This document shows, piece by piece, positions 1 through 64,000 of a DNA stretch of 64,000 nucleotides; positions within the stretch are counted from its first letter, which is position 1; each line of letters begins with the position of its first letter. The stretch covers positions 1 to 64,000 of the IMG/VR virus record IMGVR_UViG_3300035126_001036; one strand, written 5' to 3'. The stretch is from an uncultured virus (IMG/VR IMGVR_UViG_3300035126_001036) (lineage: Duplodnaviria > Heunggongvirae > Uroviricota > Caudoviricetes). Under the pieces are notes generated by a model. It did not search any database, was not told where the DNA came from, and saw nothing but the letters and a program-made list of their open reading frames with translations. Both the position numbers and the translations under genes were made by a program.

Positions 1-144
1 AGGGCACTACAGGAACTCAAGGTATATCTGGTATTGTTGGTTCTATTGGCCCACAAGGTATTCAAGGTATTCAGGGCACTACAGGAACTCAAGGTATATC
101 TGGTATTGTTGGTTCTATTGGCCCACAGGGTATTCAAGGTATTC
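1..144 (+). repeat. 72-bp tandem duplication encoding collagen-like repeat
   Basis: 1-72 and 73-144 are near-identical (agggcactacaggaactcaaggt...), followed by further ggtattcaa units. Confidence 0.9.
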
Positions 145-752
145 AAGGTATTCAAGGAGCGTCTGCTTTTTCAAATGCGACCGTAAATAATTTAAATGTC
201 ACGGGTATTTCTACATTAGGAATAGTCAGAATATCTTCAGGAGTTGTAACTGCCACTTCTGGTATTGTAACTTATTATGGAGATGGTTCAAATTTAACTG
301 GAATTACTGATGGTAATGTGGGTCTCGGCACCACTGGCACACCGCAGTTTGCAGGGTTGGGTCTGGGCACGGCTGCCGTAGCCGGGTGGGAGCTGACGGT
401 AGGGGGTGCCACCTGCCAGGTGCGGAATACGGTAACGGCGGCGAGCAATGTTTACTCGTTGGATGTGCAGGCTGCCAACGAGTTTGTTACTGCTGCAGCG
501 ATTGCAGCGGCAACTACGATTAACCTGTCGAATCTGACTACAATCCCGAGCGGGTATTTATGGCGCGGGGTGCTGAGTTTTCAGTATACATCCGGCACGA
601 TTTCATGGTTTACGGGAAATAGTGGTTACACGGTGAAATGGGACGGAGGTAGCGCAATGACACCAACAGAAAATGAAATAGAGACCGTGGTGATTACAGT
701 CGTTGGTGGTCAGACCACAATTGAAATTGCACCACTTAAGGGGAGGGTCTGA
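3..752 (+). CDS. 3' part of a tail fibre/virion structural protein with collagen-like (G-X-Y) repeats; 5' end lies outside the window
   Basis: Frame is open from nt 3 ([24 protein letters not shown]...) and continuous with track ORF 318..752. Contains GISTLG...[20 protein letters not shown], typical of cyanomyovirus tail proteins. Composition switches from AT-rich to GC-rich near 318. Confidence 0.75.
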
Positions 753-754
753 TC

Positions 755-1792
755 ATGCTGAGACGTAGTGCGTTGCTGGCAGCAACGAATAGTGGTGGAC
801 CGCCGGGGTTTGGGGTCAAGTACACGAATCCTGCAACTCTGCCTACGGGCACCGGCTTCGGTGTTGCATTTTCCCCTGCTGGTGATACTATTGCAGTGGC
901 TCATTTCATCTCCCTATTTATCACCGCCTATCCCTGGTCAGCATCTGGCTTCGGCACAAAGTACACGAATCCTGCAACGCTGCCTACGGGCGCTGGCTGG
1001 GACGTTGCATTTTCTCCGGCTGGTGATGCTATTGCAGTGGCGCATAACAGCTCTCCATTTATCACCGCCTATCCCTGGTCAGCATCTGGCTTCGGCACGA
1101 AGTACACCAATCCCGCGACGCTGCCTACGAGCACCGGCTTCGGCGTTGCATTTTCTCCGGCTGGTGATACTATTGCAGTGGCTCATGGCATCTCTCCATT
1201 TATCACCGCCTATCCCTGGTCAGCATCTGGCTTCGGTACGAAGTACACGAATCCTGCAACTCTGCCTACGGGCGACGGCCTCGGCGTTGCATTTTCTCCG
1301 GCTGGTGATACTATTGCAGTGGCTCTTAACAGCTCCCCATTTATTACCGCTTATCCCTGGTCAGCATCTGGCTTCGGCACAAAGTACACGAATCCTGCAA
1401 CTCTGCCTACGGGCACTGGCTGGGGCGTTGCATTTTCCCCTGCTGGTGATGCTATTGCAGTGGCTCATGATAGCTCCCCATTTATTACCGTCTATCCCTG
1501 GTCAGCATCTGGCTTCGGTACAAAGTACACCAATCCCGCGACGCTGCCTACGAGCACCGGCTTCGGTGTTGCATTTTCCCCTGCTGGTGATGCTATTGCA
1601 GTGGCTCATGGCAGCTCTCCATTTATCACCGCCTATCCCTGGTCAGCATCTGGCTTCGGCACGAAGTACACCAATCCCGCGACGCTGCCTACAGGTGACG
1701 GCGTTGGCGTTGCATTTTCTCCGGCTGGTGATACTATTGCAGTGGCTCATGGCAGCTCTCCATTTATTACCGCCTATCCCTGGAACTCCTAA
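755..1792 (+). CDS. 7-bladed beta-propeller (WD40/YVTN-like) repeat protein, probable receptor-binding/tail-associated
   Basis: 17-aa leader plus seven 47-aa repeats (last one 46 aa) of GFGTKYTNPATLPTGxGxGVAFSPAGDxIAVAHxxSPFITAYPWSAS. Directly downstream of the tail fibre gene. Confidence 0.75.
   Translation: MLRRSALLAATNSGGPPGFGVKYTNPATLPTGTGFGVAFSPAGDTIAVAHFISLFITAYPWSASGFGTKYTNPATLPTGAGWDVAFSPAGDAIAVAHNSSPFITAYPWSASGFGTKYTNPATLPTSTGFGVAFSPAGDTIAVAHGISPFITAYPWSASGFGTKYTNPATLPTGDGLGVAFSPAGDTIAVALNSSPFITAYPWSASGFGTKYTNPATLPTGTGWGVAFSPAGDAIAVAHDSSPFITVYPWSASGFGTKYTNPATLPTSTGFGVAFSPAGDAIAVAHGSSPFITAYPWSASGFGTKYTNPATLPTGDGVGVAFSPAGDTIAVAHGSSPFITAYPWNS
806..1789 (+). repeat. Seven 141-bp tandem repeats
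   Basis: Units start at 806, 947, 1088, 1229, 1370, 1511 and 1652; DNA is near-identical. Confidence 0.95.
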
Positions 1793-2058
1793 TGAACAAG
1801 CTCTCCATTCTAACCGCCGCCCTTGAAGGCCGCGATCACGAACTGCTCTCCTATCAAATCAACATCGACAACTACCGCCTGGCCATCGCCAAAATCAACG
1901 CCGACCACGCCGATAACGATGATTTGCTTTCATTCCGTGATGATCTGCAGGCTCGCCTTGACGAAGAACTCCACCAGCAGCTTCGCGCTCGCATCATCCG
2001 CGATGTGATCGCGGAGCAAATTGCCGAGCTGTCCACCCAGGAGGAACTCATCTCATGA
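1792..2058 (+). CDS. hypothetical protein (GC-rich tail cassette)
   Basis: 88 aa, overlaps both neighbours, GC-rich codon usage. Confidence 0.7.
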   Translation: MNKLSILTAALEGRDHELLSYQINIDNYRLAIAKINADHADNDDLLSFRDDLQARLDEELHQQLRARIIRDVIAEQIAELSTQEELIS

Positions 2059-2624
2059 ACTACGTCCACATCGCTGCAGACGGTCAGCCCGAGTACCCTT
2101 ACAACCTCTGGCAGCTCCGCAAAGCACACCCCAACATCTCATTCCCCACTGAACCCACCCCGGAAGACCTGGCGCCCTTCGACGTCTTTCCGGTCACCAT
2201 CAACCCTCAGCCCGATGGTTACGACCACCGCCTGCAGATCGTTGAGCAGATCCCGCCAACCATCACCGCTGATGGCTGGGTGATCAATTGGGCACTGCGC
2301 GACACCACCCCAGAGGAACAGGCCAGCTACGACGCTGCCCACACTCCCGAACCCCAGTGGATGGGTTTCGGTATCGAGCTGGCGGTTAACCCCGCCATCA
2401 CCGAACTGTACGACAGCATCCCCACCGCACTGGCCAATGGCCTGAGCATCGGCCTGTCTGAAGCCAGCAAGGGCGACACCCGCTTATTCATCGGTTTGTG
2501 GCAGCGAGTTTTAGCCACTGGTGGGGTTTCTCCCGAGCTACTGGGAGAAATCGGCGCTCTGGCCCATCAGTTCAACCTGCCGACCAGTTTCGTTGCTCAG
2601 ATGATGCCACCGAACAATGAATAA
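2055..2624 (+). CDS. putative tail fibre assembly/chaperone-like protein
   Basis: N-terminal YPYNLWQLRKAHPNISFP motif of the kind seen in tail-assembly proteins; position after the fibre and propeller genes. Function inferred. Confidence 0.5.
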   Translation: MNYVHIAADGQPEYPYNLWQLRKAHPNISFPTEPTPEDLAPFDVFPVTINPQPDGYDHRLQIVEQIPPTITADGWVINWALRDTTPEEQASYDAAHTPEPQWMGFGIELAVNPAITELYDSIPTALANGLSIGLSEASKGDTRLFIGLWQRVLATGGVSPELLGEIGALAHQFNLPTSFVAQMMPPNNE

Positions 2625-2662
2625 CCGCAGTGATCCGAAAAAATCTATCGGTTTACTAAACT

Positions 2663-2670
2663 TATAAATA
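2663..2670 (+). promoter_or_regulatory. T4-type late promoter TATAAATA
   Basis: Exact T4 late consensus about 20 nt upstream of ATG 2692. Confidence 0.7.
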
Positions 2671-2691
2671 AACAAAACTTATAATGTCCTC

Positions 2692-3672
2692 ATGAATTTC
2701 GTTAAATATGCATTGGAGAATGGTGGAACAATTAAACCTCTACTTATAAACCCAGAAGACCTTTCGGGACCATCAATCACAAATCCTTCTGTCTTCATTT
2801 ATCAGAACAGAATATTAGTCAATCTTCGTAATGTAAATTATACATTATATCACGCAGAACTCAATCGGTTTGAGCATATGTGGGGTCCATTATCCTACAT
2901 TCATCCAGAAAATGATATGCACCTGAGAACCACAAATTACATTGCAGAACTAGATGACAATATAGATACGGTTCACTATTCAAAAATAGATACTTCAGAC
3001 TTTGATACCTATCAACCACAGTGGGATTTTGTGGGCCTTGAAGATGTTCGGTTAGTAGAATGGAATGATAAACTCTATGGTATTGGTGTTCGCAGAGACT
3101 TAGACGACAAAGGAACCGGAAGAATGGAAATTAGTGAATTTCAGATTTCTGATTATTCGGTCAAAGAAGTTTTTCGTTATCGTATTCCTGGACCCTCCCC
3201 AGATAAAGAATACTGTATGAAAAACTGTACTCCAATTCTAGATAAACCTTTTCATTTATTAAAGTGGTCTAATCCCACTGCACTAATGAAATTTGATATT
3301 ACTGGAAAGGAAACAGAAGTCTTTCAAACTGACCCAAATCCTACTCTACAAACTGACCTAAGAGGTGGTTCTCAGGTAATTCCTTATAAAAACGGATACT
3401 TATCACTTCTTCACGAGACACATCTTTATAATTCAGAACAGGGAAGAAAAAACGCGACTTATCGCCATCGGTTTGTAATTTGGGATAAGGAATTTAAACT
3501 TCAAAAAGTATCAAAATTATTTTCGTTTATGAATATAAAAATTGAGTTTTGTTGTGGTCTTGTAGAATATAAAAATGATTACTTGATTACTTTTGGTGCT
3601 CAAGATAATGCTGCTTATATTTTAAAAGTTTCTAAATCATTTGTGGAGGATTTTATTCATGAACAAACTTGA
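2692..3672 (+). CDS. predicted glycosidase/phosphorylase-like five-bladed propeller (GH130/GH43 clan-like)
   Basis: Motifs NPSVF, GLEDVRL, KNCTP, LRGGSQ, YRHRF, IEFCCGL, ITFGAQD. Confidence 0.6.
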   Translation: MNFVKYALENGGTIKPLLINPEDLSGPSITNPSVFIYQNRILVNLRNVNYTLYHAELNRFEHMWGPLSYIHPENDMHLRTTNYIAELDDNIDTVHYSKIDTSDFDTYQPQWDFVGLEDVRLVEWNDKLYGIGVRRDLDDKGTGRMEISEFQISDYSVKEVFRYRIPGPSPDKEYCMKNCTPILDKPFHLLKWSNPTALMKFDITGKETEVFQTDPNPTLQTDLRGGSQVIPYKNGYLSLLHETHLYNSEQGRKNATYRHRFVIWDKEFKLQKVSKLFSFMNIKIEFCCGLVEYKNDYLITFGAQDNAAYILKVSKSFVEDFIHEQT

Positions 3673-5551
3673 AGGACTTCCAACTATTCATTACATTAGT
3701 TTAGAAGAAAGCCTAGACAGAAGAACTAATTTAGAAAATTGGTTTCAAAAATATAATATAACAAACTATGTTCCTCATTTATTCAAAAGATTTGAAAATT
3801 ATAATCATAATTTAATCGGAACAAATGTGCATCTTTTGGCGGAACATTCAAAAGGTCCGATTACTTCTCATTTATGTTTACTCAGGGAATTATACGAGAC
3901 TTATGATGATGAATATTTTTTGATTGTTGAAGACGATTTGTCTTTAGAAACTGTTGAACACTGGAACTTTACCTGGAAGCAATTCTATCAAAATCTTCCT
4001 AAAGATTGGAATGGTATTCAATTAACTATTGTAAGAGAATATAATGTTAAAGCGTATTCTTTTGAAGAAAGAAGAGATAAAGACTGGTGTGTTGCTGGGT
4101 ATTTAATAAAAAGAAACTATGCAAAATATCTCTTAGACTTATATTATTTTGATACTGATTTTAATCTAAACACTAGTTTTATTCCTGTAGTTGAGGACGT
4201 ATTATTTTTTCATACTAATCCAAACATATATTGTTTTCCTTTATTTGTTGAGGATTTTTATAATGCAAAATCAACTTACAGAAATCCAGAACTGGTAGAT
4301 GATTGTCATCATAAATCTTATCGTAATGTTTTAAATTGGTGGGAAAATAACGGTAAAAATTTAACTATTAATCAAATAATGAATACACAACTTAATCACA
4401 TTTATCAAGAACCTCAATTTGGAGAAAATTGGTTTTCATATCCAAATCTGTATAGGAAAATGATTGAAAAATTCCCATCAGGTTCCAAGTTTGTTGAAAT
4501 TGGTTCTTGGAAAGGAAAATCTTCCGCATTTATGGCAGTTGAAATTGCAAATTCCAATAAAAACATTGAGTTCTATTGTGTAGATACTTGGGAAGGAAGT
4601 GTAGAGCATCAAGATATAGACGATTTAAAATCTTTATATGACACATTTAACCAAAATATGATGCCTTTAAAAGGCTATCATATTCCTTTAAGAATGACTT
4701 CACTTGAAGCGGTAAAAACTTTTGAAGATAAGTCTTTAGATTTTGTTTTTATTGATGCTTCTCACGAATATGAAGACGTGAAAAAAGATATTATTTCTTG
4801 GTTGCCTAAGGTAAAACCAGGTGGAATTATTGCCGGACACGATTACTATCTTAATGGGACTGACTTTTTCCCTGGAGTAAAGCAAGCGGTTAATGAAACA
4901 CTAAAAATTGATGAATTAGAATTTTCTGAAGATTGTTGGATGTATAAAGTAAAATCTATATCTAATGAATTAATAGAATATTCATTAGATACTGAAAATG
5001 CGGAAAAAAATTATAATCTCGCAAAGTGGTATGAAAGTCAGGGTCATACTGCACCAGCACATATCTATTACTTGAGAGCAGCAGAAAGAAGTGAAGATAA
5101 TCTTTTGGCATACTCCGCATTAATTCGTGGGTCATTCTGCTATGGGGCACAAAAATCAAGAGATTCTAGTGAAAAAGTATTACTAGAAAATGCTCTTGTG
5201 TTGCTACCCAAAAGACCCGAAGCATATTATTTTCTTTCGTTGATATATGAAAGAAAACAAGAATGGCAACATTCTTACATTTATGCAACACTAGGTCTAA
5301 ATTGCTATGAAAATAACGATGAATGCATAAACATTAATATTCCAGAATATTCCGGGAAACATTTGCTTATTTTTCAAAAGGCAATTTCTTCTTGGTGGTG
5401 GGGAAAAGGAGATGAAAGTAGAGGACTTTTAGAATTATTATGCGATAATTATTGGAATGTTTTAGATGTGAAACATAAATCTTTAGTCGAAGAAAACGCA
5501 AAAAAAGTTGGAGCAAAATTTGAAAAAAGACTGCATTTCAACTTTCAGTAA
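3659..5551 (+). CDS. multidomain glycosyltransferase family 25-like + class I SAM methyltransferase (Methyltransf_24-like) + TPR protein
   Basis: N-term YISLEESLDRR...SHL...IVEDD (GT25-like); central VEIGSWKGKS...FIDASHEYEDV...GGIIAGHDY; C-terminal TPR-like helices (PKRPEAYYFLS). Start taken at ATG 3659. Confidence 0.75.
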   Translation: MNKLEGLPTIHYISLEESLDRRTNLENWFQKYNITNYVPHLFKRFENYNHNLIGTNVHLLAEHSKGPITSHLCLLRELYETYDDEYFLIVEDDLSLETVEHWNFTWKQFYQNLPKDWNGIQLTIVREYNVKAYSFEERRDKDWCVAGYLIKRNYAKYLLDLYYFDTDFNLNTSFIPVVEDVLFFHTNPNIYCFPLFVEDFYNAKSTYRNPELVDDCHHKSYRNVLNWWENNGKNLTINQIMNTQLNHIYQEPQFGENWFSYPNLYRKMIEKFPSGSKFVEIGSWKGKSSAFMAVEIANSNKNIEFYCVDTWEGSVEHQDIDDLKSLYDTFNQNMMPLKGYHIPLRMTSLEAVKTFEDKSLDFVFIDASHEYEDVKKDIISWLPKVKPGGIIAGHDYYLNGTDFFPGVKQAVNETLKIDELEFSEDCWMYKVKSISNELIEYSLDTENAEKNYNLAKWYESQGHTAPAHIYYLRAAERSEDNLLAYSALIRGSFCYGAQKSRDSSEKVLLENALVLLPKRPEAYYFLSLIYERKQEWQHSYIYATLGLNCYENNDECININIPEYSGKHLLIFQKAISSWWWGKGDESRGLLELLCDNYWNVLDVKHKSLVEENAKKVGAKFEKRLHFNFQ

Positions 5552-5733
5552 ATCAAAATAATTCGTATTATGCAAATTCTACTTCTTTAAATTTTGTTCC
5601 AAGGACGGACGGAAGCCCAATTAAACAAAATTGGTTAAGAAGAATTATATACTGGCCTAAACGTTTACCAAATGAACAACTCCAGGCATTAACCAGGTGG
5701 ACACTTTATAAATCGTCCACTAACTTAACATAA
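5524..5733 (+). pseudogene. start-less relic of a tail/LamG-type protein C-terminus
   Basis: Frame reads ...NWLRRIIYWPKRLPNEQLQALT, resembling tail-protein C-termini. In-frame TGA at 5521 and no start codon. Confidence 0.45.
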
Positions 5734-5754
5734 AGTCCAATAATCGTCTATTAT
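5697..5754 (+). promoter_or_regulatory. palindromic-box promoter (box + -10)
   Basis: GTGGACA-N10-CGTCCAC then TATTAT 28 nt later. Confidence 0.7.
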
Positions 5755-5777
5755 TCTGCTATTCACCAAATTTTGTA

Positions 5778-7010
5778 ATGACCTCTATTATTCTTCGTCC
5801 TCATCAGGCGACGGCTCTTTCTTCTATGGGAGAAAACGATCTTGGTAAAATTATTCTTCCGACTGGTGCAGGTAAAAGTATTGTTTTTATCAAAAACACC
5901 ATAGAGCAATTTAAATCTGATATTCCCCAGACTGTTTGCGTTGTTGCCCCAAGGATTCTCCTCGCGGTTCAACTTTCTGCTGATTACGAAAAGCACGTTA
6001 ATAATGCGAAATATATGCATGTGCATTCTGGTAGTCGGCTAAGAAACTACCGCACTACCAATATAAAAGATATTCAAGAGTGGCATAATATCCATAAAGA
6101 TGATCATAAACTTATTTTTACTTCTTATAATTCCCTGAAGAAAATCACCGAGTCAAATATTAAGGTGAACACCTACAATTTTGATGAATGTCACAATTCT
6201 ACTAAGAAGTCCTTCTTTCCACACATTGAAGATGCAGTAAGGGAAGCAGACAAGAAGTACTTTTTTACTGCCACTCCTAAGAACTCTGCAATTCCAACAA
6301 AAAAACCCGGAATGAATATTGCCGAGGTTTATGGTCATGATATTTGTAAGATTCCTATGACCGAGATGGTATATGGTGGTTATGTTTTGCCTCCATTGGT
6401 GGTTAAGAAGGAAGTGAATATTGAAGAAAGTATGGATGAAATGAATAATAATCTGATTCTAAAAACCTTGGACGAGGATACTCCCAAGAAGGTTCTTATT
6501 TCTGCGAAATCAACAAAATCAATTATTTCTCTTCTTACTGAGACCGATTTTGTCTCTCAGATGAAGGACAGAGATTATAGTATTATGCATATAACTGCGG
6601 CTCACGGGGCATATATTGATGGTAAAGAGGTAAAGCGAGATGTGTTTTTTAGAACTTTGGATGAGTGGGGAAATGACGATTCTAAGAAGTTTGTTCTTCT
6701 TAACTACTCGATTCTTTCTGAAGGGATCAATGTCAATTCGTTGGATGCCGTGATCTTTATGAGAAATATGGATGCAATTGCCATGTTGCAAACCATTGGA
6801 CGTGTGATCCGTCTTCATAAAGAAGATGCAGATCACATTGCTTCTGGTGAATTGCGGGTCGGGGATTATAAAAATTACAAGAAGCCTTATGGTATGGTAG
6901 TACTTCCTCACGGTGATTCCAAATCGAAATCAATTGCTTCCGATATTGAAAATTTAATTTATCGGTCATTTGTTGCAGGCGAAGTAGTTTCTCAGGAAAT
7001 TGTAAAGTAG
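5778..7010 (+). CDS. superfamily 2 DEAD/DEAH helicase (ResIII-like)
   Basis: LRPHQ Q-motif, PTGAGKS, DECH, TAT, LSEGIN, QTIGRVIR. Confidence 0.9.
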   Translation: MTSIILRPHQATALSSMGENDLGKIILPTGAGKSIVFIKNTIEQFKSDIPQTVCVVAPRILLAVQLSADYEKHVNNAKYMHVHSGSRLRNYRTTNIKDIQEWHNIHKDDHKLIFTSYNSLKKITESNIKVNTYNFDECHNSTKKSFFPHIEDAVREADKKYFFTATPKNSAIPTKKPGMNIAEVYGHDICKIPMTEMVYGGYVLPPLVVKKEVNIEESMDEMNNNLILKTLDEDTPKKVLISAKSTKSIISLLTETDFVSQMKDRDYSIMHITAAHGAYIDGKEVKRDVFFRTLDEWGNDDSKKFVLLNYSILSEGINVNSLDAVIFMRNMDAIAMLQTIGRVIRLHKEDADHIASGELRVGDYKNYKKPYGMVVLPHGDSKSKSIASDIENLIYRSFVAGEVVSQEIVK

Positions 7011-7065
7011 ACACTTTTTAAACTGTCTACTTGTTAGACCAATTTCCTTCTTTATGGGGTATTCT
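7007..7065 (+). promoter_or_regulatory. palindromic-box promoter
   Basis: GTAGACA-CTTTTTAAAC-TGTCTAC (perfect arms, contains the helicase stop TAG); TATTCT 29 nt later. Confidence 0.75.
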
Positions 7066-7105
7066 TGGTTTGTCCTGTAAATGTTCACTACCGTAAATTC
7101 CAATT

Positions 7106-8431
7106 ATGTTCAAAATTTCTGAAAAAGCCAACCCTAATTATCTTGCGGAGATCGTTGTATTAAATAATCTGCGACCACACCCAAACGCAGATAGATTGCA
7201 AATCGCCACAATTCAAGGAAATAGTGTGATTGTTTCTCTTGATGCCAAGGAAGGGGATGTTTATGTTTATTTCCCATTAGAGTGCGCCATAAATAAAGAA
7301 TTTCTTTCTTGGAGTAATTCGTTTTCCGATAAGACACTTAATAACGACAAAGAAGTGGCTGGATTCTTTAATACGAAAGGTCGTGTGAGGGCAGTTAAAC
7401 TCCGTGGAATCCCATCACAAGGTTATGCTCTTCCGGCCCAAAAATTTCTTGATTGGCTAGAAGAAAAGACTGGAAAATCCATTTCTCTTAAAGAAGAATG
7501 GATCGGAAAGGAGTTTGATTCATATGATGATATTCTGATCTGTGAGAAATATGTAAGTCCTCTAGTCCTTAAAAATCAGAATAAAGAGAAAAAGAATCAA
7601 AAGAAAGTTGTTCGTGAGCCAAAAGTGGTGGACGGACAATTCCGCTTCCATCCTGATACTCTTCAACTGAAGAAATCTATTCATAATATCTCTCCAAATG
7701 ATTATATTTCTATTACACGAAAACTTCATGGAACTTCCTGGGTGGCAAGTCGCCTTCTTTGTAATAAAAAACTGACTCGATTTGAAAAAATCCTGAAGCG
7801 TTTTGGTATCAAAATTCAAGATACTCATTACGATCTTCTTTGGGCCTCTCGTAGAGTTCTAAAGAACGGTTTTCTAGAAATCGGGAATAAAGATCATTTC
7901 TATTCTTATGATCTCTGGGAAGAAATCGCCAAATCAGTCGAATATGCCATTCAAGATTCCATTACTCTTTATGGTGAAGCAGTGGGGTACACGAAAACCG
8001 GGGCGTACATTCAAACCGGATATGATTATGGCTGCCCCGCCGGGCAGTTTGCAACTTATGTCTACCGAATTACAACAACCAATCATTCTGGGCAGGTTTA
8101 TGAATTTTCTCATAGGCAAGTCAAGGACTATTGCGAAAAATATGGTCTGAATATGGTTCCAGAGATTTATTATGGAAAAGCAAAGGACTTATATCCCGAA
8201 CTTTCCGTGAATGATCATTGGCATCAAAACTTCCTTGATCGTCTTATTGGAGATTATCTTGAAAAAGACTGTGAACTGTGCAAATCTAAGAAAGTACCAG
8301 ATGAAGGTGTCTGTCTAAGAAAGGATATTTTTGATTCTGAAATTTATAAACTAAAATCCTTCAAATTCCTAGAATGGGAAACTAAGGAATTGGACAACGA
8401 AAACTTTGTAGATTTGGAGTCAGAAAATTGA
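7106..8431 (+). CDS. RNA ligase with N-terminal OB/tRNA-binding-like domain (Rnl2/DRB0094-like)
   Basis: HPNADRL N-terminal motif; nucleotidyltransferase motifs KLHGTS, YGE, EGVCLR, KLKSFKFL. Confidence 0.85.
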   Translation: MFKISEKANPNYLAEIVVLNNLRPHPNADRLQIATIQGNSVIVSLDAKEGDVYVYFPLECAINKEFLSWSNSFSDKTLNNDKEVAGFFNTKGRVRAVKLRGIPSQGYALPAQKFLDWLEEKTGKSISLKEEWIGKEFDSYDDILICEKYVSPLVLKNQNKEKKNQKKVVREPKVVDGQFRFHPDTLQLKKSIHNISPNDYISITRKLHGTSWVASRLLCNKKLTRFEKILKRFGIKIQDTHYDLLWASRRVLKNGFLEIGNKDHFYSYDLWEEIAKSVEYAIQDSITLYGEAVGYTKTGAYIQTGYDYGCPAGQFATYVYRITTTNHSGQVYEFSHRQVKDYCEKYGLNMVPEIYYGKAKDLYPELSVNDHWHQNFLDRLIGDYLEKDCELCKSKKVPDEGVCLRKDIFDSEIYKLKSFKFLEWETKELDNENFVDLESEN

Positions 8432-8952
8432 AAATCCGAAACCGGGCTATTCTTCTCTGTGGAGTGCCGACTTCAGGCAAATCTTCCTGGGTGGCACAAA
8501 ACAGTGACGGTTATATGGTCATTTCATCGGACAATATCATCGAAAATTATGCCAAAAATGTTGGCTCTACATATAATGAGGTATTCGATGATTATATCGA
8601 AACTGCAATTGAATTGATGCTAGGTCAATTGCGGCATTTTGTTCACCAAGGACAAAATATTATTGTTGATCAGACGCATCTGACTCCAAAGGTACGAAAG
8701 CGGAAACTCAAAATGATTCCGGATCATTATGAGAAGATTGCTGTTTATTTTGAAATTTCTAAAGAAGAAATGTTCCAAAGAAATCATAATAAAGATCGAA
8801 CCAAGACTATTCCAGATTTTGTTTTAGAATCTATGCATGGTTCTTATATTCGGCCCACTATTGATGAGGGATTCTTGACCGTCTATAGCGGCGAAGAATT
8901 TTCTCTTGTGCCAGCCGAAAAACTGTCACAACCGCAGGCCATTTCTGTTTAA
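8428..8952 (+). CDS. polynucleotide kinase-like P-loop kinase (AAA_33)
   Basis: GVPTSGKSSW Walker A, ISSD, IVDQTHL; coupled to the RNA ligase. Confidence 0.85.
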   Translation: MKIRNRAILLCGVPTSGKSSWVAQNSDGYMVISSDNIIENYAKNVGSTYNEVFDDYIETAIELMLGQLRHFVHQGQNIIVDQTHLTPKVRKRKLKMIPDHYEKIAVYFEISKEEMFQRNHNKDRTKTIPDFVLESMHGSYIRPTIDEGFLTVYSGEEFSLVPAEKLSQPQAISV

Positions 8953-8998
8953 GGCGTGCTATTATTAACCTGTCCAACAAACAAAGAGGATTTTAAAA

Positions 8999-9346
8999 AT
9001 GCAACAAACTTATGATCGGTCTTACAATTTTGATTCTAAGGACCCAAATGTGACCGTGATGGCCCGTGATTCTAGTGGTCGATGGTCACAAACCACTCTT
9101 GGCGATGTCCGAGTTTTTTCGGGATTCACTCATTTTTATTTTGTTGATGATCTTGAGGCCGATGTTCCTGAAGAGGAAGAAGTCGAGCCCACCGCCGCTG
9201 ACCGCGCCCGTGAGGGGGTTAATGAGATGATCGGGTGGATCAATATGTGGGCGGTTAAGATGCCTGCAGTTGACGCAAAACTCAACGAGTTCCGCGACCA
9301 GATTTTCGCCGCAATTGACGAACTGGAATCCGAAAACGACTGGTGA
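8999..9346 (+). CDS. hypothetical protein in a single-gene promoter-bounded cassette
   Basis: RBS GAGGA; bracketed by palindromic boxes at 8907 and 9342. Confidence 0.75.
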   Translation: MQQTYDRSYNFDSKDPNVTVMARDSSGRWSQTTLGDVRVFSGFTHFYFVDDLEADVPEEEEVEPTAADRAREGVNEMIGWINMWAVKMPAVDAKLNEFRDQIFAAIDELESENDW

Positions 9347-9424
9347 CAATCCCTTAACTGTCACATCATAACCCAATAAAACCATAACCTCGGCTAGAAT
9401 TAAAACACTAACCGAGGTTTTTTA

Positions 9425-10099
9425 ATGTCGTTCTGTTTCATTTCAGATATTCACTCTCAGTCCCAAAGACTGCAAAGGGCAATCGATTATGCCGAGTCTC
9501 AAAATCTTCAGATCATCTTTCTTGGAGACATTTTTGACAGCAAGATCGAATACAGCGACTCCATTGGGGTTCTGAATCTGGTGGAAAAGTCTGTAAAAAA
9601 CGGTCACGTTTGTATGCACTCTAATCACCAGGACAAGCTGGTTCGTTACCTAAAAGGAAACAATGTTTCTCAAAATAACGGTCTTGATGTCACAATCAAG
9701 GAATTTGAGGAGAACAACATCGATAAAAAGGCCCTGTTTGATCTTCTTTCATCTTTTCCTTATGGGGCGATTATGAAGGATGATAGAGGCAAGGAATACC
9801 GGATTGCCCACGCATACTTCCCGAATAGCCTAAGGACCGAATCAAATTTTGTTTATAGGAGTGACCTTAATCGTAGGTACAGGGACGTATTTATTTACGG
9901 AAAAATCGACCGGGACAATATCCGAGTCAAGTGGTGGGAGGCACAGAATGAAAACCAGGAATATGTCCGGGTAGCCGGTCATTATCATGCGGTTTTTATT
10001 GGAGACCAATCTATTGTTCTTGATTCTGGGTGTGGGGGTGATTGTCTGGCTCCACTGTCACTTTATAATGTAGAATCTGGTGTAATTAAGGAGTTTTGA
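9425..10099 (+). CDS. calcineurin-like metallophosphoesterase (Pnkp-phosphatase/PrpE-like)
   Basis: DIH, GDIFD, SNHQDK, GHYH, LDSGC motifs. Confidence 0.85.
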   Translation: MSFCFISDIHSQSQRLQRAIDYAESQNLQIIFLGDIFDSKIEYSDSIGVLNLVEKSVKNGHVCMHSNHQDKLVRYLKGNNVSQNNGLDVTIKEFEENNIDKKALFDLLSSFPYGAIMKDDRGKEYRIAHAYFPNSLRTESNFVYRSDLNRRYRDVFIYGKIDRDNIRVKWWEAQNENQEYVRVAGHYHAVFIGDQSIVLDSGCGGDCLAPLSLYNVESGVIKEF

Positions 10100-10581
10100 T
10101 TTTTATGAGTTACAAGGACCTAGAGCCTTACCGAGACGTGTTACTTCTAAACGCTGATTACAACCCGATTTCCATTTTAAAATGGCGAAGAGCCATTGTT
10201 CTTTTATTGAAAGAACGGGTCAAGTTTATTTCTAAACGAGTCATTTGCCTAAAAAATTATGTGAGGATTCCTTTTGAAAACCTCTTAAGTGTAAGGCCAA
10301 CTAAAAATCTTGTTAAGAAATTTGGCAATTATCAATGCGCTTATTGTGGAATTTATGGCAATCTAACGATTGATCACGTAATTCCATTATCTCGCGGAGG
10401 GCTTCACACTTTTGATAATCTAGTTCCAGCATGTCGAAATTGCAATGAAGAGAAAGGGAACCGCACTCCAGAAGAATGGGGGAAGTTTCCTTACAGAACC
10501 AACTACAAACCTAAAAGTAAATTGGAGATTATTTTGAGAAAATCTAATGTTGATGAATGGAAGGAGTACGTGTACACATGA
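10096..10581 (+). CDS. HNH endonuclease
   Basis: VLLLNADYNP...CAYCG...TIDHVIPLSRGG...NLVPACRNCNEEKG. Confidence 0.9.
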   Translation: MIFMSYKDLEPYRDVLLLNADYNPISILKWRRAIVLLLKERVKFISKRVICLKNYVRIPFENLLSVRPTKNLVKKFGNYQCAYCGIYGNLTIDHVIPLSRGGLHTFDNLVPACRNCNEEKGNRTPEEWGKFPYRTNYKPKSKLEIILRKSNVDEWKEYVYT

Positions 10582-10666
10582 AATTCTTTCTTTACTTGCC
10601 ACTTGTATCCATTTCAGTATTTTTTACTGTAGCAACCATTTACAACCTTATCCAACTTTTTAAACT

Positions 10667-12476
10667 ATGAAACGTTTTTTTGAGGATCCGAATTCTATTG
10701 TGGCTATTTTGGCCTTTAGTCCGCTTTATTTGTGGTTTTTTGTACTTATTGGCTCTCCTTTTTATTTTATACATCAAGAAAATAGCAAGTTTCAACACAA
10801 TCTCAAAACGGTTCTTGAATGCCGTAAGTCTGTAGAAATCTCCCAGATGGACAAGATCTGTGGGCCAATTCCTCAACGTGGAGGCACCAAATGATTGATG
10901 AATCAAGCAAATCACTTAGAAATTTTGTTATTATTGTGATGTTTATGATTGCAATTTCTAATGTCACTTATATTCTTGGGGAACGACGAACTGTTGTTAT
11001 GTGTATTGAGAAACCGGCTCAATGTAAAATCATTTATGATTATTTAAAAATGGGAGATGACAAATGACTATCAAACGCATTCAAGTAAAAGAAACTGAAC
11101 GGTATTATGGGGACTTTGAAGGTTCTCTTGAGAGTATCATTTATTCACTTCAGGCAGATTTAGACGCTGGTTGGGAGGGCCTTGAGAGTGATTATGAATA
11201 TGATTATGGTAACGAGAAATATACTGTATATTATCTCTATAAGCACCGCGAGGAAAATGATAAAGAATATAAAAAACGAATGAAACTACTAGAAACAGAA
11301 AAACAGCAAAAAGAAAAGGCCAAGGCTATAAAACTTGAAAAACTCAAGAAAGAACTTTCTTCTTTGAGTAAGGAAGAAAAAGAGCAGTTAGGACTTATTG
11401 GAGACAACAAATGACCGATCTATCAAAAACTTTACAGGACTATTTTTCATTACAACAGCAGATATATGATTATTTCGGTTACGTTGAAGATTGGAAAGTA
11501 ATCCCAATTGACGATGCAACACAATATTATTGGGTATTAAATCATGAAGAAGAAGTTATTTTTGCCGAGAGTGAAAAGCAACTTATGGATGAGTATGCTG
11601 GGGAATATTATTCTAATTCGATTTATAAACAGAGATTTCTTCCAAAATGGGTCTATAGAACGGATACTCATACAATGATCTGCGTTGATACCAACACTGA
11701 TGGAAATAAATTCCTGCAAATTTTTGATAATACTAAAGAAATGCAACTTTCTAATGGAGATAATAAATGATGGATAAAGAAGATTTTTGTGAAATAATAT
11801 CTATAGGTGTTAGTCTTTTTATGGTTTTAATTGTGTTTCCCATGATGTTTTATAATATGGGTTATTTTTTTGGTAAAAGAGACGCAAAAAATGAGACAAC
11901 TGTTTCCTGTATGGAAAAGCCCAATGAATGTAAAGAACTTTATGGCTACATAAAACTCTCTGAAAAACTTGGAAAGGCCCCATGAATCTTATTCAAATTA
12001 TTTTTGATAAAATTAAACTTTTTAGGGAGAATAGTTTAAAAAGAGCCATGAAAAATATTGAAATCGAATATTCTAGCCCACCAATAGAATTGCCTAAATT
12101 ACCAGAATATAAAATTTTAGAGACATTTAACTATGACACTCTACGCAAAGAGTATATAATTTTAAAATCAATATTGGATGGCGATTGGGAAAATACTAAC
12201 TATAAAACTTATTATACCCTTAGTGAAGCCGAGCAGGTTGCTAGGAAATTTAAAAAATATGGTCATCCAATAATTCACCCTATCAATTCCCGTTATAGAA
12301 TTAAAGAGTCTTATGATGCTAAGGGAGATGAAGAATACTATGATGTTGAAAGGTGTAGTATTTTAAATATGTGGGTATCTATTGGCCGTTCTCATTCTAG
12401 TTTAAATGATGCCAAAAAGGCTGCTGAAATTATTATAAAACATCAAAATCTCCCGAAATGCCATCCTGTCGAATGA
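10667..12476 (+). CDS. cluster of small hypothetical ORFs (10667-10894, 10891-11067, 11064-11414, 11411-11770, 11767-11985, 11982-12476)
   Basis: Chain of ATGA overlaps; 10891-11067 read manually. Confidence 0.7.
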
Positions 12477-12556
12477 GCCACTCCTCAAACTGGCACAAGA
12501 TCCATAAGATCCCCTAATCACATCCTATATAATACAAAAGCCCAATTGGAGGACAC

Positions 12557-13523
12557 TTGAACCAGCAGCAAAAATTTATTTATGAGACCATCGCACAAAT
12601 TGAAGACATTCTTTATGATGCGGAATACGATCTCGGATCTGATTCAGTCATCTATAAAAAAACCAAAGATCTTCTTTCTTTCGTAGAAAATTATCAAGAA
12701 GAAAACGAATGAGATTCACAGTTGTTTACAAAATTCCAAAACATAAAAAAGAACAGAAAGCCACCTTTCTGAATATTGAAGATTCCTTCAAATGGGAAAA
12801 TCATGTAAAAGAAAACCTTAAAGCCTACGATCTAAAAATTATTCCATCTTAGGAGAATTTGTTTATGCTACCCACTTTTGTAGAGTCCGAAATTCGCATT
12901 GTTGATGTTGACATTATTCTTGAAGAAGACGGGTACTATTCTGTAGTCACCTATTCTGATGGGAAATTTGATGAGTTTGGCCCTTATGATTCTTATCAAG
13001 AGGCCGAATCGGCTGTTTACTAAATACAACTAACCCACAAAAAGGAGGGAACACCATGGAAACTCAGGTCATTGAGAAAAAGCAAGATTGGGAATATCTT
13101 GAGTACCTTAATAGGGACGTAGAGGAAGAAGAAAATGAAGAGCCTTGCTATCCAGAATTTGATGACTGGGCACGGTGACAATTGAAGAACTGTCCACTAA
13201 TGGATAAAAAAGCAAAAATGCCTGTTAGGATCAAGAGGTCTAGAGAGAAGCTATCATCTTCTCTGATTGACGAACTTCTAGAGACTGATATTTTTCAGTC
13301 ATCTGTCAAGGAAGAATTATCTTTAGAAGTAAAACAACTTCTAAAGGACTTTTAATTTATTATATTTGGAGTTATTTTTATGAACGCACAAGAAGCAATG
13401 GCGATTATTCGCTCTGGCAAAAACGGCAGTCAAATTCTAGATCTTCTAGATAAGATTGTTTCTCTTTCCGATGTTGAAGAAACATCGTCAGAGGTTTCTG
13501 AAGAGATTGTGTTTGCCGACTGA
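12557..13523 (+). CDS. run of very short ORFs below the track cut-off (e.g. 12557-12712, 12709-12852, 12865-13023, 13057-13178, 13380-13523)
   Basis: Read manually; RBS-like GGAGG/AGGAG/GGAG upstream of several; lie between palindromic boxes at 12474, 13174 and 13519. Confidence 0.55.
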
Positions 13524-13599
13524 CACTTTTTAAACTGTCCACCGTATGCCCATTCTATTCGTAGGATGGGCTATTATTTTGGAAGTTCACTAAAGACTT

Positions 13600-14070
13600 A
13601 TGACTTCTAAATCTCAACTGCAAACCAAAATTCAAGAACTGGAAGAAGAAATTTCTTCTTTTAAACAACAACTGAATAACTACAAAGAGACACCAACCAT
13701 CGAAACCGCCAAAGTTGGTGATGTTCTAGAAGACGGTTGTATTGTACTCAAAAAAGAAAATGGTCTCGCTCTTTTGGTGGCCCCAGAATCAACCGAGGTT
13801 TATGTTACTTGGAGTAAAGAGTTTTCAACAGTATTCAAGAAACTAGAAGAACAAGGATTTAATCCTTCTCAGTTCTTTATTCCAACCATGGATCAACTTA
13901 ATCTTGCCTATAAGACCATTCCTCAACACTTCGCCAGCACCGGCTATTGGTCTTCTATAGAGTTCACTGCTACTCTCGCTTGCGGCGTGTTCTTTAATGT
14001 TGGCAGTGCGTACCGCGGCACTAAGACGCTTACGTGCTGCGTGCGTGCCTTCCGGTGTGTTACTTATTGA
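13600..14070 (+). CDS. small coiled-coil + CLec/DUF1566-like protein, candidate DGR target (copy 1)
   Basis: C-terminus YWSS.E...A..V.F..G......K.....VRAFR matches the C-type-lectin-fold signature of DGR variable proteins; paralog at 50952. Confidence 0.75.
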   Translation: MTSKSQLQTKIQELEEEISSFKQQLNNYKETPTIETAKVGDVLEDGCIVLKKENGLALLVAPESTEVYVTWSKEFSTVFKKLEEQGFNPSQFFIPTMDQLNLAYKTIPQHFASTGYWSSIEFTATLACGVFFNVGSAYRGTKTLTCCVRAFRCVTY

Positions 14071-14259
14071 ACCTTGAATTTTGATACTTGATACTTAAGC
14101 AAAGTTATGAAATCATATTCAGCCCACTCGGACACCGAATTCTACGAGACAGACAATTTAAAAGAGGCAATTGAAGTTGCCCAGTCCATGGCCGAACATT
14201 TCGGCTCATCATACGTCATAAACAACCAAACTAACGAAATTATTGAGAGGTTTTAAAAA

Positions 14260-15810
14260 GTGATTCTGAATTTTACTGTTCCTGAAAATCTTTACGGCAA
14301 GATCGAGGCCTACGATACCGTAAAACCCAAAACACAGAAGACTAGCAATAAAGGTCCTGTTTTCCCTCGGGCAGGTATTCCAGAGAATCTGGTTCCCGAA
14401 AATATTCTTCCAAAACAGCAACTTCTCAATATTATTCAAACCCTGAATCGATCAAATGATCCACATTATAGGAGTGTGGTCCAACAACACCACATTGATA
14501 ATCTGAAAAAAATTCTGATCTGCAAACTTTCCAGTAAGTATTGGTTTGCCATTTGGTTTGACATGAATGATTCTGAGACAGTCTTTCATTATTCTCTTTG
14601 TCTGAGGAATCTCTCTTCTTATAAAACCTATAGGGATAATAACTTCTTTAGGGACCATAAAGTTAGTGAAGAGGACTTCACTTCCCAGAAACACAATAAA
14701 AAAGAATATCTTTATTTGTTCCGGTCTGTGACCCCAGAAGATCTTAAAAATAGGAAATATGAACTGTTTCCCAACTTTCCGTATTACAATGTGCATGGTG
14801 ATTTTCTTCTCCCCTTTAAGACAAAACTAGCCAAATACATCAGGGTTTGGAATAATGAGCAAGATCCCTTTCGGGCCTACAATACCTCACTGGCAACTAT
14901 TATGGGGTATTATGATTCATCGCTCAGTTCAACTGATCTGTTCAACTGGATTCCGGACACTTCACACTTCATTAGAATCACTTATTCTATTAAAGAAATT
15001 ATTTCTATTCTAGAAACTCCTTTCTTTAAAAAAGCAATTCAGACTTATATTCAGTCTTTCATTGATGAATATAATTCAATGGAGCGGTATCGGGCTATTA
15101 ATTCTGGCCCGTTGTTGGCGAAGATTAGGGCAATTAATCTTGCTTATTTTCTTTATGGCGAAGAACTTTCTCTGGATCTTTATCAACAGATTTGGAATGC
15201 CGAGATGTCAAATACTTCCTATGCCTTTAATGCTTCCAATAGTTATGAATTTGTTTCTTCTTGGATGCGAAACAACGTCCCGGCCAAGTCTTTTGTGAAT
15301 ATGTTTGTTCGGTCTTCTGGTGAAATTTCAGATGCAATCTCCATGCTTTCTGATATTTTGCGAAGGAATGGAGAGATTACTTATGAAGGAAGGTGGAGGC
15401 CCAGGGAATTTCATGATCATATTATGAGCGAACAATGGAAGCTCCGCAATAAAAATGAAAAACTGAATCAGGATCTTTTCCCACAACCTCTTAAAGTTGA
15501 GAATATGACCTACATTCAGCCGTTTGACGTTCACCAATTGTCGAAGTGGGGTCGAGAAGTTAGAAATTGTGTCGGTAATTCTACCTATATAAACGGTATC
15601 AAAAACAAGACGCACTTTATTATTCTTGGTCTAAAGAATAATGAACCCTATCTGACGGTGCAGGCGAGACTTGAGAACCAGAATTTTAAGGTGGTTCAAA
15701 TTGTAAAAGTTTGTAATGCTAGTTTGAATACTCAAGAAACCCAGGAATTCAATAAAACCTTCTCAAAGGCCCTGGAAATTCGCACAAAAGAAATCGCAAA
15801 ACAAGCATGA
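14260..15810 (+). CDS. PcfJ-like domain protein
   Basis: C-terminal FHDHIM...LSKWGREVRNCVG...YLTVQ...VQI pattern. Confidence 0.65.
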   Translation: MILNFTVPENLYGKIEAYDTVKPKTQKTSNKGPVFPRAGIPENLVPENILPKQQLLNIIQTLNRSNDPHYRSVVQQHHIDNLKKILICKLSSKYWFAIWFDMNDSETVFHYSLCLRNLSSYKTYRDNNFFRDHKVSEEDFTSQKHNKKEYLYLFRSVTPEDLKNRKYELFPNFPYYNVHGDFLLPFKTKLAKYIRVWNNEQDPFRAYNTSLATIMGYYDSSLSSTDLFNWIPDTSHFIRITYSIKEIISILETPFFKKAIQTYIQSFIDEYNSMERYRAINSGPLLAKIRAINLAYFLYGEELSLDLYQQIWNAEMSNTSYAFNASNSYEFVSSWMRNNVPAKSFVNMFVRSSGEISDAISMLSDILRRNGEITYEGRWRPREFHDHIMSEQWKLRNKNEKLNQDLFPQPLKVENMTYIQPFDVHQLSKWGREVRNCVGNSTYINGIKNKTHFIILGLKNNEPYLTVQARLENQNFKVVQIVKVCNASLNTQETQEFNKTFSKALEIRTKEIAKQA

Positions 15811-16034
15811 AAAAACTGAAAGTTAAGGCTCCTTATAATCACCACATGGAGTATCGTCATGATATTCAGAGAATTGTAGAAATCTTCGCCAAACGGGGTT
15901 ATGAGATTTCTGAATCTGATGCTGTGATTACCTGGGAACAATTTTCTGATAGTATGTGCGCAGGGTGGATGATTTTAGGAACCGATGATGAAGTGTTTGA
16001 GGACGCTTTTTATTACTTTGAGGCAGCCGAATGA
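15807..16034 (+). CDS. hypothetical protein
   Basis: ATGA coupling on both sides. Confidence 0.7.
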   Translation: MKKLKVKAPYNHHMEYRHDIQRIVEIFAKRGYEISESDAVITWEQFSDSMCAGWMILGTDDEVFEDAFYYFEAAE

Positions 16035-16828
16035 GAGTGCGCGTAGTTTCAGATATTCACTTAGAATTTTGCCAAGACGGACATGGAATTCCTGATCTTG
16101 GATCCGGAGAAGTTTTGATTTTAGGTGGTGACATTTTATGTGCAAGACATCTTGTCAAGGATGGGCCACTAAAACGGATTTATTCCGATTTTCTTAATAA
16201 ATGCGTACAAAATTTTGAGGACGTAATTTACCTAAATGGAAACCATGAGCACTATTCTCTAAACTACAACAAAACATTTGAGATTCTTAAAGAACACCTT
16301 CCAAAAGAAATCCATTATATAGAAAACGATTATGTAAAAATCAAAGATGTTATTTTCCTCGGTTGCACTCTATGGACCGACTTCTTTAATGAAGATCCAA
16401 TTGAAATGTTGGATGCTTCTAGATTTATGTCTGATTATAATGTAATCAGAATCGATTCTACTTATAGAAAACTAAGGCCAGAAGATACTCTTTATTTTCA
16501 TAAAAAGTCAAGAAAATTTCTTGAAGAAAAGGTAGAAGAGTTTAAAGATTATAAGATCTGGATTTGCACTCATCATGCTCCTTCTTATCAGTCGATTCAT
16601 GAGAAGTACAAAAATCAGGCTCTTAATAGTGCCTTTGCTAGTAATTTAGATGACTTTATTTTGAATAATCCACAGATTAAGTATTTTAGTCATGGACATA
16701 CTCATGAAAGTTTTGATTATAAAATTGGTGAGTGTCGAGTGATATGTAATTCGCGTGGGTATTACAATGGCTATAATAGTTCCGGACTAAATCCTAATTT
16801 TGATCCAGATCTAGAAATAGTAGTGTGA
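16031..16828 (+). CDS. metallophosphoesterase
   Basis: SDIHLE, GGDI, GNHEHY, THHAPS, HGHTH. Confidence 0.9.
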   Translation: MRVRVVSDIHLEFCQDGHGIPDLGSGEVLILGGDILCARHLVKDGPLKRIYSDFLNKCVQNFEDVIYLNGNHEHYSLNYNKTFEILKEHLPKEIHYIENDYVKIKDVIFLGCTLWTDFFNEDPIEMLDASRFMSDYNVIRIDSTYRKLRPEDTLYFHKKSRKFLEEKVEEFKDYKIWICTHHAPSYQSIHEKYKNQALNSAFASNLDDFILNNPQIKYFSHGHTHESFDYKIGECRVICNSRGYYNGYNSSGLNPNFDPDLEIVV

Positions 16829-17079
16829 CAATTTTCAAACTGGCACACGATTTATCTGATACCCCAAAAAACTCCTACAATAATCCCAGTTAGCAAAAAA
16901 CTCATGCCGCCACATCTAACCCTCCAAACATCATCAGCATTTGAACGAATCTATGATGCTATTATGGGAAAAACATCCGATGACCTTTCGGCAATCAATC
17001 TTCATTTGCGTGAACTTCTGCGCAAAGCAAATGAAGTAGAAGAAATTCGCGCAGAACTTAACAATTGATGTAAAAAATT

Positions 17080-17490
17080 ATGAAAAATCAAAATGGCTTT
17101 ATTGATCCTGTTGTCGGGACTGTTATTGCTGGGGTAGTCTTGATAGGTGCCCTGGCCTTTGGTCTTCCACAATATAATGTATGGCAACAGTCTCTTTCTG
17201 GTAAGGCAGAGCTACAGAAAGCCGAATATACACGACAGGTGGCTGTTCTAGAAGCCCAGGCCAAAAAAGACTCCGCATCGCAACTCGCTGAAGCCGAGAT
17301 CATTAGGGCCGAAGGCGTTGCCAAGGCGAATGCCATTATTGGAGAATCCCTGAAAGGAAATCCTGCCTATCTTCAATATCTTTGGATTACTCAAGGTGAG
17401 GAAAACACCCAACGAACTGTTTATATGGTTCCGAGCAATGGTGGCGCACCTGTTCCAACTTTTGATATTCAGGTTCCTGTGCAAAAATGA
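17080..17490 (+). CDS. membrane-anchored coiled-coil protein (SPFH/band-7 C-terminal-like)
   Basis: N-terminal TM helix; AEAEIIRAEGVAKANAII...YLQYLWI. Confidence 0.6.
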   Translation: MKNQNGFIDPVVGTVIAGVVLIGALAFGLPQYNVWQQSLSGKAELQKAEYTRQVAVLEAQAKKDSASQLAEAEIIRAEGVAKANAIIGESLKGNPAYLQYLWITQGEENTQRTVYMVPSNGGAPVPTFDIQVPVQK

Positions 17491-20400
17491 ATGAAATCAT
17501 CTTTTCGGCACACTCTCCTGCTGTTCTATGTGCCAACTATCCCGAATATAAAGTGGAATTTAAGATTGAAAACGGAGATGTAAATGTCCGAGAATATCTT
17601 ACAGTTTTTAATAACTTCCTAAAGGCTCTTGGGTTCTCAGATTATACAATTCTAAAAGGGGAACTACAAGCCGCAACCGATAAGAATTGCAATGATTCAA
17701 AAATGGTAGATGAAATTCTAGAACTGGAAGGTCTTATGAATTCTTTTGATCACACCCAGGAAATTCTAGATCTTGAACAAACCCATAAAGAAGAACTAGA
17801 TCGTTATGAGGCCGAAATTATCAAACTAAAGGCCGAGCTGTCTAGACTCAAGGATCCCGACAATCCCCAGTACACTGATGAAGAACTAGTTGCCATGCAC
17901 ACAAAAAGCCCAGACAAGCTATGGGACTAATTCGACTTTTTGATTGGTATAAAGGATGGGATTACGGTTGGGATGTTTATCTAATTTTAGGCCAATTTAA
18001 AAAATTCAATCTATTTGAGGCCACGTTTTCTCAGTCTATGTGTATGGACTGGGAACCCAATGTTTCTTTGAGAGTTTCTCTTTTTTCTGGATCGGTCTTC
18101 TCTTTTAGAATCGAGATTTATTCTTTGGTTTTTTATTGCGATTTTATTACTTATCGTTGTCCAATGGATCTTTTGTACACAAGAGAATGAACTTTATTTT
18201 AAATCTCTGGCATAAATTCCAGATGTGGAGATGGAAACGTAAATGCATCAAATATTTTGGTTGTAAATCGGAAACGATTTATGTTTCTCAACAAGATTAT
18301 GATGCATTGGTCAGGAGAATCAATGAGCCACCAGATCCAGAAACAGTTGAGAAATTGAAGAAATTTATGAATAGAAAATCACCCTGGGAGTCTTTAAATG
18401 ACAGAAAAGGAAGTTCAGAAAATGATTGATGAGGCCATTAAATCCCACGAAATCCGGGTTGGCTGGATTAGTGGAATTATTGGCGCTCTGTTTACTTTTG
18501 GGATCATTCACTCTATTTGGCTAATTAAACTCAATGTCAACTACTGAATTTTTAGAATTTGTAGATTTTTTCTCAAGAGAACTTTACCTGTTCATTGCTT
18601 TTTTATGTGGTCTAATTCTGGGTTATATTATAGGTTTTAGAGATGGCCAATAACAGACTGATTCTTCTTCGATATTTGGGTAGTATTCTTGTACTAATCG
18701 GATATTTTTTTCTTTTAAATGTTGATATTTTAACCGGGGTTTCTCTACGAATTGTTGCAAACTGTCTCTCTCTTCCTTGGGCAATAAAATATAAAATTTG
18801 GGATTTTGTGATTCTTCTTGTATTCTTTTTGGTTTTAGAGATTGCAAAATTTATCGAGTTGACCACTTCTTGAACTGGCACACTACTATTGCTGAGTGGT
18901 GTGCTTTACCTTATGATTGTCTGGTAAACAAAGGAGGTTCATCATGATGACAGAAAAAGAATTAAACCATGTAATTGATATGTCAGATTTCTGGGAAACT
19001 CACGACAAGAAAAGTCAGTCTTATCTTGGAAAAATTCCTTCTAAAGATTTCTGGGATGAGGCGTATCAACTTTTTCTTGATTATGCAACACCAGAAGAAC
19101 TGGAAACAGACACACTAAAACGCGAAACACTACAAAAAATTTCTACTGCATTGGGATTTGAATGATGACTAAAACCTTTACGCTAACACTCAGCGAAAAA
19201 CAGGCCCAGACAATCTCAACTGCCTGTGAACTTCTGTCTCGCATTCAAAGTGGGCAGATTCTAGAGGCATTTGGGCACCTCCCACTTAAAAAAGACATTG
19301 ATTGGGGAGTTTATCACGAAATTCGAGATGACCTGACCAAAAGGATGCCCGAAATTTTTATGGACGGGATTGATGGTTATGGCTCTTTTTTGGGGGTTGG
19401 AAATACCAAACTTCCAGAATCCCGCGACATTGCCTGGGACCTGTATCAGGTCATTCGCCACCACCTTTCTTGGCAGAAAGCCGTAGAAGATGGTATTGTC
19501 GAGAGTATGGATTCCCCAAGGGTGTTTCTTAAGATGATGGGAGTGAATTATGATACTCCAATGAAATTTGGCTGTGAATCACTTGCAAAAATGGAGATGA
19601 TTGATGACTGACCTAGAAACTATGTTCACTAAATGTCAAAGTTCAGTTTGACAAAAATGGAATTCCTACTTTTGAGATTGAAAAATGACTGATGATCAAA
19701 TCGTTAAAATTGTTATGAAATATTTTCTTCCTTATAGTGATGGTGAGGAGGGGGATTTACAATGGTGGGGTAAACATCAAGATATATTAGATTTCGCCCA
19801 GGCAATGTATAAGCAAGGTTATCACCAAGGAACTTTTGATGAAAGTGCTCGTTACATTGGGGAAGATTATTGATGACTGAAACACCTAAAATAGACAAAT
19901 TCATTGACGAAATATTCTTCTTAAAATCATCACACAAACTCTTAGAAAACCTTTTTGATGAAATTGGTCCATATAAGCATGGTGAAATTTCTTCTGAATT
20001 GTGGTACAAAGTTTGCAACCACTTTAATTTTGATGATAGTGAATAAATTCCAATTGTAAAATGGGGAAGATTAACTGAAAAATGATTGACCAAATGCAAA
20101 AAGAATTTGACGAATGGTTCTATGGCTTCTATGGTCGATTCTCATTCAGAATAGAGTATTTTTATGAGGACTGTGGGGTAGAGGATGTAGAAACTCGCAG
20201 AAAATTACTTCTTAGATGGATTAAGTCCGCTTTTGAAGTTGGTTATGAGAGTGGTTATAACCAAGGACGTGATGTTATGATGTAACTGGAGAGCAATGAT
20301 GCCTAGAAACCCCATCGCAATTTCTGATAATTTCGTTCTTTGTGAAGATGGAACGATTTGGAGGTGGAACAAAAGAAGTTCTGCTTTTTACTACGCTCCT

Positions 20401-21736
20401 GAACATTGGGGAAAGATGATACCTATTCCAGATGATGAAGAATATCAAAAACAATGTGATTTCCACAAAGAACTTTATACTGATTATTGTGAAAAACTTC
20501 AAAGAGGGAAATTAGGTGGTAAAACATGGACCCATTAGAAGAAAAAAGAATGTATTCTTATTTTGGTCGAATCCCATCTATTGACTTGTCTGATTATGAG
20601 TACCATATTTTTCTTACTTGTGCAACTGCAGAAGAACTAGAGAAAGATATTCTTAAAAAAGAAACATTGGTGACAATTGCTAAAATGTTGGGGAAAGATT
20701 TGACCAAGTGGGGATGGGATCGACTGGACACTCAATAATCTGGCACACTACTCTTGCTGAGTGGCGTGCTTTTGGTTTATAATACTAAAGTAAATCCTGG
20801 AGCAACAACATGACTGACGAACAACTAATTGAAAAAGTGGCCGAAATTCTCTTTAAAGAAGAAGAACTTGATTGCCTTTACATTTATGACAATCTTGAGG
20901 CTCTTTTTATCGATGAAAGGCCCGAACTTCGTAAAAAGTATCTAGAATGGCAAAAGCATGAAGAACTTCGGGCAAAGGAGCAAGAAGTAATGGAATTAGG
21001 ATTTCGACTAGCAAAAGCACAAAGAGAACTTGAGGAGATTAAGGGACAGTGAACAATCCTAAACTATCTGCATTGGACCTTTCCGTAATTCTTGATACAC
21101 TCACTAGAACTCTATCAATTGCGGGGTTTGAACAGGCTCTGGGTGGTTATACTAAAGATGCCAGAGAAGCCGTTCTTGAAAAAGTTTATGCAATTATGGA
21201 CAATATGGAAATGGAAAATTTATAATTATGATTTTTATAGTAATTATTTTACTGTTGATATTGGCGGGATACCGCGTTGAAATAAAATTTGGAGACCTTG
21301 ATGACTAAAGCTGAAATTTCAAACCTAATTACACCAGAATTTCCACCATGCAGAATAATTTAAAAACACTTGACGAACATAATAAGATTGTTGAAGAATT
21401 AAGAAAAATTCAACAGACCGGCCATACTGGAATCGCCTGTCCGAATTGTGGGAATGAACTTTTTGATAGTTCCCCTGGACTTCTTCTACTATCTAATCCA
21501 CCACAATATAGAGTTTTTTGTAGAGTATGCAATTGGATGGGGTGTAGGTACTAATGAAATTATCTAATTACAGGATTAAAAAAGTCACAAAACCTAATGG
21601 TAAAGTTTGGTATTTTCCACAGAGAAAGATTCTGGGATTTTTGTGGCGTAATATAAGCAGCGGATATTCAGATTTTCATTGGGCAAATGACAAAATTATA
21701 GAGGATTATGAATCTTATTTGGGGGATTTAGTTTAA
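17487..21736 (+). CDS. array of small hypothetical ORFs (incl. 17487-17930, 17921-18190, 18643-18873, 19162-19611, 20082-20285, 20296-20538, 20526-20738, 20810-21052, 21348-21554, 21554-21736)
   Basis: Co-oriented, often translationally coupled; no recognisable domains except CxxC pairs in 21348-21554. Confidence 0.6.
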
Positions 21737-22060
21737 TAGAATTTGCCCGAGAAATGTATAAAAGAGGGCAACAAGAACTTAACCAAATCAAATAATTTCT
21801 AGTATCATTAAAACACAACTAATTGGAGTAATTTTATGAGCATTTCGACTAATGGTCAACTTTGCTATGGGTGTCTTTTTGAAGAAGACTATGAATTTCC
21901 ATGGAGTAATGATGAGTTTGAATATGATATTGAGTTATGGTGGAGACATATTAAGGGGTTTGTAAATCCCATAGAAACTCCTTATGATGGAAAGGATCAT
22001 AAACAGTTAATCATTCGCTACTAAATAGTAACGTTAAACAACAAACTTTACTAAATAAAT

Positions 22061-22654
22061 ATGTATGTAACTTTAAGGGAGGCAAGAAAACAACTAGGAC
22101 TTCATCCAAATACCCTTAGAAAGTATGCCGATGAGGGGATTATTGAAACAATAAAAACTCCATCTGGACAACGAAGATTCAATGTTGAATCTTTTATAAA
22201 ACAAAAACAAAATAGTTTACAAACAATTCTTTACTGCAGAGTTTCAAGTGCTAGACAAAAAGACGACCTCCAAAATCAAAAAAATTATCTCATCTCAAAG
22301 TACCCAGGAGCAGAGGTTATTATTGATGTCGGCTCTGGACTCAATTTTAAACGAAGAGGTTTGCGTTCCATTTTGGAACGATTATTGCAGGGAGATTCAA
22401 TCCAACTTGTGGTTGCCCAGCGTGACCGACTTTGCAGATTCGGATTTGACCTCATTGAATATCTCGTCGTTAAAAACGGTGGAGAAATCGTGGTTCTCGA
22501 TCAAATCGAGCACAGTCCAGAAGGAGAACTTGTATCCGACATCCTTTCTATCATCCATGTTTTCTCTTGTAGAATACATGGGATGCGAAAGTATAAAAAT
22601 CAAATCAAAGAAGATAAGGATTTACCCAAACCAAACTCAAAGACAAATCCTTAG
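22061..22654 (+). CDS. tnpA: IS607 serine recombinase/transposase
   Basis: MerR-like HTH (LGLHPNTLRKY...TPSGQRRF), YCRVSS catalytic motif, DVGSGLNFKR, DRLCRFG. Confidence 0.95.
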   Translation: MYVTLREARKQLGLHPNTLRKYADEGIIETIKTPSGQRRFNVESFIKQKQNSLQTILYCRVSSARQKDDLQNQKNYLISKYPGAEVIIDVGSGLNFKRRGLRSILERLLQGDSIQLVVAQRDRLCRFGFDLIEYLVVKNGGEIVVLDQIEHSPEGELVSDILSIIHVFSCRIHGMRKYKNQIKEDKDLPKPNSKTNP

Positions 22655-23735
22655 ACAATGGTTTGGTGCATCAAGATACACTTATAATGAAACCGTTAAG
22701 TTTTTAAAAGAACCAGATACTAAGGCATCTTGGAAATCAATAAAAACTGGTTTGATTCATTCTTTACCCGATTGGGCGGAAGAAATTCCTTATCAAATTA
22801 AATCTGTTGCCGTAAGAGATTGCTGTAAGGCAGTTTCTATGTGTAAACGAAAAAATAGAGGAATTCCACCAGAAGATTGGCATGAAGTTAAATTTAGAAG
22901 CAGACGTGAACCAAAACAAACAATTTACGTTCCTAAGACTTCTATATCTAAAAATGGTGTTTATCACACTATTTTAGGGAAATTAAAAATGAGTGAAATG
23001 CTTCCCGACAACATTATGGATTCAAGATTAACATTAGATAATGGTAGATACTTTTTAATAATTCCTTACGAAGAAAAAACAATTCCATGTGAGAACCAAG
23101 CAAGAGTTGTTTCTTTAGATCCAGGAGTTAGAATATTCCAGACATTTTATAACCCAGAATTTTCCGGGGCTATTGGTGATGGCGACATTGGTAGAATAAC
23201 CAGATTATGTTATCATCTTGATTCTCTAATCTCAAAACGAGATAAGTCTAAGTCTAGAAAAAAATATAGACTCAATAAGGCTATCAAACGAATGAGAAAT
23301 AAAATCAAAGATTTGGTCGATGAAATTCATCATAAGACTGCAAGGTTTTTGGTTGATAATTTTGATATTATTCTTCTTCCTTCATTTGATGTAAGTCAAA
23401 TGGTTAAAAAGGGTAAGAGAAAAATCAACTCTAAAACGACCAGATCTATGTTGACATGGGCTCATTATAGATTTAAGTGTTTTCTTAAAGACAAATGTGA
23501 AGAATTTAATAAGGTTCTTCTTATTGTTAATGAGGCCTATACATCAAAAACAGTGTCTTGGAATGGAAAAATTAATTACTCTTTAGGTGGATCTAAAGTT
23601 GTTAAAGACAAAAACCATTGTGTCCCTAGAGATATTAATGGAGCCCGAAATATTTGGGTAAAAAGCGTCTCAAGAATTCTTGAGGCTTTGGGAGATAGCC
23701 CCTCAAGTAGCAATACTTGTGCATTGTTAACGTAA
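22578..23735 (+). CDS. tnpB: IS607 TnpB RNA-guided nuclease with Fanzor-like rearranged RuvC
   Basis: KIRIYP HTH; RuvC-I LDPG; canonical RuvC-II Glu replaced (IILLPSF) with a Glu in VNEAYTSKT; RuvC-III RDINGARNI. Start uncertain: frame is open back to 22248. Confidence 0.85.
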   Translation: MGCESIKIKSKKIRIYPNQTQRQILRQWFGASRYTYNETVKFLKEPDTKASWKSIKTGLIHSLPDWAEEIPYQIKSVAVRDCCKAVSMCKRKNRGIPPEDWHEVKFRSRREPKQTIYVPKTSISKNGVYHTILGKLKMSEMLPDNIMDSRLTLDNGRYFLIIPYEEKTIPCENQARVVSLDPGVRIFQTFYNPEFSGAIGDGDIGRITRLCYHLDSLISKRDKSKSRKKYRLNKAIKRMRNKIKDLVDEIHHKTARFLVDNFDIILLPSFDVSQMVKKGKRKINSKTTRSMLTWAHYRFKCFLKDKCEEFNKVLLIVNEAYTSKTVSWNGKINYSLGGSKVVKDKNHCVPRDINGARNIWVKSVSRILEALGDSPSSSNTCALLT

Positions 23736-23814
23736 GTTAGCAAAAATCTATCGGATCACGGAATTGATGTTATTAATGTAAAGGATATTAAGAAGATTAT
23801 TGAGGAACTTGAAA

Positions 23815-26800
23815 ATGAGTAAGGCCCAAAAAATCTGGGAGGCATTTAAGGGAGAACTCACCCAGCCCGCAACTGATGATATGAGAGAAGCCTTGGCAAC
23901 CGCATTTCGTGAATTAAATACTTTGTGTTCAGAATCACTATCACCAAACCAGGATATGGATGAGTTTTATGCTAGGCTCTATGGTAGTAGCGATTATGTC
24001 GTTTATTCTGACGAAATTGACAAAGTAGTAAATGAACTAGAAGAACTAGAATGAATTCAAAGAGAAAGATAAAACGAAGACTATCCTATGAGGTCTCTTT
24101 TTGGTATAATGGAAATAGAGAAACAAAATATTTTCATTCGGCCAAGAAAATGAGGACCTATGTTAATGGTATTCACGAAATTACTGAAGTTGATTTCCCA
24201 ACTGTGATCATTGAAAAAACTTGGTGTTATCGAAACCACCACCCAAAACATAAATGGTGGTACGAATCCACTGAACCTAATCAATTCATTTGTTATGAGA
24301 AATATTAGGACACCTGACCAACCGTCCACTCTGCCTTGTGGTGGAGTGGACTTTGACTTACAATAACGAAGTAAACCACCGAACTCCTTATGAATAGTTT
24401 GAACTATTATCTTTACAGATTGAGATTGACTATTGATGGGTGGAAGTATTGGATGACCACTCCTTATGAAGATTTGCAAAAAATTACGAGTCCATATAAT
24501 CCAGATGAACTATACTGGAGTGTCCGTAAAAGTGGACATACAATTGCCGCAAACTTTTGGTATATGGTAAATGATGGTTATTATGATATGATTGATGAAT
24601 GGGAGGATTTATGAGTTGTATAAAGCAGGACACTTGACCAACCGTCCACTCTGTCTTGTGGTGGGGTGGACTTTGCCTTATAATGCCCTTGTAACCCACC
24701 GAATTCCTTATGAACGAACAACTACAGGCTCAAATTACGCAAATTCTCTCTCAGATTATGGTATCAGTCGGAGAAGTCAAGGATTTTTCTGTTGCCCAAC
24801 TACCTGACATTGCCCAGCAGTATATCACTTATGGCCTATGGGCAAATGCTTTTTATGCTGTATTTTCTGGTATGGTTGTTATTGTATGTGTAGGTCTAGG
24901 TTGGGGCATTATTAAATATGCTAACGATGAAGAAGATGGAGATGTTTTTGTGGGTTTTCCTATCCTCTTTGCTATGGGATTTGTTAGTTTTTTTATTCTT
25001 CTTGACAAAATCCATAACCTCATTATGGTACTGACCGCACCCAAAGTGTGGTTCCTGCTTGAACTTAAAAACCTTCTTTCTTGATATTATGGGATTTTTT
25101 CTGCTTTTTCTCTATCTTCTAGCTCTATTTCTTGGTTTTGTTTTTGTTGCCGGAGATTCTAATTCTAGACCAATAAAAAGAGAATCCACTGTAAAATTCT
25201 GCATCGAGAAACCTGTAGAATGTAAAAAAGAGTTTGATTTTTATCAAATGCGCGAAGAATTCAATTCATCCAAGGAGAACAAATGACCTACATTATCAAA
25301 CACGACTTTAATCAAAATGTTCCTTACTATGTAAGGCTAGTTAACGACAAGACTTTTGATGAGATTTACGACCCAACTTTTGCTACTCAATTCAATACCA
25401 AAAACGAGGCCCAAAAGTGGATTGACACTTACTCATCAATGGCCGAACACTCACAGGTTGTTGAAACTGCTGATGCGGTTCAAGAGTATGAGAAATGGGT
25501 TAAGTCTGGTTCAATCAGGAGAACTCTGGCCTGTGTTAACACTTCAATGTCTAGGCCTTACAATGATGAACCTCTTGATGAGGTAATTGATTGGTGGATT
25601 TATGCAAAAGAGAATGATAGAGAGATCAAATTTAAGCATTATAAAACTTGGCCACAACTTTATAGTATTTCCAAACATCTTTGGGATGTAAATCGATATT
25701 CTAATCGTAATTATACAAATTATTATATTTCTTTTGAAATTTTCACCCGGAGAGATGGCAAGTTTGAAGATTTTGAATCAGAATTAAATAAGGTCATTGA
25801 CAAAGTTACCTATAAAGATGATGAAGGTTATTTAATCTTCTCAATTTTTGACCATTATCTTTCTGAGCACGGTAATAGTGTTTCTTTGCTTATTCATCCA
25901 GAATCTAAACACGTAAAGATTAGTGGACGATACTCTTATGATAACAATGAGTTTTCTTCCCTTGAAGATGCATTTAATTATATGAAAAAGGAGCGTTATT
26001 ATGAGTGAACAAGACGCAAACGTTTGTCCTAAATGTGGTGGTTATTGCTATAGAGAGTCTGTAGACATTGGGGTTGGTGTTATTCACGGCCCATACGGAT
26101 GCATTAATTGCGGGTGGTCTGAAGATTCTTATTATGACTCTAGTGATGGGACTTGCCAAGCAGAATTAGAAAATCCAGAGTACCGTTATGATTCTCGTGG
26201 TGGTGCCAATACAATTACACCGTCAGTAAGAGAATCTACTGTAAAATTCTGCATTGAGAAACCCGCAGAATGTAAAAAAGAGTTTGATTTTTATCAAGCG
26301 CGAATAGAATTTAATGCATCTAGGGAGAACAACAAGTGAACTTTGACGACGAAATTACTATTTACTACCTAATTGCATTATCTGGAGTTGCGGGTCTTGT
26401 CATTGCTTTTACTTATAATTCAAATTCGTATACCAATGGATATAATAAGGCTGTTAAGTTTTGTGTAGAACAGCCACAAAATTGCAAAAATGATTACAAA
26501 CACCTAAAACTTCAGGAGAACAACAAATGACTAAATCTAAAAAACTTTGTGTAAATCTTACTCCAGAGAATAATGGAGGAGAGAGTGTTTATCTAACTCT
26601 CACTGTAGTAGACCCCGACTGTATCAGCGAAGAACTATCTCTTCTGTCTTATGGGAGTTCTGCGTCTTTTAATACATTTGGAGTTTTTACTTCAGAAAAA
26701 CTATTCAAACTTGCCAGAGAGGTTTTGCAATTTGAATTGAGTTTGCGTGAAGGGGAGAAACCAGAATGAGCAAAGATTATTGGGAAAAACTATCCTTTAT

Positions 26801-29800
26801 TATTGATGGAGATGATGGGGAGGGAGACGAAGAAGGTTATCGGGACAAACTTTATGCTGTTTTAGAGGAATTGTTTCAACGAACAGATGAACTTCAATCA
26901 AAATCTCATATTCACAGGTATCAACTACCCGAATATAAGGAAAAATTGGAAGAATTGAAGAAATTGAAATGAACAATCTAACTGAAATTCCAACTCTAAA
27001 TGAAACTAACTATCAAGAATTTCTTGAAAAAAATTTGAAAGACATTTTTGTTTATGAGACTGAAGAATATGACTATCACTATTATCTTCCAAGTCATTAT
27101 ATAATCACTGATAGTTGTAAAGTTTCTACAAAATACAAACTACAAGCATAACAATGACAGACCCCAATAATCCAAAAGTCATAAAATCTAAAAACCAAAA
27201 TTATTCCCAAAGTATTCAAGAATGGGTTGAGATGGGGCAAGTTTGGAAAGAACATCTTGAAGAACTTGAAAAAGACAATAAAAACCTAAAGTTTTCTAGG
27301 GACTTTTATAAATCAAGGTGCGAACTTCTAGAAAAAGTCCAAAAGTATATGAGAGACCCAGAACGAACAATTGTTTGTGACATTCTTGCGAACAATGCCT
27401 TACTCCCAGACCCAAAAGGAGAACGATATGGGCAAGACCTTTTGCCTCTTGTAAAAACTAGCTTCTTTCCAAAAGACCTTGAGGATTTATTTAAAAAATG
27501 ACTAACGAAGAGAAAACACTTAAAGTAATTAAAGCAGTGCTTCTTCTCATTGCTATGTTCTTACTGATAGTTCCAGAACCTTCTGGTGCTACTAAATGGA
27601 TTTCTGGATTTTTATTTGGAGCGATTGTAAATGATCGACTTAAGTAAACTTTCAAGTAAAGAACTTTGTGAACTTGAAAAGCAAATTGAAGAACATAAGA
27701 AAACAAGAAAAGACCTTGAGGGTTGGAAAATCACCTTTACTATAAGATACAATCCATTTAAGACTCTAGCACTTACTAAAGATAGGTTTGGAGATGATAC
27801 AATAGGAGACCTTATGGCAAATGAAATTGCCAATCTGATTATTAGGCAGTTCTGTCTTTCAGCCCCCGAAGATGTAAGTGGCTGTGATGTTGTTGAAGCA
27901 ACTCAAGATGAAATTAGTTGGTAATAATTGAAATGACTAAATCACAAGAAAACCAAAATAGCCCGCAATCTCCTTATGAACCTAACACAATTCTTTGACG
28001 CTTCAATTAAACTTCAAAATTATGGATATAACATCTATTCTATTAAGGAAGACGAATATAAAAACTACTTTGTAACATTTGCTTATGCTGATGTTTGCAG
28101 TGCTCTCGCCTTTGGTGGAATCAAATATACAATTGATTTTGGTCCAACACCAAGATATGTTTATAAAGAAGAGCCTAGGACGGATGTATATATTAATCAA
28201 AAGGTCTCCACTATTGATGAGGCAGTTGATTTCATCATTGCCGATATTCAAAAACTTGAACAAGAACTAAAAGAACAAGAACGACAAAAAGTTCTTGATA
28301 AACTTACTCAAAGAGAAAGAGAACTGCTGGGGGTTTAATTATGAAAGTAAAGTATCTGAAAGAACACCTACAAAATCTTCCTGATGATATGGAAGTTCTT
28401 GTATCTCATCACGATGGTTATGAGAGGGTCTGCACTTCTAACTTTGGAGCATATTCTGGAACTGTTGGATATGTGGAAATAAGAAGTGATGAATATGGGT
28501 TAGAATGGGTTGATTGGGTCTCACATACACAAGAAACTTATGAATATTGTGATAATTTAGGTAAAGAACATAAGATTGTCCCAGAGAAAAAAGAAGTTTT
28601 TATTTTGGATGTTTGATTATGAAAGTAAAAGACCTGATTGAAAAACTCCAAGAGTATCCAATGGATATGGAAGTTGTTGTTGATGGTGGTTTGTTTGAGT
28701 ATGATGCTGATTTAGACCCCCGTGAAATAATTGTGAAAAGTGGTACATCATTCACTCAATACATTTCGCAAAGAAGGTATGAGCAAATGTATGATGATGC
28801 AGAATGGGATGATAGTTTTGTTGACGAAAAAGTTATTTACTTGGGGTGACTATGATAACCAAAACACAATGGGATGAGATTTGTTCTTATGTTTATCGGG
28901 CAAAAATAATGGGACTTGACCCATTATTTAAAGGAAGACGAGTTAGTGAAGTTGACTTAACCAAAAAAGAAATCGTCACTATAAAACGAGGAGAACCAGT
29001 TATCAGATATAAACACCCCGATTCATTTGATAATTATAAATCTCTTGATTATTTACAAGAAATGGTTTCATTTGAGAGCATATCACTAAAACAAATTATT
29101 AAATTTTCTAGTGAGATTGCATAATGAATAAAATACTACAAGGTTGGAAAATGATACTCCATGACTATCGGTATTGGAAACAGATAATTGATTATCCTTA
29201 TGATGCTTTTGATCGTGCTGTTTTATTTGGTAATCTTGGGCAACCACCAAACTCACTTGTTGATTATATCAAAGAATTGAAACGACTTGACCCAGATTGG
29301 GAAAAGAATTACTATGATAATCTCTGTATTTTATATGAAGAAGTTGATGAGGTGAGAGAATGAATTACAACGAAATCGGAAAGTACAAAAGGCCAATGAA
29401 TCTTTTCGAGAAACTTGTTACCGGATGGAGACAGATGTTTGACAACCAATGGGAGTGGTGGTATCATCTAACGGAGACCCCAGAAGAAATGTATTTTGAG
29501 TTTTGGTTGATGTTGAATATGGATATGGTCGCTTATGAGGACGAGCTTTACTACAATGGAAAATAATTTATGAACCCCGAGTATCCTTTTGAAATCCTAA
29601 TAAAAACAGTAAAAACCATTAGGAGTTTGAAGCACGATGCTGGTTTCAAAACCCAAATCATTCCTAGTGTCACCATTTACATTACCGATAATCCCACCTA
29701 TCTTGGGATTGTCTTGAATAATTGGGAAAAAGTATTACATATGGTAAAATCAGAACAGATGGTCGTGCATTACACGGACACCCAAGATTCCGAAAACAGT

Positions 29801-32800
29801 TTTCTTATGGAGTTGCAACCCCAATGAAATACTATAGATACCATTGTCCATCTAATCTAGGGTTGGACGTAACAAGAACTCTGAGCGAAGAACAAATTTT
29901 GTGTGAATATGGACTTTTCTGGTTTAATAAGATGTACCAGAAATATGGCAAAGAGTACGTGGATGCTAATTTCACCAGTAAAGATTGCATAGAAGATTTT
30001 ATTGTGGTAAACTGGGCCTACGAAGTCAAAGGAACCGGAACTTTTTTGAATGATTATGAGCCAGCATAAACACCCTTACGAAAAAACACTGTCCATCATC
30101 ACACTCATAAGAAGCCTTAAACATGATGCTGGAATTCCACATAAACCAGTTCCAAGAGTATTAATCAAAACTCAAGACAACTTTGATGAATTTTTAGTGC
30201 TCGTTGGTTCTTGGGAAGATATTATGTTTATGGAGAAGATTGAGAAACTAATTTTTGTTTTTAATGATACAATCAATCCTGATAATGATGTTGCATTTGA
30301 ATGTACCAAAGAGGATGGAGCGAAAATTCTGGTTTCTCAAGAAGACTTTGAATTTATGTTGAAAATTACAAGGAGTATGGGCCATGGACCTTAAAGATAT
30401 TATTAGGACACTTGAACAACTGGCACACAGGGTATCCAGAGCTGTCTGTGATACCTTATAATGATATGAACCATCAAAGGAGAACTGATGACCAAAACAA
30501 AAATGATAAAAGTGGATCAACACGAAGAGGATACATACAAGTATGTCGTGTTGGGCGATAAAGAAAGCAAAGGAGAAAAATTGGCGGTCGCATTTCTAAC
30601 TTTTAAAGAGGTAGAGAAAAATGACTGAAGAAGAACTAATGGTTCTTTGTTGAACTTGTAGGAGAACCATACTACTAATAAAACTATGAAATACATCCTC
30701 CATTCTCTATTTAAGTATCCACTTCTTTATGTGGCACTAGATGGTATAACAACACTTACTGGCCTTAATATCTGGTGGTGTTTTCTTATCCTTTTCTTGT
30801 TTTCTATTTTTTATGATCTAGGAGAGTATATCTGGAATAATTATTAATGGACAAACCAACTTTTCCAAAACCAAGATTAATTCGTGAAGATTTTTTACCC
30901 AATCAACCAATGAAAAACTATCGCATTAAAAAAGTAACCCACTTTGATATTGAGGGAACCGAATGGATTACTTATTCTCCACAGGTAAAGTTTTTATGGT
31001 GGTGGACAAACGTTTTTGATGGAGCACCATTAGGGTATTATGGGTTTTCAAAACTAGAAGACGCTCAAAAATACTTGTGTAATTACCTAAAGAACGATAT
31101 TGTAGAATTTATTGACTTTGACCCTTCCCGAGATTGCAAATGAAAGTTTATTCACTTTACCACCACAACAAATTTGTGGCCTCTTTTCCCTCAAGAGATG
31201 AGGCCATTGACTACGGCAAATCTTGTGGTGGAGACGCCTGGGACTATAACATTATTGAAGAATATTTGAGTAAAACTCCATTCAATTATAATCCCTACCC
31301 TCTTACAAATCCTGGTCCAAGTATTCCATTTACTCACCCACCAGTAATATCAAAACCACCTGCCAGATTTCCTGATTCTTTTCCTGAGATCTATTGTGAT
31401 GGAGTAAAGGCCGGATGAAATTAGAAGACATCTTTAATACAAAGATAACATCTGAAATAATAGATACAACATACAAAGGATTTCCTGCGTCAATCGCAAG
31501 AGAAATCATTGAAGATTTGAAAGAAGTTTACGGAAGTCAAGCATTAGAAAAACTAAAATATATTTTGGAAGAGAGGTATAAAGATAAAATGACTTGTAAC
31601 TATTATGATTGCGGATGGTGCTATGCCCCAAATGACATAAAAACTAATGCTACTCAAGGAGAATGTACTTTTCCAGAAAATTGTCCTTATTTAAAATCAC
31701 AAATGACTAACCAAGCAAATTGTAATCATCGCACACCACCAAAACATCACGTTGATTATTTGGATGAAAGAATGGTGATTGTGAATGGAGTATCTTATAC
31801 TAGAGAGAAACCAACTCCAATCGTTATTCAAAAAGACGAGAACACCATTATAGTTGGTGGAGTGAAGTATCAAAAGATGCAGACTCTCACAATCTATGAA
31901 TTTCTTGTTCAATGTGAATATGGAGAATTGAATCCCCCTTATTTTGATTTTGATAAAAAAATTGAAATTGAAAATTACGCAGAAAACTTCTTAAATTATC
32001 TTTATGAGTATTGTGATGTAATTGAAGAAGATGATAATAAACTTGTCGTGAGTATTTCTAAAAAACAAATGGTAATGCCAAATGACTAACGAAAAAAAAG
32101 ACAATTATACTAGAATTACATCAACTCATCCGATTGATGATGATATTGTTATTATTAATAATGTCAAATATCAACGAGTTGAACCACCAAAACCACAGAC
32201 TCTTTCACTTTATGATGCTCTTGAACTTCCTTATCACACTATAGGATATATGTTCAGTAAGGGGCAAAAAGAGTTGATTTGTAATACTGTACGAGGTTGG
32301 CTAATTGACCACACAGTAATTGAAACAGAAGATGAAGAAAAAGGTTACATTTACTATTCATAAAGAACAATTGCAAACACCAAAATGACTAATCAAGAAC
32401 CTCCTGATATTATTGAAATCGGTGGTGTAAAATACAAACCTGGTTAAAAAATTCACCTGGAGGTAAAAATGACTGATAGAAATCAATGTTTATTGGTAAA
32501 TATATATTATGGTGATGCTGTAAGTAAATTTGATAAACTCCTCACTGATATAAGACAATCCTACATAAAAGAAAGTTTTCATTCTTCTGTTCATGGACAG
32601 TGTTATAAATTTATTATCATAAACTACAAAGAGCGAGAAGCAATCTCTTCATTTCTTTTAAATAAAGAAAATGTTTTTACACATAAAACCATCAGACTGA
32701 CTGATGAACAAGTAAACTTTTTAATTGAATTGTTTTTAAAATGAAATCCTTTAACATCAACGAAACGGTTAAGGTTCGTCTTACAGAGTATGGTAAGAAA

Positions 32801-33207
32801 CTCCACAAACAGCAGTGGGAAGATTTTTGGAGTTCTATTGGTAGATTGAAAGAAAATCCTTATGAACCACCCGAAGAAGATGAAAATGGATATGCAAAAT
32901 TTCAGATGTGGTACTTAATGGAAAAATTTGGAAACCACTGTGGACTTTGTAAAGAACTTGCGTTTGAAACTGTGATTCTTATTGATGAAAAACATTTGAA
33001 ATGACTTATAAAGACTTTATGAACCTTCCAGTTTATGCCATAAACGATTTACATAATATTTTTTGTTTAAAATCCAAGTACTCTATGGATTTTACGTCAG
33101 AAGAAAAACAGATTATGGAACATTTTTTGAGATTTGAAGAAGAGCAAGAAAAATCCAAAGAACTTTGGAAACAGAAAAATCAACTTGAGAAACTTTTTAA
33201 AAAATGA
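23815..33207 (+). CDS. long array of small hypothetical ORFs (incl. 24051-24308, 24390-24614, 24710-25084, 25283-26008, 26001-26339, 27154-27501, 27631-27924, 27976-28338, 28341-28616, 28846-29124, 29570-29827, 30847-31143, 31415-32089, 32469-32744, 32741-33004)
   Basis: Co-oriented, coupled ORFs with several internal paralog families. Confidence 0.6.
24308..24714 (+). repeat. about 87-bp direct repeats (promoter cassettes) flanking ORF 24390-24614
   Basis: 24308-24394 and 24628-24714: ggacac.tgaccaaccgtccactctg.cttgtggtgg.gtggactttg.ctta.aat...ccaccgaa.tccttatgaa. Confidence 0.9.
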
Positions 33208-33256
33208 CTAAATCAAGACCCGAATAGTAATAAAAACCAATAAAAATCTAAAAACT

Positions 33257-34456
33257 CTATTGATTTTCTAGACGCTTCAACGCAGACGCTAAATGATGTT
33301 GGACACCATTTAGACTTACTTCCGCTCCACGTCCGTAATCGACATACTCTGCCGATGTTAATTCTTGACCCGAAAGGTCTAACCACCCTTTTTTAAGGAT
33401 GTTGATAGAGGCATTTAAGTCTCTATCGCGATGAGAGCCACAAGAAGGACAAGTCCATTCACGAACACTTAAAGGCATCTTGTCTTCTTTATGTCCACAG
33501 TTAGAACAGGTCTTGGAACTAGGGTAAAATCTATCTATTTTGGTCAAAGTTTTTCCGTACCAATTACACTTGTATTCCAACATAGAAACAAAAGTAGACC
33601 AAGAGGCATCACTAATGGATTTTGCAAGTTTGTGGTTCTTTAACATTCCAGAAACATTTAAGTCTTCAACAACAATCAAATCAAATGTCTTAACAAGTTC
33701 TGTTGAAATATTATGCAAGAAATAATTTCTTGAGTTAGTAATGTTTTCGTGTACTTTAGCAACTTTAATACGTTGTCTATTATAACGATTACTACCTTTT
33801 TGTTTACGACTTAAATGTTTCTGTGCTTTTTTAAGTTTAGATTGGTTCTTTCTAAACCATCTTGGGTTATTGATGACTTGACCATTTGATAAAGTCATTA
33901 GTTCTTTTAAACCCAAATCAATACCTACTACTTTACCAGTAGAGGGTATTGGATTGAGTTCTTGTTGGACTAAAATTGAAACAAAATACTTTCCGGTTGG
34001 AGTTTTAGAAACAGTAATGCTTCTAAAATCGGCTTCTTCAGGGATATTTCGGTCCAGAACAATTTTGACCCAACCAATTTTTTCGATCCTTATTGAACAT
34101 TTTTCTTGATCAAGTTTAAATCTAGTTTTTTCTGGAAGCCTAAATGATTGTCTATTGGTCTTTTTCTTGAATTTCGGCTTTCCAAGTTTAACCTTCCTTT
34201 TTTTGTTAAAGTATTGTTTCTTAAACTCAACAAAATCCATTCTTTTTTGTTGAAGTGTTGATGCCGATACTTCTTTAAGGAACTCAAACTCCTCTTGGTC
34301 TTTTAGTGTTTTTTCATTTACTATGGTACCATCATTATTGTTGAAGTTTTCAACTAGTTTGTTCCACACAAACCTACAGCAACCAAAAGTTTTGGCAAGC
34401 AAAATTTCTTGTTCTTTTGTAGGATAAATCCTATACTTATATGCCTTTAATTGCAT
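33257..34456 (-). CDS. tnpB: IS200/IS605-family TnpB (solo, IS1341-like)
   Basis: KAYKYRIYPT HTH, GIDLG, IVVEDL, CSNCG/CPSCG zinc ribbon, RDLNA; no adjacent tnpA. The only substantial minus-strand gene. Confidence 0.92.
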   Translation of the reverse strand: MQLKAYKYRIYPTKEQEILLAKTFGCCRFVWNKLVENFNNNDGTIVNEKTLKDQEEFEFLKEVSASTLQQKRMDFVEFKKQYFNKKRKVKLGKPKFKKKTNRQSFRLPEKTRFKLDQEKCSIRIEKIGWVKIVLDRNIPEEADFRSITVSKTPTGKYFVSILVQQELNPIPSTGKVVGIDLGLKELMTLSNGQVINNPRWFRKNQSKLKKAQKHLSRKQKGSNRYNRQRIKVAKVHENITNSRNYFLHNISTELVKTFDLIVVEDLNVSGMLKNHKLAKSISDASWSTFVSMLEYKCNWYGKTLTKIDRFYPSSKTCSNCGHKEDKMPLSVREWTCPSCGSHRDRDLNASINILKKGWLDLSGQELTSAEYVDYGRGAEVSLNGVQHHLASALKRLENQ

Positions 34457-34481
34457 CTGCTCTTGAGTTTGTTCGCAATAC

Positions 34482-34489
34482 TATTTATA
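34482..34489 (-). promoter_or_regulatory. T4-type late promoter upstream of solo tnpB
   Basis: TATTTATA on + equals TATAAATA on -, about 25 nt upstream of the tnpB ATG. Confidence 0.55.
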
Positions 34490-34761
34490 CAATTTTTATT
34501 TTATAAGGAGGAGGAATAAATCCCCCCTCCACCTGAAAGGTGCGAACAAACCAGGCATCTTTATTTAGTAAAGTTTTTATTGGAAATTTATTGATTTTAT
34601 GCATTTTTGTATTTATACCCATATTTTTCTCAAGATGTAAAAAAAATTGCCCAGGCATCCGGGGTTTTAGAGACCCCCAAGGACACCTGATTAACTGGCA
34701 CAATTGCTCATAACCACCTCCAACAATCCCCTAAACTACAATTGCCTTAAACAAAACACCC

Positions 34762-35117
34762 ATGAAAACTTTTGACACTTTTGAACAACTAGATGGAATG
34801 CTTCCGTGTAAGAAGAAGCCTATCATTGTCCATTGTATTCAGATTAATGAGCCATTTCGAGTAAATAGCCTGGAAGGCGATTATAAGCAGGAAAGGTCGG
34901 TGATTATCTAATGCGCGGAATTGACGGTGAACTGTATATTTGCGACAAGGATATTTTTGAGCGGTCTTATGACATCATCGGTCAGGTTGAAATGACTGAA
35001 GAAAAAAAGAAGAAACTTATAAAAAAGTGGGAACCTTTATTGAATGCTGAAATATCATCTAATGCAACTGTTTTACTTATTGAACCTATGGAAACACCAT
35101 TTATCGAAGAAGTCTGA
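34762..35117 (+). pseudogene. frameshifted phage protein (KKP...LEG...GDYL.RG..GE.Y.C..DIF family)
   Basis: ATG 34762 frame stops near 34911; family motif GKVGDYLMRGIDGELYIC continues in the -1 frame from about 34890. Confidence 0.55.
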
Positions 35118-35684
35118 ACTCCAATTGAAAAACTGGCACAAGGCTCATAAACACCCAATCACCCTTCTGCTACAATAACAGAGTAAACAACAAAGGAGAT
35201 TTTATTATGTATCAAATCGTTATCGCAACTCCTCTGGGAGAACTTGGAACCAAACCCTTCTCTGAGGAAGAAAAGTCTAAGGTTGAAACTGAACTTCTTA
35301 AAAGTCTTGAAAATCTTTCAATTCTACCTTATGTAAGTTTTGTACTTGAAGACGGTCAATATCTCTATATGACAAGGGATATGATTGGTCGAAGTGTCTT
35401 TTTTCTCCGAAAAGTATCGTGATTTTTGAATATTCAAATTCTTGGAATTCTCCGAGATTTTGGCTTTCACCAAATATTGGAGACGTTGTTGGGCAATTGT
35501 CTCTTTCTCATGGACTTGCTCTCGTAGAATATTCTCAAGAACTTTCTTGGACTCGTTCTATTGGTTCTTTTCTCGTCAGTGGAGACTTTAATGATGTTAG
35601 AGTCTTCGGTGAACGACTTGAAAAAGACTATTCAAAGTATTTAACTCTTACTCACACTGACTGGATTTATTACCAAAACTTACT

Positions 35685-36419
35685 ATGATTATTGAAACTC
35701 TTCTTTCTCTGTCAATTTCTCACGCTGTTCCCCAACTTCCACCTCCTGTAATTTTTCAGGCCCTGACTCCTCCTGCTTATGCAAAGAGTTTTGGTGCGAG
35801 TAGTTCATCTTCTTTCCGTTCATCTTCTTCTTTTAGTTCTGGCTCGTCTTTTCGGTCTACTTCTTCTTTCCGACCCAGTTCTAGTCCGTCATTCAGTTCT
35901 CCTAGAATTTCTACACCACCTCCTGCGCCTAGGATTTCATCACCAGCACCCGTGAGGATTTCCACACCACCTCCTGCACCCAAGATTTCCGCTCCTCCTA
36001 AAGTATCTTCTTCGGCTCCTGCGAATAATATTGTTCGCATCAATAAGCAAACGACTTCTGCACCAAAGACAGTCTCTGCACCTCCAGTAAAGAACACTAT
36101 TTCTGCACCAAAAACTACTCCTACTTCCCCGGCTCCTGTGGTGACACGAGAGACTTATGTAGAGCGTTATAATGATCCTGGAATTATGGGCAACCCTTGG
36201 TTCTGGATGTATATGTTTGACAACAACCGACAATCTGCACCTGTTCAACAACAGGTTCCGACTCAGGTGATTGTTAAAGATTCTGAAGGAGAATCTGTAA
36301 AAATCCCTGAAAACCAGATGATTGTTCGTAAATACAGTCACAATCCTCTCCGAGAGTTTGCAGTATTCTCTCTTGGTGGTGGACTTGGTGTTCTTCTTGG
36401 TCGTCGTCTTAGTCTTTGA
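35685..36419 (+). CDS. Ser/Pro-rich low-complexity membrane/exported protein
   Basis: SSSF and PPPAPRIS repeats, PWFWMYMF motif, C-terminal TM segment. Confidence 0.65.
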   Translation: MIIETLLSLSISHAVPQLPPPVIFQALTPPAYAKSFGASSSSSFRSSSSFSSGSSFRSTSSFRPSSSPSFSSPRISTPPPAPRISSPAPVRISTPPPAPKISAPPKVSSSAPANNIVRINKQTTSAPKTVSAPPVKNTISAPKTTPTSPAPVVTRETYVERYNDPGIMGNPWFWMYMFDNNRQSAPVQQQVPTQVIVKDSEGESVKIPENQMIVRKYSHNPLREFAVFSLGGGLGVLLGRRLSL

Positions 36420-36772
36420 GGTTTAAAAAATGAACAACGATGAGTCTTTTGGGCTCGGAATGATCGTAGTCCTCTTGGGTGCTATGGTCTTTGCATTTGG
36501 CGCTCTTATGGGTGCTATTGGGGGTCAATCTATTGGTGAAAAAGAAACCGCAATAATCGCCGTAAAAGGTCTTAACCGAATTAAAGAACAATTGCCACCT
36601 GGAACCAAAATTACCAATCCTTTTACAGATGAAGACCTAAAAAGTCTTGATTATGATGCCCAAAAAATCTTGAGGCTTTTTAACTGAGCCACTTAAACAA
36701 TTGTCCACTCTGCCTTGTGGTAGAGTGGCTTTTGCCTTATGATACACTCATCACCACAAAGGAGAACTATTC

Positions 36773-37321
36773 ATGATTGACCTGTCCAAGTATATTGGCA
36801 AAAAAGTTAAATGCACTTTTAATAATGAAACTGCACTTTTCGGTGTGGTAATTCCTACGGGTAATGTACAATTTCCATATAATATTTCACATTATCTTTT
36901 TACTACTACTGGTGACGGAATGAGTATGCCTCAAATCACCGAAATCACCGAAATCACCGAAGTATCTACCATGAATGGACCCGCCCAACGCCATCCTAAC
37001 ATTAACCTTAATGATTTTAAGGACCAAATGTGTATTGTCAAGTGGAGTAATGGGAAAATTCAATATGATAAAGTTTGTTGTGATGATGAAGAAGAATCTT
37101 CGTGGGCTATATGCTTAACCGAAGACATATACTCCGATGGTAGGGTGTGTGGAACCGCTTCTCTTTACATCACCGAAATCTACGGTGAGGGGGCCTACGA
37201 AATCAAAACCAAAGAAACCTTTGATGAGCCAACCGATGAGGCCGTGGAAAAGGCAAAAGATGCAATTAAAGACCTTTCCGAAGAACAAATCGCAAAACTT
37301 CTTCACTCTTTGAAAAAATGA
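36773..37321 (+). CDS. hypothetical protein, paralog of 53967-54536
   Basis: Shared LSEEQIAxLLHSLKK C-terminus; (AAATCACCG)x3 at 36933-36959. Confidence 0.75.
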   Translation: MIDLSKYIGKKVKCTFNNETALFGVVIPTGNVQFPYNISHYLFTTTGDGMSMPQITEITEITEVSTMNGPAQRHPNINLNDFKDQMCIVKWSNGKIQYDKVCCDDEEESSWAICLTEDIYSDGRVCGTASLYITEIYGEGAYEIKTKETFDEPTDEAVEKAKDAIKDLSEEQIAKLLHSLKK

Positions 37322-38199
37322 CCAAAATCCAAAAACCACTCCTGGCCGGAAAGTTTGACCAATCAAAGGCCAAGTTTCCCTATATTGCAACACCAAAGAT
37401 TGATGGAATCCGATTTCTTATGGTAGATGGTGTTGTTGTTTCTAGAACATTCAAACCAATCCGAAACAATCACATTCAAAATCTCCTTCAAACACATCTT
37501 CCTGATGGAATTGATGGAGAACTAACTTCCGGTGAAACCTTCCAATCATCAACATCCGCTGTGATGAGCATCGAAGGGACACCAGATTTTAAGGTATGGG
37601 TTTTTGATTATGTAAATCCAAAAGAAGAAGAGATTTCTCCATTTTATATTCGGACCTTGATGATTCCTGGAATAAATGTCCCTAAAGAATGTTTTGAACT
37701 TTCTATTCTTCTTGGGGTTAATATCAAAACCCAAGAAGAGCTTGATAATTATGAAAGAATCTGTCTTGAGGCAGGTTATGAAGGGGTAATGGTGAGGGAC
37801 CCAATGGGAACCTATAAATTCGGTAGGTCTACTGTAAACGACAATATTCTTCTAAAAGTAAAACAATTTTTAGACGACGAGGCCGAACTTATTGAGATTC
37901 AAGAGAAGATGAGTAACCAGAATCCAGAAGAAAAAGACGCTTTTGGACACGTTAAGCGGTCTGCTTCTTTAGAAGGAATGGTCGCAACAGGTGTTGCAGG
38001 GACCCTGATTGTCAAAAACAAAGAAGGTCAGGTTTTTGGTGTGGGTAGTGGACTCAATGACGAATTGAGAGAAGAAATTTGGAATAATAAAGAAAAATAT
38101 ATTGGAAAATTGGTTAAGTACAAATATTTTCCCCAAGGAGTAAAGGAACTGCCAAGGCATCCGGTGTTTTTGGGTTTTAGGGACCCAGAGGACACTTGA
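37318..38199 (+). CDS. lig: minimal ATP-dependent DNA ligase
   Basis: TPKIDGIR (motif I), DGEL, VFDY, EGVMVR, LLKVK, VGSG, RHPVFLGFR. Confidence 0.92.
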   Translation: MTKIQKPLLAGKFDQSKAKFPYIATPKIDGIRFLMVDGVVVSRTFKPIRNNHIQNLLQTHLPDGIDGELTSGETFQSSTSAVMSIEGTPDFKVWVFDYVNPKEEEISPFYIRTLMIPGINVPKECFELSILLGVNIKTQEELDNYERICLEAGYEGVMVRDPMGTYKFGRSTVNDNILLKVKQFLDDEAELIEIQEKMSNQNPEEKDAFGHVKRSASLEGMVATGVAGTLIVKNKEGQVFGVGSGLNDELREEIWNNKEKYIGKLVKYKYFPQGVKELPRHPVFLGFRDPEDT

Positions 38200-38246
38200 T
38201 GAACTGGAACAAGGGCGCTTCACTGGTGCCCTTTTTGCCTTATAAT
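38188..38246 (+). promoter_or_regulatory. palindromic-box promoter with terminator-like hairpin in the spacer
   Basis: GAGGACA-N10-TGGAACA, hairpin aagggcgc..gtgccctt+TTT, TATAAT 29 nt after the box. Confidence 0.7.
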
Positions 38247-38272
38247 GACCTTATACACACAGGAGACTTTTT

Positions 38273-41175
38273 ATGAAACCCTTTGATTATTACTCTAGGC
38301 CCCAAACTCTTTATCCCAATAAAAAGGATTACATCACAGTTTATGTGTATGATAAAGGTCTTTGTGTTCACGAAGGCGATTATTACACAAAGAGTATTCT
38401 AAAAGAAAAATACCCTAACGCGGTCATTCAGGAAGTTCTTAACGAAGAAGGATATAAGACACATCAAAAACAGTATGGTGAGGAAGTTCATAAACTTCGC
38501 GGAGAGTTTATCAATGACCTCTTTGAAGATTTTAATGTGAGCGATAACCCTAAAAGGTACCGGGCGTTTGAACTTGCCTGGGATAAAGGGCACGCTAGTG
38601 GTCTTGAAGAGGTGTATAATGAATTTTATGACCTTGTAGACCTCATTAAGGATTGAGGAGACTTTTTATGAAAAAACCATTTTTACTTATCGCAGGAGAT
38701 TGTTATTATCCTTATTCGGGTACTGGCGATTGGATTGCCTGTTATGAGACTTCTGAGGAGGCAAATAAACAGGTAGAAGTTATACCGCATCACACATATT
38801 ACACTAAAGGTAAAAACAAAGGAGAAATCAAATCTACTCACAACACCTATAAGGTAAGTGGTGGAGATTATGTGAGAAATTTCGATTGGTATGAAATTGT
38901 TGATTTGCGAGATTGGACAGACTAATGAAAATTGAAATCTCATATACGCCTCATCCAACCAAAGGATATTGTGCCACAATTTGCGATGGGCCGGATGGAA
39001 TTGACGAAGAAAGTTTTGTTTGTAGATCTTTAGGGGAATTATTTGAGCAGATTATAATGTGGAGAACTCTTAACGCACTTAACTATCGTGAGGCAACTGA
39101 AAATGACTGAATACCGATATAAATGGCAAGAAAAATTTGAAACTGGAGAATTCATTTCTGAATGGAATGGCTATATTCCATTTTATGCTGGCTGTTTTTA
39201 TGGCTCTGAGGTGGTTCTTGGTGGCGAGGAAAGATATAAACATTGTTATGATTTTTTCTCTGGGATTGGTGATGTAGAGTGGTGGGATAAGACCGAACTT
39301 GATAAACTCACCCAAGAAGAACAAGATGACCTTTTGAGAATTCTAAAACGAAACAAACAATTTGACGAATACAAAAATAAAATTGCTACTAGTTTGGCAC
39401 AAGCACTAAATGTTGAAGGGTATCAAATTCATAGAGTTCCTAATAAAGATCTTCGTGATTTTCTATTGTTAGTTCATTTGAAATCTAATAATCCAAATGA
39501 AACCCCTAAATGGGAGGTAATTGAAAATGACTGAAGAATGTTTTGGTAGTTGTGAAGAACATATTGGAAAAGTTCAATATGTAAATGTAAAAGACCCCAA
39601 AGCTGGATACGATTGGGGAGAGTTTTATTATTGTGAAGAAGCAATAAAATGTGATACTAATAATGGACTTGTTGTTACTGTTTTAGACGAAAATGACTAA
39701 ATCTTCTAATCTTCAACACACTAAACTCAACTAATTATTATGGGCTGTTTTTCTGCTTCTTGTTGCATCACTCGTACTGAAATCAGTGCTGGCGAACCAG
39801 TTTTCGTTGCTTTCGTAAAACCAACATATAGATCTGGAGGTATCAAAAAATTTACTACAAGTTCTATTCTAAGTCTGTCTCACTTTAATGAACGTTATTG
39901 GGACAATAATCAATCTTGCGGAGAATTTGTTTATATCTCTGTCGAGGATTATGATGATTATGGATGTGTTAATTCTCATGTAGAAGAACAGATTGACCCT
40001 TATGGAATTTGGTGGGATTTCCAATTCATTGCTCATAAGTCTGTTTGTGAGACTCTTTTGGGTAGAGAGCTAGGTGAGGGGATTCAACTTGAGAAAGATT
40101 TTTTTGAGCTGCTTCATATGTGCCATATGGCAAGAATTGAGGTTTATCACGATTTACTCGGACCCCAACATTTGATGACACGCGAATTAGAACTTCAGGA
40201 ACTTGTTCATAAAGAAACAGGAAGAATACTAGAGATTAAGAGAAACCAACTGGAGGATTTTGAAAATGACTTTTAATAGCGAAATTGAAAAAACAGAAGG
40301 AGAAATCAAAGTTCTTCAAGCAAAACTAGAACTTCTCAAAGAAATGGAGAATCACAAATCACCAGTAGAAGAGGCATATAAAAATGCTTATGGTAATTAC
40401 CCTATGGGCGAACCTTTTTGGGTTGTTTTTAAAAAGGGCTATGAGGCCCATCAATCATTGCCAGAAAGTAATGATTGGAAAACAGTAGCACTCAATTTTG
40501 GAGAATTACTTTCTAGTGTCGGACCTAACGGGTATTATAATATGACGGCTGACCAGTGGTTAGAATGGGCCAAAAATACATATACTTCTAATGAAGTAGG
40601 AGAATATGAACTAAAAGAAGAATCCCCTCCACCAGAATCAACTCCAAATAAGTACTTCCAACGGATACTTAATGCACCTATTGATGAAAGAGGTTATATA
40701 GATTTGAGAGGACCTACAAGTGAGTTTCGTCAAAAACTCTTTGAAGGAATTAAATCAGTCTTTTATAACCCAGAGTACGAGAGAACCCATTGGAGTGTAA
40801 AAGTCAATATGGCAGTCGATGAGGTTCTTACGCATTTTAAGGATATTCTTCCTGCATCACAAGACCCGATTTATGATGATATTGACAAAGGCTGGAACTT
40901 GTGTCTGGCAAGAATTAAAATGAGTATGGAGAAACCCAATGTCTGAACAAGAACAAGACGAGCATCTTAAAAAGTGCCTAAGTATCATTGGCCAATGGGC
41001 CGAAAAGAATAAACCACCAACACTCTATCAAATTATTCACGATAATTTGGGATATTCTCATGATTGCACCCAAGAAATTATTGATGCAGTTGCCGAATGG
41101 TTGCCTCCATCGCATCATACAAATCCTTATGATTGGAATAGATGTGTAAGGATAATGCATGAGAAATTAAAATAA
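38273..41175 (+). CDS. cluster of hypothetical ORFs (38273-38656, 38653-38925, 39088-39534, 39740-40276, 40266-40946, 40939-41175)
   Basis: Co-oriented, coupled ORFs; no domains recognised. Confidence 0.6.
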
Positions 41176-41220
41176 TAAATAAAAATGTCTCTAGGAACGG
41201 CAATTCTCTACGGACAGATT

Positions 41221-41242
41221 AGGTGCTTTCGGGCACCTTTTC
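41221..41242 (+). terminator. intrinsic terminator
   Basis: AGGTGCT-TTCG-GGCACCT followed by a T run. Confidence 0.75.
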
Positions 41243-41245
41243 TAT

Positions 41246-41253
41246 TATAAATA
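41246..41253 (+). promoter_or_regulatory. T4-type late promoter
   Basis: TATAAATA about 25 nt upstream of ATG 41279. Confidence 0.75.
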
Positions 41254-41278
41254 ATAATGCCGTTCATAGAGAATACAG

Positions 41279-42247
41279 ATGACTTCACAAAGTCCAAGAA
41301 TTTACACATACAAGATTACTTTTGAAGAAGTTCCTTATTACTACTATGGTGTAAAGAAGGAGGAATATTATAATCAAGAGTATTGGGGTTCTCCAAAGAC
41401 AAATAAATGGTGTTGGGAACTTTATACGCCAAAGAAGCAAATATTGGAGATATTTGATTATACTGACGAAGGATATATTGAAGCACAAAAAGTCGAAAAA
41501 AGATTGATTAAACCAGTTTACAATACAGATAAATGGTGCTTAAATGAAAATTGTGGTGGCATTATTTCTCTAAAAATTAACCGAGAAACTGGTAAAAGAG
41601 TTGGATTAAAACACAAAGAAAATAAAACTGGTGTATGTGGTAAAAGTAGAGAAAAAATAATTGAAGATGCTAAAAAAGCAGGAGCAGTTTCTGGTAGAAG
41701 AAATAGAGAATTAAATAGAGGGATTTTTTCATTAACAAAAGAAGAAAAAATTAAAATTGGTAAAGAAAATAAAAGATTAAAATTGGGGATTCACGGAAGA
41801 ACTAAAGAGCAAATGACTGAAGATGGTAAAAAGGGTGGAAACAAAAATGTTGAAACGGGACATATACAAAAACTTGGTAAAGAATGGGGAAATAAATCCA
41901 AAGAAAATAAAATTGGAGTTCACGGAAGAACAAAAAAACAACTAAGTGAGGACGGAAAAAAAGGTGGAAATAAAGCATATGAGATGGGGGTTGGAGTTCA
42001 CGCGAGAACAAAAGAACAAATGATTGAAGATGGTAAAAAAGGTGGTAGCATATCTGGAAAAATAAATTTTGAAAATAAAACTGGATGTTTTTCATTAACC
42101 CCAGAAGAACGAAGGGAAGTGGTAAAAAAAACAAACTCGCAAAGATGGATGTGCACTGAAACTAGTTATGTTTCTACTCCTGGTGGACTTTCGAGATATC
42201 AAAAAGCAAGAGGAATAGATACTTCCAAAAGAGTAAGAATAGAATGA
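41279..42247 (+). CDS. putative free-standing homing endonuclease (GIY-YIG/Seg-like) with repeated DNA-binding modules
   Basis: N-term RIYTYKITF...YYYG...YWGS...E...CLN; repeated G(I/V)H(G/A)RTKEQM.EDGKKGG units. Confidence 0.65.
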   Translation: MTSQSPRIYTYKITFEEVPYYYYGVKKEEYYNQEYWGSPKTNKWCWELYTPKKQILEIFDYTDEGYIEAQKVEKRLIKPVYNTDKWCLNENCGGIISLKINRETGKRVGLKHKENKTGVCGKSREKIIEDAKKAGAVSGRRNRELNRGIFSLTKEEKIKIGKENKRLKLGIHGRTKEQMTEDGKKGGNKNVETGHIQKLGKEWGNKSKENKIGVHGRTKKQLSEDGKKGGNKAYEMGVGVHARTKEQMIEDGKKGGSISGKINFENKTGCFSLTPEERREVVKKTNSQRWMCTETSYVSTPGGLSRYQKARGIDTSKRVRIE

Positions 42248-42844
42248 AGACACTTGAGGAACCGTCACAAGGGCACTTCACAAGTGCCTTTTTTGTTGTA
42301 TAATGACCTTATATCCCCAAAGTACTGATGATACAAACTCCAAAAGACTTCCACACATATTCTTCTAAACAAAGAGAAGAGTTCTGGGTTAAAAGTTACG
42401 AAGAACGACAAAAGATAATCAACGAATCACATCTTCCAATGATTATTGATGAGAATGGAAATATCGACAAATATAAAATCATAGGGATTATTCTAGACTT
42501 ACAAGACCAGATAGAAGATTTACAAAACACTTGCCAAAGAACCGATTCATATTATGACCGACGTTTATCTATTGGAAGGGCCAGATGGAAACCGATATAG
42601 GGCAGTTCTAGAACATACTGACCTATGGATAACTAGACCATTTGCACAATTTAACTCATCTGAATGGTGGAAAACCCAATGCCCCCGTTATCCTTATTGG
42701 GGTTGTTGGGAAGTAGAGTATACTTTAGATAAACTTAAAAGTACATTTAAAATTGTAGCAGAAACCAAAACTGAATCATCTTCAGCATCAGACTTCTTTA
42801 TTATATGGGACTAACCCTAAATAGTCGGAATTCTTAATAAGATT

Positions 42845-43747
42845 ATGGCTATAACCATAAAAGGTAAAAATTTCTACAAAGACGGAAAGAAAATTCGCCT
42901 TGCTGGTAATCACACCTGGAACACTGTTCAGACAATTGGTGGTGAAAAAATAGGAATTGATAAGATAACCGGGAACTTCACAAGACTCTGGACAGTAGAA
43001 ACAAAAGGTGCCATATTTTCACAATCTATCTGGGGAAGCAATACCCCAGGGGTCGTTAGAATTAGTAATGGTCCCTGGAAAAAAGACGGTTCATTAAATA
43101 AAACTTATTACAAAAACCTAGAGTCCACAGTAAAGAAAGCCGAAAAAAGAGATATTGTAACCGGAGTTGTCCTGTTTGAAGGTTCTATTCCTGATATTTT
43201 TCCCCTAGCCTGGGAGAATCATCCATTCAATGGTCTAGGACCAAAGGCACACGAACTTGTTCATACAAAGGGTCCTTGGAATAAGTTTCAAAGAGCCCAC
43301 GTTAAGACAGTCGTAGAAATACTAGAACCTTATGATAATGTAATTTATGAGGTTGGTAATGAGTTAATGTCCAACTCAACTGGTTGGTTTCAAAAGCAGG
43401 TTGTAAAATGGATTAACAAGTGGACGAATAAACCAGTTGGCGTTTCTTATGCTCGGGGGATTAGAGCATCTAGTGGTAGAGATGAATCGGTATGGATGAA
43501 AAATACAGGAGCAGATTGGTTTGGTCCGACTTTTACTGCCCTAAGTAAAGGACAATTCTCTAAGAGTAATAAGCCAATTATATTTGATACGGACCACTCT
43601 TGGCCTCTTCGGTCTAATGTTTCTGGTCTGCAGAGCGCCTGGAGCCGAGGGTACAACCTCTTGCTAATGGACGGGTTTAATGGTACAATGTTGAGGAATC
43701 AGCAGAGCCTCGTTCCTGATAGGAATTTTATAAACAATATTGTGTAA
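42845..43747 (+). CDS. glycoside hydrolase-like TIM barrel (clan GH-A/GH5-like), late-promoter driven
   Basis: IYEVGNE acid/base-like motif, KPIIFDTDH; CTAAATA at 42817. Confidence 0.55.
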   Translation: MAITIKGKNFYKDGKKIRLAGNHTWNTVQTIGGEKIGIDKITGNFTRLWTVETKGAIFSQSIWGSNTPGVVRISNGPWKKDGSLNKTYYKNLESTVKKAEKRDIVTGVVLFEGSIPDIFPLAWENHPFNGLGPKAHELVHTKGPWNKFQRAHVKTVVEILEPYDNVIYEVGNELMSNSTGWFQKQVVKWINKWTNKPVGVSYARGIRASSGRDESVWMKNTGADWFGPTFTALSKGQFSKSNKPIIFDTDHSWPLRSNVSGLQSAWSRGYNLLLMDGFNGTMLRNQQSLVPDRNFINNIV

Positions 43748-43849
43748 TGTATTTTCTTTATCCGATTTTTCTTTTTTGGATTTGCCTTGAATTAGTCCAA
43801 ATTTCTTGGCTATTGTTTTTTCTTATACTACCTTTTATTGTAAGTATTC

Positions 43850-44626
43850 TTGACCACATTCAACCATTTTAATGCTATGATTAATCCATTAATTAAAATT
43901 CCACTTTTTTTAGAACTAATTAAATGTTCTAATGACCCAATTTATTTTATTAACAATTATGTGAAATTTTCTTCGTTTAAAGAAGATAATGCGCCTTTTC
44001 TTCTTTATCCCGCCCAAGAAGAAATTGTCAAAAAAATTCATAAAAACAAATACAATCTTATAAAGGCCCCAAGACAATTTGGCAAATCATCCGTTCCATT
44101 ATTCTATCTTTTACATCAGGCAATTTTTAAATCTAATTGCAATATTGTGATTAGTAGTTTTAGTTATCAAAATTCAAAATATTTACTTGAACGATTCTAT
44201 AATACATATGAACAGTTACCCGATTGGATTAAACCCGGAATAGTAAAAAGAACCTCAATGTGGATAATACTTAAAAATAATTCTAGGGTAAAAATAGTAA
44301 CAAATATTTCTGCCCCTGAAACTTGGGAGAATTGGGAATACACTCACGCATTCTTAGATGAGTTTGCTTTTATGGAATATTATACTTCTGAGAATTTATT
44401 GGGCTCTTTCTTTCATCGTAATAGCTCTCCTAAAATAATCATCGCAAGTACCAAAAAAGAAGGTAGTTATTTTAATGAAATAGTTGAAGATGCGAGGAAT
44501 GGTATAAACAAATATTCATTATCAGAATATGATTGGAGAGATATTCCTAGGCTAGATATTAATTGGAAGGAAGAAACGATTAAAAATATCAGAGAAGATG
44601 CCTTTAAAAGAGAATTTGAATTATGA
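43850..44626 (+). CDS. terminase large subunit (gp17)-like ATPase domain only
   Basis: KCSNDPIYFINNYV, LYPAQ, PRQFGKS Walker A, LDEFAF Walker B, IIAST, ending at FKREFEL*; no nuclease domain. True start may be ATG 43877. Confidence 0.75.
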   Translation: MTTFNHFNAMINPLIKIPLFLELIKCSNDPIYFINNYVKFSSFKEDNAPFLLYPAQEEIVKKIHKNKYNLIKAPRQFGKSSVPLFYLLHQAIFKSNCNIVISSFSYQNSKYLLERFYNTYEQLPDWIKPGIVKRTSMWIILKNNSRVKIVTNISAPETWENWEYTHAFLDEFAFMEYYTSENLLGSFFHRNSSPKIIIASTKKEGSYFNEIVEDARNGINKYSLSEYDWRDIPRLDINWKEETIKNIREDAFKREFEL

Positions 44627-46168
44627 TTAACTTTTTTAAATCTTTATGGGAAGACTTCATTATCTCGCGCTACGTCTCTGTTGGGCTTCAATGGGGTGAC
44701 GCAGAATCTTATTCGTTTATGGGTGAATGTGTTGGATACAACTCTCTTTGTAAGTCCCTAGAAAGACTAGAAACTCAATACGCAAAATTGGGCTATAAGG
44801 TAGTTGACCGAGAAACGTGGGTTCTTGCTGGTGGTTATGGCGAAGAATATGAATCAAAACTTAGAATTAAAGTCTACAAACCAAAAATAGTCATAAGAGA
44901 TTCTGGTGCATCCGAATGGGTAAACAGTGCCGAATATTTCTTAAGTGAAGAGGGTCAAGAGTTTTTAAAGAAAAGTAGTGAATTTGCCAAACGTTACATT
45001 GAGAAAAATGACTGACTATTCCTGGTTAGAACCAATTCAAAGAGAAACCGAACGGATTAAAGAAGAAACCGAAAGCATTAGAGAAGAAAACAAGCGTCTC
45101 AGAGAAGCGAATATCAAAATATCCAAAATAAATGTCAAAGAGCAATTTGGACATATCCCAGATGGATTTTTTCTTGAAGAATCTCAAAAAAACTACTACA
45201 ACTACCGCGTAATTGATTATTGTTCAACTGGTGAAGGCCGAACCATTTTTCTACAGATATCTCGCAATGATTCAAATGAATATTATCAAAAACGATGGCA
45301 ACAATTTGTAGGAAACGATTTCTATCTGCCAGGAACAGAAGAACTTTATGAAAGGGAGTTCCTGAACAAATATTCTAGATTTCTTCCAAATGTTGTTGCT
45401 CATAAACTCCGAGATAGAAGTCTGACTATCTGGGAAACACAAGTACACTTTAACTACGGATAATTATGGAACTCTTAGAAAAATTTAATGATTATTGCAA
45501 TTTAGAATTTGCCTCTATGCCACATGGAATGCCTGTTTCTTGTGAACACTTACAGTCAATTGTAATAAGAGGTGCGATTCAGGCATTTAATCAAAGGGAG
45601 GGGGTTAGAAAATCTATCGCTCCTTATGAATTAGAAGAACTCGCAGACCTGATTGAACAGCAGGGTAACGGGACGGTTCAGGAAGTGTCCGAGGCTCATC
45701 GTCAGGTGGGTCTAGATGCCTTATAATACATTTGTCAACAACGGAGTTTTAATCAATGTCTAACAATTCTTCTTCATCTTCTAGCGGAATCGGATTTCCT
45801 GGTCTTTTAACTGTCCTGTTTATCGGCCTTAAACTGACTGGGTATATTAATTGGCCCTGGATTTGGGTGCTTTCACCGATTTTGATTAGTGTCAGTATCG
45901 TGGTTGCAATCATTTTGATCCTTGCACTTATTGCACTTATTGCGGAGATGAACAAGTGAATCTCATTCCACATTACCAAGGAACTTTTGAGGCATTCCGA
46001 CACGAAGACAAACAATATGGGCGCCTTGAGTATCTCTCTGGTGCTTATGTTTGGTTCTCATTTGATTTCTTCACTGAAAGTTATCAGAGTTTTGAAAATG
46101 AACTAAATCATAACCGAGAATTGGTTAAAGAACTAGAAAATTCTTACAAACAACTTAAAAATTCATAA
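44623..46168 (+). CDS. small hypothetical ORFs (44623-45015, ~45008-45463, 45466-45726, 45756-45959 membrane protein, 45956-46168)
   Basis: 45756 encodes GIGFPGLLTVLFIGLKLTGYINWPWIWVLSP, a common phage two-TM family. Confidence 0.65.
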
Positions 46169-46770
46169 TGAGGGATACCAACTATTTTTCATTGGATTTG
46201 GAGTTGAACAATAAAAATGATGGAACTACTCCACGAATTATTCAGGTTGGCATTGCCTGGGGGAGTCCAATAAGACCCGAGGAAATCAAGACACACTCTT
46301 GGTATCTTGACCCTGAAGAAAATATTACACCATTTATCACCGAACTCACAGGAATTACCGACGAAATTATCAAAGAGAAGTCGGTTTCTCATGAGACTGT
46401 GGCCGAAGAATTGGGGAAAATTATAAGGTCTTATGATTGTTTCGTTAATCCAATTTGTTGGGGTGGGTCTGGCTTTTCTTCAGATGCATCAGAACTTAAA
46501 GAAGAGTTTAATCAAAGGAGCATCAATTTTCCTTTTTTTGGAAGGCGAATTTTTGATGTGAAAACTCTTTATGTTTTCCAACAAATGACCAGTGGGCGAA
46601 ACTCAAGAGGTGGCCTAAAGTCGGCACTTTCTAGAAACAAACTAGAATTTATTGGTGAGCCACATAGGGCATCTGATGATGCATTCAATACATTGCGGCT
46701 GTTTTTTCATTATATCAATCGTTATAAAAAACTACAGAAAATGCTCCAAGACCTAAAGGACACTTTTTAA
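46168..46770 (+). CDS. DEDDh 3'-5' exonuclease (DnaQ-like)
   Basis: SLDLE, IIQVG, LTGIT, FDVK, HRASDDA. Confidence 0.88.
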   Translation: MRDTNYFSLDLELNNKNDGTTPRIIQVGIAWGSPIRPEEIKTHSWYLDPEENITPFITELTGITDEIIKEKSVSHETVAEELGKIIRSYDCFVNPICWGGSGFSSDASELKEEFNQRSINFPFFGRRIFDVKTLYVFQQMTSGRNSRGGLKSALSRNKLEFIGEPHRASDDAFNTLRLFFHYINRYKKLQKMLQDLKDTF

Positions 46771-46882
46771 ACTGGCACACTGGAGATAAAATCTGGTGTG
46801 TTTTTGGGTTATTATAATTAAGTACACAAAAAGAACTTCCACGACACCCTGTATTTCTTGGATTTGGGGATCCCGATGACTT

Positions 46883-49441
46883 ATGATTGAAGACCTAATT
46901 GAAAATCCATCCGAAGAGAATAGGCAAAAATATCTAGATTTTGTGAATCAAAAAGAATATGATCTGATTGTAGAGGCCCACGAGTTTCCACCAAAATCCC
47001 AGGAGTTTTTCGATAAAAAAAGCGAGGCCTTTGCTTTTAGGAGGGAATCTGCTAAGATTCTCCTGAGCCGATGGGTCGCCAAATACGGAACAGCTGAAAA
47101 TTGTCCGGTTTCTTATGCAGACACCCTAAATGTACCGTTTCAACAAATTAAACCACCAAAGGAGAATAATTAATGGATTATGATAAAGTATGGGAATCCA
47201 TGGATTCCTTAGAAGGAACTATCTGTAATGCTTGTAGTGTTCGTGAGGTCATTGAGACTGCTATTACTGCACTTGAAGAGCGAGATTATAAGAAGGCCGA
47301 AGCCCTGATGAATGCTTCTTATCAGTTTCTACAATATTTTATTGATGATTTTGATACGCATTTTAGAGTTGCCTGGGATGAAACCGTTGGTAAGTGTAAA
47401 AAAGAAGATCCTTCTCTATCTAAATTATGAAAGAAATTCTCAAAAAAGTTAATTATTTCTTCGCGTCTCTTATCAGGAACGAGCCGACTTCCCCGGCCCT
47501 GTCTAAAATTATCAATCAGTATCTGGATGACTCGGGCACGACTATTGTAATCCATGACGAATACTCATGCACTCTTCAACACCCAACCTTTAAAATATTG
47601 CCCTTATGGATTAATAATTACCCTTATTGTTATGGGTTTCTTTATCCGGCTAATTTTAAATGCACTCTAGCCGATTTAAAAAATTATGAGGAACTCAAAA
47701 AGATTTTTGGTCGAAAACTTCCTGACCGAAAGACCGTCTGTCGTCTGCACGAGGCCGTAGAAAATAAAAAGAAAGAATTGGGATACTATCCCGATTCAGT
47801 AGAAAAACGAGCCAGGGAAATTCTAAATGTTTAATCTGTTTCTTCTAACACTTCTCACTTGTAATCAGGTTTTCGAGCTTTATAAAAGATTGATAACCAA
47901 TCCTAGTCTCACTGAGACTCAAAAGAAAGAAATTATGAAAGAAATTCAGAAAGTGGTCAAATCATGTCCTGTGATTATTAAAAAATAAGCATGTTTAAAT
48001 TATTAGAATACACAAATTCCAAAGATTATTCTGGATATTCATTTATGATATCCAATCCTTATAATGAGGATGAAGAGGATAAACATTATTGTCAATTACA
48101 TATTAGACTTAGATCTCACTCTTGGTACTGGCGCCTCCCTGAATTTTTTAAACCCCAAAAAAAATGGGTAGACACATCCAAATATTCCTGGAGTACTTCG
48201 CCAAATAGTGGGTATTGGAATTATATCCGTAAAGAATATGGATTTCATATTCTAGATGATTATGTTCATGTTCACTATGGAATTCAACCAGGATGTTGGT
48301 CTAAGTCTGATAAAACAAATTCGGATCATACTAAACTATTTGATATCCCCTGGAAGCAAAAGGATTTTATGTATGAGAAATTCTGGACTCCAGAATGGGA
48401 AGTTTATGACACTGTAGAACCTAAAAAGTCCGAAAGATTAGATTTTGATCGCTTACACACTATTATGGAAAATGTCCCAAAAGTAAAATTTAAGTTCGAT
48501 GATTTTGATGGTGAGGAAATTGTTGCTACATGTTATATTACTGAACGGCGCTGGGATCATGGGACTGGGTGGTTTAAATGGCTAAAATATTTTGTAAAAC
48601 CAGAAATCATATACTACCTTGAATTGGAATTCAATAATGAGGTTGGTAAAAGAAAAGGTTCTTGGAAAGGAGGAACACTAGGGCATTCAACTCTTATTAA
48701 TTATAAAGAAAGCCCCCTAGAGGTGTTTAAACGTTATGGTTCTGATGAGGAGAATAAATTTACCAATATTCAGCAAATTTAAATGAGTGATTTCTTTACA
48801 CAAACATCAGACGAGCCATATTTACGGCACGATTATAAAATCCACTTCATAAATAAAAAAACAAGAACATTTGACAATTATCATGATGTACTTCAGACTT
48901 GGTTTCAGACGCCAGGTGAACTTTTAGATTATGTCGAGATTTTAGACTACCAAGAAAAAGCGAAGGGGTTTTAAAATGCAAATTAACTGGTTTAACGTAT
49001 TGATAGATCTTTATATTATCTGGTATGGATTTAATTACGGAAAAAATAAAGATGATAAGTAAACCAATTTTAGGAACAGAAAATAAAACAAAAATGTCGT
49101 GGGCCGAGTATATTTTTACTCACGTTCTCCCTACCTGGGTTCAGGTTTTTAGAATGAACTTTAGAATCTGGGCGGACCTTATGACAGATAATTTAGATAA
49201 TTATGCTCTTCTAAAAAATGATGATCCACTAGAAGAATGTTTGGGTTGGTTTTGGTCTAGTCTCGGTGAAGATGAGGTTTATCCAAAAGAGTTTCTAGAA
49301 CATCTACTTGAGCTGGTTGATGAGGTTAAAACTGGTAAAGTGAAGACTTATAGTTGGGAAGAATTTAAAGAGGACCTAGAGCTTTTAGGAATGGACGATT
49401 CTGAAAGTGACCACTTAGGCTCCAAATCTGGTTTAAATTGA
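46883..49441 (+). CDS. hypothetical ORFs (46883-47173, 47173-47430, 47427-47834, 47991-48782, 48783-48974, 49025-49441)
   Basis: Co-oriented ORFs; no domains recognised. Confidence 0.6.
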
Positions 49442-49474
49442 GTTAAACTGTGAAAGTTCAAAGGAAAATTATTA

Positions 49475-50461
49475 ATGACTGACCCTATCCACATTGCACT
49501 AGACCGACTACATGACTATGCAGTTGGCCATCCTAATCATGACACTGATGAGATAGTGGAAGCCGCCATCGAGCCGGAGGGGCCGAGCTACAGGGATGTC
49601 TTGGCTCTCCGCGACGAATTGGATGCCGATGGCTACGGGACAGTCGATCTAGTCGCTTTCGCCCATGCCGTCCTAGCCCGCTACGGCCGCCCCACCATCG
49701 AGCCGGTGCCTGATACGAAAGCGCATGAATTGCTGAACCTGTTACTCGATGATCTTGATGCTCTGGTTGACAGCTCTGAAGGGGTCGCGGGACTACACCT
49801 AAATGGAGATGTTGCGAGTTGGGAATCGCTGCGCGAAGGGGGTAGATTTGAGACTTGGCTTATGCGCATGGACGAGGCTAGAGCTTTTCTTGATTCAACC
49901 ATGGATGAGCCTGATGACATTGCCACCACCATCGAGCCGGTGCCCGAGCCGGAGGGGAATGGGCTGTTTCATTGGCGGAACCTTGGCGACGGAAAGCCCG
50001 TTCAAGTTCGGGAGTGCCCTATGTGCGGTATCGCCCCGGCAAACGTGGACGATTGCGGTCGATTCGGTGATCCAGCCTGCCCCTATTTCGGTGTTGGCGA
50101 ACCCGAGCCGGAGGGGGTGACGGATGAGGAGTGGGACGCGATAAAAGATCGCATGTGGCGGCATTACGAAACTACTGGCTATCAAGGCGAACGGTTTATC
50201 TATCAAGGCGATTTCGATACAGCGCTTGATGTTGCCCGCCAAGAACTCGCCCGTTTCGCCCGCCCCACCATCAAGCCGGTGCCCGTCGCTGAGCGGCCAT
50301 GGGAGCGCGAGGGGTGGTGTGATAAATGCGGGATGTGTTGGAGATTTGATCCGTGTGACCGTGGATGGTGGTCTTACGGCCCCATCCTTCCTTCTGATGG
50401 CGACCCAGCCCCCTTCACCTACCTGCTCCCCCACCACGCCCTGCCGGTGCCCGGTGCCTGA
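49475..50461 (+). CDS. GC-rich mosaic protein with repeated (P/T)TIEPVP linkers, DUF551-like C-terminus
   Basis: GC rises after about 49550; ccaccatc(g/a)agccggtgcc occurs three times; bounded by boxes at 49391 and 50491. Confidence 0.7.
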   Translation: MTDPIHIALDRLHDYAVGHPNHDTDEIVEAAIEPEGPSYRDVLALRDELDADGYGTVDLVAFAHAVLARYGRPTIEPVPDTKAHELLNLLLDDLDALVDSSEGVAGLHLNGDVASWESLREGGRFETWLMRMDEARAFLDSTMDEPDDIATTIEPVPEPEGNGLFHWRNLGDGKPVQVRECPMCGIAPANVDDCGRFGDPACPYFGVGEPEPEGVTDEEWDAIKDRMWRHYETTGYQGERFIYQGDFDTALDVARQELARFARPTIKPVPVAERPWEREGWCDKCGMCWRFDPCDRGWWSYGPILPSDGDPAPFTYLLPHHALPVPGA

Positions 50462-50951
50462 GGGGAGGTGATGGCACGACCTTAGCCGAGAATGACACTT
50501 TAAGAACTGTCCACTTCTGACAAAATTCTAGAAATCCCTAGATACAATAAGATCAAATCAATTCAGGTTTCCAATGTCCCGCACCCATCGCCAAACTTCT
50601 TACAATAAATGTGCTCTTAGGAGCCCCAAAACCCTGAACGAAAAACGTCAAATTGATTCTTTTCTCACCGATGATGAAACTGTGGAGTTTCAGATTTCTG
50701 GTATGAATAGGATCAAAAATCGCCGGTCCATTCCCACACATCACGACGACAATGTTTGTTCTTCTTATTATGAGACTGATTATGACCACCACTGAAAAAA
50801 CTGCGTATTCTAAGTCTATGTTAGCAGATGCTGAAGATTTTCTCTGGAAAAACTTTGGTATCTCTGTAGGAACCCCCGATTATGAATGGCCTCAAGATCA
50901 AATCATCTCAGAGGCTGTAAAACGCGGCTGGAAATTTAGTTTTTATTGATT

Positions 50952-51422
50952 ATGACAACCAAAACACAACTTCAAACCAAAATTCAAGAACTGGAAGAAG
51001 AACTTTCTTCTTTTAAACAACAATTGAATAACTATAAAAACCATCCAACTATTCAAGAGGCATCTGTAGGTGACGTTCTTGAGGATGGCTGTATCGTCCT
51101 TAAAAAAGAAAATGGTCTCGCTCTTCTTGTAGCACCAAACTCAACCGAGGTTTATGCTACTTGGAGTAAAGAATTCCCTGAAGTCTTCAAGAAACTAGAA
51201 GAACGAGGATTTAATCCTTCTCAGTTCTTTATTCCAACCATAAATCAACTTAATCTTGCCTATAAGACCATTCCTCAACACTTCGCCAGCACCGACTATT
51301 GGTCTTCTACAGAGATTACTGCTACCATCGCTTGCTGCCAGGGCTTTAGCGGTGGTAACATCTTCAGCTTCATTGAGACGATCATGAACCGCGTGCGTGC
51401 CTTCCGGTGTGTTACTTATTGA
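50952..51422 (+). CDS. small coiled-coil + CLec/DUF1566-like protein, candidate DGR target (copy 2)
   Basis: Paralog of 13600-14070; ends YWSSTEITATIACCQGFSGGNIFSFIETIMNRVRAFRCVTY. Confidence 0.75.
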   Translation: MTTKTQLQTKIQELEEELSSFKQQLNNYKNHPTIQEASVGDVLEDGCIVLKKENGLALLVAPNSTEVYATWSKEFPEVFKKLEERGFNPSQFFIPTINQLNLAYKTIPQHFASTDYWSSTEITATIACCQGFSGGNIFSFIETIMNRVRAFRCVTY

Positions 51423-51684
51423 ACCTTGACACTTGAGGAACTGTCCATACTTCTGCCCGCACCACAAATGCGGGTTTTATAATATTTACAGTTAATCCAA
51501 ATTCAATGGACACCTTCGGATTTTATGATGCATCAAATTGGCCCCAAGATCCTAAACAAAACTCGGCTTGGAATGCCTATGCAAGGTCCACCACTCGGCG
51601 GTATCTTTCACCCGGAATCGCCCCTGAATGTTTTGTTGTAAGGCATCGTGGCTATAAGGGATACTACGTTTTTGGTAAATAAAC

Positions 51685-52822
51685 ATGGCAATTTGGGAAG
51701 CTAAAATTATTGCGGTTCAAAACGGACCCTTTATTAATGTGCGAGTAAATGCAAGTTCTGCAAACACCGCAAAAGCAACAATTAATGCGATTTATAATAA
51801 TCCCCCAATGATTACTAACCTTAGATGTGTTAGTAGTAGGGATAGTGGTGGTAATTATACATCTTCATCGGATCCAGATGATATGACTATCAAGTACTGG
51901 ATTTTAGGAATTGGTACTGTTTTATATTTTGCCGTGACTTATTGGTATATCGCCATTCCTTTGGGGATTTTGGCATTTATTTTGTGGCTTAAATGGAACA
52001 GTTTGTAAATTTTGATTGCGTCTTTTTGGGTCAATTCCAAAACTGTCACACCCCTGTCAGCAAATGGCAACCATGTGCCCTAAGATACAGAGCAATCGAA
52101 AAAAGCCAATGATTTCTTATTTCTCCCAAATTCTCGCCAATGATCTCACTGTTGATGATATTGAGAATCTTTCACTAGAAGATACTTATAAGGTTCTAGA
52201 CGAACTACAATCTTATAAGGAAGTTTATTTCGCAAAATGGCGTAAGGTCCCAAAAGCCGAGATTGATTCAGAAAAGAGTGTTGAAATTCTTGAGGACATG
52301 AAGGCCTACAATACTCTTTTTATTGTCGCAAAGCGTCGGGCTCATTATCTCAATCATGCAAAAGTGAAGCAACTGACAACTGCTGTTATTGTATGGAAAA
52401 AGCGTGCCTTTAAACTTGGTAAGGACCTCGGTTTTTCTAATGACCAGGTGAAGGAGATTATGGTTTACTGAACTTAATTAAATAAGCCGTAACAGATCCA
52501 ACAAGAAGAACACAAAAACCAGTAAGAATTTCTTGGGTCATTGTTTTTCCATAAATACTTATTATTTATTGATATCATGCAAGACCTAATCGCCCAAGAA
52601 ATTCTTAAAATTCTCATGGAATCGGGTATCTTTAGAGAAGAAAGTACTGCTCTAGAAGTTTTGGAATCTGCCCCTAAATCCTGGATTGCTGAACTAGAAG
52701 AATCAGCTAGTTTTGTGGCCATTTCTTCACTGCAAGAGAGCCTAGAAGAGGCCGTTGCGAATAAAGATTTTGAGTCGGCAAAGAACATTAAAGAAAAAAT
52801 TGCACAACTGAGCCAATCTTAA
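51685..52822 (+). CDS. hypothetical ORFs (51685-52008 membrane protein, ~52109-52471, ~52577-52822)
   Basis: 52577 ORF follows ATAAATA and ends in a UVR-like LEEAVANKDFESAKNIKEKI. Confidence 0.6.
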
Positions 52823-53253
52823 AAGTGTCCACTTTTTAAAAAGTCTGGGCACTTTTTGGCTATTATCGTTTTGTATCTGAGAAAGATGCTGATGATCTTC
52901 ATAAAACCGCTGATAAACTTAGGGAATCTGTCGATAAACTTGTAAACAAGAAAAATGGTAAAAACCGAAAAAGAACTTAGAGAATTAATTAAAAAGAGCA
53001 CGAAATTAATTAAAAAACAAAATGAAAGACTGGAACAACTGATTCAAACCCTTAAAGAGACCAATTCACAAACTGGCACACGACCACCAGATTCTCCCTG
53101 ATCGGGTGCTATTCTTTAAAGGTGTTAAGGGCTCTCGCTCAATTTTGGGATTCCGTCTCACTTAACACAAATCGAAAAGGAATTTGTGCAGGCTTCTTTT
53201 CTTCTATTTAATCCGTTACAATGGGCCTGAGTTGAAGCAGGCTTGTTTTTCTT

Positions 53254-53332
53254 ACTCCACTGGCGAAACGGTAAACGCGGCAGACTCAAAATCTGCTTCT
53301 TCGGATTCCCAGTTCAAATCTGGGGTGGAGTA
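53254..53332 (+). tRNA. tRNA-Leu (anticodon CAA)
   Basis: Acceptor ACTCCAC/GTGGAGT; D arm GGCGAAACGGTAAACGC; anticodon stem GCAGA-CTCAAAA-TCTGC; T arm CCCAG-TTCAAAT-CTGGG; discriminator A; no encoded CCA. Confidence 0.88.
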
Positions 53333-53966
53333 CTAACCTACTATTCTTTATTATGAACACTTTACATCAAGACATTGAAAAAATTACTAATATGAGTTGC
53401 GGCGATGTAATTGATATTAATATGTCTGAAGAATCTGGTGGAGAAGTTCATCGTCATAATGATGGCTTGGTTCTTTATGAAATCCCATTATATGGTGGTG
53501 AAGGTAATTTAGTCGCAACATACCAGTTTAATAAAGAAGGTATTGAGGAATTAGTTACAACAGTCCATTCTTGGACATAGTAAGTATTTTTTACCATGAA
53601 CACCACAGAAACCATTAATCTTCTCACAAAAAGAATCAAAAATCTTAAAGAAGAACTAGACCAAAATCCACAATATAAACAAAACATTGTGGATTCTATT
53701 CTAGACGACATTTCTTATTATCAAAACCAACTGAATTCTTTACGAGACCAATGACTGAAGAAAATTTCTATCTTTTGTGGGAAAGATTCGCTCTTTCTGA
53801 AATTACAAAAAGTATTCCTGATAATGTAGAAGAATTTTGTAAACAGAATGAAATTACTGTTGATTATTTTATAGAGGAGTGGTTGTGACGATTTGAAAGG
53901 TGCCCACCTCTTAAGGCCTAGCCGCAATCCATCCACTAAAATTACCAAGCATTTCACAAGAAACTT

Positions 53967-54536
53967 ATGAGCATCCATCTTGACAAATACCTCAATCAAG
54001 AGGTCCAAATAGAACTCCGAAACGGAGAGGGAAATATTGGCGTAGTTGAAGAATGTCGAGATTCATGTTTTAGCTTCAGATTTAAAATAGGAAATAACCC
54101 AAATTATTATAATACACAAGGATATTATAGTAGCTCTTGTAAGGCAGACCCCCACGACATCGTATCAATCAAACCATTCACAAAAACCATGAAATTCACC
54201 GGACTTGCCCAAAAACATCCACACATTGACCTCAATAAGTTTATTGGAAAGACTATTCTTATTCGGCTGAATAAAGAATATTCGAGCCTTTCAACCCAAT
54301 ATATTGGAAAAGTTTCTGGTGATTTAAACATCGGTGGGTTTCATTTTACAAATTCAGGAAAGCGTTCTCATTGCCCAACTACTCAATGGATTACAGAAAT
54401 CTATGAAGAAGGAGCCTTCCACATTGAAACCAAAGAAATTCCTGATGTAGACCCCGAAGTAGAAAAGGCCAAAGAAGCCGTAAAAAATCTGTCTGAGGAA
54501 CAAATTGCTCAACTTCTTCATTCTCTTAAAAAATGA
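53967..54536 (+). CDS. hypothetical protein, paralog of 36773-37321
   Basis: AQKHPHIDLN.F and EIYEEGAFHIETKE...LSEEQIAQLLHSLKK. Confidence 0.75.
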   Translation: MSIHLDKYLNQEVQIELRNGEGNIGVVEECRDSCFSFRFKIGNNPNYYNTQGYYSSSCKADPHDIVSIKPFTKTMKFTGLAQKHPHIDLNKFIGKTILIRLNKEYSSLSTQYIGKVSGDLNIGGFHFTNSGKRSHCPTTQWITEIYEEGAFHIETKEIPDVDPEVEKAKEAVKNLSEEQIAQLLHSLKK

Positions 54537-54733
54537 GCTGGCTTCCACTTGAAACTGCACCAAAAGACCGCAAAATGTTTGCTGTCATTGCCAAGGATGT
54601 TGTAGTAACTCCAAATGGAGTTCCCTATACCACTTACCCATATTATGTTTGGATGGAAAATGAGGACACATTTGCTAGATGGCCACACCCATTTCCACCA
54701 ACCCATTGGCATCCTATGCCCAATTTTTCTTAA
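54533..54733 (+). CDS. DUF551-like small protein
   Basis: WLPLETAPKD...PTHWHPMP. Confidence 0.65.
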   Translation: MSWLPLETAPKDRKMFAVIAKDVVVTPNGVPYTTYPYYVWMENEDTFARWPHPFPPTHWHPMPNFS

Positions 54734-54831
54734 TTATGAAACCACTTTTTAAACCGTCCACTGCACCACCACAAGCCGCCCATTTCACTCTATACTAAAA
54801 AAGTCCACTTAATTCATCAAACAAACAAAAA

Positions 54832-55103
54832 ATGGCATTCTACACTAAAAAACCAGTCACTATTGAGGCTCGTCAATTTGACGGAACACTTGAATGCACC
54901 CAGGCTCTTTATGAGTGGGTGGAAAGCTGCAATCCTGGAAGCTCCGATACCTTCAAAATCCAGACGGAACTTGCCTGATGTATATCACTACTCTTGAGGG
55001 TCCACACAGTAGCACTATTGGGGACTTTCTTATCCGAGGAGTAAAGAACAAATTTTACTTCTGCAAGCCAGATATTTTTGAAATGACTTACGACCCCGCC
55101 TGA
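54832..55103 (+). pseudogene. frameshifted paralog of the 34762 family
   Basis: MAFYTKKPVTIEARQFDG in one frame; ITTLEG...GDFLIRGVKNKFYFCKPDIFEMTY in the -1 frame from about 54940. Confidence 0.55.
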
Positions 55104-55105
55104 TT

Positions 55106-58100
55106 ATGGAAATCACTTATCGCGGAATCCCCAAGAAAGAACGCATCTGGCGTGGTCGATGTAGGGAATGTGGCTCTACTGCCACTGCAAGGCAATCAGA
55201 ACTGACTCACATTTCAACAGATCTACTAGAGGGAGAATTTTCATGGATGACGTGTCCTGTTTGCAATGCCGGATCTGATTCTGATGGTCACGGGGGAATG
55301 CTTTTTTATCCACGAACTGAAGTCAATTGGAGACAAGATTGAAAAGGATGGGCAGTTAACCTACTGTCCACCACACCACCATAAGTCACCCATTTCAATG
55401 TACAACATCAACCCAAACCAACGCTACATTGTATATGCTCAGCGAGCAATTATCTATTTTATTCTTGCTCTTATTCTAAACAGCCTTGCAATCTACCCAT
55501 TTCTTTTGGGAGCTTGTATCGGCTCGGCTTTTGCAATACTGTTCTTTCTATTATCACTCTAATTCAAGACTAATGTTTACTTTTGGATTGGTCAAAAAAT
55601 TACCTTTATTCCCTTGTGACACTTCAAGAACCTGCACAGCCTCCTTTGTAAAACTGCACATTTAGACGTATGATGACTGCTCCACCCAAACCCAATACAA
55701 AAACTAATAATGTACTTCTCAGAATACGGCGTTTCTCTTGAGGCGGGAGAACTTCGGGACATTCTCACGGGCAAGACAGGATTTCGTAGGTGCCCTGATT
55801 GTGAAGGTCACGGAGAGAGTTGGATACTTCATTATGTTGATGTTAATGACCCTGACCAAAATAATGAACAATACAAAATTGTAAGTGCTCAATTTGCTGC
55901 CGATTTTGATGAGGATAATATCCCTTCAGAATACTCTTGGGCAGAGTGTGATTTGGAGGATTGTGAAACTTGTTATAGTGTCGGGTATATCCCTATTGAA
56001 GGTTATTGAGGTTGACACTTTATAAACTGGCACAATGACCCTACCCCCAGGGTCCTTTTCTTTTAAAATTACTCCATAACCAAACGGTAATTCATCATGA
56101 AATTTGAGCATCATTCTTCAACTAGCGATGTTGTCTATTTGTTCCTAGAGAATGACGAAATGCACGAGTTTCGCAATGATATGTTTGAGTCAGTATGCAA
56201 TAGTCATGCACCGGCTCCTGTTCTTTATACCTTTATCACTGATAATTGGATTGTTGGAAAATCTTTTGAGATTCGTAGTTGCTCTGTCAATTATCTGGTG
56301 GAACTCTTGAATTACTTACAGAATGGTCCTTTAAAATATACATTGACTTCTACAACCCAAGTTCTTATTGAGTTTACCAAACATGCTCAAAAAAGAATTG
56401 CCAATATTAAATTTTTTGAAGAAGTAATGGAGACGATTTAAATATTATGGACCCTAACAGAAACAAACTAGAAACGATTCTTAAACTCCCTACTAAAAGA
56501 CTACTTAATGTTTATAGGAAAGAAAGGTTGTTTAGGCCAATGCCGGAACATTGGGTGGCTTCAGTGTGGGATTGTGGATGTCCTTCTTGCACTAGAGCAA
56601 GAAATACTCAAGATGAACGACTTAAAATAATAAAAGAAGAACTTGACAAACGTGAACATTTATCAAAGTGACCAAAAATGAACGACCTAATTGAAGCACT
56701 CCAAATCTTTTCCAAATATGGAAATTTTGAACCCCCATTGTTCCATTGTGAAAACAATTCTTTGACTGTTAATCCTGCAATTTCACCTTTTTATGTATCC
56801 TCTGAGGATAAGAAGAGGTTGGAAGAATTGGGATTCTTTGTTAGTACTGATTATGGATACGATATCTTTAAATCTCATCGTTTCATCGTTTCGTGATCTG
56901 TTGATTATTATGAAAACACTTTTAAATATTGGCGAATGTATAATTTTAAGTATTGTACTTTCCATACCAACATTTTTGGCTGTTTATCTTGTATCTAAAA
57001 TTCCAAAGATGCCAAAAGAACCACCACAAAAGTTTGGAGAAGTGGACACCTATAAAAATTGTAAGGTAGTCCGCTATATCCCACCCAATTCGGCTCGTTA
57101 TTATTACTTTTTGGATTGTTCCAATGAAACCAATTAAAATAACCGCAGAGTTCACAATTACTCTTGAGGATTATGAGAGGGATTATAGGAGAATGACTCA
57201 GGACTGGAATGAAAGAAATATTAGAAATTACCGAGGACGAGAGGAAGATATTGAGGTTCCACCAGTGTATCTGAAAGAGTTTCACGATTTTGTTGGTAGA
57301 GTTCTTTATTGGAAATTTGGAATTCACACTTCTTATCGAGCAATAAAGAACCAGACAAAAGAATTCTCAAAAGGAACGACTATTTCTAATATAAAGATTA
57401 CTGCGATGGAGTAGACACCTGAGTAACTGGCACAAGGACCCTACCACCTCCCATCAATATCCCCTATAATACACTCAGTTCAACCAACTCATTTTAAATT
57501 ATGTTGACTCCAATTGATTTCAAGAACAACTATTTTGCTCTGCTTGCTGAGTCTGAACAAATTACTGGTGTAAGGCCAGTTAGTTTTATGTTTGGGCGGA
57601 ATGATTCTATTTTCAATAGTGGAAGTTCCATCACGACCGAGCAATGGAGTAATCTTGTAAAGGTTGCCTCTATTATTAAATCAAATCAAAATAGATTTTA
57701 TATGAAGGCCTTCCACACAAAAACTAGTTGTGGGACTGCTCACTGTATCTCCGGATATGCACACGCCCTCTATATGAATGATATTGATTATTATGATGAT
57801 AAACCCTCCGATATTCTAGAAATTTCTACGAATATGCTTTCCCATTATGCCCAGCCATTTTTCTGGATTATGCATTCTAACCTCAATCTAAAAACAGAGT
57901 CATATAAAGGACTCCCAGAACAACTAGTTATGAAGTGGTTCATTGACCCAATTCTTGAGGAGGCCCGCAAAGAATCTCACGATTTGTCTGGTGAAATTAC
58001 TCAGTTTGTTCAAAAGTCTCAACAAGAACAAATGGCTACTTGTGGTGTATAAGTAGCCACCTTTTTAACTGTCACAAGGGCTCCTCACCGGGAGTCCTTT

Positions 58101-59196
58101 TTGCTTTATGATGCACACAGTTCAACCAACTCACTCAAATGGCACTTAAAGGAACTCTTCAATTTGAAGATTTGGATAACGGTAGTATTACTATTGATTT
58201 TTATAGAGGGAATATAGAAATTATTCAAGATAGTTGGAATGATGGTAGAAGTGAGTTTCTTTCTAATAAGATTCGCATTTCACCGAGCAATCTTGAAGGA
58301 ATTATTTCTGGACTCCAAATTATTTTAGAATCATTTGATTAACTAATCTTGCCAAAAGAAACCACAATGCAAAACATCACTAGCACCGCCCAAGTCATTT
58401 ACAATCAAACCATCAAAGAAATCGAGGATAATTACAATAATTTTCTGGCCCGACTTAATGAGTACAAGTATGGCTCAAATCCATACTATAAAGATACTAT
58501 TGACGATGTTCTGCTTTTTGTAGAAAAGTATTTTGAATGGTATGGTTCACCACATAAAAGGCAATGGTTACATCAGATGTTTGATGAAATGATTTGGCAA
58601 GAAGCCGATATTTTCGGACCACTACTCCATTTTATTTCTTATAACATTTATGATGATGGTTCTTGGAATGTAAAGTGGTTCAAGGATGTTTATGAGACTA
58701 AAAAGAAGGTGATTGGTGGAGTTGAAGTAGATTGGCCAACTTTTGAGAATATTGGCCGAGAAGAAACAACCGAGGATGATTGGGAGAATGGTTATCCGGT
58801 TGTTGTTAGCGAGGACGTCACTCAGGACCCAAAGATTCTTCTTCGGGCGATGTTTAAATATGAGGAGAATAAGAAAAAAGAGGCCGAGTATTATGAAAAC
58901 TTACATCGGAAGAATGAAGAATGGACGAAAGTAAACTCAGAGAAAAAATAAGAAAACAAACCGAACTTCTTAAGGAAGAAACCGAACTTCTTAGGAAGCA
59001 AAACGAAAGGATAAAACAAATGATTACAAAGGTTAAATGTGAAACTTGTAGTGGAACAGGAACCGTAAAAGTTCTCATGAATCCAGATGGGTATTATGTT
59101 TATGCAGAGGAACCAATTATAGAAACTTTAGGATGCGAAGATTGTGGCGGAACTGGTTATGAACATAAAGACCCACCTAAAACAACGTCATCTTGA
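55106..59196 (+). CDS. array of hypothetical ORFs (55106-55342, 55710-56009, 56097-56441, 56447-56671, 56678-56896, 57124-57414, 57501-58052, 58139-58342, ~58367-58951, 58921-59196)
   Basis: Mostly one or two genes per palindromic-box promoter; several CxxC zinc-finger-like ORFs. Confidence 0.6.
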
Positions 59197-59694
59197 CTTA
59201 GAACTTCACAGACCAATTCTTGATGAAGAATTAAACATCGCCACTTTTCTTCTTTATAATCTCTCGGGTCAATTGGTGGGCTACCAACAATATCAACCAG
59301 AGGGATGTAAAAAGTTTTTAATTGCCCGAAAAAAGGAAAATATTATACCTACAGAAATAAAAACCAACCAACCATTGCAATCTGGGGACTTGAAAGTTAT
59401 TATGTTTCTGATGGTCCTATCTTTCTGACCGAAGGTATCTTTGATGCCTGTCGGATAACCGAATTAAAACAATCGGCCTTTGCTACTCTTGCTAATAATC
59501 CACCAAAAGATTATAAAAACTGGCTAGAAATGCTAAATCGCCCAATCATTGTTGTTTGTGATAATGATGAGGCCGGTAGAAAACTGGCCAAATTTGGCGA
59601 TTATGTTGAGGTAGTGCCTGATGATAAGGACCTTGGAGAAGCACCGGATGATTATGTTCAGTTTCTTGTAAATAACTATTGTGCCGGTTTTTGA
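59159..59694 (+). pseudogene. TOPRIM/primase-like protein with a -1 frameshift
   Basis: N-part LYNLSGQLVGYQQYQP; C-part in the -1 frame: WGLE...FLTEGIFDA...VCDNDEAG...KDLGE. Shift at about 59308-59320 (TAAAAAGTTTTT). Confidence 0.7.
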
Positions 59695-59761
59695 ACTGTC
59701 TACATCGGTCTCCATTTGCGTCCAATATCCCGTATAATACACTCAGTTAACCCCCAAAAAC

Positions 59762-60178
59762 ATGATTATTTGGCAGACCTATCGAAATGCTGATATGATA
59801 GAGGGCCGGGGACCAAGCATTCCCGACCTTAGAATTTTCTGGCGCATTCTCTCTGAAGATGATATGGAGATCACTATTGATCATATTAAACCCAAATCAT
59901 TAGGTGGTAAGGACACATTGGAAAACTATCAGACAATGTGTTTAGAGTGTAATGTTAACAAAGGAAACACTCTTGGCCTAGTTCGTTTTACTGATTATAA
60001 AGGAAATATCTCTGGAAAAGAACTTTGGTTAAAGTGTAAAAAGTGGATATATAAGGGCATTATTGACCGAATTGATGTCAATCCTTATACAGGAAATCCT
60101 GAAATTTTTATCATCAGTGAACGTGGTTCATGCTACAAAATAAACAACAATGCCTTTATCAATCTTAAAAATGACTGA
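59762..60178 (+). CDS. HNH endonuclease (possibly chimeric N-terminus)
   Basis: ITIDHIKPKSLGGKDTLENYQTMCLECNVNKG. Confidence 0.75.
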   Translation: MIIWQTYRNADMIEGRGPSIPDLRIFWRILSEDDMEITIDHIKPKSLGGKDTLENYQTMCLECNVNKGNTLGLVRFTDYKGNISGKELWLKCKKWIYKGIIDRIDVNPYTGNPEIFIISERGSCYKINNNAFINLKND

Positions 60179-60729
60179 ATTTAACCACTATTTAAGGGAT
60201 GTAGTAAACGAGTACGATGCGTGGTATCCTCAATTGAGATGGGGGCAGATTTATCTTTATGTTCTTTCTAAAAAACAGCCAAATCTGGTTTGTTTTATTG
60301 TGGAAAACAGAAAACTAGATCCTTTTTATAATGATAAAAAAATTGAAGAATTTCTTATTTTTGTCAGAGAAAACTGGGGTAATTATGACTAAGTTTAAAA
60401 TAGCCAGAACTTTAAAAAATATAAAGAATGATCCGAGGGTGGATTTCATTTCAGATGAAAGAAGTGGTTGGAACAATGATGGCATTTGGATTTACCTAAA
60501 ATCTCCTTATTGGAATTCTTTTTCCGAAACATCTGCTGTTCATGAATTCTCTGTTGCAGAATGTTTGGAAGTTTTCAATAATTATGTGGAAGAGAATCCT
60601 GATTATTGGAAGACGATGTGACACTCCTCAAACTGGCCCAAGGGCGCCAAAAAGCCCTCCAGCCCCTGTTATCTTATAAAGGTCGGTGAGGGGGGAAGCC
60701 CTGAATTCACCAACAAACTTTTATTCATT

Positions 60730-61008
60730 ATGAACCGCGCAGAAACTATCCGTGAATTTCTTAAGGAATCTGGTTCCACTATCATCTCTGTAGAATTTGT
60801 AAAAAAGAACGGCGAATCCCGCAAGATCCAATTTAACCCGCGTGATCGCCAAGAAATTGTAGGAACCGGCACTAATTCCACCAACCCTGACATTATTCGC
60901 GTGAGGGATTTTAAGATTGCAAAAGATCAAGGTGAAAAAGCCTGGCGGTCTTTTGATGTCAATCGTGTAATTTCTATCACCTCAAACGGAAACACCTTTA
61001 ACTTCTGA
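60730..61008 (+). CDS. SH3/WYL-like small protein
   Basis: VEFVKKNGESR...D......AWRSF pattern. Confidence 0.6.
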   Translation: MNRAETIREFLKESGSTIISVEFVKKNGESRKIQFNPRDRQEIVGTGTNSTNPDIIRVRDFKIAKDQGEKAWRSFDVNRVISITSNGNTFNF

Positions 61009-61377
61009 TCATAAATCAACAGATTAATGCTAAAACTCTCTTACAGCAGAAAAAATGACCCATTTAAATATGTGACTGTTCTTGGAGACCCATTAGGTAT
61101 TTCTGATCTTTATTGGCAGTTGACTCATAACTATCGGTCACAAGATGGGGCAGAAATAGAAGAAATTAAGATCACAAATCTTGATGGTGTAGAATTGGAT
61201 ATTAAAGAGTTTTTACGAAATCCATTTGGCCAAATTACACCGCTTTCTTCTTTTTCAGATTAATGCTTTACATTAAAATCGCAATCATTGTTTCTCTTGA
61301 TCTTATTGGAATTATGGGTGATTGAGATATTCCAGCCCATGAATGTAAAGGGCCAATTAATTCTTGTTTGAAATTCT

Positions 61378-61402
61378 GAGGCCCCATAGGGCCTCTTTTT
61401 TT
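61378..61402 (+). terminator. intrinsic terminator
   Basis: GAGGCCC-CATA-GGGCCTC followed by a T run. Confidence 0.8.
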
Positions 61403-61432
61403 GTCTAAATAGTAGAAAATACTTACAATCTA

Positions 61433-62127
61433 ATGGAAGAAGTTATTCTATTTTTGATGCAAGAAGGTTTCGCATCTGATGTAAAAAGCGCAATTCATAT
61501 TTATGAGGCAATGAGTGACGAATGGTTAGACACAATCGACGAAAAACTTTCCTATACACAGGGCCAACCATTACCCAAAAAAGATCAAGAAGCACTTAAA
61601 ACAATTCAACAGAGATTATATGGCCCAGGCGGTCCTTATGAAGGTAAACGTGGAATTACTCCCACTGGAAATAGACAATCCACCCCTAGAGTAACTTTAG
61701 GTGATAATTCCAAACCAACCACAAAAAGAAAAGTAACCAGACAGACATTTGAAGTAAAATGACCCAAAGATCCCAAGAAATAATTAGAACAATCAAAAAA
61801 GCCGGATCCGAGGCCGGTGACCGCACCCTAGACCTTAACCGCAAGGAAGTTGAGGACCTGAGGCAAAATACAAAGAAGACCTACAAACAATTTCTTGAGG
61901 CCGTAACTCCAAAACTTGGAATGAGCAAGTCTTATGGTGATTCAGACTATCAAGAAAGGTTACAAAAACAAAGAAAGAAAGAACAAGAAAAAAAAGAAGC
62001 CGGGAGACAAAAAACATCAGACGAACTGTATAAAGAAAGAACCAGAGGGAGAGGAATCAGAGCAACCAATAAAGAAGGCCAAAAAGGATGGATTAAAAAT
62101 GGTAAATTTACAGTAGGCGATTGGTAA
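61433..62127 (+). CDS. two late-promoter ORFs (61433-61762, 61759-62127), candidate internal head proteins
   Basis: CTAAATA at 61405; EGFA...AMSDEW and KTYKQFLE motifs; charged, low-structure sequence. Confidence 0.5.
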
Positions 62128-62447
62128 ACTGTCCACTAATGTCCTTCAACGGGGCATTTTTTGTTTATAATCGTTGAAATTCATCACAAAACAATGGATA
62201 AAAAAGAAATTAAGGCCGCGATTAAGGAAATTGAGCAAGAACAACTCTCTAGAGAATTGAGGCAAAGTTTTATTGAAAAGGGCGTTTATGGGTGGTATCG
62301 AGATCCTGAAACTCCTGATTGTAAAATCACAAAAAAGGGGTGGATGAAAAGGGGAATTATCACCTGGGTCGATTGAGGAACTGTCCACCACTAATCACCC
62401 AACCCATCACTGTCGTTTAAACTGATTCCAGTTAAACAATTTTCGTC

Positions 62448-62756
62448 ATGGCCACTCAGGAACAGAAAACTATTTGGCTCATTGGAGCCGTGGAAAAACT
62501 GGGCAATTTGGGTTTTATGAATAGTCTTTCTCATAGGCTAGATGAGTATGGTATTTCTATATTTTGGGAAGTTGATGAAATCAGGGATATTTTGTTTGAA
62601 GATAATAATGAACTAAAAATGTACATTTATGGGTGGTTTCATGAGGATCTTGATGATGAAGATCTAGATGATCTTTATGATATTGTTTTAACTTTTAAAA
62701 ATAATAGAAATAAAGTATTTACATACGGAATGAATAACTTTCTTCTTGTTAAATAG
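62448..62756 (+). CDS. hypothetical acidic protein
   Basis: Follows the palindromic box at 62365. Confidence 0.65.
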   Translation: MATQEQKTIWLIGAVEKLGNLGFMNSLSHRLDEYGISIFWEVDEIRDILFEDNNELKMYIYGWFHEDLDDEDLDDLYDIVLTFKNNRNKVFTYGMNNFLLVK

Positions 62757-62909
62757 TTAAAAAGTCATGAACACTCCCAATTGGCAACACAACTCCGAGA
62801 AGAAAAAGAAAACTCGGGGAATTTCTAAAGGAAAAATTAAATCTAGGAAACAGGTTCTTAAGTGTCTTAAGAAGAAGTACAATATAAATAATTAAAATAT
62901 TTAAATTAG

Positions 62910-63422
62910 ATGAAGACCTATAAGCAGTTCATGATTGAATGTGATGAGATAAACGAATCATCACTTTCTAGAATAATGAGAAAATCCCAAAAAGGTGGGA
63001 TGGCCATTATGTCTGCTGAAAGAGGAGATAAGTCTAAAGAAGAAAATAAAGAAAGATCAAGTCAACTTAAAAGAGATATAAAAGGCGCCGGTCTTCCTGG
63101 TCCGACCGCAGTTTCTGGTCGTTATGTAGAAAATCCAGGTACACCACAAGAAAAAAGAGTCTCAGAAAGAAGTTTTGTTGTAAGTCCAGGTAAACAAGGT
63201 AAAAGAAAGTTTAAAAAAACTCTTAAAAAATTAGGAAAGAAGTATAATCAAGATTCTGTTCTAATCCAACGTAAGCCTAGTGGAAGTGCTACTCTTACTG
63301 GAACTTCTAAAACTTCCTGGCCTGGTGAAAACAAAAACGTAAATGTCGGAAAAATGAGGCCAGGAAGAACCGGGGAATTTGATACCAAAATTAAGAACAA
63401 AACTTTTACTATAGAGCCATAA
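62910..63422 (+). CDS. late basic protein, candidate internal virion protein
   Basis: TATAAATA at 62883-62890; MKTYKQF...INE|SSLSR possible prohead-protease-type site; SAER...E.SF...KYNQDSVL. Confidence 0.55.
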   Translation: MKTYKQFMIECDEINESSLSRIMRKSQKGGMAIMSAERGDKSKEENKERSSQLKRDIKGAGLPGPTAVSGRYVENPGTPQEKRVSERSFVVSPGKQGKRKFKKTLKKLGKKYNQDSVLIQRKPSGSATLTGTSKTSWPGENKNVNVGKMRPGRTGEFDTKIKNKTFTIEP

Positions 63423-63423
63423 A

Positions 63424-63481
63424 GTAGACAGTTTTTTAAGTGTCTACTAAAAAGTCGGTGCTATTAATTTTCTGTTAAATT
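63424..63481 (+). promoter_or_regulatory. palindromic-box promoter
   Basis: GTAGACA-GTTTTTTAAG-TGTCTAC perfect arms; TAAATT 28 nt later. Confidence 0.7.
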
Positions 63482-64000
63482 GTATTCGTTAAACGCATTT
63501 CAAACATGAAACTCAAATTTGAACATTTTGTTGATCATGATTCAAAAAAGGTCTGGTTTAAGTGTTCTAGTTCCGTAACCGCAACGGCCATTCCAGAAAT
63601 TACTAAAAAGTATTTTCCTGGTTATACTGGACACATTGCAAGTGACGATTATTTTAATGAACTACCGCGAAGCTAAAGACATCGCGGTTTCCTGCTTTAA
63701 ACTTATGAAAAATACTCACTACTTTGAAGTCACTGCTCTTATCAATCAAAAGATTGAACGAGCAGTTATTGAGGGATTTAATTCTCGGGATGTTAAGTTT
63801 CAGGTAGAGCAGAATTGGAGAGAAAATCAAATGTATGACCATAAAGTTATTAAAATTACTCCTTCTACCGTAAGTGATTATGAGGCTTATTGGAATTCTA
63901 TACACAATAGCCGATGTGACACCTGATTAACTGGCACAAGCACCCGACCAGACCGGCCAATTCTCTTTTATACTGTCTTTAGTTCAACCAGATTATTATG

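Follow-up and report, generated by a model that had tools for sequence, protein, structure and literature searches.

The window analysed here comprises 64,000 nucleotides, positions 1 to 64,000 of the uncultured virus record IMGVR_UViG_3300035126_001036 (G000), which is a linear viral contig of 138,809 bp estimated to be 56% complete. Two paralogous genes are located on its plus strand, gene 1 (13600..14070; protein P0001, 156 aa) and gene 2 (50952..51422; P0002, 156 aa), and the two proteins are 77.6% identical. Both encode an N-terminal coiled coil followed by a C-type-lectin (CLec) domain of the Lcl type, as derived for gene 1 from a predicted model and fold searches. Comparison with the paralog, the protein family and templates delimited a variable region (VR) in each gene. 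VR1 covers codons 115-147 (13942..14040, plus strand) and has a V-type framework (V130, A137), and VR2 (51294..51392, plus strand) has a Q-type framework (Q130, I137).

The nucleotide sequences of the two VRs differed in 32 of 99 positions (13942-14040) with no indels, and were flanked by an upstream arm of 51 nt (13892-13942) and a 3′ arm of 39 nt (14039-14077), both devoid of differences, exactly as tallied in the initial annotation. The VR differences were distributed over codon positions 1, 2 and 3 as 12, 13 and 7, and six of the seven at third positions were C/T. The preceding part of the gene (13600-13891) displayed an ordinary pattern relative to the paralog, with 30 of its 50 differences over 292 nt in third positions. 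GC content is 52.5% in the VR1 segment as opposed to 37.2% in the whole record, and A makes up 15% of the segment. An IMH-like end, to which we assign a putative IMH role, follows each VR on the plus strand (14041..14096 in gene 1 and 51393..51447 in gene 2). In gene 1 it consists of a GC-rich 15-mer, invariant last codons and, past the stop codon, a heptad-like T-rich tail. The end of gene 2 is the same up to position 51429, and its T-rich tail is shortened by the next promoter-like motif at 51428.

A third copy of the gene is located just past the window (65637-65798 of G000). It is internally deleted, with most of its middle gone, and the deletion brings coiled coil and VR together in different reading frames, leaving an ORF of 53 aa. 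The same deleted form was detected in the related record G002 (L012 1520-1681), and an intact one is present in G001 (68141). The IMH-like end and tail are retained in the deleted copy, so that it could conceivably act as a silent VR donor. The N-terminus of gene 1 also begins unrelated small ORFs in relatives: in L012 514-813 (G002) the first approximately 45 residues of the family are joined to an unrelated C-terminal part, and this type of junction was also visible as loose ends at 13729 in sequencing runs X6 and X9.

The AlphaFold model of the gene 1 protein, predicted from a 110-row alignment (pLDDT 92), displayed a coiled-coil-type helix in residues 4-27 (13609..13680, plus strand) and then a compact domain. 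The best solved-structure match was the C-terminal domain of Legionella Lcl (8q4e; Foldseek E 6.6e-6, Z 14.8, rmsd 2.5 over 118 aligned residues), and weak sequence matches to the Lcl domain (PF07603) were also found. Matches to the DGR proteins TvpA (2y3c, Z 7.4) and Mtd (1yu0, Z 6.0) were middling. The CLec fold proposed earlier for gene 1 is supported by these results, and the VR is located C-terminally within it. Four cysteines (47, 128, 147 and 153) are conserved in the family, and its YWSSTE motif also occurs in sequences that a Roux 2021 supplement (PMC8144416) labels as CLec2 reference targets. Although Lcl is the best structural match of the model, a shared fold shows no function; Lcl is a bacterial surface adhesin with a collagen-like stalk, whereas P0001 has a short coiled coil and no hydrophobic, signal or membrane segment (19-residue hydropathy maximum 1.2).

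Both genes are preceded by a repeated promoter-like motif, GACAC..AACTGTCCA ... TATTAT, which ends in a -10-like hexamer. It starts 78 nt ahead of gene 1 (13522..13577, plus strand), 458 nt and two small ORFs ahead of gene 2 (50494..50513, plus strand) and 81 nt ahead of the third copy. There were 35 such motifs in G000, all between 9.3 and 80 kb and 22 of them in the window (9345-63918), and none was found in the region of virion genes at 80-139 kb. The virion genes located beyond 80 kb are T4-like, and the names gp23, gp20 and gp17 used for this record and its relatives are those that we take the sequences to indicate. In the complete genome G001, 38 of 40 matches were within the first 100 kb, and in five of five tail-type targets examined the motif was absent upstream. 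Since it is limited to the non-virion part of the genome, the motif is considered a putative early promoter. All three family copies are found in the non-structural region behind this motif and not among the virion genes, and the surrounding genes encode nucleases, ligases and small proteins of no known function, in agreement with the non-tail location given in the initial annotation.

Homology to the P0001 family was established for 622 of 636 candidate clusters, and the family analysis was based on 122 proteins, namely the best 120 of the 622 matches and both window proteins. These 122 proteins contained 120 distinct VRs. In the 14 hypervariable VR columns (entropy of at least 2 bits) M, Q, K, E or W were found in only 2 of 1,697 residues, compared to 238 of 854 in 7 columns of equal variability elsewhere in the protein. 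AAY codons mutated at their adenines (NNY) cannot encode these five residues, and the depletion is therefore a sign of AAY templating. Position 130 of the framework was Q in 94 and V in 23 of the 122 proteins. When VR1 was aligned with the template of the related record G009 over codons 124-147, 19 of 29 adenines and 3 of 43 non-A positions were changed (p 1.4e-7), the latter three all being synonymous. Relative to the V-type allele at 68141 in G001, VR1 displayed 24 differences, of which 22 were on the 33 template adenines, and the AAY third positions were kept (13 of 13) in both; VR1 also carries a non-A change in codon 120. VR2 fitted the known templates poorly, the best of them leaving non-A mismatches in 10 of 42 core positions. 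Variation confined to adenines (NNY) was in this way found for VR1 relative to a related template, and for both VRs at the level of the family.

Judged from these patterns of variation, VR1 and VR2 are both DGR-written, and the DGR-type variable region suggested earlier finds support in the NNY signature of the family and in the adenine-limited changes relative to the G009 template. VR1 and the G001 68141 allele are evidently independent products of one V-type template, which is close to but not identical with that of G009. Gene 1, being V-type, and gene 2, being Q-type, are by the same evidence derived from two different templates, and their two frameworks account for the third-position differences between the VRs; of the two explanations offered initially, two templates or drift, the former is borne out. 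Cognate templates of VR1 and VR2 were not found in scans of viral contigs, metagenome contigs and prokaryote genomes with five DNA patterns, which gave only the template of the phage fragment G007 and unrelated CLec DGRs, nor by a short-motif search of the portion covered of the Roux 2021 TR/VR supplement (PMC8144416). The searches found no P0001 relatives among cultured phages, and neither relatives nor the template pattern in prokaryote genomes. The unrelated CLec DGRs caught by the pattern scan were complete (L077 879-2900 and L072), and L077 has an in-frame stop ahead of the final strand in both VR and template (table 11).

RT and Avd searches and an adenine-tolerant template scan detected no RT, Avd or template, neither beside gene 1, as had been noted before, nor anywhere else in the 138.8-kb G000 record. 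A template accompanied by an RT and Avd, which the initial annotation proposed to look for, is not found in this record. The record G001 is complete (249,820 bp, with terminal repeats) and matches 111 of 138 1-kb pieces of G000 with a mean identity of 97.3%; gp23 and gp20 are identical, and G001 is by these sequences a member of the same phage species. It contains three targets, but searches for RT, Avd, a template and genes of the DGR island were all negative, whereas the control G007 was positive. The template scan of G001 was made on 20-kb pieces, in which a copy spanning a cut could be missed, and the whole-record searches were made without cuts. Avd was not found in G000, G001 or G002, RT was found neither in the single own record (56% complete) nor in the two complete relatives (G001 and G005), and adenine-tolerant template scans of G000, G001 and G005 returned only paralogs.

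In the complete genome of G005 a decayed DGR was discovered at 169959-170647 (L216), consisting of a tail-type target, a frameshifted Avd stub and the next gene of the island, with template and RT absent. G005 also has three coiled-coil-type copies. The retention of its target with the machinery gone demonstrates that such loss occurs in this phage group. The position at which related phages carry their DGR, after a collagen-like fibre gene, is apparently occupied in the window by a module without any DGR gene (755..5551, plus strand), as delineated by synteny with G012. The G012 genes ahead of its DGR match G001 243636 and 248768 (47% for the latter), the following collagen-like gene extends into the window at 1-752, and the G012 DGR site appears to correspond to approximately position 750 of the window, although the last link consists of position and repeat type with no BLAST match. 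The module begins with a protein of seven 47-aa repeats (755-1792) that had no informative family match. In G001, a gene encoding 218 aa with a CLec tip (133516-134172, L201; YWSS-like...VRAF) replaces the third of three tandem cassette genes located at 127.7-130.1 kb in G000, only the first residues being common. The genes in the window do not constitute a complete DGR, but belong to a real family of DGR-written targets in an unusual setting.

The matching DGR lineage was identified by way of the conserved 3′ motif in G007, a phage fragment of 37.8 kb. Its cassette contains two targets, Avd (NF033474), an AAY-rich template and the RT, and a third target is located approximately 4 kb past the RT. 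The RT clade comprises 57 clusters with identities of at least 61%, below which there is a gap down to 44%. Five further records of the clade, four of them distinct, have the same layout, with the Avd position of G011 falling off its contig, and together with G007 they hold five distinct templates (G007, G009, G010, G011 and G012/G013). Seven targets deviated from their own templates by 0 to 2 non-A mismatches each. The cassette order is target-Avd-TR-RT, adjoining tail-fibre genes in related T4-like phages, and all six readable loci of the clade are in phage records. CLec domains of the tail-region targets are 31-41% identical to P0001. The GC-rich 15-mer at the end of gene 1 is also found in the G007 template, and in both window genes the last 30 coding nucleotides (codon 148 to stop) are the same as in target 3 of G007, the template being left at the same base. 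T-rich tails like that of gene 1 also follow the targets of G007, G009, G010 and G012 and are absent after their templates. The G007 framework is G127, L130 and T137, of which G127 was found in 0 and L130 in 1 of the 122 family proteins.

Close members of the coiled-coil family were found in none of the six readable RT-bearing records, which are fragments of 8-62% completeness. G011 contains a distant coiled-coil/CLec relative 2.6 kb from its RT (L106 3786-4259), whose tip lacks the NNY pattern and does not follow the template. The RT P0257 (74% identical to the G007 RT) and the targets P0037, P0053 and P0317 have the same longest-contig value, 227,278, and on the basis of these equal values a single contig of 227,278 bp probably holds this RT and the three family genes. 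The coincidence suggests remote targeting within the genome of a DGR-positive phage. A second coincidence, at 1,496 bp (P0047 and the RT fragment P0344), was dropped, as such short values match by chance.

P0001 and P0002 were each found unchanged on 14 contigs, and VR1 was identical in L001, L002 and L081. At least half of the words were present in 18 sequencing runs, four of which were examined by way of contigs, which drop rare variants; two RNA runs with only 8-10% of the words were left out. In the contigs of three of the four examined runs VR1 had no other letters, and in run X9 the letters of VR2 continued into the flank of locus 1 (at least 40 rows). Comparing locus 1 in G000 and G001, the flanks were 99% identical, while the gene body differed in 15 of 333 and the VR in 38 of 108 positions, V-type in one and Q-type in the other. 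Mosaic genes were found repeatedly: P0291 has the body of gene 2 with VR1, P0007 the body of gene 1 with a VR2-like region, and P0003 a start of gene-3 type with VR1. In the cluster P0277-P0290, on contigs of up to 280,688 bp, about four VRs recur on two body types. V-type cores on species-typical bodies with codons 113-115 unchanged were found in P0001, P0004, P0005, P0006 and P0008, and at least four independent V-type alleles are carried on the same body, whereas the Q-type alleles of this species have a common core and differ stepwise. Among 26 pairs of near alleles, which are non-independent, a test for 3′ polarity gave a mixed picture, the differences peaking at 144, 136 and 146 but also at 122 and 126. 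Some of the mosaics, in the protein databases as well as in the Logan contigs, may have arisen artificially from assemblies joined across the common arms. Overall, the VRs of this species look frozen and appear to move as blocks between paralogs and strains. The absence of a DGR from G001, the unchanged VR1 and the block-wise movement of VRs together indicate inherited and recombined alleles. The proposal in the initial annotation that both genes are targets of a DGR acting in trans stands as far as DGR-type targets are concerned; present action in trans finds no support in these three observations.

The origin of the two genes may be depicted as follows, with an overall probability of roughly 0.6. 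They would be dispersed early-type targets of a DGR lineage of T4-like freshwater cyanophages, kept in a species that lacks a DGR; their alleles would originate in relatives that possess one and be passed on by recombination. Judged by their signature, the C-terminal 99 nt were produced by retrohoming specific for adenines, with two distinct templates. The target-Avd-TR-RT cassette behind the tail-fibre genes can decay with its targets staying, as seen in relatives. DGR-positive phages would rewrite coiled-coil/CLec genes dispersed in their own non-structural region, to which the evidence points indirectly. Finished alleles, of which the mosaics are the visible trace, would enter DGR-negative genomes and move within them by homologous recombination, for which the identical arms of 51 and 39 nt could serve both in co-infection and between paralogs. 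The protein would finally be made early and in soluble form, its variable lectin face binding a host-specific partner. A broader version, which we put forward tentatively and regard as rather doubtful, is that the T4-like cyanophages of lakes draw on a common stock of DGR-written binding tips throughout the population. A minority with the cassette would diversify early non-virion coiled-coil/lectin proteins encoded far from it, and DGR-less phages would acquire the variants through recombination, or through use of the foreign machinery in co-infection, as adaptable intracellular binders of host factors or defences.

An unlikely course of events is that the genes in a DGR-negative genome are rewritten directly during co-infection, with RT, Avd and template RNA provided by a second, DGR-positive phage. 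The IMH-like end of gene 1 is that of targets with an intact DGR, the V-type cores listed above sit on species-typical bodies with unchanged codons 113-115, and plasmid-borne avd, TR and brt work in trans experimentally (PMC5758913). Against this, no known template framework matches exactly and that of G007 is not a family type, the same VRs recur on many contigs, and bodies differ alongside the VRs between near-identical strains, which is a prediction of recombination. Still less probable is that an ancestor lost its DGR and that only point mutation, selection and exchange of old alleles have acted since, with no input from a living DGR. G005 is an example of such a loss, and the stepwise Q-type alleles, the non-A change in codon 120 of VR1 and the deletion in gene 3 would fit; a nearly unblurred NNY signature in 120 distinct VRs of 122 proteins, the four or more independent V-type alleles on one body and the existence of a living RT clade, with its 57 clusters down to 61% identity, would not.

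That G000 has its own DGR in the missing 44% of the genome, the two genes then being ordinary non-adjacent targets, is improbable even though this record is linear and 56% complete, as the complete conspecific G001 has none, the syntenic site appears inside the window with another module in it, and two templates would be required. Service by a DGR in the host chromosome is very improbable: DGRs are reported from cyanobacteria (PMC7517822), but neither the template pattern nor any family member was found in prokaryote genome contigs, and wherever a locus of the matching RT clade could be read (six of six) it belonged to a phage record. Ordinary diversifying selection on the binding face of two paralogs, with no DGR at all, has a negligible probability. 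It could draw on the seven third-position differences between the paralogs, but these are accounted for by two templates, and selection by itself is refuted, as it cannot bar M, Q, K, E and W from the VR alone, nor limit changes to the template adenines of another phage. Writing in DGR-positive relatives followed by recombination is the preferred reading.

Similarities to known systems are evident, as are differences. The DGR of Bordetella phage BPP-1 (mtd-avd-TR-brt) resembles the present lineage in having a CLec target with a C-terminal VR, an AAY-based template, Avd and an IMH (putative here), this cassette anatomy being seen in G007. The BPP-1 Mtd is, however, a virion tropism protein encoded beside its cassette in a temperate phage, whereas the genes described here are in non-structural positions of a T4-like phage without a cassette. 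Several dispersed CLec targets are also known from the Treponema denticola DGR (TvpA), but there one template serves all targets in one chromosome, while here two templates are implied and none is in the genome. In the parts of Roux 2021 that were covered (PMC8144416), the RT type is clade 3 with adjacent targets PC_00117, which is viral, freshwater or aquatic and "Rare" (at least 12 rows), viral DGR targets are usually tail proteins beside their own RT, those of clades 1, 4 and 6 mostly so, and remote targets would escape the method of that survey. The PC_00117 targets resemble the present lineage in RT type, and the tail-region targets end in the same VR frame; they adjoin the RT, whereas genes of the coiled-coil family are scattered, follow early-type motifs and also occur in RT-less genomes. 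The DGR clade is already catalogued there; motifs of the coiled-coil target family were not found in the covered part of the Roux 2021 target and TR/VR files (PMC8144416). Wu 2018 (PMC5758913) places the non-adjacent targets of phages, with few exceptions, less than 50 kb from the RT, and Iyer 2021 (PMC7824862) reports FGS-type lectin domains to be lacking from its jumbo phages. A literature search, mostly of open-access sources, found no publication that deals with DGRs, or with orphan targets, of T4-like cyanophages. In more than 600 protein clusters, the DGR signature is here found in small, dispersed genes of non-structural type, including those of complete DGR-less genomes. If the preferred reading is true, DGRs reach further into lytic phage populations than RT-anchored surveys count, hypermutation in few genomes supplies many, and a phage-side variable binder may be at work inside the host.

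The host is probably a cyanobacterium. G001 encodes a SomB-type porin (NF033921), presumably of cyanobacterial type, G012 contains psbA and G005 a psbA fragment; no match to psbA, cpeT or hli was found in G000 or G001. From its location and the lack of a membrane segment, a role of the protein as an intracellular binder of a host factor, in takeover or anti-defence, is given about even odds. An accessory virion protein or surface adhesin is a lesser possibility, and some other role is less probable again. An early, soluble and variable binder fits an intracellular partner, but the conserved cysteines and the Lcl-like fold are compatible with a surface adhesin as well.

Two further observations concern the window at large. 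Two genes of a transposase family (phrog_506) are located at 22248-23735 on the plus strand and 33257-34456 on the minus strand. A second, short gene resembling the terminase large subunit was found in the non-structural region (43850-44626), the other one being at 116904 in G000.

Follow-up and report, generated by a model that had tools for sequence, protein, structure and literature searches.

The closest described systems are the DGR of phage BPP-1, the dispersed DGR targets of Treponema denticola, the chromosomal DGRs of cyanobacteria and the PeSL/PmSL cassettes of T4-type phages (published sources are cited here from excerpts). The BPP-1 DGR (mtd-avd-TR-brt) has a CLec target with a C-terminal VR, adenine-specific variation and a GC-rich constant 3' segment. 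In T. denticola, remote targets occur and 'leftover' targets are found in isolates lacking RT and TR; VRs match the template of another strain, two template types are present in one genome, and the core has been lost repeatedly (PMC4891356). Chromosomal DGRs of cyanobacteria carry the CLec domain on a different N-terminal module and have dispersed, probably cytosolic paralogues, with the RT in the same chromosome; they occur in filamentous and other non-pico taxa, and Synechococcus and Prochlorococcus reportedly have no DGR (PMC7517822). Phage targets that do not adjoin the RT, at distances of up to 50 kb, have already been described (PMC5758913), and DGR surveys, which key on an RT beside a TR-VR pair, miss remote targets (PMC8144416). 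PeSL/PmSL cassettes are repeated promoters, some with a stem-loop between an upstream box and the -10 (PMC4122927; PMC2839356), and they cluster in the hyperplastic early region and are over-represented at strain breakpoints (PMC4122927).

The locus studied here lies in the first 64 kb (the window) of a 138,809-nt virus record (G000) that is 56% complete and has T4-like gene content. It has the features listed above for BPP-1, and the gene order of related cassettes is the same. Unlike BPP-1, this genome contains no Avd, TR or RT, the targets stand among early rather than tail genes, the VR in this clade is followed by a 7-mer repeat tail and not by a GC-rich inverted repeat, and the carrier is a T4-like phage, presumed lytic. 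The T. denticola features recur as well (dispersed targets, VRs matching another strain's template, two template types in one genome, repeated core loss), but here a phage carries the targets, the proteins are small and lack a membrane anchor, and contact with a donor could be renewed through co-infection. The likeness to cyanobacterial chromosomal DGRs covers the different N-terminal module, the dispersed paralogues and the probably cytosolic product, whereas the donors here are phage cassettes. We consider it slightly better than even (probability about 0.55) that these genes are orphan DGR targets in a T4-like phage of freshwater Synechococcus-type hosts, fed by cassette-bearing relatives, with VRs that are mostly static and recombining.

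A complete relative (G001; 249,820 nt, direct terminal repeats, 100% complete) was 98.1% identical to G000 across 79.6% of G000 and was therefore taken as a closed proxy for the species. Its gp23 (major capsid protein) is 88% identical to those of Synechococcus phages B3 and B23 and it encodes an SLH-OprB porin, which together point to a freshwater picocyanobacterial (Synechococcus-like) host. G009 (243 kb), also complete, is a further relative; it lacks an RT and carries two distant copies of the gene in addition to three close ones. The third lectin-core gene of G000 is located at 129309–130130, and in G001 that spot is occupied by a GC-rich Lcl_C gene (L028:516-1172) with no 7-mer tail and a tip that does not appear AAY-diversified. 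Elsewhere in the window, two ORFs (22248–23735, + strand; 33257–34456, - strand) match PHROG 506 'transposase' and are possibly TnpB-like, and the tail-island edge (677–1822 and 1–150) contains seven GC-rich 141-nt tandem repeats plus collagen-like repeats. The coordinates of the target loci are collected in Table 1.

Table 1. Features of the two target loci, given in window positions.
Feature	Position	Strand	Remark
Box, hairpin and -10 hexamer directly upstream of target 1	13522..13577	+	
Target 1, paralogue of target 2	13600..14070	+	VR of template type A (V130, ACG-type 137)
Target 1 tail, nearly full set of 7-mers	14071..14096	+	26 nt common to the third copy
Upstream box and -10 hexamer	50494..50548	+	Probable promoter of the unit with two small ORFs and target 2
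Target 2 ORF, 156 aa	50952..51422	+	N-terminal helix and C-type-lectin (Lcl_C-like) domain, C-terminal VR
Target 2 N-terminal helix, residues 4–27	50961..51032	+	Predicted structure; putative coiled coil
Target 2 CLec domain, residues 33–154	51048..51413	+	Structure match
Target 2 VR, codons 113–147	51288..51392	+	11 hypervariable AAY-type codons; template type B (Q130, ATC-type 137)
Target 2 constant GC-rich 3' segment through the stop	51391..51422	+	IMH-like
Target 2 post-stop tail, truncated	51423..51436	+	2 of 4 imperfect 7-mers; second unit overlaps the box
Putative promoter element for the next genes	51427..51483	+	Palindromic box, spacer hairpin (51455–51475), TATAAT (51478–51483)

Targets 1 and 2 were 77.6% identical and 37,352 nt apart, in agreement with the initial annotation, which had placed a second target copy 37 kb from the first. 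The identical 3' end running past the stop codon that it described was found to be exactly 39 nt long (51391–51429; 32 nt to the end of the stop and 7 nt beyond), and the 138,809-nt record contained two exact copies of it and one with 3 mismatches (65760). A third target copy at record positions 65637–65791, 1.6 kb past the window, has a large internal deletion and a frameshift; over G000:C1:65637-65817 it also shows a further 12-nt loss in the VR and has kept the full tail. The deletion recurs in G002 and in one contig from run X8; in G001, the third locus is intact and of the opposite template type. Between targets 1 and 2, the VR had 32 differences in 117 nt, with 25 of the 32 at codon positions 1–2; in the N-terminal 336 nt this held for 20 of 50 differences (Fisher p = 0.001), and the variable segment proposed at the start is therefore real. 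The unit holding target 2 also contains two small ORFs (50574–50795 and 50782–50949).

The homologue search returned 711 protein clusters, and the best 120 of the 711 were analysed together with the two window copies (122 rows). Pairwise identity was 82% over residues 1–111 and 14% at 11 sites within the last 45 residues, each with an entropy of at least 2.5 bits, so that the site-specific hypervariability on which the candidacy of target 2 had been made to depend was present in the VR. The five residues out of reach of an AAY codon by adenine changes (K, E, Q, M and W) accounted for 2 of 1,326 residues at the 11 hypervariable sites vs 630 of 1,463 at 12 variable N-terminal sites. At single-adenine codons, the variants were reachable ones in 39 of 43 cases at site 143 and in 73 of 77 at site 122, and site 143 was T, A, P or S in 117 of 121 rows. 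The 122 rows included 120 distinct VRs. When alleles were placed on the nearest templates, 22 of the 25 differences between two type-A alleles fell on adenines of the L053 template and 3 on its 75 non-A positions (p = 2e-9); for type B, 17 of 24 polymorphisms fell on L046 adenines (p = 7e-5). Given this residue spectrum and the enrichment at adenines of near-cognate templates, the candidate put forward from the letters of the window is a genuine DGR-type target, and its VR was written by adenine-templated mutagenesis. Divergence of the tip by ordinary positive selection and cassette exchange, with no retroelement, would fit the evident recombination and a genome without RT. It is refuted in substance by the exclusion of K/E/Q/M/W at the 11 sites, the single-A codon spectra and the enrichment at template adenines, and we give it almost no weight.

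The machinery was sought in the phage itself. Neither PF00078 nor the clade-specific RT and Avd queries matched in G000 or in the complete G001, no TR was found in G000, and DNA searches of G001 with the VR returned the three targets only. The combination of RT, Avd and TR in one replicon that makes up a complete (cis) DGR was found in neither genome. Judged from a single complete genome, this phage species carries targets at three loci and lacks a cassette; from the dispersed multi-target DGR that had been suggested, the dispersed copies are retained and a DGR encoded in the genome is not. An ordinary cis DGR with several targets, its cassette being polymorphic in the species and placed in the unassembled 44% of G000 or in sister strains, is improbable. 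It draws on the 56% completeness of G000, on the variability of the tail island, which is the site of the cassette in relatives, and on the known non-adjacent phage targets (PMC5758913). However, the complete, 98%-identical G001 has no cassette, the one tail-island flank covered (window 1–6000) is without RT or Avd, both VR types cannot come from one template, and the VR of target 2 was constant in three of four runs.

Searches were extended to other replicons. A template motif scan of viral contigs gave 0 matches, and the conserved 18-mer gave 7 in viral contigs (4 own VRs and 3 unrelated sequences, no template). In 185,579 species genomes, the 18-mer had 16 matches, none of which was a template and none in oxygenic cyanobacteria. 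The 401 Cyanobacteriota genomes (locus L093 aside) contained no template, the only match being a 26-nt piece of the variable part in one genome. The cultured-phage collection yielded no family member (1 weak match) and no RT above 38% identity. A host chromosomal DGR serving the phage targets in trans, for which the remote CLec targets known in cyanobacterial DGRs could be cited (PMC7517822), is very unlikely: the host is Synechococcus-like by the gp23 match, a group described as DGR-free in the excerpted part of the same source, and the searched genomes were without a template. Since the nearest templates are also phage-borne, this donor was rejected. As a separate observation, three CLec tips of DGR-like appearance lie dispersed in one Bdellovibrionales genome and resemble each other at the 3' end (L067, L072, L076).

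Scanning metagenome contigs with a 21-mer of template type gave 9 stretches, which led to related, non-cognate cassettes (L046/L047 and L051). The same scan also found an unrelated complete bacterial DGR with a pilin-like target (L048:289-2969), in which both TR and VR read through an in-frame stop near the 3' end. An RT search, together with the scan for template-type motifs, recovered intact target(s)-Avd-TR-RT cassettes beside tail-fibre genes of related phages, namely in L046/L047, L051, L053–L058, L106, L115 and L116; some have two adjacent targets, and L106/L107 has a further target about 7 kb off. In six cognate TR-VR pairs (L057 was excluded because its TR and VR differ in length), 17–28 changes were counted at 41–47 adenines and 0–1 at 70–76 other bases. 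The cassette RTs formed a distinct group of 57 clusters at ≥60% identity, the next matches being at ≤44%. Target 2 differed from the L046 template at 20 of 41 adenines and 13 of 76 other bases, and target 1 from the L053 template at 26 of 42 adenines and 10 of 75 other bases. None of the 10 related TRs was exactly cognate, the best leaving 10–15 non-A mismatches in about 76, and the donor is therefore placed at clade level only. It is in the tail islands of related cyanomyoviruses, within target-Avd-TR-RT cassettes, that the nearest templates are located. Two template types were distinguished by linked residues, V130 occurring with A/T/S/V137 in 15 of 122 rows and Q130 with I/V/F/L137 in 101 of 122, and both types were present in G000 and in G001.

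Cassette decay or loss recurs among related phages. In L059, the template and most of the RT are deleted, the Avd N-terminus is joined in frame to the final 60 RT residues (L059:5809-6183), and two orphan targets are left. RT remnants were found in G423 and G424, and Avd fragments in L102/L104. Among 20 selected fragments with the CLec family, 7 had a full RT, 2 a remnant and 11 no RT, a split that is not a rate because 4 of the 20 had been found through their RT. An RT and a coiled-coil-type copy were not found together on any record; all RT records checked were fragments (8–62% complete). Comparison by eye of the RT clusters with long target-bearing contigs gave no match, a very weak result based on cluster representatives and the best 120 of 711 targets.

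The constant 32-nt end is common to cassette targets, and related TRs share its start and then diverge. By comparison of these sequences, the constant 3' segment may have an IMH-like role, with a divergent IMH* in the TRs (the role of the IMH is taken from PMC5758913). Beyond the stop codon, the conserved tail consists of four imperfect 7-mers and was present in all seven intact-cassette targets examined. It is nearly complete at targets 1 and 3 (26 nt shared) and reduced to two units at target 2, where the box overlaps and truncates the true tail. It was absent from four relatives with decayed-looking VRs (L044a/b, L050, L036), with the exception that a distant copy (L035) has the tail yet a decayed VR. 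This distribution suggests that the tail may have a role in homing. The hairpin downstream of the IMH-like segment at target 2 is not counted as the GC-rich inverted repeat of DGRs, since it belongs to the 49-copy promoter element; such a repeat occurs in only 34% of DGRs and is not a required feature (PMC5758913).

The tail bears on direct retrohoming in trans, in which the Avd-RT-TR RNA complex of a co-infecting cyanophage would write cDNA into the targets, different donors giving types A and B. Targets 1 and 3 have kept the homing end and the 7-mer tail without any cassette, the tail-less relatives have decayed-looking VRs, the two template types are strictly linked and both within one genome, and the AAY residue spectrum is very clean. 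In the laboratory, a plasmid donor retargets lytically replicating BPP-1 (PMC3240598). On the other hand, no template-like loose ends were among those listed in contigs of four runs, the target 2 VR was the same in three of four runs, the tail-bearing L035 has a decayed VR, the tail of target 2 is truncated, and recombination accounts for the same allele patterns. We regard direct retrohoming as possible but doubtful. The broader proposal of a population-level phage-to-phage DGR, in which cyanomyoviruses without machinery would keep homing-competent early genes that are rewritten in trans and accept at least two templates, is held just as tentatively. If it is true, hypermutation would be a shared good, exploited by some phages without paying for it.

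The palindromic box reported after target 2 was present, although it starts at 51427–51428 and not at 51425, and the hairpin described after it was confirmed (7 pairs, -6.8 kcal/mol, z -4.9). The box had 49 copies on the + strand, all at 5.7–80 kb, against 0 in one shuffled genome. A TATAAT-like hexamer stood at an offset of 49–52 from the box in 47 of the 49 (permissive hexamer rule), and 13 of the 49 spacers folded (z ≤ -2), including one directly upstream of target 1. This fixed spacing suggests that box, hairpin and hexamer form a phage-wide early-promoter element, and the box is probably the binding site of a dimeric activator of early transcription. A sigma70 scan missed the box promoter because it has no -35 hexamer. 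Given the 49 copies and the hexamer at fixed offset, the most fitting interpretation of the element behind target 2 is a promoter that serves the following unit; the element at target 1 lies upstream of the gene and is therefore likewise taken as a promoter and not as a post-VR hairpin. The box and hairpin were rejected as a homing signal or cruciform, having 49 copies and being absent after targets 1 and 3 and the examined cassette targets. Hence, from the suggestion that the post-stop bases are a cis homing signal, their homology to the tail of cassette targets holds and the assignment of the box and hairpin does not.

In the early region, 14 of 48 breakpoints between G000 and G001 fell inside box-to--10 spans, which comprise 5.6% of the bases (p = 2e-7; breakpoints are paired and favour intergenic DNA). 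One strain breakpoint lies just upstream of the 50494 box (50426–50441), and there is none downstream of target 2 for 5 kb. The GC-rich 328-aa ORF at 49475–50461, which has internal repeats and no family match, varies between strains right up to the same box. Movement of box-bounded cassettes had been put forward for the targets. Boxes do occur at strain breakpoints (14/48), whereas target 2 occupies an unchanged locus in the three genomes that were compared and has not visibly moved. The elements resemble PeSL/PmSL cassettes as putative repeated promoters with a stem-loop in the hyperplastic region and in their association with breakpoints. They differ in having, as upstream element, a palindromic box some 50 nt ahead of the -10 in place of a sigma70 -35 or Mot box, and in that a clear stem-loop is present in only 13 of 49. 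In the excerpted text of PMC4503421, PeSLs are named as an unlikely mechanism in S-PM2.

Alleles were compared across lake runs in contigs, which drop rare variants, and the reading of stasis rests on these contigs. The target 2 VR was identical to that of the window in three of four runs; in the fourth, one form differed from it at 3 positions and another, which may be a paralogue, at 17. No template-like loose ends were among those listed in contigs of the four runs containing the phage. A protein matching target 2 at both ends was found in 14 contigs. Loci 1 and 2 of G001 share 8 of the 11 hypervariable residues (14% expected; p = 2e-5), template types are swapped between loci 1 and 3 when G000 is compared with G001, and one homologue (P0002) joins a target-1 N-terminus to a target-2 VR. 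Alleles common to loci and types swapped across strains point to gene conversion or recombination between loci, and the sharing of alleles between loci could also stem from assembly chimeras across the conserved middle.

In the family at large, VR identity was at chance level in 17 of 20 homologue pairs with ≥97% N-terminal identity (clustering of homologues at 90% favours pairs with near-identical N-termini and divergent VRs). The VR scaffold was perfect in 79 of 122 homologues, and two proteins of this species (P0243 and P0246) had changes at template-A codons absent from the other alleles listed. Together with the number of distinct VRs (120), the scaffolds and the homologue pairs indicate recent rewriting somewhere in the population, not visibly in this lineage; for the wider family, they suggest frequent recent rewriting rather than stasis.

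According to the preferred reading of orphan targets fed by relatives, a CLec domain with its 3' homing tail would have been taken from a tail-island cassette to the early region, where it gained a short coiled coil and came under early promoters. New alleles would be made in cassette-bearing relatives with two template types and then be inherited or imported. In this lineage, the VRs would be mostly static, and homologous recombination through the conserved flanks would exchange them among loci and strains. Of the copies, target 2 is the poorest candidate for a live retrohoming recipient, its tail being cut by the promoter box.

The structure of target 2 was predicted with a pLDDT of 87, and the model displays the VR on a CLec fold, as in DGR targets. 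It aligned to the C-terminal domain of Legionella Lcl (8q4e; PF07603) over 104 residues (Z 10.1, rmsd 3.1), which was also the best Foldseek match (E 2.8e-3); weaker structural matches were to the DGR proteins TvpA (Z 4.8), TaqVP (3.5) and Mtd (3.3). Unlike Lcl, target 2 itself has no PF07603 match in Pfam; cassette targets of related phages match PF07603 weakly. The tail-cassette targets are homologous to the target genes over the whole CLec domain, with different N-termini, in whose place target 2 has its N-terminal helix. No transmembrane or hydrophobic segment was found in target 2, and a weak search found no longer or fused forms of the protein. The gene position and the lack of a hydrophobic segment argue for an early, soluble role, and during infection the product probably acts in soluble form, as a variable protein that binds a ligand of the host or of a rival phage, and not as a tail tip.

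In the open-access literature, searched by titles and the starts of abstracts, no description was found of DGRs in T4-like cyanophages or of natural phage-to-phage action in trans, and the excerpts of PMC7824862, PMC10743442 and PMC11661182 contain nothing on either subject. Some of these phage cassettes may be listed in the DGR tables of PMC8144416. The target family of 711 protein clusters would be invisible to DGR surveys, since these need an RT beside a TR-VR pair. The case adds a clade of 57 RT clusters in freshwater cyanomyoviruses and DGR targets redeployed from tail to early genes, and it poses the testable question of retrohoming between co-infecting phage genomes in nature. A phage without a retroelement of its own appears to live on variation generated by its relatives.
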